Source: Glaucostegus cemiculus
Taxonomy: Eukaryota
DNA length: 64,000 nucleotides
Direction: 5' to 3'
Assembly (NCBI GenBank): GCA_976551045.1
Contig: CDPCPM010000091.1
Span: forward strand, 2,046,001-2,110,000
In this document: piece by piece, positions 1 through 64,000 of the stretch
How the letters are laid out: every line of letters starts with the position of its first letter
Numbering within the stretch: the first letter of the stretch is position 1
Program-made: the position numbers and the translations under genes
Notes under the pieces: model-generated
What the model was told of the DNA's origin: nothing
Seen by the model: the letters and a program-made list of their open reading frames with translations, nothing else
The model's database searches: none

Positions 1-2153
1 GTAACTTTACAGTTATTCTACAATTAAATCATCAATTCTAGGGACAAAGCAATAGTGCAACTTAGGAGTGAATGCTCCTGGTCTTGTTGAGTCCTGAAAC
101 TTGCCACCACATATTAGAAACAATAAACAGTTCAGTCAGTGATTGAACTACATTCTCAATCAGAAATGTTCCATTTTTATTTCATGTTCATTTGCAAATA
201 TTCATTTTGCTGCTTATGCAGATCAAACTGATTTGTCCTCTGCCAAAAATGAATGTTTTGGACAACTCAAAACCCTTTCTTGTTGTGCCTCCTGTCCCTA
301 TACTATAACTTGCTCTTAATCGGAATTTCTTAGTTGTTTCAGTAACAGGTAGGTTCACCAAATCACTTAAGTTAACTGCATAATTCTCTGAAATTAAGTG
401 GCATCTTAAATACAGAAGTCCAATGCAATCATTGGTTTTCTCATACGATTAAAATAACCAAGAGTGCTGCAGGCAAGTAATTCACCATTAAGAATTTGGA
501 ACATATTCCGATTATGAAAAGTAGTTGGGATGGTTATGTAGATGATTTAGTTCACTATCTCAGATGTCCCATTTTAGAGCTCAGCCTAGCTGTTTATATT
601 GTGGATGCTGCATTTTTCCACATTACACCACATGATGTGGCCAAAGGGATAGGTAACACTAAACCAGCAAGCAATGCTATGGGTTGGCTTTTTCAGAAAA
701 GCATACCCTTAGTTTTAAAATTAAAGAATATTTCAGCAACTGATGTCATTGAACCTCATTGGTTATCAGCTGGCTTTCTAACAAACAGCTTCTACTAGAG
801 TAACATAAGTTGACACTCTGAAGCCAATGAATGACAGAATGTAGCCAATAAATCTCTTTCCCCCAACTACAGCCAAGCAACTAAATACTGGGAAACAAAA
901 TAACTCAACGTTTTAAGAATTAGTTTAATTTTTTACTTTTTGTCTTAAAACAATCAATTATTTATTAATCTTGAGTCAGTGTCTCAAATTTAAAAGCTGA
1001 AAGTAATGTGTACAGGCAAAATTAAGTCAACAGGGCTACTGCTTATCAAAAAGCAGGAACCAGATTTCAAGCTGAGACAAGAGTTTAAGCCCTATCCATT
1101 GGTGCACTTCAGACTCTTGTGTCCCTGAAAGGATAACTTTAGGTCACACCACCCAATCTGTACATGGGAAGATACAAGATGTTGCAGAGGGTAATTGTGG
1201 AGAGTAATGATTAACTTGAATTTTGCAATGTGCCAGATAAACAGCACCAAGATCCAAAAGAAAATAAGCAATTGAGAGATCCAAATGTTTATTGAGTGGA
1301 ACTAATCACAATGAATCCCATTTCACATCCCCTCCCCTTGCCTGAGTGTCCAAAGGCCACAAAGGCCCTTGTTTTCACCACCAGTCTAATGAAGTGTTGG
1401 CCGATAACTGCTGTAAATTGTTGCCTACTTTTGAATATCAATGTCTATGACGTAAATGCACAAAACTAAGTGCCTTACATTGCTGCCTATTGGCTCAATG
1501 GAGAGCGCTACACGCCTCCAAGTAGAAGAGCAAACATCTGATTACTACTTTTTCAGTAATTCCATGTTAAAGTGGCCTTTAACCTGTGATGCAAGAATGA
1601 AGATTATTGCTCTCTGAGCTGACTTAGTGTGGCTCAAGTAGCGATAAGTGACTCTGCCCACTGGGCATAATAAATATTAACTGCATTTTGCTGTCTGCAA
1701 GTGCTAAAACATTGTCCCTTGGGCTCCAACATTGATGTAAAGTGTGTAATAATTGCGGCATGCTCTTGACACTTCCATGTTCCCTTGGGGACAATATTTT
1801 ACCACTTACAGTCTTGAAAAGCAGTCAATATTTGTGTACATTATGAATGAACTCCTCTCACAATAATACTGCAGCAAAGGCTCCATTCCAATTGCATTAC
1901 TTGCAGATTCATTCATGGCATGCTATTTAGTTATGGAATGGCATTCAGCTTACTTGTTTATGACAAAATCAATGTAAGTGCCACATGGCAAATGTTTATT
2001 CAGAAGAAGGGCACAATGTTAGAAATGGCAATGTGTCCTCACTGAACAAAAGCAAATGGCCATTTGCTGCAAAACAAAAGAGGCTGTTGATAAAATGGTT
2101 GGACGGTTATTGGCTTAATAAAAACTGATTGCCACCAAACCAAGTGTACCCAC

Positions 2154-2240
2154 CTTGACATGGAAGCATTCACTGTGAGTGCAGTGGGGTAAGGGTGTCG
2201 AAATCCCCCTGTTGTGATTGGGTAAACAGGTTGACCTTGC
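2154..2240 (-). CDS. tcf7l2: TCF7L2 coding exon (exon 8 in the 17-exon numbering), 87 nt: (Q)QGQPVYPITTGGFRHPYPTALTVNASMS
   Basis: Minus strand reads ttcttttcttttcag|GCAAGGTCAA...ATGTCAAG|gtgggt, phase 2-2. The translation matches the vertebrate TCF7L2 peptide (PVYPITTGG; TCF7L1 has PMYSLPPGG). Confidence 0.97.
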
Positions 2241-2841
2241 CTGAAAAGAAAAGAATAAAATAACTGGAAACTTCTGCTGTTGTGAGCTCGCTCTCATTTG
2301 AACCAGAACAAAAAATGTTGTTGATTGCACAGCCAGGATCAAAGGACGTAAATAAAGAACAATTTTAATGTGCTAAATCTGATAGAACCAGCTAATTAAA
2401 TTTTATAACCTCTGCTAATGTCAACAGAGACCTTCTCCCCAAGCTAAAACTAGGTGTTTTGTTGTGATAATTAAAGACGAAGCGGCATTTGCTTTAATGG
2501 AGCCATCACAATAATTGAGGGCTACAGATCCAAAGGAAAACAATAATGAATGTAAATTTATACCAAAATAAAATACATCAAATCAAAGAGCCGCTGTTCT
2601 GCTTTGGGCCTCTTTTGGTATTTAGAACTCAGTAAGAAAACATTAAATTAACAGTCCTTAATTTGTAGCCTTTTGTCATAGTAACCAGTGTTGACAGGCG
2701 TTGCCAAGGGAAAAGCCCAAATAAATATGTGGGTACCCAGTAGCCAATCACAGCTCATTACAATAATTGGACAATACAGTTACATGCAAAATTCTACAAG
2801 AATTAAAGGAATAAAAAGAAAAAAGAAATGGAACTGCTTAC

Positions 2842-2944
2842 TGTGGTACTAACCATCCTAGTGGATGGGGGATTTGGCCGACGGTACCAGGTGAGAGTGG
2901 GTAATAGGGAGAAATGTCTGAAGGATGCGGAGGTCTAGGAATTC
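2842..2944 (-). CDS. tcf7l2: TCF7L2 coding exon (exon 7), 103 nt: [34 protein letters not shown](Q). A short form ends at 2854 and lacks LVPQ.
   Basis: ttttttctag|GAATTCCT...GGATG|GTTAGTACCACA|gtaagc, phase 1-2, compatible with both neighbouring exons. Two donors lie 12 nt apart. Confidence 0.97.
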
Positions 2945-3782
2945 CTAGAAAAAAAGCAAAAAGCAACAAAGTTTATTCTCAAAAGTGAAGGGTACAAAAA
3001 GTTCATAACATGGTTATATTTGGATATGCCATTGCCCATTTAACTTCCTGTTTCCAATAATGCCAACTGTTAAAATGATTGCAAGCCAAACCTGTAATGG
3101 CCTGGGTCATGCACATTATTTGCTATAGCTCAACATCTAAAAAAAATTATTGCAACTTTTCCTAAATCTTAAACTCAAAGACTATTTATATCTGTGCCTT
3201 AGTAACACAACATTCAAATAGAATACAAGATGCAATTAGTTACATCATTTCTATACACATTTGATACAGTTTTAGGAATCACCAGGCCTTTCAATATTGT
3301 GGGTGTGCTCTCACAAGTCTGAATTAAGTGTTTTCCCACAAAACACTGTAGTTTCATTTAATCCTTTCCATAGCATTTAGCTTTTGAAATTAAGTATGCA
3401 GGAATTCATTTAGTATTTCTGTGAATTATCTTAAAAATGTGTGTGCTTTTAATACCTCCTGTAACACAATTATAGACACACTAGCCCCATTTCTTAAATC
3501 TGATTCACTTCATGGATTCTCTAAAGAGGGGGCTCATCAGCTCCAGCCCATCACATGGGATCTCTGCTGAGCTGGCTACAACCTGGCCTAGGAATTGGAT
3601 GTCACGCCTTTTTGTTGCGCTAAAAGGTGCTCAATTTGCCCTAACACCAAATGGGTCTACAAAAAACAAAAGTTGCTAAATTGGGACATTGCACTTTAAC
3701 AAATTGCTTTCATGGTCTTCTCCCATTAGACACCAAATCACACACTCACTGATAGAAGCCATGTCAACTCCCACTCACAGAG

Positions 3783-3867
3783 AAGGGGGTAAACTCATGG
3801 AGCAGGGGAAGGGGGTAAACTCATGGAGCAGGGGAAGGGGGTAAACTCATGGAGCAGGGGAAGGGGG
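3783..3867 (+). repeat. Minisatellite: 3 perfect copies plus a partial copy of the 26-nt unit AAGGGGGTAAACTCATGGAGCAGGGG
   Basis: Read directly: units at 3783-3808, 3809-3834 and 3835-3860. Confidence 0.95.
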
Positions 3868-4279
3868 AGGGGAGTTGTCGAGAGGTAAAGCAGAGCAGCT
3901 TTGCACAGTACCCATCCCCATGCTGCACTGTGGAGTAGCAGAGTCAGAATTAAATCAGTGTCCCACCAAGGACCCTTTGGTATAGTTCCTGACCATGTGC
4001 TTGGTTTACATTACATGAACAACGAAGGTCATGGATTGTGATTAATCCATTTTCTGTTAGGGAGTCTGAAATAAGTGTTGTATACTTTGAAGGCATCATT
4101 GTACATATGATATATGATGGGGAAATTACACTAGCAGAGGGTGAATTTCCTAGTCCGATTTTCCAAAGGGCAGGACATCTGCTGGAAATAAGCACAAATA
4201 CAAAATAATTAAAAGAACAACCATTTTATTCCTAATAGACTCTCTTGGCTCCCATTTTTGTTGATTATCAGTAACATTT

Positions 4280-5165
4280 AAAAAGAGCCTTAGTTTCAAA
4301 ATGTGTAGTCCACAACTATCCTCAAATCACCAGGATCTTTACTTGCTTTTCATAGCCTGCACTAATACAGGATTCTTTTTCCTTCCTACCCAAGTCACCT
4401 CAAGTCTCACAGCCCTACAAACATCTTATCTTGTTGGTAGTAGACCCTGTGAGTCTTCTCTACCCGCAACACAAATGACAATCCTTCTCCATGATTCAGA
4501 CAACCTGGTCCCCTTTCCCAGTGATCTTGGCCCCTACTTTGAGGAAAAACAACTTTTCATTAGACCATATAACACCTTTAATTTAAAAACTTCTGCCCAC
4601 CATCAGTGCATTTCTCATGCTCTTGTTTAATGTGCGATGCATACATAAAAATGTCACATGGTTAGGTGCAAAACATCCTAACTTTGCTGACGACATCTGC
4701 CCTGGAGCCAGAGAGGAACCACTGTCAAAGTGACTTCACAAATTTGGAATCAGTACATTTTAAAAAGTCCCTCAACAAAACATCAAGGAACAGCATCTCA
4801 TCTTACAACTGGGCACGTTCCAGCTTTCAACTCTCAAAACCAAATTCAATCAACTCAGATAGTGATTCTACAAATTCCCAATTATGTACCCTCTTGATCC
4901 ACCTTTTGCTTTTGTATTCTTCTCCTTTTCATCTTCCATTGTCTCAAACCATCAATTCAATTTTAATCTCTCTTTTCTTTATCTCCACTCCCACCTTTCT
5001 TTGTGCACTTATCTCCATCTCTTCTCCCCCCCCCCCCCCCCCCATTCTGATGAAAGGTCATCAATTTGAAGTGTTATTGTAGTTCCTCCTGCCACAATCC
5101 TGCCCAACATGCTGTGCAGTTCCATCACTTTCAGTTTTAATTTCAGATTCCTAACTAGCAGTATT
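4280..5165 (+). mobile_element. Highly decayed Penelope-like element ending in a pseudo-LTR with CTGATGA
   Basis: Same layout as the 49.7-50.4 kb copy: coding remnant, pyrimidine tract, then ctgatgaaaggtca...ttcagattcc...agcagta. Confidence 0.5.
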
Positions 5166-5209
5166 TTGGGGTTTTTTTTTTAAAGAAAAACCAACTTTTA
5201 CATGGAATT

Positions 5210-5350
5210 TTTCAGAATTACTGGAAGCAGTCAGCAGATCAGGCAGCATCAGTGAAAGAGAAACAGAGTTAACATTTCAGGTCAGAGACCCTGTTGGGTG
5301 TTTCCAGCGTTTACCATTTTTATTTCAGATTTCTAGCATCTGCAATATTT
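5210..5350. repeat. Penelope pseudo-LTR-derived short repeat, inverted pair
   Basis: cagcagatcaggcagcatc...gttaacatttcaggtcagagaccc (minus), followed by ttatttcagatttctagcatctgca (plus). Confidence 0.65.
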
Positions 5351-6829
5351 TTGATTAATATATACATGGTTGCCTTCCAATAATTTCCCCATGTGAATTA
5401 ACTGGGCAAACAAAGAGGCACCAGACTAAATGCCTCACTGTAACAGCCAGACGTTACAACTAAGTTACCAACAATAGCTATCCTGCAGGATGTCTCATGC
5501 CTGAACTGTGTAGAACTTTGAACACTTGCAAAACATCAGTGAATGTGCTACACAGCTCACAATAAAGTACAGAAACTTGGTCAACAAAATCTGGGACCCA
5601 GAAGTCAGGCAAGAAAATTACAACTACAGGTTAATTAGAAAATAGTATTATGCCAAATATTATACCATGAAGTGTATTCCTAGTTAATTTTTGCTACTTT
5701 TTTCCAAACTTTCTCAATTGAGAAAATAAATTTTCTCAAGTTACAAAATTACTTTGTCAAAGTTCTTGAAACCTGTTGTATAATGAGGGTCTAAAACACC
5801 TCACTGCAGTTCTACTCCAGATCTGCTACTGATTTCACTTATTGTGTCCCTTACACTATCAATTTTTTTAATCTCATGTACTGTATACTATTAAGACTAC
5901 ATTGTATACTAAGAAGCTATCTGATTCACACATTGTGCGCTATGAAGCTATTTATGCCCCCCAATAAATCCCAGTGCATAAGAAAGGTTCAACAAGTGAC
6001 AATAAACCACATTTCCCCACAAACAATTCAACATCCTTCTCTTGTGTGGCATTATTAAACAGCACAATTTGTAACACAGTGATGTTCACCTGGGCGCAGC
6101 CAGGGCAGTCAAGGCCACATGAGGCCAGAATAAATGTTCGAAATTCAATTTGACAGCCCCTGTGCAGTGTTAATTATTGATATGAAAACGGTTAGGGCAC
6201 TTATTTATCATGCAGGCAGAAAATGGCTTAATTAGTTGCAAAAAATGATGGTTTCCTTCTCTAGAGTTTTCATTTAAGGCCACAATATACATTTTATAAT
6301 GCCTCCACAGTAGCTGTCTTATGTGTCATTAAATTTAAGATTACCATCTCTCTTTCTGAAACCCAGCCTGGAGTTGATTTCGAAAAAAAGCGGAAAGAGA
6401 TGAGAAAAGCAGCATGTCTGTGAAAGGAAAGTGCACGTAGGCAAGGTTAGGATAAAAGAGCTAGCAAGCGAGAAAACATATGGAGTGAGCTGCATCATAA
6501 ACTCAAGCAGGAAGGTTTTAACTAGATTAAAGCAGCTTCCTCCACGGCCCTGGGGAGTAGTTGACGCTTGCTGTGGTACTGAGTCACAGGCAATCAAGTT
6601 GAAACTTCCAGCCTAGCCTTTCTTTGAGGGGAACAATGGACACATGCTACAAGTTGTCCTCAAAGTCCCACCGTGGGGTTGTGCTAATCAGCCAGCGGCT
6701 ACCAATCAACAATCCCTGCTGGCAAGTAAATATTAATAATAGGGGAGAATAGGATCAGTCTCAACAGTGTAGTTAGGAATGATCTCCTGGACAAGAACAG
6801 GTTGAAGCAGTCATTGGCCATGTAACACT

Positions 6830-7180
6830 CTGGGCTTAATGGCAGTCAGCACTCTCACCTCCAAATCAAAAGCTGTGGATAGAGATCCTATCCATTTGTG
6901 CATATGATTCAACTTTTAATGCAGCACTGATGGATTGTTACACTTCTGGAGGTGCCATGTTCAGATGAAACAAAACCATCATCCCTTCTAAGCTGATACG
7001 ACTCGCAAAGCAGGAGAAAGTTCCCTAATACCCCAGCCAACAACAGAAACAGGGTACTGATTATTATTCCAACTTACTTGTACTATCCTATATTTATAAT
7101 AATAACTATATTACATAAATTACTTCACTGTCTGTAAAGAGTTTGAGCAAGGCACTAAATAAATTGCATTCTTTTCCTCA
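6830..7180 (+). mobile_element. Old Deu-domain SINE (SacSINE1/AmnSINE1-like) remnant
   Basis: gcactctcacctcc...tgcagcactgatgg...ggaggtgccatgttcagatgaaac resembles the Deu core as I recall it. It ends in an L2-like tail. Confidence 0.5.
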
Positions 7181-7559
7181 AACATGTCAATCTCAGTTTT
7201 CCACTCCATTTTATTTAAAGAATGTTTCAAACTGATCTGCCACAGTTGGTACTGGACACTGACCTTTGGCTTTAAACGTTAACACAGCGATTTATCTACA
7301 ATTGTTAACTATTGTAATTGAAGGCCATTGCAATCAAACACAGTATGACATGGTACCTAAAATGCTCCACAATAATCTGGAGCACTGTCAAGTGAAGAAT
7401 ACAGGGGAGTTATTCCATGGCATCTTCTGGAAAATGATTCAAACAAAACTAGTAATGACCTTTCTACTCTCATCAATGAAATAGAACTCAGCAATACACT
7501 GCCACCGATTGGATCGGAGGTCTACTTAATACATAATGAACAGCCTGCACAAGCCCAAA

Positions 7560-7850
7560 TAGATGAGATCTTTTAGTCATACGTACATCAAAACACACAG
7601 TGAAATACATATTTTGCATAGTGATTTTGGGGGGGCAGCTCACAAGTGTCACCACGCTTCCAGAGCCAACATAGCATGCCCATAACTTCCTAACCCGTAC
7701 ATCTTTGGAATGTGAGAGGAAACCAGAGCACCTGGAGGAAACCCACACAGACACGCAAAGAACATACAAACTCCTTAGAGACAGTGGCTGGATTTGAACC
7801 CTAGTCGCTACCGCTGTAAAGTATTGTGCTAACCACTATACTACCATGCT
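7560..7850 (-). mobile_element. Full-length tRNA-derived V-SINE
   Basis: Minus strand has box A TAGTATAGTGG, box B GGTTCAAATCC and the V-domain GGGTTTCCTCCAGGTGCTCTGGTTTCCTC. Closely similar to 57311-57525. Confidence 0.85.
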
Positions 7851-9029
7851 GTCGTGTGTGTCAATCTGTATGCTCTGCTTAACTGCCTGTGACCGGTACA
7901 AAATATGATATCCTTTCAGCTTCAGGATATTCAACAGCACTGAGAGTGCAAGTATTTGTTGTAGCATAGTACAAACTTAGTACCTACTACAAAGAAGCTG
8001 ACTTGATCTCATGCAATTGTGGACTGCCTTAAAACTTCACCTGTGCAATGAATCTGCCCCACACCACACCCCTCCCCCATCCTGATATTCCTACAGAAAT
8101 CCCAAAATAAATAAAAATCCATTGGAGAACTTGTCTCATAATAATACAAGAGTCTGACCAGCTGCCAGCCACTCAGTCTCTCCCAGGCTGCTGATGTGGT
8201 ATTGTGCTGTTGAGGGAAAAGGCCTGCATGTTAATTGGCAATGAACTCATGTCAAATTAAGTTCTTAAAAATGAAGGTACGTAAAAAATAAGAGATGATC
8301 GATTCTGATATACACATGAATCTTCACATGAAGTGATGTCACATTTGACTGTGTGGGATAAACACTTGGAGCAAGATCAAATGACCAAGGCACTTGAAAA
8401 GGCAGTTTAACCTCACTTTTATTGGGTTTCTTGCATCCAATTGGAGCACGAAGCAGAAGTTAAACTGGCACCAAGGAACAACAAGCATGCAAAATGCCAA
8501 TGTCACATTACCAGAGGAGACTCACACAAATATGAACAGTGTTGTAGTATAGGTCAGGAAGCAATGCCAAATGGATACTGGCAACACAGATATTTTACAT
8601 ATTAAAAAGGAACCAACTGTCACATTTTTATTTCTTTCTCTCTTTTCCTTTTGCTTCCCCCATATTAACCATGGGGAAGGAACGGGACTAATCTGTATCC
8701 ACCTTGAGCTAACCTGGTGACCACAAACACAAGTTTTACAAATTACTCACAAATGACCTGCTTTAGGTTTGCCAGTTCTTTCCCTTTGCTACCGTTTGTT
8801 CGATAAGATTTTTTTTATCCTTACCAATAAAAGCCTGCTAATGCTTACCCCTTTGATATGCATTTCCCCAACACCTTTCCCTATCACTCATCTCTTTTGA
8901 TTATGTTTGTCAGTTGAATACAAATTATCTCCAATAAAAAGCAAATGTTATAAACCATCTATCCACTCCTCTCCTTGGCAACTGTCTGAAACTGAGCCAA
9001 TTTAATAGCAAATGAAAATTTGGAAAAAA

Positions 9030-9145
9030 ACTGGGGATATTGGAAATCTGAAATAAAACCAGAAAATGCTAGAAAGTCTCAGCAGGTCAGGCAGTATCTG
9101 TAGAAAGAGAAACAACATTAAGGCTTCAAATCCAAGGCCCTGATT
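9030..9145 (-). repeat. Penelope pseudo-LTR-derived short repeat
   Basis: ggaaatctgaaataaaaccagaaaatgctagaaagtctcagcaggtcaggcagtatctg, the same family as at 5.2, 42.4 and 50.7 kb. Confidence 0.7.
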
Positions 9146-9159
9146 GTTATAAGCTTTCC

Positions 9160-10250
9160 TATGTCCTATATCCACCTTCAGCCTTGTCTCAAGTTAACTG
9201 TCATTGAAACCCCCACCATACTTTTGTTGACTGTCACAGTATATGCCATTGTTCTACTCTCTTAACTCAACACCATTCAAAACTCTGCTGCCTGTGTTCC
9301 AACTTGCTGCATGTCCCACTCACCCATCATCACCATACACTCCGATCTACAGTGGCATCCAGCTGAGAATGCAAGAATAAGCCATAAGGCCAGTTAAATT
9401 GGCTTCACTGTTGAATAAGATTATACATAATCCTCTTCTTCAAATCAATGCTGCTGATCATCCTCAAACTTGATTCCATCTGTCTGATCTCAGCTTTAAA
9501 TTCATTATACTTTTTTGCTTTCAGGTTGTTTTTTTCCATATTCTTTCAGCAGGGATTCCATTATAATTCTCATCACCAATGTTGAGCCAACTGGTCTACG
9601 GAAGTCCTCCATCTCCTTTCTTAAATACAGGTATGTAGTAAATTATCTCTACCAGTCCTTTGACATTCCACATTTTTCTAATAGATTACTAAATGAGTGT
9701 ACAGGTAAACCCTGCATCATGGCTGTTCAAGGAATAGAAATCTGTCTTACAGAATTTAGAAATCAGTACCCAAAAATTTGAGATAAAATTCACTTTCACA
9801 GAATTTATGTGGAAAACATAAACAATTTTTTCCCCCAATTCATTTCTTGACTCATGCACGGTTGTTATGGCTTTTGATATGGCTTCACATTACGGAATTT
9901 TTAACATCCTTATCCTTGTTTGTAAATCTCACCGCGTCTGCATCCCTACCCATCCCTTTTGCCATAATCTTCTCCACCTCAAGCACCTTCCAAGGTATCT
10001 GTAATCTTCAATTACCAGGTCTTGAACAGCTGCAAATTTAACTGCTCTCCACCTGCTTCCATGGTCCTATACTCTAGAATTTCTTCCTATGAAGCTCTCA
10101 GTTTCCAGTCCTCTCTCCTCCTCTCAAAACCCACCTCTATGATTATGTTTTTGTCACCTTCCCTAATAATTCAGTCAAATGTTATTTGATAAAACTGTAA
10201 GATGCCTTTGGATATTTTTCTGGGTTATCAAAAAGACATAAATATCGATA
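9160..10250 (+). mobile_element. Decayed L2-like LINE 3' fragments, interrupted by other repeats
   Basis: caaaactctgctgcc...cacccatcatc...tacagtggc and ctcctctcaaaacccacctct...ctgtaagatgccttt resemble L2 3' ends. Confidence 0.4.
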
Positions 10251-10799
10251 GTTACAGTCCAATCAGACTTCGCCTGCAAGGATGCCCAACTGAAGGGCAT
10301 AGAAAGCAGCACATTTGAACACCTATTTTGCATGTCATGGTCATTTTCAATTCCCAAAAGATTATAGACCTGGGTAGTAGAAAATAAGCAATTACTTGTG
10401 CAGCAATGACCAAAAGTTTGATATTGGAAGCTAAAACTAAACTACAATTCTCACATTTTAAAATGTGCCCTCATTGTTTATTTGCATTAACTGAAATATT
10501 TCCAGTACAATGTATTAGCTACTTCTGGCTTCTTTGTGCTTATGATTAAATCTCCTCCACGAGACTTTCAGCTCCCTCAGGAATCAGCCAAGTAGATGGA
10601 CAGTGCACGAGAGGTTTTTCCATTTGGGCTTTCAATAGCTTCCTGTCCAACTGCTTGGAGTGCCCGGAGCCCAAAGCTGATCAACTGATTAACAAACAGT
10701 TGCTTGATCAAAAGCTGTATCATTGCTAGCAGGATATAGACCATGCACCCAGCTGAATTCTCGTGCACTGACGACATAAGATTGGAGGATAACAGGTAT

Positions 10800-11690
10800 A
10801 GTCACACAGTGGTTGTAACAGATTCCACCAACTCCTAAGGCAGCACATTCCAGAAATCAACGAGACTCTGCATGATGAAGCTTTCCCCTTTAAACCACCT
10901 TTCTCTGAACTTAATCCAATGCTCTTGTGTTTGATACCTCTACCATTGGCAAAAAAGTTCTATCTGCCCTATCTATGCCTCTTATAATTTTATAATAGCT
11001 TTTTCAGGTTGGCCCTCAACCTCCTACTCCAGGGAAAACAAGCCCAGCTATCCAATCTCTCCCCATAATTGAAGTTTTTCACCCAGAGAGTGGTTGGTGC
11101 ATGGAATGCATTGCCTGGGGTGGTAGTGGAGGCAGATACGTTGGACAGGTTTAAGAGATTGTTAGATAAGCACATGGAAGAATGTGGAATAGTAGGATAT
11201 GAGGGTGGAAAGTGTTAGTTTGGGAGTTGTTTGTAGGATGGCACAGCTTGATGGGCCGAAGGGCCTGTTCTGTGCTGTATTGTATTGTCCTATTGTTCTA
11301 TTGTATTATTGTTCTCCAATCCACGTGACATCCTAGTGAGGCTCCTCCGGACTCTCTCCGACACAACCACATCCATCCTATAGTATGCTGACCAGATCTG
11401 TACACAATATCCCCTGTCCAATCTAACCAGAGTTTTGTAAAGTTGCAACATAATGCCTCAACTTTTATGTTCTATGCCCTCACCCTTCTTCACCACCCTA
11501 ACTATATTGCCACTTTCAGGGAACTCTGGACTTGAACTGCGAAGTCCTTCTATTCATCAATATCCCTTGGTGTCTTACCATTTTGTGCACGTCCTACCCC
11601 TATAAGACTTCCCAAAATGCAATATCTCATACTTGTTGGGATTCAATTCCATCTGCTAATGCTCTGCTCAATTTTCCATCTGTTAAAAGA
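10800..11690 (-). mobile_element. CR1/HER1-like LINE 3' fragment on the minus strand, host of a nested insertion
   Basis: ccctatctatgcctcttataatttt...ccagggaaaacaagcccagc...gttgcaacat is the reverse of a CR1 ORF2 C-terminus (ERLDSWACFPWSRRLR-like). Confidence 0.75.
11074..11292 (+). mobile_element. Younger 5'-truncated CR1 3' end nested in the element above
   Basis: ttcacccagagagtggttggtgcatggaatgcattgcc...gggccgaagggcctgttctgtgctgt, followed by a (tattg)n-like tail. Confidence 0.85.
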
Positions 11691-13987
11691 CAAAACTTTG
11701 CTGAATTAGCTGGCCTTTTGGTGAATTAGCTGCAGGTGATCAATAGCATCATTTTAAACCTAGCTGTTTTAACAACCAACTGAAAGAAGTTAATGAACTT
11801 TCTGGGAAAAATTTAGCAAGTCTCAATAAGGACAAAAAGTTAGCAAAATGACATCCTTTCTAGGAGGCAACACTTCAAAAATGAAAGTAGTTTTAACTTA
11901 CTTCCTGGCCTGCCATGAGATTTAATGCTCGCCTCTGCCATTACCATTTAACAAGAGAGGAAGGACCTCCCCATTGCTGCTGACTGACTCAGTTCATCAG
12001 CTAATATTCCACGAAGGTGCCAATGTTCCCTTGGTGCAGAACCTATTACTGGATGGGACTTTGGATAGCCCGGTCAAGAAATGTTCTTAAAGGCAAAAGA
12101 ACTTTGTTTGTTGTATCAATGGGAACTTAACACTCCATAGGTTTTAAGTAGGAGAGGCATCCAATTACCTGATAAAAGTTCTGCATAAGCAAACAATACC
12201 ATTAGACAGAACTTACTCCCTGATTACAATCTTTGTGCAAGCATAGAACATTTCTCAGGATAACTTTGTATAAAATACCTCTCCCTTCTAATGGTACTGC
12301 TACCTGGCTGAGGATAATCATCAATATTGTGATGCCAAATTTTCAATGCTAGATAGGCAGCACTGAACTTGTGTGTATTAATTTGCCAGCAAATCAATTG
12401 CAAGATTTAGTCAATCAACTAATGTATATTCCTACAAGCCAACAACAGTCTGAGCTCTATGCAAAAAAAAGCATGATGGTCAGCTGCTCCTCCAACATTT
12501 TGTGCAAGTGTAATAGTGGTCTGAACACTTCAGATTTTCCAATTTATAAACAATGGGAAGTTGATGTGCCTAATTAATTTTATTTTAAAGGTTAGTTTTT
12601 AGCATTTTTAATGCTACGCACAGGTTCATGAAAACTCTCAAAAATGAGTCAACAGGAATTTTAACATGCAACTAAATTTCTGAGTTAAACGTTCAAATCA
12701 CTTTTCTAAATTCTGTCACAGGGAACTTAGAGCAGGTAAGGAAGGCCTTACCTGACCAGTGAAAGGGAATGTCACCTTACAATGTGAATAGTTGGTATAG
12801 AGACTGGGCAACAAATTGATGAATAGCCTGCAAAATCAAACTTTATGTCCCACGTATTTCATCAGCCTCTACTTTTGTGGTATGTGCTTTGAAAGGGATT
12901 CATAGTTAATCAGTTAAGTACATAGGTGGAAACCTGTGATTTGCTGCATTCAAAAAATCTGTGATTCAGCAACCATGATGTGATAGATTAGTGTAGCAAA
13001 CTGCCTGGGCCACCCTTATAAAATTCAGACATAGCACTGAAAATTGCTTTACATCTTGCAAATTTTGTTGATACTTAAGTATACAAGAAAACTAATGACT
13101 CTCTCTCTCTCTCTTCCCTGCCCTCAACTTTGTCCTAAACCTTCCTTTCCCACCACCATTTCCCAACTGAGGAGCACAAAAATCTACAATTTACAAAAGC
13201 GCAACCTTGTTTTTGGATTCCAATCCCTTCAGAAAGTGGCATGACCAAATTGTCCCTCCCTACGCAGGACTGGTGAGGGGGTGGAACAAGAAATGAGAAG
13301 CAAGAATTCAAGAGCCATCCAACAACAGCAGTGTTCAATAAATACACCAATATAAATGCTATGATAAAGAGTCAAATGAAACCAAATGAATATAAACTCT
13401 TCCAATCTCAAACTGTATTTTATTCTTGTCCAATCAATTTGAGGTGACTTCTCAATTTATTGTTTTAAAAAAATGTATTTCTTTCAGGCTGAACAAGCAT
13501 TAAGAATCTTTATTTTAAAAGTGTAGCATTTCATTTCTAATATTTTTTCATTCTCCTTTAACCTTCAATTTTCACCAATAAAAGGCATCAGCAAGTGTGT
13601 GTTTGGAAACTGAGGAACTGTGCAATCTGTCCAATAGCGCCCTTTCATTTACAAACCGTCTGACTCATGGAAGCAGCAGGAAGTGCCTGGCATGAAATTA
13701 TATTTAAGGAAAGTTATTTTTCCCCCTGCCTTAGTAATGCATCCTTAGCAAAGATACAAAAGGAAGGTTCTAAATTGAACACAAAAACATTTAAATTGAA
13801 TTAAATTGCAGTTGCACATTACTGAAAATGTACAAGTGCTCAAACAATATTTAACATTCAGTTCCGATGCAGACATGGATTTCCCCAATGGCTGAGTAAA
13901 GCAAAATTCAGAAATTTCATCTGAATTGCACTCTGATCCCAGAAAGAAACTAGCATTATCAGTGAAGATTTTTCCCCCTTGACCTAC

Positions 13988-14120
13988 CTGTTTTGGGGTC
14001 CACATCTGCTGGTAAGTGTGGTGGAGGGTTACCTGGTGTGAAGTGTTCATTGCTGTATGTTATCAGCGGCGTTAGTGGATGAACATGATGAGGATGCTGC
14101 ACAACAGGTACTTTGTTAGA
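13988..14120 (-). CDS. tcf7l2: TCF7L2 coding exon (exon 6), 133 nt: [44 protein letters not shown](G)
   Basis: tttttcttttgacag|TCTAACAAA...AAAACAG|gtaggt, phase 0-1. TCF7L2-diagnostic residues [22 protein letters not shown]. Confidence 0.97.
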
Positions 14121-15107
14121 CTGTCAAAAGAAAAACATGAAAGAACGTGGGTTAGACAAAGAGTAACCATCCAATGAACCATGACAAGACTAATGGCACC
14201 AATCTGAAACCCAAGTGATGCTGGGAGGAGATGAGGGAGAGAACACTTGATATTTAACAGCCTTCTGTTAATTCTCCAACAGAAAATATGCGAACAGATT
14301 AAGTGGTGCCAAAAATCAAGAGACCTGTATTAGATGATGAATGGTTCTGAGTCAGATTTTATTTTGATACATGTCACCTCTCTTCTGTTAACAATTTAAA
14401 AGAATTGTAACAAAGGAGGGCAATTTGAATGACTGTTATAAAGCAACCATATCTGATACTATTTATTAATCAGGTTTTGATTTCTTAGTAATCATAATTA
14501 TTTTACCACATCAAAATCTGTTAAACAGGAACCATCTTAAATTAAGAAATTAAGAGTCCAAAAGTTCATCTGGGGGAAAAAATTATTAAAATACCAGCCC
14601 TCTTACAATGATAGATGACTTATAAAATAGTCAAAAAGACCAGATATATTTTTCTCATGCATTTAACTGGGTTTATGAATTGCCAGGAGGAAAAAAACCC
14701 GTCTTTCAACTATTTTATTGACTCCAATTGAACTTGCCTACAGTACTCTTATAACCAATCATACTGTTACAAATGGAATAAAAAATTTGTACAACTTCAA
14801 ATTCAATTAAAACAAGATAAAAATGGCCATAAAATTACAAGAATTGTACTTCATGCAACATTCCATTAGATAAAATTAATTGTAATGACTCAAACTTACT
14901 GCAGTGCAAATTAATGGGTACACATACATTTGAAAATTGGAGGTAGACATTATTCTGAAAAAAGTCAATGGCTTATGGTATCATCAAGTCTGTTTTATTA
15001 CTGACATGTAGAGCTTTTACATTACACGTGTAATCTCATGACAGAGTATCATGGTGCAGACTTTTTCCCCCCATTTCTCATTTCTTAATCTCTTTCCCCT
15101 TTTCTTT

Positions 15108-15160
15108 GGAGCAGACTTGATGAGCCAAATGGCCTACTTCTGCTCCCTATTCTTGTGAAC
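15108..15160 (+). mobile_element. CR1 3' tail fragment
   Basis: gcagacttgatgagccaaatggcctacttctgctcc. Confidence 0.6.
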
Positions 15161-18100
15161 ACCTTTTTTACAACACAGGTCTGAAAAATCTGAGAATAAG
15201 ATTATAAATTCACAGAAAAAGTGAGAATGTCCCACTTTATACCCTACTTTACTAGACCATGTTACCTGTCTACCAATAACCAGTGTTTATTACTACTTCC
15301 ATGACCCCACCAAGAGACATTGAGCAGCATTTACACAACACTACATTTTATTTAAAAGGCTGAATCAAAATACATTTGGATAAAAGTTTTAATACTATTT
15401 TTAAACATGAAACCATAATGGTATTAAATTATTGGATTCTACTTTAGTTACACTGAACACCAAGTGTGCAAAATCTCATTTTCAAAGTTGCTCAATAAGT
15501 TCCGCATATTTTGAAAAACACGACTGGTGTATAGGATTTGCAGGACTAATATTGTTACTACTTGATACAGCAGTAATGACCAGCAGCCACCAACAACCAT
15601 AAGCTCCCTTTTCTTAAGAAAACAGATTAGCTTCCCATTGAAACAAATGAGATGCAAAACCTTGAACTTCAGCATGAAGATTTCATCACAGCGCCACAGG
15701 GCATTTTAAGCAGTGGAATCGCAACTGTCTGCTTTTTCAGCAGAAGGCTTTGTCCACTGGCATCATAAGCTTCCTGTAAGTCTATGCTTTGGAAAGAATT
15801 TGCTGCAAAGTTCTGAGAGCAAACAGCAGGAGGCTATAGTTAGTTATTTACTGTCTACAGACTCTCCTGCTTCTAATTGGCGCCTGCAACTGTAGTAATG
15901 AGTTTACAGGACACATGGACAATGCAAAGTAGATGATGATTCAGTTTCTTCCCCTTCATCAACAAACTAATTTTGATTGTAATGAAACATTTACAAACAA
16001 AAAGAAATCAATTATGGCCCAACACAATCCAACTGCAGTCCATCTCATTTTAGAGATTCGTTTGATCTGCACCACTTTTCTCTTCAAAATCTACATTAAG
16101 GAAGGCTCATATTTTAGTCAGACAAGAGAACTTTAATTTATCATGCATTAGCACACAAGAAAATAGTAGTTCCCTACTCAGCAAAGATCACAGTTCTAAT
16201 ACAGAGTAAAGGGCTTGGATTATTTCCTAAGGATGTGGTCCTCTGCTGCACCAAGACCTGATCTGATCCAACCTATAAGCCAAGTTCTCACTGATGAGAC
16301 AGGAATTGATCCGATTCCCTTTTGAATGTCTTGCCAGAGTTCAAAAGTCAATTAGTCCAAGTGAGAAGTGTGCCTTAAGCCAAGTTCAACACATGCCTGT
16401 ATTTTTTAAGCTGATAAATAATGACTCAGGTTCTTTGTTTGAGCACAAAATACCTCTGTATATCCATGTCATTGATTCCCTCTTATTATTTGAAAGGAGT
16501 GGATATTCTTCTACTGACCACCAGCATTGTTAAAAATAAAATATCTTGGCAAAATAATCTAAAATGGAATCAAAGCTTACCTTTCCACTACCTGCAAATT
16601 GCACTAATCAGTGTCCACGTTTGTACACATTTGTTTACCCTACATTGGCTTCAAGAGCCTCATAATTAGTGCAACACGCAATCCAGATTTGACTGGCTAC
16701 TCCTGTATAAAACTAACAACCAGCAGCACTAAATAACCAAACTCTCTCAAGAGACCAAAAGAATAATTGATATGACGAGCCAGATCTAAGCAGATATAGA
16801 CAATCACATTTGTTTCGATTAAAAGATGTAACATTTTAACTTTCCAGGATGTTGACCTTGTTTCAGCAGGGCTAAAATTGCTGGTATAGTCGATTCAAAG
16901 AACATGCATTTCATTACCAGGAAAAAATGTCCTAAACTATTTAGGAGCAAGAAAGTTATTTATTTCAAAGCAATTCAAAACTAACATAAGATAGGAGGTA
17001 TCCCAAAACCATTCTTGATCTTCCTTACAAGCGACTTACTACAAAGAGAAACAAAAAGTTGGAGAGTAAAACCAAGAGGGAGAAACAAAAAGCAGACAGA
17101 AAAAAAAACAAAACACTAAGAGGAACTGTACAGTATTTGCATAAAGAAAAAAAAAATTAGCATTGTTCATTCAGGGGACCCTGGCCAAGCTCGTATTAAG
17201 TCATCTCCAACTAAATATTAATTTACCCTCTATAAAAATACATATTTGCATCATCTGACAGTGCAGCCCATCTGACTAGTGCTCCCAATTTGATTGAGTT
17301 TGTTTGCACTTTAAAATCAATTAGCCAATAAAGCATTCAGATGTTACAAGCATCTTGCAGAATACAGCAAACAACAATGCAAGGCACAAAATGAGCTGTA
17401 ATACAGGGCAGCTCTTTAAATTACATCATCAATTGTGGAAACAAGACAAAGCTTGAAAAGTGAACTACAAGGGTAGTAACAGGACCTAGAAGTTGCTCGA
17501 GAGCAAACATCCCAAGTTGTGGGAGTAAATTATGTCTAGAGATGATCATACATGCACATAAATCACAGGACTGTGAAACTACATCTGAAATTTATGGGAT
17601 AAATGTCATCTATTAAAACAAAATAGTACTGGGGGGTATCTTATTGAGACAATTAACCTCTTTTTTCCCCCCAATTTATGATTAATAACAAAAATGCATT
17701 TTATAAACCATGTGTTTCTACTATTTCAAAATAATAGATTTGAACAATTTTTGTACTTTTACATTTGTCAGAAAAATATTGTCAAACTATTAAAAATCTT
17801 GCAGAGGAAGTCAGAGTCCCCTTTAGAAGCAGTGACTTCTAATAACAGACAAAGCAGCAAAATAATCTAACGAAAGACCTTAAGGCAGTTATTAATAAAA
17901 AGAGTTCAAATGACAGGATTCAATGAACTCTAACTTGCTAGTAACTGTATTGATTTTAATTCAGTCTCCTACACAGTCTCCCCAAATGGGCCATCAGTGC
18001 CTAAAGTAACAGCTTGATTTTTAAACAGAAATACTGAGGAGTCACTAACACACACAGTCTTAAATCACATATCATCTGCTGAATTCAGTAGCAACCAACA

Positions 18101-21100
18101 CATCTGAACTAAACATGATTTGTGCAAATAGTTAAAACCTAGCAGTGATAAAAAAATCCAAAATGACTTAAGGGTTTATGATAAGAACTAATCCTCCCCA
18201 GTTCTTGAAGATTTAAATTCTGTTCCTTCAAGAATAAAGTGACCCAGTGCCAGATAATTTTTGACTGAAAATGTTGAATACATTTGACTAAAATAGCAAG
18301 CAAAATGGCAATACACACCGAAGATTTAAAAAGCACAACTTATTACGAGACCCACTTGATAAGTTAGTGCAAACATTTCATATCAAAGCTTAAGTGGGCA
18401 ATGAGAGGTAGTATTATTCATATTATTTCATTAAGTAACCATGAGAATTTATTTTCAGAAGGAGGGCAGAGAAAGGAAGATACAATTATGGCCCTTCTTA
18501 AATTATGGGATCAACTTCAAAAACTTGCAGCTAAACTGCTGACAAGACAGTAAATACTGCAGAAAAATATTGATTTTTATTAATTATCATGATTTGCCTG
18601 TCAGTATGCACATTAGTTTCTGGGCAGGTAAAGCAGATTTAACAGTACAGACACTCTTTTATGTACTTCCTTTAAAATATTTAGATGAGATCAGTGGAAT
18701 GTTTTACCTTGTAACTATTCTTTCCCTTAGTGCACTACAATTCATTGCTCCAGTCCAGGCATAGTGATTGGTTTGGTTCAGTGTCTGCTGCAGAAACATG
18801 CAAATTTGGGTTTGCGATCAAATGGGTGGAGGACAGGCCCTGGGAGTGGCTGAGGAGGACAGACACCTTGTGAACAATTCAGAGGGAGGACGGATTGGAT
18901 GATTCAAGCTACTGCTGTGGAGGCCAGACACTGTGGGATCCACAATATTGCGGGTTAGGCAGGAGCTTAAAGTAATCATTATAAATATGTACATTCCATA
19001 ATAGATGTCAATTCCAGCTTGTATAAACCTCAGGTGGTTGGTGCTCTATGTGGAGACATTACTCCCAAGGTCTCTGGAAACAGGATCGTTACTGAAAGGG
19101 AAATTTTAAAATTAAAACTGCTGACAGAGCCAATATTGTATTGGGGTCAAATTTGGGATTTATCATGCTTGACTTTTATTGGCGGTTAGGAATCACGGTC
19201 CATCTGGTGCTGCCCATTTTCACGTAGAAACTACAAACCTTGTGTTACCTGTAGCTCACTTCTGAAAGATCACAAGTGCAACTACAAAATCTGAATCTCT
19301 TTATACTAATTTTGTAATCACGTTTTCCAATACTTAGCCATGTTTTAACTTTTTTTTTCTCCCACCCCATTTATCTCCAAGGTCATCCCCTAACCCCACC
19401 ACTTACATCCCTTAGGTAGAATTTTTTCTCCTTTAATTATAGTAAACAAATTACATTGAGGGAGAAGCTACACAAGATAACAATATCACTATTGTCGATT
19501 TAGAACTGTTATTTAGAATTTACATGAAGGAAAGAGGATGTTAGAATATTAAGTTGTTGCCAAGGGAGGAAGTGGAGGAAATGCCTGTAGGAAGTGGGTC
19601 TGTCCATCAAACAGTGGCAGTAGGCAGGCTGTGAAGGAAACGCCTCCTCTTGGACCATTGCACAGCACTTTACCCAGGAAACTCTACAGTCAACCTCTGA
19701 CCTTTCAAGTGTACTTAAGCATCACATTCCAAATAATCTGCAGTGGGAGATGTTTCACTAGGGTGGACCCTGCATAGCATTCACAATCAGGAATGTGGCA
19801 GTCAAAGATTGATTGAACAGTCATAATCCTTCCCTGCTTTTAAAAAAAAGATTGGTAACCCAAGAGAAATGAAAGCTTGCCATTCACCTCTGATGTCATT
19901 AATCAAGAGGCAGGCAAAACAAACTGGAAATGCTACGATCATCATTCTACCCTGTCCCTTCTGCTGAATGCACCCTATTGCGTTCATCGCAGTTCTGTGC
20001 AGCTGAAGAAAGACTGGGTCTGAAAAGTACATTTGTACTCAAAGTATAATAAAACAAAAGCAGCTACACAAGGGGGTTTGTCAGTCTGCCTTCCCTGGGC
20101 TCCAGGCTAATTCTGGCAAGTCCTATGCTTTGCTCAAATTACTAGCCTTAAGCTTGGCGGCTATACCCAGGCATGGCTTACTTTCTAAAGGTACTAATCT
20201 TAATGGTCTGCCACACTCGAGTCTCTTATTGCAAAAGTCTGCTCTCTATTAACTCCTTAATTGTTGTGCAGCTATATACCAACTGCAATTCTGAAAGGAG
20301 AGGGAGATCGTCACTAAAAAAAATCTATTAATAGTTAAATTTTCTTTGGCAACTCTCGCTCAATAATAACTCTTCACACTAACAAATGATGAAAGATTTG
20401 CTAAAGGACAATATTTAAATCCATGCATTCATTCAACATTTTCTTTACATTGTCCACACCAGAAAAAAATCCTTCACACCTGAGTAAGCATTTTCTCCCA
20501 AATCTACTTTTCCTATTCTTATTTATACAGTGGTCTGCGCCCTTTCACAGTATTATATAGCTCATTTCTGGCCAAGGTCTTGCCCTTTGTTAGCTGGCTA
20601 TTGTTCCCAAGGACAAGGCCTTCATTGACTAGTAAAACTCTCCTGCTCAGGAAGAGGCCTCTCGTCTCCTCCAACAAACGATGACAGGACCACTGACACA
20701 ACAGCATATACCAAGACAATACTGCACAACCAGGCAGCACAAAACTGCTCCCGAATGCTCTCACATATTTCCAAGCTGTTTCAGCTGTCAAGAAAGACGG
20801 ACCACTTTCTGGCCACCCAATTGTTACAACTGTATTTGCAAAACCAAACTAAAATCATGCTCTGGGGCCTACTACCCTCTGGAGGCATGTGGTGGAGAAC
20901 TACTGCTATTAAACGCATTTAAGTTAACCGTTAATTGCTCAATTATACCACTTCCTAGCATATATTGGTCACTGAGTTTCAGTAAAACAGCCACCCTTGC
21001 GGTTGCATCCTCAGTAACACCCCAGCATTTTTCAAAACTTCCCCATCAGTCAACCTTTCAAGGGATAAATATATAAATCAAAACTACTAATTCCAAGTTC

Positions 21101-24100
21101 ATTTCTTTCCATTACTCCCAGAATAGGAAAAAAACCGCAAGCAGTTTAATTTGTTGTATTTTAAAAATCATCATTGTTTGGAAGATTTCCTAATAGCCAT
21201 CTAATGAACTCACAACTGGCGAGAAAAGTAAAATCTGCTTTTGAGCTTGAGGAAGGAGGGCATGTGGACCTACAATTAAAGATGTGAATGGAACTTGGAA
21301 AGCAAAATAGCGTTGGTTGTTAGCTAAATAACAGCCTCAAAGAAAATGGGGCAAATGATGAAAAAGCAAACTGACAAAAACGATGGATTAACATGTCACG
21401 TTATAGTACATTAAATAATGCTCGAGAATATTTGAGTTACGCTAGCTGCAGCATACATTCCATTGCACATGCAGTGGCTCACTGAAAGGAGTCCTTTATC
21501 CCCAATTGCTTTAAGTAATTCTACTCATTTTACACATACTACAGTCCCTTTATAAGAAGTAAAGTCATACAAAAAAGGCACAATTTCAGAGATTGATACT
21601 CGGCAGTTTCCTCTGTTACCCGGTGACCCATAGTTATAACTTGTACAGAATAGAAAATTCTGTGTTATATCAGAATCAAGCAACTTGTCCATGCAAGTCC
21701 CTTTTATAATTTTTCATTTATTTTTGACCATCTTTATTTACCTAATTAATATTTGTCTTGTAACAGAATTCCTACAGTTACCTGCCCAAGTTAACTGCTA
21801 AATTACCCTCATGCTGAATTTTAATACATGTTATTTAGTACTAAGTCAGTCTTGGATAAATCTTGAGACTTAATTCACACATTGAGTTATTCTAGGCGGT
21901 TGTCTAGAAACACACAAGATTTTATTTACAGTGCAGTTATTTAGATGGTTGTTGATTTATTTCCGTTTGATAACACTGAGCTCGAGGGCAGAAAGGTTGC
22001 GGTTTACAAAGCAGTTACCATTTCTTACAATGCACATATGCTTATTGAGAGGAGCCTTGAGCATCAATCTTTTCAGCAAAAGAAAAATCAATTTGCACTT
22101 ACAGCAGTTCAGTCGAACATACAAAAGATTTTCACAGAGTCTGCAGTACAATGACTGAACTCTGTGTAGGACGTATGTGCCAGACTGGACAAGTAGTTAA
22201 AGGAAAGTTAACTGACAGACTATGATCGATTGGTGTTTCAGGTTGACAAATTCCAGCAGAACAAGACATCTGCCAAGCATGTGACCTGATAAATAGCAGC
22301 AGCAAAGCTCAAGTCCAAATATTCATTTCAGTATAAACTAAAAAACATTCACGTGCGAGTAGAAAAAGTGACGAACGGGAAAAGAGACCACAAGACAATG
22401 TCATACATTATCAATAAAGGATTACTTTTTTTTGGAAAAGGTTGCATTTTCATGGCTTTCAAAACATATGGAAAATGACTACAGCACCTTTGTGCCCATC
22501 ATTTTGCCTGGAGCACTTAGTAACATTAATGTAGCTTCAATCAGTGAAATTACCATATTGAGTGATTAAGCAACAAAATATAATTGAGCCCTCTTAATGG
22601 GAACACCCGCACAGAGAACAAAATGTTTCCTTTACCCAACTATTACCAAGAAATCTTGAGTGGCAATCAATTGTGTATTGGAAGTATCAGAAAACAAGGC
22701 AGTAATTGATCATTAACAGATTTTTCCTTACAAGAAGAGATTGTGGAACTATTTCCTTGTATTTGTCAAAAGTGCATACACTGAAGTCAAGGTGAAACCT
22801 GCTCTGCCGCGATCGAGGTTAAATTGGTTAAACTGTTACCTTCTACCACTGTCTCTCTCTTCAGTCAGAGAAGGAGCCATTTCAGCTTTGCAAGATTAAA
22901 CTAAAAATATTCCTACAAACTACTATTCTTGCAATTAAAATTGATTGGGATTAAAATCAGCTATCGGGTAAATGCTCCCTCTCAAGTATCAAGATGGCTT
23001 CACTGTCTGGAATGCAATTTTTTAGATTAAAAAATTATACCCTGATAACATAAAAGCAGGGATTGAGGGGGGGGGGGGAGAACAAGTTGGTGCAGAAACA
23101 CTTCAAAATCTTGCAGGAAAAATTAATACTTTACAAGGTGAACTTAGGTTTTGATATTATAAACACCATATTTGAAGTGATTAAAAAATTTACTTCATAT
23201 CCTACTGAAGCAAATACATACAATCTCAAAAACACTGATTTTTAATTGACAACTTTGGATACCAACAAGTACCAAGTCAACATATATAATTGATGCTTTA
23301 ACCAATTCACACGACTGCTTAACATTTACTGTAAAAAGTCCCATAGCGGACTTCACATCTGTGTAATCGTTATTCAAACAATAGTCAATGCCATATATGT
23401 CATTAATGCCATTAACCAGAATATAAAAGTGTTTTGTGGCTTAATTACATTGGGAGTGGGTGGGCGCGGAAGTTCACTAAACATTTATCAGGAAAAAAAT
23501 AAAATTTCAGCCTTAAAATGCACATTTTATTTGTTCTGGTGGTATGTTCAAAACATCTGGCACTAATTTTGTTCATTGCAGGAAAAAGACAGCCCCACAG
23601 CAGTGGAATATATACATACACACACGCACAAATAAAAACCTCAACATATTTACATTAAAAAAATAGATTAGATTTGCTTTTAAATCCAAGGAGAACACAT
23701 TATCAAACCTAAGCCAGTGTTTGGTTATGTTCTAAAATATCAATGAATGCAAGACTTTTGTTGCACAACCCTAGAGAGCAGTAACGCATACCAAAACCTC
23801 AAAAGTGAGGCTTTCCTGCGAACTCAAAAGGACCCTTCAGAAATGCTCTGGGCATATTCCTTTTTAAAATTAAATATTATCCAATGTCGCTCAAAAATCT
23901 TAATGAGCACAAAAAAATTGGAAAAACAACTTGCTGTCTATGATTCTACAAATACCTATTATATCTGAGGAGCGCCCTGCTTCTAATAATTTATTTAAAC
24001 TATTCTTTTTCAGTTCAAACCTTCAGTAGCTGTGAAATTTTGGAGAGGATCACAGACACTATTTTAGTTTAAAAGGGAGCAATTATTCCGTGGTGTTTTA

Positions 24101-24757
24101 GCTACTTTCTTGGACTGGAAAATGTAAAGCACTTAAAAATGATAATTTTGTGTTTCATGATCCAGCTGATGTCTCTGATTATAAAGAGTTAATTAAGAAA
24201 GCCATCCCTCCCCTTCAAAATGACATTTAGATAGTAAAAGGAGAAAGCTTTTTTGCATTTGGGTCATATACATGATTTGCATACTGTTGCATAGAAAACA
24301 GCTTTGACAATTGAGCCATATTAAGAAACACTTTCTCAAACTACATGAGTATATTTCAAATCTATTTTAAAAGTACAATTTAACTAATTGGAAGCATGAC
24401 AGTGGAATGTCAGAACTCATCAGGATCCTAAAATGTAAATTTTGCACTAAAATCTGTGTGTAAAATATCTCAAACTAGATAACTATAGAGAAAGAAAATC
24501 GGTATCGAGATGGTTAAAACAACTTTCCTAATGCAAACCCAATGTTATGTTGCCTACAATTGTTTTTTTCTTTTTTTTTGTTTCTTCTTCACAGAAGAAA
24601 TTCTTATGAAAGCAATGTTACAAAGGTCACAGTTTCAAGTGTTGGATAGAAGGTCGCTACCTGAGCTGACCACCTCTTAACCACAGTGACTGGCCTTATC
24701 TGAAGCCCATCGGGTGAAATAAAATATAACCGTGCACTGTAGCATACAGTAACTTAC

Positions 24758-24880
24758 CCAGCTGTTTAGATTGAGGTGCCAGCAACCAAACTGATGGAAA
24801 AAGGAGAGCCCAGAGGCTAACGTTCCTCCTTTATTGTTCCCTTCTTCCATTCCCAGCAAAATTGCATCCCTCGGGTACAT
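24758..24880 (-). CDS. tcf7l2: Candidate alternative first coding exon, 41 codons: MYPRDAILLGMEEGNNKGGTLASGLSFFHQFGCWHLNLNSW, in frame with SNKVP
   Basis: GGCGGC-ATG start, 123 nt open, ends TGG|GTAAGT in phase 0. The upstream sequence is purine-rich with no acceptor tract. Confidence 0.6.
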
Positions 24881-25464
24881 GCCGCCTTGTCTTCTGTTGT
24901 CTCTTAACCTCTACAACTTTTCCCCCCCTTTCTCTCTTGCCTTGGTGCCGACTGCGCTTTTGTTTCTTCCTGGTTTTTCTAGCGTCTTTTTTTTTAAAGT
25001 ACTAAAAAAAGATGTCTCAAAAGATCAAGAGCTTCCCAGTTCTGTGGCCTGGTGTTTTTAGAACCAACATCCTTATTCAAGTTTGCCGTTGGTTGCATCT
25101 TAGTCCGAGTGCAATCCTATACCTGCTGTACAGCAGGGACCAAAATTTAGGACACAAACGATAACAGATCACTGCATCAAAATGCTCACTTAGGAATGAG
25201 CAAGACCGCACACACGGGTATAACCTCTTGCGTACTATTTATTTTCTTTTCAAAGCCTACAATTCTCCTAGGATTACCAAAATGACAATGCTGCAACTCT
25301 ATATGGAAAGGTATCAATAAGAGCAGGAGAGAAGAGACAAGCAGCGGTTAAGGGAGCATGATCAACAAACTGTAGCATGCAGTCACATCTGTGGGAATGT
25401 CAAATCCCTCACGCTGAAGTTCTGGGGGTAGAGCTGCGAGAAAGCCCTATTTCTTGTCACAGTG

Positions 25465-25545
25465 ACATATATATACACCATACATATATACACACACACA
25501 CACTCACATACATACAGACACACACACACATAGATATATAAATGC
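25465..25545. repeat. Compound (TA)n/(CA)n microsatellite
   Basis: Read directly. Confidence 0.9.
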
Positions 25546-26610
25546 ATATAAAAACAGACACCTGTGAGGTCTTGCCATCAATCCCAGCATTTTTTTTTAT
25601 TATGGTAGTAAATGCAAAGAGGAGAAAAGGCAAAGCACTAGATCTCACTGCAGCTTCTCTTGGCTGACCTCAGCTACATACAATATACAAGAGCAGCTTT
25701 TGTATTGCAAGGATTCTCTTTGAGTTGCTTTGCATACTGCTTCCCGTCACTAATTGCATCCCCAAACAAAACCCTCTCCATCTTAAAAATTGAGGGGAAG
25801 GTGTGGGGGTAGGCAGCTCAAATGTTCCAGTAAATGTCTTTTTTTTTACAATAAAAGCAAAAGTAATGAAATGGTCCCATTAACCCTCACCCCACCTTCT
25901 CAATGTAGGTGGAATTTAGCACCCGACACCAATCCCTGCCCCTCCAACCCATCACAGGATTTCAAAATAACCCCATCAAGTTTTTGGGGGAAAAAAATCA
26001 AACTTCACACCACGCACACCATTTTTAAACTCATCTAGGAGGTACTACGGGACACTTAACACACCTTTCCTCATATATCTACACTGGGCAAGGAAAGTGA
26101 CAAGACACAAGGACTGGAGAAACAAAACAGTGTGCAGTTTTTCCCTCTTTATTTAGCGCTCCACACTAATCTGGCCTTCGCGTGCAAAGTGTCGGCCAGA
26201 AATCTTTAAGGCCTTAATACCAAAACAAAACCTTTGAATTCCCTTTATATGGTGCAATACAGGCACTAACAAAGGCAATGAGGCTGCAGTTTGACATGTA
26301 AAAAGCCCAACAACGAGGCAGCTAATTACATTCCCTCCCTCTATTCACAGTGGCCACCACACTCCAGCAGCTTCCTTTGTCACACGTGCAATTTCTTAAG
26401 TAAACTGGGAGTTTGGTTGCTGATGATGGACAGTTACTAATCATTTAGCACAATGAGCACTAAGTGCGGCAGAAAGGATGGGCAACTTCATCACAGATTT
26501 CTTTGGGATTGGAGGATGTGAGAAGAAAAAGGAGCGGGGCGAAAGCTCGCCACACAGGCGACGGAAGGTGAACACTTAAAATACCAGACCTTTTCAGCTC
26601 GCTTATTTAC

Positions 26611-26664
26611 CTTGCGACTACTGAGGGGTGGGGGGGGGCAGGGAGGAGCAGCCATTTGAGGGGG
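26611..26664 (-). CDS. tcf7l2: Candidate 54-nt symmetric exon PPQMAAPPCPPPPLSSRK, or the 3' part of a longer first exon starting at ATG 26751
   Basis: ttttctctctgcctttccctccacattccag|CCCCCT...CGCAAG|gtaaat, phase 0-0, no stop codon. Confidence 0.35.
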
Positions 26665-26941
26665 CTGGAATGTGGAGGGAAAGGCAGAGAGAAAACTGTG
26701 GGAAAGAGGGAATGCAAATTCAACTTGCCATATCAGATCAACTTCAACCATTGCGTCTAGTTAAAACAAAACTAAATGCTTCCTTCATTCAACAGTTTTA
26801 AAAAGTTTTGTATTTTTAAAAATTGTACTTATAATGAAACAGACAGCAAAACAATTCATCTAAAAGTTATCATATTTGCTTGTCCAAAATAGCACTTCTC
26901 AAAGCTCAACAGTCAGGCCTCCTTAAATTGTTCTAACTTAC

Positions 26942-27060
26942 CATTTACACCTACTCAAATTACGATGCTTCACACTGCCTGAATTCAAGCATGCTGCCGT
27001 TCCCGTGCTACAGTACAAATCAGCCAGCTCTTCATGATGTGGGCAGATCCACTGGAGGGC
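26942..27060 (-). other. tcf7l2: Candidate alternative first exon ending in ATG|GTAAGT (5' boundary unknown)
   Basis: Plus strand has acttac at 26936-26941 and cat at 26942-26944. The ATG would join directly to SNKVP. Confidence 0.55.
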
Positions 27061-27749
27061 AGCACCCTACCTGAGCCACTTACAGCCAAGATGCTGCTGA
27101 GATAGGGGCACGAAGCGACTGCATCCAACTCCAGCTCTCCAGGAAAAGATGCTCAAGTTCAGGTCTATTCAGTGAATTACCTTGCTTCACGGGAAAGAGA
27201 TAATGAGATGGCAGCGCTCATTTGATCAGAAGCAGCCCCAAACCACCCTTAACAGTTCAGAAAAGAACAAAAGATCAACTGTCGCATGCTTACTTGGCAA
27301 CATTAAAACCAGTTGAAGCCTCTCATAATGTTAAATTGACTGGTATTTTGAAGCCACAGACAAAAAAAAAGATTTTCGCCCCTCACTCCTCCCCCCACGC
27401 TGTATAAAAGCTAACCTACCTTTTATTTTCCCCACATATCCAGCTCTGCTAAACACGCTGATCGGGAAATGGCAAAACTGAGCAATAATTTTCACACACT
27501 GAATCCAAGTTTTAGAAAAAAAATTAACTTAAAGAATATCTGTACACTTAATGCTTACAACTGCCGAATGTGGCAAGCGGCTCCATAAAGCTTCACTGCC
27601 CACTTTTGAAGCCTGCGTTACTAACACACGCAGAATGACACCGCTGAGCGCCTTTAAAGAATACTAGGAAAAAAATGACTATTGATCTTCAAATGGTGAT
27701 AATTGAAAAGATCAAAAGATTAAACAAAATCAAAAATGCGCTGACTTAC

Positions 27750-27900
27750 CATGTTATGCTTTTTTTTTTGTTACAACTTGGTTGAAATTTCAGTCAAACA
27801 AGCTTCATCGGAGGTGTCAAATTTTTTGGCGGACTGTGATCGTATTACTTCCGCAGCCGTGCCTCACAATACTTCAGAACTTTTTACCTAGCTTTGGTTT
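27750..27900 (-). other. tcf7l2: Candidate alternative first exon ending in ATG|GTAAGT (5' boundary unknown)
   Basis: Plus strand has acttac at 27744-27749 and cat at 27750-27752. Context AAC-ATG (A at -3). CpG-enriched, with an ETS motif ACTTCCG at 27847-27853. Confidence 0.6.
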
Positions 27901-30900
27901 ACTTTGAAAGCTGCAGCTCAGCAAACCAGCACAAATTATCTTGCCACCTTCTACAGCTCTGATGCTTTGGCCGCTAACTTTGGAAGGCCCTTTACTACTG
28001 CATCAAAATTAGCATTGTCAAAGCAGTTAATGAATATTAATACTGTATTTGTCATTGGAGCTGGCCTGATGCTGAACTCCGAGCCATCCATCAGGGACAA
28101 GATTAAGAACACAATTATTTCTGACTGACAGGGTCCAAATCTGCTAGATTTTTTTTTGCAATCTAAAAAAAAAGAGACAAAAAAATAACATCTTATGGGT
28201 TCCCCCTGGGGACTAACAGTCAGATTAATACACTTTTAATGAAGTGAAGGCTATTAAGTATGAAGAAAAAGCAAACAAGATGTACAAGTCGAACTTACAA
28301 ATGCAGCAAGGTGGCTGATAAAAATTAAAAGAATCGCATATCTTTTTCGACAGCTGTCTGAAATTTTTCTTCAGAGCTTTCTGGAATGAAGAAAGAATCT
28401 TTCTTCCCAAATCTGCATCATTTGAATAAGGAATGCACTGTTATAATCCACTTGGGATAATTGTCTCTATCTTACATCTTAACAACATCAACTCAAAGAC
28501 AGGATCCTAAATAATTCCTACACAAATATTATAATCAACACTTCCTTAAAAGCAATGGACAATGACAATTATTCTCTCACTCACATCTGCATAAATCATA
28601 TCAAAAATATTTTGCAAAATAAAAAGCACCAAATAGAATCTTGTACACATTGTTACGATATACCATAATATAGTTTGCAAAAAATTACCTTGAACAATTA
28701 AGGGACAAAAAATAGATTTAGATTCACTGCCCAAATCCTAGGAGCAACTTTGACATAGTCAATTTTTGTGGGAATTTCAAAGTCTTGAAATCAACAAAAG
28801 GGTAACTTGGATCAACTAAGTTCTCTTGTACTTGCAGCGAAAGCACACTAATGCTCCCCGTGTTTAAAGACATGGCCTGCCCGTCTTGTAAATCTACAAA
28901 CACACAGTAAATATCATTTGCTATTTACTCATTTTTACTTACTCTCACATCACCAAATTTTGTTCCCTGTATTTTAATTTGCGCATGGTTTACACATTTA
29001 AAAAAAAAGCACTACATAAAATGTCTACCCCGCTAATACAGGATTTGTAATAGGGAAGAAGGGAAAAAGTTCAGATGCAGTATGAAGGAAGTCTGGACTA
29101 TAGTCATTTGAATTGCAAACCTAAAATGTTTAAATTTCTCAGCAACCCTTCAAGCTTAATCCTGATGCGCCAAAAGCGGGCAAGTATAGGACCAGTCTTA
29201 TCCCTGCTCACAGGGCTCATTTTCCATTCTCTGCAATGTTAAACCTTTTAAAGCTATTTTATTTAAAAGGTGATTTAAGGTTGGGGAGGAGCAGGAGGAG
29301 GAGGAGGAGGAAAGTAAAAAAAAACAGAAAACTGACAGATGCAACGGTTAATGCCATCTGACCAGTGAAACGAGGGTGTCTGGGTCAAGCAACTATGGCT
29401 ACCGAACTAATCTACTGCTCTCAGTGACCACCCTACTGGCTGCTCCTAATACCATTAGCAATCGTTAGATGAACATTCTAAATTGGAGTTTTGTCCTCCG
29501 ATGAGCCGGTCTGACCCCGGTGCAATAACCCTGCAGCTCCATATGCAGATGGCAAATCTCCTGAAAACGCTTCTTTCGGCTTTTAAGATTTCCTTCCCGA
29601 GCATGTGTCCTTTTCTTTCAAACTATTCTCTTTACCCTCCCTGGCTCAAAATAAACTCTGCTAACACGAAGATGTGTCCAGTTCTCTGGCCAGTTACTTG
29701 CACCATTCAATTTCAGCCGCAAGTCCTGATACATTTGGAACAATCTGTTGCATTTTACTTGTCTTTAGGCAAATTACTTTTTACACTGCGCTCTTCAGAA
29801 TGGAGGGTGGGGAGGTGGTGGTTGAAGGGAGTATTCGCGACAATGGAGAATGTTTGGGAACACTGCCAGATTTGAGGCTTTCAAACCAAGTGAACTTAGA
29901 GGCTGTAGACTGTAGCAGTGGGTGCAGAAAGCATTTGCCTGACAGAACATTTACGGCAGACAGCTCCCGCTACCTCTACTTACGCAGCACGATCACATCA
30001 GCCCTAGTATCAAATTAACTCACTGACTTTGAAAGTTATTGATCTGCTATTAAGACACTAGTGAACTTGATGAAATCAGTGCTGTAGGTGCAGTGAAGAC
30101 TTCAAAGTCTCACACAGACACATAAAACAAGTTGCTTTGATCCTTTTTACGATCCGCAGAGGGTTTAAAGCCCAGTTCTCGATGCGCTGCTTTTCACACT
30201 CGTCAGGTCTGATTTTTTATACCAACAGACAGCTTGATAATGTTAATAGTGCATATTTTAGCAAACAACTAATTCTAAACTAATATCTTAATCTGTCCAG
30301 ACAAACAGCATCATTTAAACATGTCAAACAAAACCAATTTCACCTTTATTAGTGCCTGCACTGCAGGAATCAGGAATTTTTAATGTTTGCAGTGCACAGA
30401 ATTCTGCTCTTTCTTACATTCGCTATTTTGTCATCAAGGTGAGAACTAACTTGTGCACACACACTTAAATTCTTATGCTAAGGATTGTTCATTAACATTT
30501 ATAGAATAGTACCACAAAAGATCACAAATAAATAAATCGTAGCTTATTTTATGGATTTATTGAACAAATTAAGTGCAGAATCTTTAATTATTATTCAAAG
30601 TTTTTTTAATTTTGAAAAAAGGACAGTAGATTCTGAAAGTAACAAAAAGGCTATTAGAAATAAAAAATCTGTAAATCACCAGTTAGCACTGGTGTCAGAA
30701 CAGCAACTATGCAATGAAAAACACAAGTAGGATACGAAAAATAAACAAGACTGAAATAGGAAACTGCTTCATTAGACTAGGGAATTATTTTTGTGATAAT
30801 AAAACAATTGAAATACAAAAGTCTACATGATTAAATGACTCATAAATTAGTCCCTAGATCACCCATTAGGAACAACAATTATTTCTTGTACACAGAACGC

Positions 30901-32149
30901 ACCGCATGCCAACTTGAAAAATTAAGATGTTGGTAAATAACACTGAAATGGTAATTTAAAAATGTTGCATGTTTGCAAAAAGACAAATTAATTTTTTTTT
31001 TAGAAAATCTGTTACACTCTACAAATTATTAATTTTAACCAAGGAAATTGTTTAACATTAGGAGGGGATACAAATATGAGCGCTTTTGAAAGCTACATTT
31101 TAAAATGTATTCAGCAAAAGTGGCAATTATGTACAGAGCACATCAACTGATAATGAGAAATTGTACGTTACTATAAACAAATAAAAATCAACTGCAAGTG
31201 CCCACCATCATTTTGCCATCAAATTCTAGAAACGGCTCATGCAAATTCACTGCAAAAGAAAGAGTTCTCTCCTTTAGACAGTTCTCACCAAAACACTGTT
31301 CACTAATGAAATCATCTACAATACAATTCAGGAACAAATTAACTTTTTGTACTAGCTGCTGGGGTCCCACTTACAATTCTAATGAAGTCAACACTCCAAT
31401 AAGATGTGTTCAGAAAGTTTCCTGGGCCACCAGCTCAGAGATCCTTTTCACCAATTAGTGCAAAGAAAAAGAAGGGGAAAAAACAGAGTGCCCTACTCAA
31501 AGAGCTAGGCCTTACGGCAATTCTGTCATGTCGACTGAATTGATCAACGGGACTGGTATTTCTAATGGCATCTTGTCAGGAAAAGTCAGCCATAGGGAGC
31601 CACCTTTGCAGACAGCTACAGAACTGGATACCGATCTCAGGCAGCATCTTTTACTAACAATTTGGGAGAACAATCCGATTTCTGCTGCAGTACAACTTGT
31701 CATTCTGCAATCATCACCTGGCTTCCTTTTTTCCCAAGGATGGTTTTATGCTGAAAGAAGCTTTTCTATTGACAGGCGAATTTATTAGAAAATCAGGACG
31801 ATACTAAACAGTGAAAATTATCCATTTCAACCAAAACCAATTAACCGTGCATATGATTATACTCATGAATTCCTTTGCTATAACATTAAATAGAATGTAG
31901 ACTTTACAACACAGGATATCACAGATGCTGTGTAGAGGCCTTTTTTTGGCCATATAGAGTAATATTCCAGGTTGCATGATACAACATCAGCAATCTCAGG
32001 GATCAGCTCCTGAGACCACAAGGAGCCAGTTCATGAGCTAATATAGCACCATGTTACCAAAAAGCATTTTAAGAATATGAATGGCCAGATTTATACCAAC
32101 CATGATACATTTTCATGGAAAAATTGCTAGATACATATATTAGGTCCAG

Positions 32150-33400
32150 TTTGTTATGCGAGTCAAAAACACTTGGATTGTAAATCACGTATCGCAACCT
32201 TTCTTGCTCTCATCAGTCAATGAGATTCTCAGGACTTTTTCTGCAGCCTGCGGCGGTGGCTTTGCCCAGGGACATGTACCAAGAGAAAAATTTTCATCGT
32301 GTTAGCATTTCAAATGGCAGAAAGTGAAAGGAAGCTCTAAGTGATCATAGCCTGCGGAATTAATTGGCTAGCTTCTGAATAATGTCGGTCTTCGAATATC
32401 CTTGAGAGACGAGCACTAGCCGAGGCCCCATTTTGAGCAGCGGCTTCAAATAAAAAGCGCTAAGGGGTATAAGGCTTCAGCGCATTTCCCTGAAGACCAA
32501 GAAAACAGAACCAGCAACCTCGCCCAACTAATCCATTTGGTAATTAAATGCACAATTCCATTAAGCGTTCTTCCATCGAATTTCAAAATTGTAAGAACAA
32601 AAGATTACAACGGTTCTAAATGTATGTGCAGGATACCACGTATTAATGCAATGAGCGCAGCTGGAAGACTTATGTTTTAAGTGAGGAAAATTTAAAATAT
32701 TCTCGGCTTTTTGCCAGTGTTAAAACAAAGGAGTCAAGTAGGCGCCATGTTGCTACTTGTTCCATTCTGCGGGATTAAAGTTTGAGGTTTTTTTTCCATT
32801 CATCAAAGGATATGCAATGACCCTGCTTGATATCACTATACCTCTCTTTAAGAGGCATCTTAATCTAACCTTTTTAAGACTCTTTGCTTTCAAACTCAAA
32901 ACACCATTAAAAATAGGCATTGTTGGTCAGCCCTGGGAGACTGAGCGCCTGGCTTTCGCTGACCAAGGCAGTAGACCTCTGGATAGGCAGCTGCTTACGC
33001 AACTAAATCANNNNNNNNNNNNNNNNNNNNNNNNNNNNNNNNNNNNNNNNNNNNNNNNNNNNNNNNNNNNNNNNNNNNNNNNNNNNNNNNNNNNNNNNNN
33101 NNNNNNNNNNNNNNNNNNNNNNNNNNNNNNNNNNNNNNNNNNNNNNNNNNNNNNNNNNNNNNNNNNNNNNNNNNNNNNNNNNNNNNNNNAATCTTCGCAA
33201 ATGTTCCATCTTTCGTTATCGACTGCAGCCTAGCACGAGGTGTCAATTTTCAGCTCTAAAGAGAGGACACAAATTCGCAGCGGTCCCATTATGCGGTCTC
33301 TTCGCTCATTGTATATTCCGTCAACGAAGTCAATCTTATTAACTTCCGCTCTGGTTCACACATGACATTTTCTTCAATTTTCTTGCCAACATCAAAAACA
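32150..33400. promoter_or_regulatory. Second CpG-enriched promoter/enhancer-like block spanning an assembly gap
   Basis: Many CG dinucleotides, a TAAT/ATTA cluster at 32355-32570, ATCAAAGG at 32802-32809, ACTTCCG at 33342-33348 and a sense-strand donor C|GTAAGC at 32993-32999. Confidence 0.4.
33011..33189. other. Assembly gap (179 N)
   Basis: Run of N characters. Confidence 1.
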
Positions 33401-36400
33401 TCAATTAGCAGCTAGAAAATAGGAAGGAACAAATGACAGGGCCCGATAACGTCAACTATTTGAAACAGAGGGTAAATCTATTCTGCAGTACTGAATGCAT
33501 TCATTACCAATTCATTTTCAAAGGAGACTTCCAAATAGCAAAGAAAATTAAATTTATCATCCAGAAATGTCCAGAAATTGTTTGTTTTTTTAATCCTATA
33601 TCTACTGTGCCATTTTCAAATACAACATGAAGCAGCATGCCTAGTTTCAGCATCAGCAATGTAACTTGGAGAGAAGTTGAATTAGTTGGGTTCAGCAGTA
33701 TTCAGAATGCATTAGCTTGTACGTAGAAACATGAAATAAATGCCACCACCCTGATTTATGGCAATATTTCTGCACTTTATTGGCCTAACTTTTCTAAATT
33801 TAAGTTACAAGATCACTTCATCCATCAAAATAAGACAGAAATTATAAACTTTTATGCTTTGTTCAGGAGACTTTCACTGGATAACCGACTTTATCTAAAA
33901 AGAGTAATGTGGGAAACCTTATTTTGCTATACTTAAGTAAAAAGCAATTTCTGCTGATATGCCTGCTTTATGAGAAGGCTTTCATGGTTGCATTACATCT
34001 CCTCGGGAGTGAATAAAAGCGAATTTAGTGGCTGCTGAAGACTACTGCTCGGAATTAATGTGAACAGAAAAGAGCAGCTACACCAAATAAACAGATCACT
34101 TTCCTCTGGCCATTGATTTCTTGATCTTTTGACATTATTTACGAGCTTCCTATTCTCTTTCCTGTCTTTTTTCCAATGTCACAAAGGAAAAATGTCTAAA
34201 CAGCTGATGGCAGGATTATCAATTAGCTGTCAAGATTCTGCTTTCCAGCACTGAACAATACCTGCCATAATGCCGAAGATCGGTAATACTGCGAGACAAT
34301 TCTAATACAGTGCTCTCCACGCTGACTGGGAGAGCAGAGTGGCAAGCCTTGAATGAAATTTGTACCTCGATCATTGCTACAAATATATTGATTTATCTGG
34401 CGTAACCAAATACATATTGTGAATTATAATTAAGAATTTATATTTAATATCAGATAACGTCGACTTGCAAATACACATTTTTCGGTTCAAAATATAGGAT
34501 GGTAGCAGATAGGGTGCTCTATTCCAACCGCAAAAGCTCTTGTAAACACATTCCATTGGCATTGTATTAATTTCTTTTAGTGCATGCTAGAACCTAGCCT
34601 TGGTGTTCCTTGCTATTCTGTTTGCCTTGGAGGTGGGGGCATATTACAGTAACAGGAGGATGGCTGCACTCATTCCAACTGTGGTAGACATTTCCACATG
34701 AAACATAGCTCTGCTTTTAAAGACTAGCAAGCTGTGTAAATGAGTGTCAGGCAAAGACAATTTATTCAGCATTTTAAAGATATCCAAGACACTTCCTCTA
34801 CCATGTTAGTGCTGATTTAATAAATTATTCTAAAAGACCAAATAATTTCCAAAGTTATTCAATGCTACATATAGTTAAAATTTCAGTTGTAGGGGTGCCT
34901 ATAATTACAAGAGATAATAAAGCAAGTAAGTCATTACACTAGTTAGTGCTAACAAAAATAATGTAGGATGAACCACATCTGAAGTGATGTATATTAAATT
35001 ACACCTTAAAAGGTACTTAAAAATAGTTTCAATTTATTTAAAAATTTTGTGCATTCAGTTTACCAAAACTTTCATTAGAATTCAACTATTATTAACTGAC
35101 AGAACAAGCATCTCCAAGATGCAAACAACAACCTGTTCAAAGTGGCTCAAGTGAATGATATTTGTAGGTTCTGTCATATTTAAAACCAATAACATTGCTG
35201 GATAATTTATTCTATGTTTTATTACTGTCTGAATGTTCCATGGTACCTTAAAAAATAGCATGCTCCAGATAGAGTGGCTAAAGGAGTTACAAGTACTTTA
35301 AACATTGCCTTAGAATATCCTGAACAATAATCAGTCTGAATACATTTAGGGCAGGAAAAAAGAAAAAAATCTTCAAAGATTCTCCAATACTTTAACATCC
35401 AGCTATCTTTTGCTAAAAAAAAATTCCAATCTGCAGAACCTTGCAGCTTTCCCACTGTGGCACAGAATTCTAAAATATCATAGCAAAGCTCTATAACACT
35501 AAATAACAATATTAGAGTTCCTATTTTAAATTGATTTTTTTTTTGTTAAACATTTGAAGATTTCTAAACCTTATTTGGGCAAAGTTAAATTCCAATATTC
35601 CACACAAGAGTTATTACTAATTTTCTGACAATTTACACCACTATTTGGAGTAATATGACCAAATATTTTTTTATTGTTGTGTAAATACCAATTTGTTCAT
35701 TGACCATAAGCAGCAAACAGTAACCACAAGCTGCTGATTACCGGTATTTGCGGTTGTGGTTCTGCACGATGCTCTGTCCTTGAAGCTGATGCCGCACACG
35801 AATCCATTAAGCGAGAGTGTTGGTGCTCTTGATCTATTATTTACAAAGAAAACCCTCCCCTTGCTTAAGTGGCCCCTACACTTCAGCCTTCATTACAAGA
35901 TTTTTATACTTGTAAAAAACCCAAACACAGTTTAATCAGACTGATAGCACCTACACCCTGTCCAATCTTGCTGCATGAGATTTTAGAAAACCAGCATTCC
36001 TAGCAATATCACTATCACTGAGCAATGTTATATTTTTAACATCCAAAATTAAACTAAATCGATCAGCTGAGACCATATGCCACTTGGCCCTTTTGATACA
36101 AAATTTAACAGTTTTCCACCTACTGTACATTAAATCATACATTTCGTTGGTTACTGTAGTTTATAAGGCTGCCTCTCAGGTTATGAAACAATGTATAATT
36201 AAAAAATATTCTATGCAGTGATTTTAACATTTATATAGTGTGAAGATACATTAAGGAAATTACTAAAGGATTCAGTGAATTTTTTGAGATCAACATATGA
36301 GAAACATTATTTTTCACACCACTGTTTAACTTATTTATGCAATATTTTATGCTTCACTTAAGTATTTACATTTCAAACCTACAAGGCAATTTAAATGCAC

Positions 36401-37079
36401 AATGAGTTATTCTTGTTTTTAATCACATCTCCTCCCCCAGTAAATAAGTATATCGTAAAGTACAAGACAATAAGCTACAGAACCATAGATTAATCACTTG
36501 TCCTTAATCAATCCACTTTTTAAAAAAAACATTTTTATTGAGCTGTTATATTATTTGTGAACAGAGCAAAATACAGTTACTTACTGATTAATTTATACCA
36601 CTATAATATTATAGTTTGCACACTTCTGAAATCCCTAAAGTACATGAGGAGTTCAGGCTGCTTGTCTTAATCATTTTGGCATTTAAAAAGCAATTATTAA
36701 TTCAATTTGTCTTTATTACAGCTACCAGCGGCTGATGGATAACCATCACTAGATATGCTAGAGCACTGCATGACCGGGAATTGTAGAACAATGCAATATT
36801 ATAAATAGAGCTGTTAAACAACTGATAATATTGTACACCTGAGACTCCCTTTCAGGTGCACACCATCACCTTGGGCACAGTTGGTCTAAGCATCAATAAA
36901 AATACTACAACACTACCCATTCAGGCCAATGCCCATTTTGGAATGCAAAAAGCAAATCACAGACTGTACAAAATATACTCAACGAAGAGTGACAATCCAC
37001 ATATCTAAACAAACAATTCAGTTTACAAACCCACTTATAAAGCAATACGAAAAAAATCTTTTCTATTTGATTGCTTTTA

Positions 37080-37740
37080 AGAGATTTGGCATGGACCCAA
37101 CTGGTCAAATGGCCTCCCTCCTGTGGTATTATGATTCTGTGATTCCAGCCATGACAGTATCAATTTTGGTAGCCCAATAATCACCTCTAGCTTCAATATG
37201 ACACTCTGACCAACGTAACTGAATCAGTAAGGTTAAAAGCAACCAAGCTTCCAAAAATCTGTAACACTGTAGCAAAACTCATATTTAATAGCCTATGGCT
37301 ACTGTGAATTTCCATTTCTATTAAATTTATACAGTAGCAAGACATTCTTTTGCCTTTGTGGCTGAACCTCTTCAAGCCATCTATATTTTGCCCAAGTATC
37401 AGTCAACATTTGAAAGCATTTATGGATCCTGTTTCCACCATTGTTACTGGTAGGTCATTGGAGGACCCAAAAGGCCTCTGCATCTCTGAAAAAAATCTAG
37501 TTTTCTTCTTCTTTTTAATGATTTGAAATACTTCTAGTTACGATTTAATAAATTAAGATAATTTTCAGAACTTTGCATTTTAAACAACACCCCCACCCCC
37601 AATTCCAACTTAATGTTCTTTATTCAAGGTGAATAGTGCCTCCATATTTTTATTATAGAGTGAAAATTTTAGAGCTGTTCACCCTGTTATCATCCTTCAA
37701 ATGTCTTCTGCACCCACTCTGTTTCTGACAACTACACCAA
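37080..37740. mobile_element. Decayed CR1 fragments (plus-strand tail at 37085-37145; minus-strand fragment at about 37330-37740)
   Basis: ggtcaaatggcctccctcctgtgg...atgattctgtgattc; ctgtttccaccattgttactggtaggtcatt. Confidence 0.45.
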
Positions 37741-38399
37741 ACAAATATGGATGAAAGCAGATGTAGGACGCCTTCAGTTTTTCTCATATTAAAGGTCCAC
37801 AATTAAGAACAAGCACTCCAAAATCAGTAACACGCTAAGCTTCCTTCTAATTCTATCCCCAACAAATTAATATCACCCAGATTGAGGCCTACAATCAATC
37901 AGCATAACTGAATTCAAACTTAGAACTAAAGACAATGCTGTAACTACTATCTGAATGCTATATTGACATAGGCCTTTCTGGATGCACAAACCATAACTGA
38001 ATCCTGCCAAGCAACTTGACCATCTGTGAACCCATACTGGACATTCCTGAAAATGAGCGACTTCAGTCAGCCACCAGAAAGCAGTTAGAAGTGGGAATCC
38101 TGGGCAAATCTTGTCCATTGTGATTGAGCAATGTGGGGAATCAAACTGGCTATTTTAACCAAAGCCCAGAATCATAGTTGGGAAAACTTGCAATTTAATG
38201 CGTTGTCATATCATGGTACATACGCATACTGATCCATTCAGAAGCACTACTTGTAGTTTAATGTTCATGGTGATTATATTTTGTCATCATATAAAACTTA
38301 TTCTTCAGGGTAAAGTATAAAAATTGCCAAATTATAATGTTTAGTATGATATGGTGAAAGTGCATCAGATACCCAGTATGGCAGGTAACAGCTACGTTA

Positions 38400-39090
38400 C
38401 ACTTACAAACAACATAGGAGAGAGCTATTCAGCCCATCAGATACATGAGTTCGCAGGGGAGCAATCACATTAGTCCCATTCCCCCCGTCCTATTTCCCCA
38501 TACCCTTATTTGTTCTCATTTACATATGCCCATCAACTCCCCTTTAATTCATTTTCCCCTATAGTAATAGGGTAATTTACAGCAGCCAATTAATATTCCT
38601 GCAAGTCTGGGACATGCGAGGGAACCCACATGGTCAAGAAAAGAATGTGCAAGCTCCACACAGATAGCACCCAAGTCGCAATTGAGCCCAAGCCCAAAGG
38701 GTGGCCAGTATATAGACTGAGCTGCCAAGAAAGGAGGTGGTTGAGGGAGGTACATTAAAAACATTTAAAAGGCACTTGAACAGATACATGGATAGGAAAG
38801 GTTTAGAGGGATATTGTCCAAACTCGGGCAAATGGGAACCTTGGTCAGAATGGATCAGTTGGGCCCAAGGACCTGTTTGCATGCTGTACAACTCTATGAG
38901 TCCCTAGAGCTGAGAGACAGCACCATGAACTGATGCACCACTATGCTGTCCATGTGGACAAATAGATTTAACTCTTTAACTTTGACCTGAAACATTAACT
39001 CTTGTTTTCTCTGATGCACAACCACCCAAGTATTTCCAGCATTCTCCATTTTATTTCCACTTTCCAGCATCTGCAAGATTTTGCTTTGGT
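38400..39090. mobile_element. Cluster: decayed SINE (minus, about 38410-38715), CR1 3' end (plus, about 38730-38900), pseudo-LTR repeat (plus, about 38980-39080)
   Basis: gaacccaca...tgcaagctccacacagatagcacc; catttaaaaggcacttgaacagatacatggatagg; gacctgaaacattaact...ttccagcatctgca. Confidence 0.7.
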
Positions 39091-41229
39091 AAAAATACAG
39101 CCTGTTTTATTTGTGTGAGAAGACCTACAGAGTACCATGCTATTTATGGCCTCTGTATAAAGTATGATCGAGTGTGATCGATTAGGGATCTTATCCTAGT
39201 GATCAAAGTGATGAATAAATGCCATCTTCATGGAACGTTTTCAAGTAAATCAGTTTATATACTAATACAGCTAATACTTCTGATAAATAGGTTTCTTCCC
39301 AAACCAAGTGGTTAGATTAAACAAATATATTGTGACAAACCACAGTTCACATCCTGCGCCACTACAAAGGATCATTCAAAAAATACAAGGATAAAATGTA
39401 GTTCAATAACCCTTTTTTATAATAAAGGTTTAAATCCATTTAAGAAATGCACTGAAATTAAAGCATGTAGAATAAAGCATTTTAAGAGTAATAAGAAATA
39501 TGAGGAAGAAAAGCTTCAATTCAGAGGCAATAAAAAGATGCTGAAAATCTGAGAAACTAGAAACATGCAACCTATCACTAGCTAAAAGTAAAAGCTAGGT
39601 TATAATTGCTAATAAGAGGTTATAGTCAAAATGTTATCTTTCTCTTTCAGATGCTGATTGATCCGCCGTGCACTTTTTGCCCCTTTTATATGGTGTAAAG
39701 ATGAACTAATTATGGGCAATTAGTTTGTGGAGGGTGGCTGAAGATACAGTTCTCTGAAGTAGTGTGTGTTTATTTATAACCCAGTTATTATAAATTTTTC
39801 TTTCCTCCTTTAAGTACACAGATTATCTCTTCAAGGTTTAAACTGCTGATTTAATTCTCTGATAGCATATATATACCTTGCCTGCATACCACCTTTTGCC
39901 TTTCACAGCAGAAGTATTTTATGATTTATGAAGACTAAAATATTTAAAATCAAGGGAAGGATGTGCTTAAAAACCATAAAATCTTCACACTTCATAACAG
40001 GTTTTACCATTTACTGCTTAATGCAATCAGAGGAGACAAACTACCATTATCACTGTCCGCTTGGAGTTAATCAACTGTTCAGCCTAGTTGGTTCATTCTG
40101 TATTATATGGAATGCAACCCAGTGCACTTAATACCATGCTGCAGTTACGTGGCAGTTCTCAGCCTGATGATGCCCAAAGGGTGCAATTACCTTCAATTAC
40201 ACCAAGTAATTTTTATTATGGAATTTTAGTCCATCACACCACATGAGAAATTGGAAATACTCACTTCAGACAAGTAATGTATAATTTTCTACTTCTGTGG
40301 GGTGCAAATCCCCCATAATGTTTGATTATATACAAATGTAAAAGAAAGGTCTGCAACTAACTGCGTGATGCAATGTGTATAACAATTCTCCACAGCAGCA
40401 TTATCAATCCTCTACAAAGACTGCAAGATTTATTCTAATGTTTTTTTAAACACATGACAGTGCTAAGGTTACTTTTAATAAATTAGAAAGTGAATAATTG
40501 TTCAGAAAATAGCAGAAAGATCTTTTGGCAAGGTGTCCTTTAATTGCTATTTTTAAGTGCACTGCACTAATTACTGTTTTAGAAGGAACTAGTTATGTAA
40601 CATGTGCAAGAAAATGAACATGGGCAAGGAAAAGAAAATCAAATTGAGAACTTTTCATAACAATCTAAATTGCTTTTGTCTCACTGGCAAGGTCAACCTT
40701 CCCCATGTCAGTTTGCTACTGGGATTTAATAATTACTGCTACATCTTCTCTACGGCTTCAAACATCTTGGGAGATTATTCAAATAAGTCAGCTGCAGCTT
40801 CAAGAACTGCACATTGTATTTAGTTTTTCTATATGCCAACTGATCCAGAATCAATTGGTTTGGATAGAGTTAACAGCCAATTTGTGACAAGTAAATAATC
40901 CAGATTCCGAGAATAGGAAGAATCCCTCACTCAGATAGAGATTAGAGCCTATAATTCTAGCCTCCACTTTCCTGTCCTCACAACTCCCCTCTGCTGCCAT
41001 CTGGCAACACTAACATACCTGGTTGCACCTAATGTCACGTGCAAAAGTATGGGCATTACTGACATTCCACATCAAAGCTTAGCTACCCTTAAATGCAAGG
41101 AATACATGTCTCATACTTGCCCATTCTAAAAGAATCCATTTAGATTTCAAAGTATCAGCCACAAGGTTCCTAAACTGGACAGTTGTCTGAAAGTAGTAAG
41201 TCATGAACACAGTAAAGGGACCTAATCAG

Positions 41230-41810
41230 AGATTATTGCAAAGTTTCCCCATCAAGCTTATCAAAATAGCCAATGGAATATCAGCCATTTTGCATGGGAG
41301 TCAGAATTCAAACAAGCAGTAGTAATCTGTGGTATAGAATCTTGGTCAACCATTTGGTATACCAAAACTCAGCATTGTTATACTGCCCTTAAGAGGGGTA
41401 GAGCAAGAGAGATACACCACAGCTTAAAAAATTTTGGTATGATATCAAGTTGTAAACATTCAGCTCCTTTCCATATGCTCAATTAGCTGAGGTGCGAATT
41501 ATCTCGACTTCAAAACAGTTGAAAGATTTGAATACTTGGAAACTATTTTTTCTGGTGAGGAATCCAGAGCTAAGCAGCTTGAAACTGTAAATTAGGAAGC
41601 GGTCTTTATGTTCAAAGGTAATGGAAATATGGAACTTGCCACAGAAGGGATGTGGATTCAGGGTAGATGAACTTTTCTGGTCCAATATTGAGTGATCTTT
41701 TGAGGCAAGGTCATCAACAGATAGGAACAGAGAAATACACAGAAAAGATACAATTGGATTAATTGGATGGCAGAGAAAATTCAATTGACTGAGCGGCTTT
41801 TGTTCATCAA
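41230..41810 (+). mobile_element. Highly decayed CR1 3' region
   Basis: atcaaaatagccaatggaat...cttggtcaacc...ggtaatggaaatatggaacttgc. Confidence 0.45.
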
Positions 41811-41929
41811 AGTTTTACCTGATGTAGTTGCCTTAGAGTTAGGTTTTCCTCATAGATAATAATTCTTTTTTTAAAACAAAAAATTGCAGAAGCAGTGATG
41901 TTGACTCTGGGAAAACAAATGCCTTCCAT

Positions 41930-42110
41930 CACAGCAACAAACGATCTGCTGGAGGAATTCAGCCATCTGTGTGAGACAAGGAATTGTCAGGACTACTGTA
42001 GGGTTTTGACCTGAAGCATCAACAATTCCTTTCCACAGACGTTGCTCAACCCAGAGTTCCTCCAGCAGATAGTTTATTGCTTCAGATTCCAGTATCTACA
42101 GTCTCTTCTC
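41930..42110. repeat. Fold-back (head-to-head) pseudo-LTR repeat
   Basis: atctgctggaggaa / ttcctccagcagat and aaggaattgt / acaattcctt are reverse complements. Confidence 0.75.
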
Positions 42111-42389
42111 TTTTTTCCAATCACAGAATGGTTACAGTACAGAAAGCAGCTATTTGGCTTGTTCAGTCCATACTGGGTCTATGCAACAGTAATCCTGCAA
42201 GTTTCATTCCCCTAAAATCTCATGTACATGGGTGATTTCCCTAGCATGGAATCTTCCATTGCTTTAGTTTTAGCCTAGCCTCACCCAGATAATACTAGCA
42301 GCTAGAAGAGACATCCAACCATCTACAGAGGGCTTGGCCCAAACAAAGTCAAGATCTCTATCAGAGGCCAATGGTCCTGGGTGCACTGT

Positions 42390-42605
42390 TAAATGAAAAC
42401 AGATAATGCTGAAAGTACTCAGGTCAGACAGCACTTGAGAAAGGAGAAGCAAAGTTAATGGTTCAGGTCAATGACCTTTTTACATAAAAAAGGTTATCAA
42501 TCTCAAACATTGACTCTCTCCACAGATGCTGCCTGGCTTGCTGACTTTTTTTTTAAAAAAAAAGCACTTTCTGTTCTTATTTCAGATTTCCAGCATCTAT
42601 AAGTT
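42390..42605. repeat. Fold-back pseudo-LTR repeat
   Basis: aaatgaaaacagataatgctg...caggtcaatgacctttt, then aaaaggttatcaa...cacagatgctgcctggcttgctga...ttcagatttccagcatct. Confidence 0.65.
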
Positions 42606-45600
42606 GGTTGCTTTTCAAAGTAATGTTGGATCAAGACAAAGAATATAGTTGCAACGGAAGTTTTCTAAATATAACCTAATGGGTGCCCTTGAGTAAATAT
42701 TGATATTCTACTGCAGATTAACAAAGGCAATTTAGTTGATACTCATAATGCCTGCCATTTCCTACAGGTTCCCATTGTACAATGCAAGTTGCAACATTAT
42801 TTGTAAAACTATTACTGCCACCTCATATTCTTTGATTTTATGACAGCCCAATGTGCAGTATGTAACAGGATGTTGGAATCGGGATTTTACTTACTTAACA
42901 ACTACATCTTTTCAATTATCTGCAGTTTATGAATTTGATCAGCACTAATAACTTATGGATGTTTCATATACTAAAGCTATCACTATTCTTATTCCTGAAC
43001 AAAGAAATTAAATAACAATCTCCATCTCTTCTCACTAACCAATATATAATGGAGAAATAGGTATATAGATTAGTCAGAACACAGCCTCAGATGCTTTGGG
43101 GACTGGGTGGGAAAATGGTCCAAGCTGATGAGGTGAACATCTCTCTCTGTAAATTGTAAGGCTTCCAAGTCAAATAGTTTGTCTATTCTTATCCTATCTT
43201 ATAGTACGCCAAATCCACCTTTGTCTTTGTAAATAACAAGATTTTTTTTTAAACATTGCTACTTTTAATTCAACAGAAGTTGATGACTTCAGTAGGAGGG
43301 GACATATGGATAGGAAACAAAGCTATCCTGTAATGATGGAAGCATAATTCTGAAGTAGACGCCAGGGTTATGACCGGGCTAGTACAAAGGCAGCTTTGCT
43401 CCGTGTATAATCTGTGCAATACTTAAGAGTGATTCATGTATAACACTGAGTGGAAAACTTGGAAAAATTCTACTGTTCTCCACTTTACATTCATATTTAA
43501 CACATATCACTTATTTCAACGCGAAAGGTCATCGCACTCAAATGAACTTGGTTTAGACACAAAGATGCTTTTGTACTGCCTGGCCCATTTACAAGGCTGG
43601 CCTCAACCAGTCAACTGAAGCATACTTCTGACCTTATGACAGTATCTTCTCTGATGCTTGTGAGTGAACCTACCAGTTACTTGGAGATGGGGATTGCAAT
43701 GGGGTTAACAACAACAGAAGTACACTAAGAATCAGGATGGAAATGGAAAACTAATTTAAAGTAGATATGGATGTGTAAATGGCAAGAGCCACAGAATTCA
43801 GTGGGCATGGTGTGCCACACAGTGTAAATATTTTCCAGCTATGCCAATGACCCTTTCTATGGACATGTTTTTAAACATACTCAAGTACTGAAATGAAGCA
43901 TGTAACATTTAATTGGAATCATTACTAATTGGAAGAATACAAGGAAGAATACACGATTTTACTGTGAAATTCAACCCCATTTATCTATTACATTCCAGCA
44001 TGAGGTTATAATCAAGTATCCCAGTAAAATAATGTCAACAAGTCAGCATAGTAAAAATCACTCTTAAAGATAGACCAGGCACCCTTATCGTGAAACTTGA
44101 ATTAAAATTTGCAATGGGTATTTGTACATCTTTGCTCTGATGCTAGCTGAAGGGTAAAGTTACAAATTCAATATTGAGTAATTCTTACCTCACTCACTGG
44201 TGTAGAAGCATAATGACAAGGGGAAACCAAATACAACCAACAGAAAAGAGATTATTCCATCCAAAGACACTACTTCATTATTAAGAAAAGGCCATTACAT
44301 TTATTGAGCAACTTTTTCTTCATGGAAGTCTGTGATCTAGAACAAAACTGCATTAGAGAAATCAGGAGTACCAAGTGCCATCTATACGAACTTGAATGAA
44401 GTATTTTTTTGTATGAATTACCCTCAAACAGAAAAGTCATGAGGCAGACTTTATATTAAATGACAGTTCATGATTTCTTCCCCCAATTCTAAAACATAAA
44501 AGTGTGAAAGTCAAAGCTAGAAGAGATTTTAAAAATGGAAAGGCTACACAAGCAGAGCTCTGGCTACTGGAATTTCAGGATGCCCCATGATGCCAGTTAA
44601 AGGGAAAAATAGGGCAAACTTCAATTTCAACATTTTGAACATCAGGGTATATACACCAAAAACCTAGCCACGACTTATCAACAATCAAGGCTTCCCATAG
44701 TAAGTAAAATTCCATTCTCTTAATAGCAATGCTTATTTTATAAAAAGTTTGACTCTGAACTTTCATTTCTTTAGTATGATTATGCTTGATGTTGTGAAAG
44801 GCTCTATATAAATGCAAGTCCTTCATGCTATTAATTGGAAATTGTACACACATTTTATACAACCAAAATATATATCCTACACATATGCTAAAATTATAGA
44901 TAAATCATTACTTTAGAGAAATTACAGAAATCCTTGGGCATCCTCCCCCACATTAGTGGCACAGGAGATAAAATAATGTAAGAAATCAGCCTGAATATCA
45001 TGTGGAAGGATCAGTACAAAGCAACTCACAGTTCAATGCATTATTAATAATTTTCTGTCACTATACCAGAAATGCTTAAGAAGCGAGATATAACAATGCT
45101 CCTTCAGGACTTGAGTGTTACCAATCATATCTTTAATCCCACTCCTAAAGTAATTTATGCTGGGTAAACAGAATTCTAAAGCTGTATTTTTTTTGTTGGT
45201 CTTAAGTAGATCTGTGGGATGATTACTTGTCATTGTTATATTTAAGAATCATAAGCATTTGCCGAATGGGCATGCTATTTCTCAAGAAATATTGACTAGC
45301 AAAAATATTTGAATAATGTGACATCACCACATGTAGAAATCATCCCTGCTATTTTAACCTCATAATTATAACCAAGATAACAGAGATTATTTACAAAATT
45401 GTGTCTTTCAGTGAGAGGTAGATCAGGTGCAAAATGTTGGTAAGTTTACACATCTGAACAGTTTTCAAACAATTACAGCATAGTAGGGAAGGAATTATTA
45501 AAATAGAGAACCAGCTATAAACATGCACCAGCTCAAATTTCATCCGATCTTTAAAATAACAATCACCAATGACCTGTCATTTAAAAGTACTGAACTATGA

Positions 45601-47939
45601 GCTCATTGCTCTGTATAAGAGCAGCCAATGAGTCTAAGCCAGAGGTTTGAAGTTCAGTGTCGGTGCTCTGCTGCAGAAGGGTACCAGTCTTCCCTTAAAT
45701 ATTTTCACAATATTTTAAAAAGTTCTATCAGGACTGGGTCTCAGAACCTTGGACTTTTACTTGGGCTTCACCCATGAAGACACACAAGGGGATCAAGAAG
45801 TCCACAGCAATTGTGACAAGAGATTGCTGCGGTGCACCTTTTTGCAAAAAGCCAGGCCTTCCCATCCGTGGATGAAGGAGGGCTACTGAAGGTTACATCT
45901 TCTCCACCTACTCACTAAGTGGGCTGTCCCTGCTGCCCATTAGCTACAGATACACAGTAGAACTTCAGTTAACCAGAATCCAGTCTATTTTACTCCAGTG
46001 GCATGCATGTTAAATGAATCCTATTGCGATGAATGGTCTCTGAAAACCAAGCTGAACTCAGCCACTGGTTGACGCTGAAGCTGTACTCCACAACCACCAT
46101 GACTATTTGGAATCTGCACACTGCATCTCTGAATGTACATGTGCACAATGCTCAAATTTCTTTTGGCATACTTCAGTGACAAAAATATCTCATGGGTAAC
46201 AATCTGATATTTTTCCTTTGGTTTAAGACCACCACAGTTCCTCAGCATTTACTTCTAGGTGCCCTTTCAACGTAATAGGTTAGTATGTTCTTACCTGGTT
46301 GCCTATTGATTTGGGAAGGGGTGCTGGATTAAGTGGATTCTTTGAATTGTCACTTCTCCCTCAAAACAAAAGTGAAGGGAGTGAAAGCACAGCCCAAGTC
46401 TCAAATTCTTATTGCAATGAACTCACTCAAAGTTGTCTCCTATCACGAGCACATACGAAGAGCCACAATTTACAGGGTTATGGATTTAAGGGCTGAAGTT
46501 AGAATTAGGGTGGGGTGCTCTTTTTCAGCTAGTAGAGACATAGACAACTTCTGTGTCACAAGTTTCGTATGATTTTAATCAGCTCAGATTGCACCTTCCA
46601 TGGGACTTGTTCTCATTGAAGCCCAAAACTCAAGCCCTCCTTTGATAGATTAGAAATAGCTCCATGTTAACTGTAAAGACTTGAAAATTGTGGGCTCTGT
46701 TATCTTAAAGTGTTTACAGTTAGAAAATGTCTCCTATAGGAATGGATTTCATTATACCTGATTCAACCATTAATTTGCTTTCTTGTAATTCCATCTCCTG
46801 TCTTATGCTGCTTCTTACAATGGTTGCAAACAACTTTGAGACATAAAATTAGCTCCACAGACAACACTGAGGAAAGTCATACATGTCTGGTGGAACAAAA
46901 TGGACAAACATTACTATGACTTCTACACAGAAGACAATGTTTAAATTTACTGCAAAAAGTAAAGCAACCAAAACAGGTCAATTAAAGCCCAAATCCATCA
47001 GCTACTAACCCACTAGATATGATGTTCCCATTAGGCTGTAGGGCAGACACAGTTTAAAACATATGGGTTTTCTGCACTTCATATGACTTTGATATTAAAA
47101 AAAATCCATTAAAAAAAAGTTTTAATTTGAAATTATGTGATGAGTGTGTGTTCCTAATACAGTTTAGCTAGGAGCACATATTGAACATTTTCACACTGAG
47201 GTCTCACAGAATTTACTTTAAACTGATAATCACTCATTTGACACCACACCATACATTTTGAACACAATCAAATAATGTTGCTTGGTCCCGTAATTATTCA
47301 GGAATATCTAAAAGGCAATAAATGCTCAAAATTGTTAACTAAAATTTGAAAGTAAATCAACTACTCAAATTAACACAAAATGCACGACACAAAGATTCAT
47401 CCACACTCAATATGCAATATATACAAAAATACAACCCAGGTGTTGACCATTCCAGCTAACCTAGGACCTTCCATCCTAAAACCCCTAGTCACCAGCCTGA
47501 ATGCATGAATATTTACTCAGTCAAGAGAATCAAATGTTATGACATATGCACTTACACTGCAGGAATGGCGAAGAGTATGCACATCAGCGCATCACTTCTG
47601 TTTTCCAAAGGAAAGGTATGATTGAGATCAAGGTTAAAAGGAGCTGAAGCCAAAAAGTATCAATATGGGCTGCAGTAAAAGTTACTTAGGAAAATTAGAA
47701 TTTCTTTCAGTCAGAAAATATGGTGGGGGAAAAGGACAGCAGGTAACCAGAGAAAGAAACTAAATAGAACTTTCTCAAATCACTCTCATTACATCTTGAA
47801 ATTTAATCTAAAGCTGTCTTCAAAGATGTCCTGGTCTGCAATTTCACTTCATCCTTTGCCACCTACAGTAGTTTAAACAGAAGATTTTTCTTCTTTTTCT
47901 CTTTTCAGACAACAAAGACCACAACTTCAACCTGCAAGT

Positions 47940-50430
47940 TCTAATGTTTCTCCACTTTCACCTTCCTCCGACCCCATTTCTCTCACTAATCTTCCCCTTT
48001 TCATGTGTTCTTTGTCTCTTCTGACCTTTCACTCACTGATCCCGAATGATGAGTCCTCAGTATAAGTAGACCCTTGGCTTCATTCACCTCATCCCATCTC
48101 AGTGAATTCCAAGCCCAAGAAAATGCCTGTCATTCCCTTGATCAGGAGTCCAAATTGCAGAGCCTTTCTCCCCCAACTTCAAAACTGCTGGTCTACTGGG
48201 CTCCCTCCATTTATTTATATTTAGACATACTCATTGCTAACTGTCAGTGTGACATTGACCATTACAGTCTTTTTCATTCCCCTTACTCTGATTTACCACC
48301 TTCCCCTCTGGTTATCAAGAACCCCAACATTGTCATTAAACCCACTGACAAGGGCAATGTTGGACTATTTATTGACCTAACCTTGGTGGTCTGAACATCA
48401 ACTCTGACACCTCTTGACCGCATCCCCACCACTGATCATCAGGCCATTGCCTTACAGACAAGCCACGTACTTCATCTCTCCAGAATATTTCTTCCCCTGC
48501 CCAGTCTCCACTTTGACAACCTGTTGACCTCCATCTCAGGAGATGTTTTGCAACCAATATCCACCACAAGCCCATGGACTTCCATAGCTATTGTAACACT
48601 TCCTCCCATCTTACTTCCTGCAAGGAATCCATTCCATTCTCAGTTTCTCCAGTTCTGTTTTCTCACTTTCCACACCAGTGCTTTTGAGATATCTTCATCT
48701 TTGCTTCCACCAGTTGGCAGGATTCTTCTACCTCCTGCAAATTTGCTCACACTCTTTCCTCCAAAACACAAAAATAAGTTTCCCCTTGTCCCCACCATCC
48801 ACCTCACCTCCCTTCACATTCAACCAATCATCCTCTATAATTTCCACCACTTTCATTGTCACGTCAACACTTGCAATTAGTGGCACCTCTCGCACCCATG
48901 CAGAACTTGCCATTTTCATAAATTTTGCCACTAATTTTCACCCAGCTCTACAATTCACTTGAACTATCTCTGACACCTCTCTCTCCCTTTCCTCGATCTT
49001 TCCATCTCCATCTCAGGAGATTCCTTATCCACTGACATCTTCTACAAACGCATTGATGCCCACCGCTACCTTGACTGCAGCTCTGTTCACCCTGTCTCTT
49101 ACAAGGACCCTTTCCCATTCTCTTAATTTCTCTGCCTCTGCTGCATCTGCTCCATAATGAGGCTTTCCACTCCAGGATATCCAGCTGCTCTGATCAAGAA
49201 AGCAGAGGGCAGTGAGGCTGTCACGGTGGGGAATGACGGTATATAGGGACTGGCCATGGTAGGGAATGGAGGTATATAGGCACTGGACATTCATGGTGGT
49301 TGTGCATGCCAGAGAATTTAAAGTTATGGAAGAGTTGGACAGCCTGTGAGATGTCAGGGATGTAGGTGGGAAGGAACTGGACCAAGGGGGACAAAATCGC
49401 GTTCAGGTGCAAGGATGCGAGCTCACGGGGCAAGAGCACACAGAGACAATAGGTCTGCTGGGATAGCCCTTCTTGTGGGTTTTAGGGAGAAGGTAGAAGC
49501 AGGCGGTCCTAGGTTGTGGGATGTTGGTAGCTCTGAGGAAGTTGGTGTGGGGGGGAGGGGGGGTGGTGGTAAACTCACGAGGTGATAAGGTGTGTGATGG
49601 TGCAGGAGATAGTGTCCTAGTGGTCCTCAATGGTGTCATGGTTCAGGGGTAGTAGGAGGAAGAGTCCCTTCAGGTGAAGCAAAGATTTACCTGCACCTCT
49701 CCTAATATCATTTACTGCATTTGGTGCTCCAAGTGTGGCCTCCTCTACATTGGCAAGATCAAATGCCGACTCTGTGACTATTTCTGAGAACACCTGTGCT
49801 CCATCTGTAAGCATGATCTGCATCTCCCTGTTGCCAGTCACTTCAACTCCCTCTCCCACTCCATCATTGATATGTCAGTCCTCGGCCTCCTCCACTGCCA
49901 GAAGTCCAAATGCAAACTGGAGAAGCAGCACCTCATTTTCCTTCTTGGAATCTTACGGCCTAATGGCATGAACATTGAATCCTACCACTTTAAGTAAACC
50001 AAACCCCCACCATGCCTCTTCTTTTCCTCCCTTTCCTAGCCTCTCTTTTTTCTCCTCACCCATTGCTTTCTCTTTCCTTCTCCTCCCCTCCCCCCATAGG
50101 GCATCTGCCTCCATACCTTTGACCCATCCCCTGGTGGATCTGCTCTCCACTTCTTCCCTGCACCTGCCTATTACTATCTCTTACCTGCATCTACCCATCG
50201 CCACCTTGTGCCCACCCTGCCTCCCCTCTTTTGTCCATCGATCACTACTCTGTTTCCTGCCCCCACCCATATATTGGGCTTTCTCTTTTCCTATCTTCAG
50301 CCCTGAAGAAGGACCCTGACCCAAAACATTGACTGTTTTTCTCCACGGATGCTGCCTGGCCTGCTGAGTTCCTGCTGCATCTTGTTTTTTTCATCTAGAT
50401 TCCAGCATCTGCAGTCCTTTGTTTCTCCAG
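47940..50430. mobile_element. Decayed, rearranged Penelope-like retroelement (RT + GIY-YIG endonuclease + pseudo-LTR)
   Basis: Plus strand: NPNIVIKPTDKG (about 48320), FINFATNFHPALQFT...FLDLSISISGD...YK (about 48910-49050), IIYCIWCSKCGLLYIG...EHL...HFN...GMNIE (49666-49997). Minus strand: FYLLPKTHK..PSRPIVS and SLYTVIPH (49191-49665). Stops and frameshifts throughout. Confidence 0.88.
50298..50335 (+). ncRNA. Degenerate minimal type I hammerhead ribozyme in the Penelope pseudo-LTR (probably inactive)
   Basis: CAGCC-CTGAAGA-AGGACCCTGACCC-AAAA-CA-TT-GACTG follows the order stem I / CUGANGA / stem II / (G)AAA / short stem III / UH / stem I. Confidence 0.5.
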
Positions 50431-50669
50431 CAACATTTTGATTTCCAGCACATTGGGTTTTACATCTCAAAATTCCTGTGTTTACATCTCCTCCAGACAG
50501 CTCAGTTGCATTTAACAAGCCTTCGCCATCCTCAATCACTGAGGCCATAGCCACAGGTCAGTCACTCTCTTCTGGTCTCTATCCTTTCATATTCTCGTTC
50601 TTTGTCTCCACCCCTCATCCTACTCTGTGATTTGAAACATACTTGCATCACTTTTAAACTTTGCCTTTA

Positions 50670-50762
50670 CATGATAACAAGATGACCTTAAACATTAACT
50701 CAATTTTTCTTCTCCACTGATGCTGCCTGACCTGCTCAGTATGTTCAGCATTTTCTGTTTTA
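50670..50762 (+). repeat. Pseudo-LTR short repeat
   Basis: gaccttaaacattaactc...gatgctgcctgacctgctcagtatgttcagcattttctgttt. Confidence 0.7.
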
Positions 50763-51949
50763 CAACTAGAAAAAGAACAGAGGCAAGTGCAGAGTGAAAT
50801 CCAGAGATAACGGAGAGCTCCCCTGAATAAAGTTTACTTTAAACATATGAATTTGCAATCCTTTATGAATCCACTGAATACTTAGGGAGATGACTTCATC
50901 AAACAATGGACTTGCACTGCTTCCACTGAAATGTGACAGTATACTGTATATTCAACAGAATACTTCTAGTAACAGGCATCAGTGAAACAGAGGTGAAGGA
51001 TGAGAGTCAGGGCTATATTAGAGAGCCACATATGTTGCCAGTGCTCTTTAAACAGCCATAATCTAAATGAAAAGTTAGCCAATCAAAATAATTTTTAAAG
51101 TCCATAGATTCTAACTATAAGAAACATCTACAATAGCCCATTTATCTATTATATATGAGCACCATTTCAATGGAACTAGCCCTGGAGGCGGGTTTTGAGC
51201 ATCACGTTATGCAACTCATTAAGTTGGATATTCCTAACCTTACATGACAGGCTGCTTAATGCTTTCCACCCACCAAACATCGAGAGGCAGCAATTATATT
51301 TTATTTCCAAGATCCAGTCCCCAAATGAGCTCCAAAAAATCTCCAGACAGGTTAAACATCATCTAATCATCAAATAATTTAGCCCTGCTATAATCCCAAA
51401 GATTCTTTTCCAGTTGAGGCAGTAAGTAGCACCAGACAAGGCCTTCAGAATCCAGCACTCATTTAAATGACCCAAATGCAAAACTCCATGAACTTTAATT
51501 AGATTGTTATATCTTGGAAGCACTGTGCTGGAGTTCACCCTCTCTATACCAAAAGCAATCCAATGTTACGAGAAGGAAATTGCTCCTCCATCCATCGATC
51601 TCCACACCCTCTCCCTCACAGATGGAAATGGCGCAAGTTTCACAACTTTAAAGAAGCTGGCTTTTGGGCTTCTGCTCTTCCCAACACTCAGCCACAACTC
51701 TCAGGAGGAAAGCCTATCCTTTCACTCCAGTCACTCCCTTGATCCTCTTTGTACTCAACGTAACTTTTCATTTATTCAGAGGATGCGAGCACCACATTTA
51801 CTTGCCATCCTTGTATACCCCCAAATAATTTTAGAGGGCAATTTAGAGTCAAGCACATTGCTGTACGTCAGTGGTCACATGAAGACCAAGTAGGTACAGT
51901 AAATGGAATTCCCTGAAGGAGATTAGTAAGCCAGGTAGATCTTTGCTGT

Positions 51950-53260
51950 CAGTTTCTTACTGTGCCAACAAGAAAGCTGGTATTACTGGACTTGATTTGG
52001 AGAAATGAGACAGTATTGAGCAACTAGAGGAACAGCTAGTAAACAGCCATTCTGAATCTTATGATGATTGCCATGAAAAAAGATACAGACAACACCAAGA
52101 TAAAAATAGCCAACTGAAAAGAGGGATAAGCACAAGCCATTGGTAAATTGGAATCAATGCTTGGCAGGAAACTAACTGAAAAGGGGGAGGCTTTTAAAAT
52201 TGAACATGTTTTAGCTACAGATTATGTACATTCCCATGGAGGGAGAAGGGTAGGAAAATTGAAGCCAGTACACTGTGGTTGACCAAAATGATAGCTGGGA
52301 AAAGTGAGCTGGGAAAAATGAGAAAATGACAGAAGCTGGGTTGTTAACATGCGAGAACTGGCCTGATTACAGAAAGTTCAGAAAGTAAAGGAAATGAGAG
52401 AGGCAAAAGAGGGGTCATAAGAAAATATTGCAGCAAACATAAATATTGTATAGGCACGTGAACAGAAAGAAGGTTATAAGAGGATAGTGGGGTCAATCAG
52501 AACATTGATGGAGGCAGAGAGCATGGCTGAGGTACTAAGTACTTTATATCAGTCTATACCAAGGGAGATGGTTTTGGAGTCTCAGCAAAAGATGTACTTA
52601 GATTCTGGATGGGCTAAAAGTTGATGGAAGAGGTACCAGCAGAGCTAGCTACAATTAATGGATAAATCACCTGGTCGAGATGGGATGTATCCTAAGTGGC
52701 TTGCAGAAGGTAGACAGAAAAATGCAAAGGCCTGCCCATAATCTTCTAATGTCTATAGATTCAGGGGAGGTGGCTAAGAATATTACACCATTGTTCAAAA
52801 ATGGATGTGGAGAAATCTGGTGTCTATTCAGCTTAACCTCAGTGGGGAAGTTCTACAAAGAATAATCAGGAAAAGGACATCAATCATTTGGAAAACTGTG
52901 GATTGACTTGAAAGAGAGTGTTTGGATCTGTTATTGACAAAGTGGACATAACTAAAATGATACAGCTTTTGGATGATGCAGGTGTTGTTGTCATCTAATG
53001 TGAAGGAAAGTGACAGGGGGACTGATAAGGGAAACGCAGTGCAGTTATGTGTGACTTCCAAAAGGCCCCTGATAAAGGGGTCACTAATAGTTTTGCCATC
53101 AAAAAAAGTTTCATACAGCAAGTAGTTAGTGTTGGGACTGCTCTGCCAGGGCAGTAATGGAGGCTTATAAAAGGAAGCTGGGTAGGTTATTGAAAAGGAA
53201 CCAATTTTAAGGGCAAGGATAGGGTGGGATAGCTGTGATAGACTAGTTGTGCTTACAAAG
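51950..53260 (+). mobile_element. Highly decayed CR1 LINE ORF2 fragment
   Basis: Purine-rich, with gataaatcacctgg (DKSPG), acaccattgttcaaaa (TPLFK) and gacttccaaaaggcc (DFQKA). Confidence 0.65.
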
Positions 53261-56200
53261 CTGTGTGGTTGGATGTGTTATTTAATTACTTGAATTTCCC
53301 AGCTGCCATAGTGGGATTCAAGGGCCCATCTTCAAATCAACTAGCAGAGCCTTCAGACATTAACTTGAACTCTAGGGTACCATAGGCCAAATGATTCCAC
53401 ATCCAAGTGTACAGTACCATATGAACTTGTGCTTGGTGGGAGGTTGGGATCAGGTTGAGTCACTAAGAATCAATTCTGAAATTATAATCAAAATAAAACA
53501 TACATGATTTTAGCTCTTCCAGAGCACACCTGGTACAACGCTAGTGTCTGCACTACAGTAGCTGCTGACAATCCAGGAAGACAGGAAGGAAAGCTTAGCT
53601 TCATCTGTCAACATCCACTGCAGCAGATTGGTGTATGGTCAAGGACCAGCTAATTTGCCTTGTTTTGAACAGCCTTAAGCTAACTATTAGCACACCAAGA
53701 ATAGCCATTTGAATGGGCTGCCACTTACCTGGCAGTGAAATCACTGCCGGCATAAGTAGCCACTTTCTAGAGAGGAAAGTACGAAGGGAATAACACTTAA
53801 CTTCATGGCAACTATAATCGCAACACAAGTTTTATTAAAAGCTATTTGTACAGCCATTTATTTACAAATACAGCAATCAAGATACCATAGGCATAGGTAA
53901 CTTTAAAAAGTTTTTCATTTCTACTTTTAATTTTTGCATCTACTCATTACAAGAAACTACATACACATTGTCAATGTTTTAGTTAGCTAATTTTAAACCA
54001 ATTTTCTTTATTGTATAACATTATTCTCAAAGTTCCAGAAGCATCCTTCTGTTAAGAGCAAAGATTTCTCTCAGTTCTGCAACTGTATACACATTACTTA
54101 AACATTTCCTGAGAACATCTGAAAAATCTTTTAACACCTTTGGATAACTACAATTTGCATGAGAATCTACCATGTGCATTGTATGAAATCAACACCACAC
54201 AAACTAAGCATGCTTTTCTTCTCTAATCCATACATATGCTTTAGGCCCAAGTGTCAATTGACAAGCACTTAAGCCAGAATCCTGTATTTGCACCAAAAAA
54301 AACTTATAATTACTTCCAGACAGGAAAAGCCTTTCATAGTGTAAAGGCATCTCTAAACAGCTTTCATTAGTATCATCTGTATTAGTCAACTTGTGCCAAT
54401 TATAGGCTAAACTGCTGGTGTGGACCCAGGGTGATTCTAGCCCTCCCCTTTCAAAATAATTGTGAATTGACTAAAGCTAGTCAATCTTTTTAAAAAAGGA
54501 TGCCATCAATCACCAAAACAATTCTGAAATATAAATGGAGTCTTCAGAGTTCCAGTGGCATCCAAGACCCACTTGCCTGTACATCTTCAGAACTGCAGCC
54601 GGATTAGCTGTGCCCGTGTATCTTCATGCTCAGAGGCAGCAGAGTGCTTTGAAAATCCCAAGCCACGTGAAAGGGCTTTAAGCAGCACAGGTGATTGCAA
54701 AGTGTTGGGTTTTGCACTTGCACTACAAGGAAATTGAAAATCACAATGCAATTTCAAACGTGCAACTCCTGACCCCATTTCTTGCAAACCTACCTTTTAA
54801 TTAAGGTGGTCAGAACTGCATGTGATGAGCAATTCTCACGTTTTATTTGCAGGGGGAGGTAAGGAGAGTGGTGGGTAGGGGAAGTAGAAACTTAAGGAAC
54901 AAGAAATCACATCTGCTAAAACTGATCCCATTTAAAACAGCTGCATAACATTGAAGTTTCATTTACACTAAAATTTGTGCTGCAAAGGATTCTCTGCAAC
55001 TTACAGCTCTGCTTCCTTCAGACAGTCCTGGAGATTTTCCAAGTACAAACACAGACACGCTTTAGATTACAACACCACCTGCACTATCACTACTCTCCAG
55101 AATTTGCTTATACGGATACAGCTGAAAAAGAATGTAAAATTCATTCAACTATTACCATCTGCCTCATTTCAGTGGCCTGAAGCTCTACCTTGGTTATACA
55201 ATTTCCCACCAGAATTGATGCTGAATACTTGAAGAATCACAACAGTGGGGGGAAAAAACATTAAGAATATCAACATCTTCAACATAGCAGTGAAATGGCA
55301 GTAATTAGATATTTTTCAAGTAACTTTGGTGCTACCTACAAGCTCCTTTTGTTTATACTGTTCTTCAGTTCCAACAAATGCTTCCTTAAACTCCCATAAA
55401 GGAGTCTCTAGTCAACTGTCAATTTAAGCTCTTTTAATGGAGGCTGATCTGACAAGTACTGGTGCTGATGACATATAAATGAATGTTTGCTGAGGACCTC
55501 TGTGTTCACCCTTGACCTCTGTCCTGTAGATCACATTAAGCTTGACATTATCTTAGCATTAACTTAGAGCGCGCTAGATAGGAGGTCAGGATCAGGCTAA
55601 GGCAACAACTTGAAATTGGAAAGAGCATGAACTTTACAATCAACAGGTCGAAAATATTAAACAAAACTTCCTGTTTTCCAATGAAGACATTAAAATATTA
55701 GCATTAGAAAAATTATATCCTCTGTCCACAATTTCAGGAAAAAGTTCTAGTTGTTTGCATATGACAAAAGTATCCTGGAAGAACACCTCAAGCTGATATA
55801 TTGGTCAGAGAAGGCCTCATTCCTTCAACAGACAAATACATGGATTGTCCTGTTGCTCTCATTGATGTATTGCTGCTAGAAAGTTTCTTTCACAGAGGTT
55901 AGCCAGTACAACAAAAAGCAGTCCTACACTTCCTAAAAAGGTGGAATCATAGGCTATAAAAAAAAGCAAATTCTGAGCACAAATGACAAAACTTCCAACT
56001 AAGTTAGTCAGTTTAAGATATTTGACCCATGATGTGCCCTCCAGCTTATCGATCTTAAATAATATTAAGTTTTTTTTAAAAAGAATCAAGCAGGTCATCA
56101 TCACTGAAAGTGTGTGTGCACGCATGAGGAAAAGAGATTCCAGGTGCAAAAGCAAAGGTTACGTGAGTGCAGCAGGGGAGCACACAGGCACAAGGGCAAG

Positions 56201-57254
56201 AAAGAATGCAACTGAGTGCATGTTTGAGGGAGGGCAAGGGAATGCATGCAAGTTGCAAATATGTGTATGGTGGTGGTGGGGGTAGTGGTCCTGAGAGTGG
56301 TGGAGCAGGAAGAGCAAGTTACACATCTATTAGTGCAGTTCTTGTTAAACCTCATATCACATCCAAATGAAGAATGCTTTGTGACATCAGGTGCAACACA
56401 AGACAGGTCCACACACAATGCCTCATACTGGTGATGGAAGTCTAGACATACTTGCATGCTTTACTCTGTTCACTCCCTTTACAAATTTTAAATCAGTGGC
56501 CCAAGGCCAAAACCTTATTTACAGCAACAAATGTGAATCAGATCAACTGAAAAGTATTTTTTAAAATATGTAATTCAACTCTCTTGACATAAACCCATTG
56601 AAATGTACTGAACTGAATACAACACAACATAAGCTTTCCTTGCTTTGTTTTGAAATACAGACAACAAATCCATTACAAATGGATACCACGAAGCTTTTTA
56701 AAAAAAGGTAAAATGAAGGACAAAGGAAACTGAGAAATAATGAATGCAGTATCAAGTTTAGGTTTCAAAAGTCTGAATAAAACACAAGTTTCATAGGTTT
56801 GAAGCCTGGGAGAAGAGAAGGAATGGGAAGAGCAGGCAGGGAGTAGGAGGAGACCTAACAGAACGTCAGGGGGATAAAGGTGACAAGTTCACCACTGACA
56901 GGACCTGGCCACAACAGAAAAAAGTTTGCAATGATTGAAAATTGCAGGCACAAGCAAAAATTGGACATTTATTTTCCCATGCATTCTTGGACAAGGTAAA
57001 GCTGGCTCCAAGACAGAGATAGTCTTGAATGGGCTCAACTTCGAGACAGTTAAACAAGGAAACAATATGAACTGGGCCATAAAACAGGATGGTGTTCCTT
57101 GGAAGCAGTTGTAGCAATAGATTTGAGATGGAAGATTTAATTGAGGTTAACTGCATCTCCAAGGCCAAAAGTGATGATAGATGAAGAGGAAGTCAGTGAT
57201 CAAGCACTGGCTGTTAAATGAGACTTCTGAGAGAAGTGAAGATCAAAAACAATT

Positions 57255-58760
57255 CATTCACAAAATGCAAGACACATCCAATCTGGCTAATTACTACCCA
57301 GTCTACTCTCAAGATAAGATCTTTAAGTCACATATACATCGAAACACACAGTGAAATACATCTTTTGTGTAGTGATTTTTGGGGGGCAGCCCGCAAGTGT
57401 CGCCATGCTTTTGGCACCAACATAGCATGCCCACAACTTCCTAACCTGTACATCTTTGGAAAGGAGGAAGAAACTGGAGCACCCGGAGGAAACCCACGCA
57501 GACACGGGGAGAACGTCCAAACTCCAAAATCCGCAAGGAGACAGAAGGAATCATCAACAGAGCTATGAAGCAGCATTTATTCACCAATACCCTGCTCACT
57601 GATACCCAGTCTGTGTTTCACCGGGACCACTCTGCTCCAGAACTCATCACAGCCTTAATCCAACAAATGAGCTGAACTCCAGAGGCAAAGTGAGGTAAAG
57701 TTGACTGCCCTTGAGTTCTAGGCAGCATTTGATCGAGTGTGGCAACAAGGAGCCCCAGTATAACTGAAGTCAATGCAAATGAAGAAGAAAGTACTCCAAT
57801 AGTTGGAGGTATACCTCAGGCAAAGGAATGTGTTTGTGGCTGTTGGAAGTAAATCATCCCAACCCCAGGACATCACTGTAGGACTTCCTCAAGGCAATGC
57901 CCCAGGCCCAACCATCTTCAGCTCCATTATCAATGAAGTTCTTTCTATCATGAGGTCAGAAATGGGGATGATGGCACAATGTTCATATCCATCCCAAACT
58001 CAACAAATGAAGCAGCCCATGTCTGCATGCAGTAAGACCTAGACAACCATCAGCCATGAGCTGATAAATGGCAAGTAACCTTGTGCCACAAGAGTGCCAG
58101 ACAACGACCATCTCCAACCCAAAAGACAGGCTAACCACCTATTCTTGATATTCAATTGATTTACCATCAAGGTGTCCCCCACTAATAACATCCTGACAGT
58201 CACCACAGACAAGAAATTCAACTGGACTGACCATATAAATACCAAGACTACACAAGAACAGGTCAGAGGCTGGGACTCCTGCTGAGAGTGACTAACCTCC
58301 TAACACCTACAAGTCCTTCTAAATCTCTATAAGTCAGGGGCATGATGGAATGCACTTCGCTTATCTAAGTGAGCATAGCTCCAATAACTCACAGGAAGAT
58401 TGACATCATCCAGGACAAAGCAGCCCACTTGACTGGCATCACTTTAACCATCCATCCTAAATATTCATTCCCTCCACCACTGGTGGACAGTGGCTCCAAT
58501 ATGTACTATCTACAAAATGCACTGCAGTTACTTATCCCAAACCAACATTGTCTACCACCAGAGACAAGATCATCATTGTAACTTGTAAATACATCACTGT
58601 TCCTTCACCAACACTAGGTCTAACTCCTTGAACTCCCCATCTAACACAATGGTTGTAGTAACCACACCAGAAAGACTACAGCAGTTGAAGATAACAGCTC
58701 ACAAACACCTTTTTGAAAGCAGTTAGGACTGAGTAGTTAAATACTGCCAGCACTGACCAA
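57255..58760 (+). mobile_element. Decayed CR1/L2-group LINE RT and 3' end, interrupted by a SINE
   Basis: SNLANY..SLL, AAFDRVWQQG, GLPQGNAPGPTIFS and IQDKAAHL motifs. Confidence 0.8.
57311..57525 (-). mobile_element. 5'-truncated V-SINE inserted in the LINE
   Basis: Closely similar to 7560-7775 but lacks the tRNA head. Confidence 0.85.
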
Positions 58761-61700
58761 ACGTTGAAAAATTAAAGAATATATCTAGAGCTAATCATAG
58801 CTTCCGTAACTTGGACAAATCAGTTGTCGTTGAAAATTTATCATTTATCCTTAAGGAGAGAATCAATTCTTGCAGTTTTCCTAACAATATAGTTGAAAAC
58901 TGAAGAGGGACTGAGAAAACAATGGCGGGTGCAAGCAAGTTCAGAAGAACATGTCTCGACGATGCTAGAAGGGATAAAGTTATGACTTAGTAAAGCAGTT
59001 GTACCTCAGACAATGAAGAAACCATTGAAGTGAGAAAGAGTGAGGTTTGATGTTGATCATTATGGCTCAGTGGGGGAAAGGCTCCTCACAAAGACCATGA
59101 TGAATAAAACTGGAGAAAGACAAACCAAAAAGTTTACTTATCTCCAGGGAGTTTGCATGTGTGGGAGTAGCACAAATACAAGAAAAGCAGAATTCCACAA
59201 CTGTTAGATGAAACGATTCTGGTAAGATACGCAAGTTTCCAGCACTACATTGTAAATAAGCATAGATTTTTATTGAAGCAATGAAAACCATGAGAGAGCA
59301 ATGGGAATTTTTACTACAGACAAGAAATACTGCCTGACACACCCACCACTCCTTCACTATCTGCTTCATGCCTTCTTTTGTCTCGCCTTACTTTGTTTAC
59401 ATCATTCTTATTTCTTTCATTTAGCAAAACCCTCATGGCTCTCATTTAGCTTATGGAAAAAAGGCTCTATTAAAAATGGCTTATAAAATTTCCAAGTGTA
59501 TTATTTAAAGTAAACCCCATCCCATGACAATTTTGTTCCAAAAGGACCACTATTCATTTCCTGTGATATCCAATGTGACTAGGTCCACCAAAAGCGACTA
59601 CAGTTGCACTGGGGAAAGAAAATCATTGACAAAATGCAAGTCAGCTTGTTAGCTAAGTGTTTTCTTCCTGGTATCGAAATCATCTTCTATTATGAACAGA
59701 GTTGTTGCCTGGAGATGATGTTCCAGACATCCAGTCACTGCCCAATACACTTTTACAGCACAAGAGCAGAGAGGGGTTTATATTCTTGATTGTACTGGAC
59801 CTTTAAATCATTTTACTGTGCTGTGCATACAAAAGTTATCACAAAGTAAATAAAAAGCTTTTAACAATTAACTTGTAGATAATGAGGTGCTCCATACTAT
59901 TAAAAGCCAGTTTCAGTGAAAGGGTGTTAAGACACTAAGCCTTTTATTCAAAAGAGAAGAAAAAGGAACTTACAATAAATGCATCTTATTGAAACAAGTC
60001 CCTGCACTAGTAATTCAATAAACATTAGTTTGCCTTTACCTTTCAAAGGGGTCATGCAAGATTTCCAATGCAGCTTTAAGTTATACAAATGTGCAACAGA
60101 AGGAAATATAGCCTTACAGGCCTGGTGTTACATTAGTACATTGCTGAAGCTAACCCCAATCTTCCAGAGAAGTCTGTGGCAATAGTGAAATGACTGTTAA
60201 CATTAACCTTTGGATGGATATTGGAGAAGAGGGTTAATTATGAGCTCTTCCCGGTTTAAGATTGGTTAAAAGAAGCAGAGTGAGCCTAGTGGGGGAGAAA
60301 GAGGAAAGGCATGAAAAATGTGTCAAGTTTAGAATACGTCTCTGTGCCAAATCTACTTCATCACTCACCACTGAACTTTCCCAGGCCACTCTTGACAGGA
60401 CGAAGGCACAGCCTGCCATGGATCATCTTACCAAGTGCCCCTTCACCACATGACCTTCCAAATTACCCACTGGCTTTGGCTTGACACTAATTGGTAAGCC
60501 CACTGAACCATATCGAGGCAAACAAAGAGACACCTGGAGTTCTGTCAAAACATGCCGTCAGTGAAAACTGAACATTATAAATGGGCTCAGACCCACCCTG
60601 AAACAACCTGGGGTAAAATTTGCAAAGAGAGGACAAGAAAACCCTACAAGAAAACAAAAGGACCAGAAATGGGATATTCTAGAATTGCACAGATTTTCAA
60701 ATTTTATGGTTTGAAATTAGGTTGAATCCAAGAGACAGGAAAGCTTGTTTATACTTTATTCACTGACAGGTTCTTCTTTTATTCAAGCATCTCTGTGACC
60801 AACAGCATATGATGAAATGGAAAGTTGTCTATAATAAAGTAGCTTTGAATAGCCTTTGGAAACAACAGATCAAATTTCACTTTAGCAGAAGACTGCAGGC
60901 AAGTAGCTGAAAGCTGGGATTCTAGGTTTCTGCTATCATCAGAATTTAAAGATTTAAGAAAAAGTAGATGTTTGCTTGCTTTGTATGGCTTGAATAACAA
61001 TTCAAACTATTTTAGCCCAATGGTAATTACTGCACAACAATATAAAGAACAGGATCTAAAATGAAGCCTTTAAGAGTTTTTAAATAAGTGCATGAACAGC
61101 CCTGACAAGAGCCAAAAGATGGAGGTCTACGTAATAAATCAACTTCCTTCCTACATGAGCCAATGCCTTTTACTGGGAGGGTTAGTCCAAGGTCCAGAAG
61201 GTGCATGCCTTCATTAACAACCTGAAGCACTGAATCACACGAAATGTTAATAATTAACAATAATTCACCTCGCTTAAAATCAATTCCAAATAGCCAGCTA
61301 TTCTCAAAATGAAATTCATTCAGATGGTAAAACTACAATTAACTCAAATCAACTATTTTCAATAGCACTAATTTAATATGGGCTTCTCCCAATAGCTGAC
61401 TAAGTAATTGCTACACAAACTATTAGGCCTTGCTTTCAATTCCTACCCGCAATGCCTGCCAAATCATTTCCTTGCTCATGCTCCCTTGCAGGTTCTCTGA
61501 AACTTGAGAGGTGCTTTAGAAAACAAATCATCCTTGTTGGTTCGGAGCCAGTCTGGAAGTACCAGTGTTCCAACTCCTTGCTTGTGCTGAGTAAGTGAAA
61601 TCCAGAAATGAACCACAGTCCCCACAAGCTAAGAAAAAAAGGTTTTCTTTTCTCAAAATCCCAGAGATCTCACTTGTGATAACTACCCTCTAACCTTGCT

Positions 61701-62099
61701 TGAAGTGTTCATCCACGGTGGAAGCAATGTAAAAACATGACAATTTAGTAAATCAATTGCTTTCAAATAAAAAGAGTCTAAAAATTCAAGACAGGCAGCA
61801 GAATTTTTGCAAGCTGTTTACAAGAACTCTGAAGCATACCCAGTAATGTGATTACTGATTTGCCCTCTCAAATGTGCATTGCTTGCAGATAGCAATTTAA
61901 ACTGAATACAATCCACTCCTTTTCAATGCAAATGGTGCTTAACTTAAAAGATAATAATTCTCACTCTGCTGACGCAAAAATGCCCCTTTAATAAGCAGGA
62001 GAATAGTTGTAGCACTAAGAAGAAAATATGGAAAATTACCAAACTACATGGCAGAAGCAATGACCAATTCAGCCTGAAATTAGGAATGTATCACACGAG

Positions 62100-63040
62100 C
62101 TCAAACTGTGACTCTTGCTACAGAATCACTGTCGGACAGTGGAGACAGATGGTTTGGAGTCTGTGCTGGCTCTTTCCAGAGTAATCCAATCAGATACTTA
62201 CCTTTGCACTCTCCCCAATGATTTATTTTATAATATTCAAAAATGTTCATTTGAAAACCACTGTTAAGTTTACATCAACCACACTTACAAGCACTGGCCA
62301 AAAAAAGTGGCAATCTGTTTAAAACCCTTTGCTGCGCTGTTACAGTGCCAGCGATTGGGATTCGATTCCCGTCACTGACTGTAAGGAGTTTGTACATTCT
62401 CCTGTGTCCGCGTGGGTTTCCTCCGGGTGCTCCGGTTCCCTCCCACATTCTGAAAGACGTATGGGTAGGTTAATTTGGGGGGTTTAAAATGGGCGGCATG
62501 GACTCATTGGGCCAAAAGGGCCTGTTACCATGCTGTAAATAAAAACTCTTGGTCCCCAAGCCTTCTGTGGTTGAGAATAGTTTTTTCTCTGATGTCCTAT
62601 CTAAATGAATCATCATTTTCTACACCTCCACCAAATCTCTCCTAAGTGTTTTTTACTGCACAGAGATCAACTTCAGCTTTTCGTCTATTATAACTAAAAT
62701 TTCTCTTCCCTAGAACATTTACAATAGATCTTTTCTGCACTCACCCTAGGACCTTAGTGTCCTAGGAATTGGAAGTGAACTCAGTCCTACATTTGTGACC
62801 TAACCAGTATTTTAAAAAGGGCCAAACATAACATCTTGACTGTGTTCTATGCATTTAAGCCAGGATTCTGCATCCTTTATTAACCACTTTCTCAATCTGT
62901 TCTGCCACCATTAAAGATTTATATCCAGCTCTCTCTACCCCTATACACCCAGTAAAACTACTATTTACTTCATATTGCCTTTCTTTGCTCTTTCTGCTAA
63001 TATGCACCACTTTGCACTTTCCTGCATTATTTCACATACT
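62100..63040 (-). mobile_element. Decayed CR1 on the minus strand, interrupted by a SINE
   Basis: tacacctccaccaaatctctcct...ctagaacatt...ttttctgcact...ctaaccag...tctgccaccattaaagat. Confidence 0.55.
62327..62545 (+). mobile_element. V-SINE with a CR1-type 3' tail, box A missing
   Basis: Box B GGATTCGATTCCC, V-domain gggtttcctccgggtgctccgg, tail gggccaaaagggcctgttaccatgctgtaaataaaa. Confidence 0.85.
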
Positions 63041-64000
63041 GGCAGACGAAATTTAATCGAGTAACAAACTGATTAACTAAAGTTTAATGTTTGATCATTT
63101 CCTGCCTTGCTGGGCAAATAAAAGCAGCAGCTAGTTACCATGCAATAATGAACCTATTTTCCAATGATAAGCCACCCACTCTCAGCACATCAGTAAAGCA
63201 AGCACTAGTCAATAGCTGTACAAGTTCCACCCCAGCTCCCTGTAGCCGAGGACTGAAAGGGAGTGAAATGATGGACCACTACCCACCAGCCTCCCTTTCC
63301 CAGAGATCAGGTGAAACTAGAATTGGATGTTAATAATGTTGAAAACAATTACAGGATGCTTGCAAATTAAAGTTTATTACATTCCATTGAAACTCAAGTG
63401 TTTCAGTGGAAATGAACCAACCCAAGATTAATGGATTCACCCCTCTTTAATCAAACAGCATAATTTCAAGGCCAAACTTTGTATTCAAAATTGCTTGTAT
63501 CAACATGAATGTGCAAGGATGCTGCACAAAAAGTAATTAACTACCCAACAACATGCTACTGATAGCCTTCAATGCTTATGCATTTTACTTGCATTTAAAA
63601 CCCTGCAATAAGCTTAATACCAGTGTTTTTCCACCCTTTTGCTGCATTCTCGTTTCTATAGGGCTTGAAAGTGAGTTGTTCAAATCAAACCAAACATTAG
63701 AATATTTTGAGTAAGAGGGAGGGAAAGCTTCTTTGCAGATAAATTAGTGGCACCTTCAAAGAGCTAATAAATTATCTGCAATCACACAAAGGCCTGTTGA
63801 TTCCTTGAACTTTAATAGCATTTTTTTTACTTCAAAAGGGACTGCAGAACTCAATACACAAGCATTTAAAATACTTCTGCTACTGATGCTTCTGTAACTT
63901 GTAAGTACAGAACTTTGTACATGCACCACCTTCTGAGGCTCAGTAAAATGACTGATAATTCCCTGGGTTTGCAATTCTGATGTCACAATAAGGAGACTGA

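Follow-up and report, generated by a model that had tools for sequence, protein, structure and literature searches.

Does the internal promoter known from intron 5 of mammalian TCF7L2 have a counterpart in cartilaginous fishes? In mouse, this promoter is said to be activated by Vax2 and to make the dominant-negative form dnTcf7l2, as reportedly described by Vacik, Stubbs and Lemke in 2011. An earlier note on DNA from Glaucostegus cemiculus had proposed that the same switch exists in this species, on the strength of two ATG|GTAAGT motifs that could each end a first exon holding nothing but the start codon. Here we examine these two motifs (D1 and D2), together with a third candidate first exon (D3) and the sequence around them, within the window, that is, the whole 64-kb stretch of DNA analysed (C91:2046001-2110000 of this genome assembly). 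The features are collected in Table 1.

Table 1. TCF7L2 features in the window, ordered along the sense (minus) strand.
Feature	Position	Strand	Basis or remark
Non-coding element, highly conserved, immediately upstream of D1	27901..28244	(-)	86% over 353 nt to L005, long unbroken run
D1, ATG then GTAAGT donor	27744..27752	(-)	likely closes a first exon whose coding part is the start codon alone; A at -3
D2, ATG then GTAAGT donor	26936..26944	(-)	likely closes a second such first exon
Further candidate donors, consensus-like (n=4)	last exonic base 27420, 27071, 26065, 25896	(-)	donor scan
D3, alternative first exon: coding part of 41 codons in phase 0	24758..24880	(-)	homology to annotated isoforms
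TCF7L2 exon 6, 133 nt, phase-0 start, no Met	13988..14120 (C91:2059988-2060120)	(-)	common acceptor for exon 5 and internal first exons
TCF7L2 exon 7 (~2945-2829) and exon 8 (~2242-2150)	2150..2945	(-)	tblastn

The host gene is TCF7L2, as the earlier note had it: exon 6 matches named TCF7L2 proteins at 100% identity, and ray TCF7L2 maps exon by exon with its best scores on contig C91, while the paralogues lie on C10, C84 and C578. The same mapping placed exon 5 at C91:2120935-2121054 (minus strand), outside the window, and, combined with a profile search, exon 1 at C91:2187457 (minus strand), which covers positions 1-64 of PF08347. Since exon 5 lies beyond the window and exon 6 starts at 14120, positions 14121-64000 are intron 5, and the order of exons 1, 5 and 6 on the minus strand puts D1 and D2 inside it. 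Exon 6 does begin in phase 0, with a pyrimidine tract and AG ahead of it. At one position of exon 7 the residue is Ser, as in the proteins of skate, shark and chimaera, and not Pro as in chicken, mouse and marmot; this pattern fits a cartilaginous-fish TCF7L2. The 3' end of exon 7 (2945-2829, minus strand) is a 12-nt optional stretch, which in mouse is an alternative 5' splice site according to the available portion of PMC3825142. In the TCF paralogue at C578:1166441-1166803 (minus strand), only about 80 nt separate the counterparts of exons 6 and 7, a distance that is 11 kb in TCF7L2.

The strongest evidence for an ancient intron-5 isoform is D3, which is absent from the earlier note. A protein search with exon 6, in which 120 of 3823 matches were listed, gave TCF7L2 isoforms in which exon 6 is directly preceded by a 41-residue N-terminus, and D3 is the orthologous exon of this N-terminus. 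A G|GTAAGT donor (24757-24752) comes right after D3, and its start has a G at -3. D3 is identical at 39 of 41 residues to the N-termini of both Leucoraja erinacea X18 (P0100, XP_055502842.1) and Rhinoraja longicauda X10 (P0371, XP_078269608.1); both are automatic database models, and in both the N-terminus runs directly into exon 6. Amniote versions, such as the alternative 41-residue N-terminus of chicken X11 (XP_015144042.1), share 24-31 of the 41 residues. Homologues were found in 53 of the 475 fetched proteins, from teleosts (by name carp, toothfish and plaice) to mammals; a word-based search had found one protein, and a full HMMER search found 22 representatives. Their length is 41 residues in 50 cases, 39 in two and 42 in one, so that only whole codons changed, and M1, G24, W34, L38 and W41 are invariant across the 41 distinct versions. 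After the homologue, 27 proteins continue into exon 6, 19 into Val-Ser, which is the translation of a retained (unspliced) donor, and seven otherwise. The window thus contains a first exon orthologous to those of tetrapods and in phase with exon 6, to which 27 of the 53 homologues are joined, two of them in skates. The preserved start, frame and donor, together with indels of whole codons, suggest a coding exon, and on this comparative evidence D3 is very probably used in G. cemiculus.

The D3 N-terminus had no match in Pfam, and no second copy was found in this genome by a DNA search, where a blank result is weak. Its predicted fold consists of two helices (mean pLDDT 62, pTM 0.24), too weak to use. 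No functional description of the 41-residue N-terminus was found in the literature searched.

At the proposed promoter region, a highly conserved non-coding element (28244-27901) is present. TAAT/ATTA cores are enriched there, with 29 per kb in 27940-28110 versus 14 per kb in the intron. The element is likely the core of an internal promoter or enhancer, and it would correspond to the element bound by Vax2. It has a single match in the genome, with no paralogous copy found in a DNA search whose blank result is weak. The one orthologous piece of DNA compared with it, L005, is a metagenome contig whose matching part comes from another vertebrate; it was the one locus obtained from at least 596 pattern matches. 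The likeness of L005 to the block tails off shortly before D1. From about position 753 onwards this contig carries, on the other strand, an exon from a two-TAZ-domain gene, presumably p300/CBP, which in this genome lies on other contigs; after the TAZ exon, within the same part of L005 (730-2000), follows what we take to be a broken reverse-transcriptase-like stretch. Because L005 switches to the two-TAZ-domain gene before D1, it is chimeric and silent on D1, and we discarded its lack of an ATG|GT at the D1 position as evidence.

The frame at 28091-27948 is 90% identical to ab initio translations from birds (P0049, P0072 and P0080). We rejected a coding exon here, as the G. cemiculus frame contains a stop, and the conserved stretch is consequently a non-coding element; the three bird models mis-annotate it as a TCF7L2 first exon. 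That a non-coding element gives such a well-conserved pseudo-translation warns that conserved translations can mislead, and it lends something to the idea that G. cemiculus has no internal promoter here, the block serving the long TCF7L2 transcript purely as a cluster of enhancers and D3 being conserved for non-coding reasons. However, a stop interrupts the G. cemiculus frame of the element, whereas the start, frame and donor of D3 are all preserved across its 53 homologues, in which indels affect whole codons only, and two skate models connect D3 to exon 6; we consider this idea very improbable. The stretch from 24.7 to 28.3 kb is instead, with high confidence, the orthologue of the intron-5 first-exon region.

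The earlier note had described the block as CpG-enriched and repeat-free. The enrichment stands, with an observed/expected ratio of 0.40-0.48 (0.40 over 24.5-28.5 kb) versus 0.23 in the window, but it is modest and is exceeded at 32-34 kb (0.61-0.70). The block is not wholly free of repeats: TRF found an AC microsatellite between D2 and D3 and a 19-nt tandem just below D1. The interval 32001-34000, which has the highest CpG ratio of the window, adjoins a stretch of N and lies about 4-5 kb above the conserved element; it may represent a further regulatory or first-exon region. Between D2 and D3, a second conserved-looking, CpG-bearing stretch was noted by eye (26640-26150, minus strand), with TATA-like and HMG-site-like motifs.

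The two motifs themselves are located as the earlier note had reported. ATGGTAAGT occurs exactly twice in the 64-kb window, both times on the minus (sense) strand; a position scan confirmed the spacing of 808 nt, and the distance to exon 6, put at about 13 kb, is 13.6 kb for D1 and 12.8 kb for D2. How far such a pair departs from chance depends on the space considered, and all the estimates that follow concern a motif picked after being seen. Window-wide the pair is unremarkable and within chance: on both strands the mean of shuffled sequences is 0.69 copies, and 17 of 100 shuffles had two or more. On the sense strand of the intron part, the probability of at least two copies is 0.03-0.05. In the 3.3 kb that separate the conserved element from D3, bounds that were set independently of the 9-mers, it falls to 2-3e-4 (Markov orders 1-3). 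A tandem duplication as the origin of D1 and D2 was rejected, their likeness being confined to about 24 nt around the motif.

Donor motifs in general are dense in this region. The sense strand has five G|GTAAGT in 64 kb, and three of them are D1, D2 and D3, all with an in-frame ATG. Among consensus-like donors in the intron part, 7 of 36 fall within 24700-28300, a density of 1.9 per kb versus 0.63 outside. The four further candidates are those of Table 1, and an in-frame ATG precedes only the one at 25896. This ATG opens a frame of 19 codons (25952-25896, minus strand) that runs to a candidate donor of lesser strength, in phase 0 relative to exon 6; the N-termini of the fetched proteins included no homologue of it.

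Exon 6 contains no Met, and the next one lies about 105 residues downstream, so a start Met from D1 or D2 would be required. The start context of D2 is weak, with T at -3 and a stop codon immediately ahead. Within 450 nt upstream there are seven ATGs at D1 and seven at D2, all closed before the donor ATG. Database proteins with the predicted product, in which a Met is directly followed by exon 6, numbered 7 of the 475 fetched (mouse, degu, spiny mouse, marmot, chicken, king quail and song sparrow), that is, amniotes only in this sample. D1 and D2 would give the same product, and they may be orthologous to the amniote first exons behind it. In mouse (XP_006526957.1/958.1), chicken (XP_040558186.1/187.1) and quail, one such protein has consecutive accessions, as two first exons differing in UTR only would give; paired accessions also occur for full-length isoforms (e.g., P0123), so this is no proof of two first exons. 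By hand count, none of the approximately 185 shark, ray and chimaera proteins among the matches listed starts with Met and exon 6, and two carry D3; four large clusters contributed 15 of their 34, 18, 54 and 270 proteins to this count, and the search favoured long proteins.

These data bear on two alternatives to our reading of D1 and D2. The internal isoform could be real but made through D3 only, perhaps with one of the ATG donors, leaving D1, D2 or both as chance motifs in a conserved regulatory block. The two cartilaginous-fish models, which show D3 only, would agree with this, as would the weak context of D2 and a motif chosen after the fact; the block-level chance of the 9-mer pair (about 2e-4) does not, and neither do the amniote models, according to which ATG|GT first exons do occur in intron 5. 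We regard this alternative as unlikely, although it is the most serious of those considered. Alternatively, D1 and D2 could be donors of first exons that are non-coding or poorly translated, with the protein coming mostly from D3 or a downstream Met and the RNA mattering more than the Met. Against this, both of the strongest donors are directly preceded by an ATG in frame with exon 6; the many upstream ATGs, the context of D2 and the three other candidate donors of the block without in-frame ATG speak for it. So does the single main short band near 35 kDa described for mouse, in the excerpts available, despite at least ten such exons, yet database proteins of both types would run near this band: 31.7 kDa for Met plus exon 6 with a short tail and 35.5 kDa for the D3 type. 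We consider this second alternative rather improbable. As we read the sequence, then, D1 is probably used in G. cemiculus, and for D2 we lean, less firmly, towards use as well.

Database isoforms of both types lack positions 1-137 of PF08347 and retain the HMG box in Pfam searches; in P0100 and P0224 the match starts only at positions 138 and 148 of 222. Since two skates thus have annotated isoforms that lack the beta-catenin-binding domain, this arrangement arose before jawed vertebrates split. The claim that a beta-catenin-blind intron-5 isoform is older than the divergence of sharks and bony fishes therefore holds at the level of sequence comparison, mainly through D3. Its description as a Wnt-repressor switch was overstated: according to the accessible part of a 2025 preprint (10.64898/2025.12.27.696670), short and long isoforms are redundant in the embryonic mouse thalamus, against a simple dominant-negative role.

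The feature is real, and it is the orthologue of a known mouse and Xenopus system, with the skate D3 already modelled in databases. A truncated TCF7L2 form is described in Xenopus and mouse (PMC4963812, in the sections available). In the accessible text of PMC3825142, the intron-5 promoter accounts for about 70% of Tcf7l2 mRNA in the embryonic thalamus, with a 35-kDa band; that of PMC10208975 gives at least ten alternative first exons in mouse brain, eight of them within about 6 kb, and reports that their deletion abolishes the short protein and impairs vocalisation. Two further papers (PMC6908431 and PMC6772062), as far as their available text goes, cite the downstream start and contain nothing further on these exons. 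[quoted passage not shown] It differs in being a cartilaginous fish in which the system is known from sequence alone, and in that D3 adds a 41-residue N-terminus that the passages available on the mouse and Xenopus system do not mention. Short LEF1, from an intron-2 promoter, and short TCF7 also lose the beta-catenin-binding domain through an internal promoter (PMC3825142 and PMC4963812, available passages), but they involve other introns of paralogous genes. The literature searched, mostly titles and abstract openings with few subscription papers, yielded no report of a cartilaginous-fish short isoform or of the 41-residue N-terminus.

Taken as a whole, we think it probable that the block is an intron-5 internal promoter region with several first exons, including D1, D2 and D3. 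Transcription would start inside the 24.7-28.3 kb block, and several first exons there would each splice in phase 0 to exon 6. D3 would add the conserved 41-residue N-terminus, as its homology to the annotated skate isoforms shows, and D1 and D2, if spliced as predicted, likely add the start Met alone. By analogy with mouse, neural expression is likely driven by the element above D1 by way of its homeodomain sites, and the resulting proteins may affect Wnt targets. The exon maps or supplements of Vacik 2011 and of Vacik and Lemke 2011 could already describe D1-D3 and their conservation in fishes.

These results date the internal TCF7L2 promoter of mouse and frog, which excerpts of PMC10208975 report to be needed for mouse vocalisation, to the last common ancestor of jawed vertebrates. 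They also provide exact candidate junctions for embryos of catshark or skate, in which Wnt-dependent habenular asymmetry is reportedly studied (PMC11589584). The best lead, and the part worth following, is the uncharacterised 41-residue N-terminus, kept from skates to mammals with no family match. A bolder proposal, which we hold only tentatively and think unlikely, is that short TCF7L2 is more than a truncated competitor, and that the intron-5 cluster acts as a switch of N-termini which goes back as far as jawed vertebrates do. The choice would lie between a bare Met (D1, D2) and a 41-residue D3 module, whose invariant Gly, Trp, Leu and Trp positions would recruit a separate partner instead of beta-catenin, so that the brain isoforms would differ in activity. 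If the 41-residue peptide does have a partner, the brain-specific short isoforms would not be one class, and the existence of more than one class would, if true, bear on the dispute over whether short isoforms antagonise or duplicate the long form.
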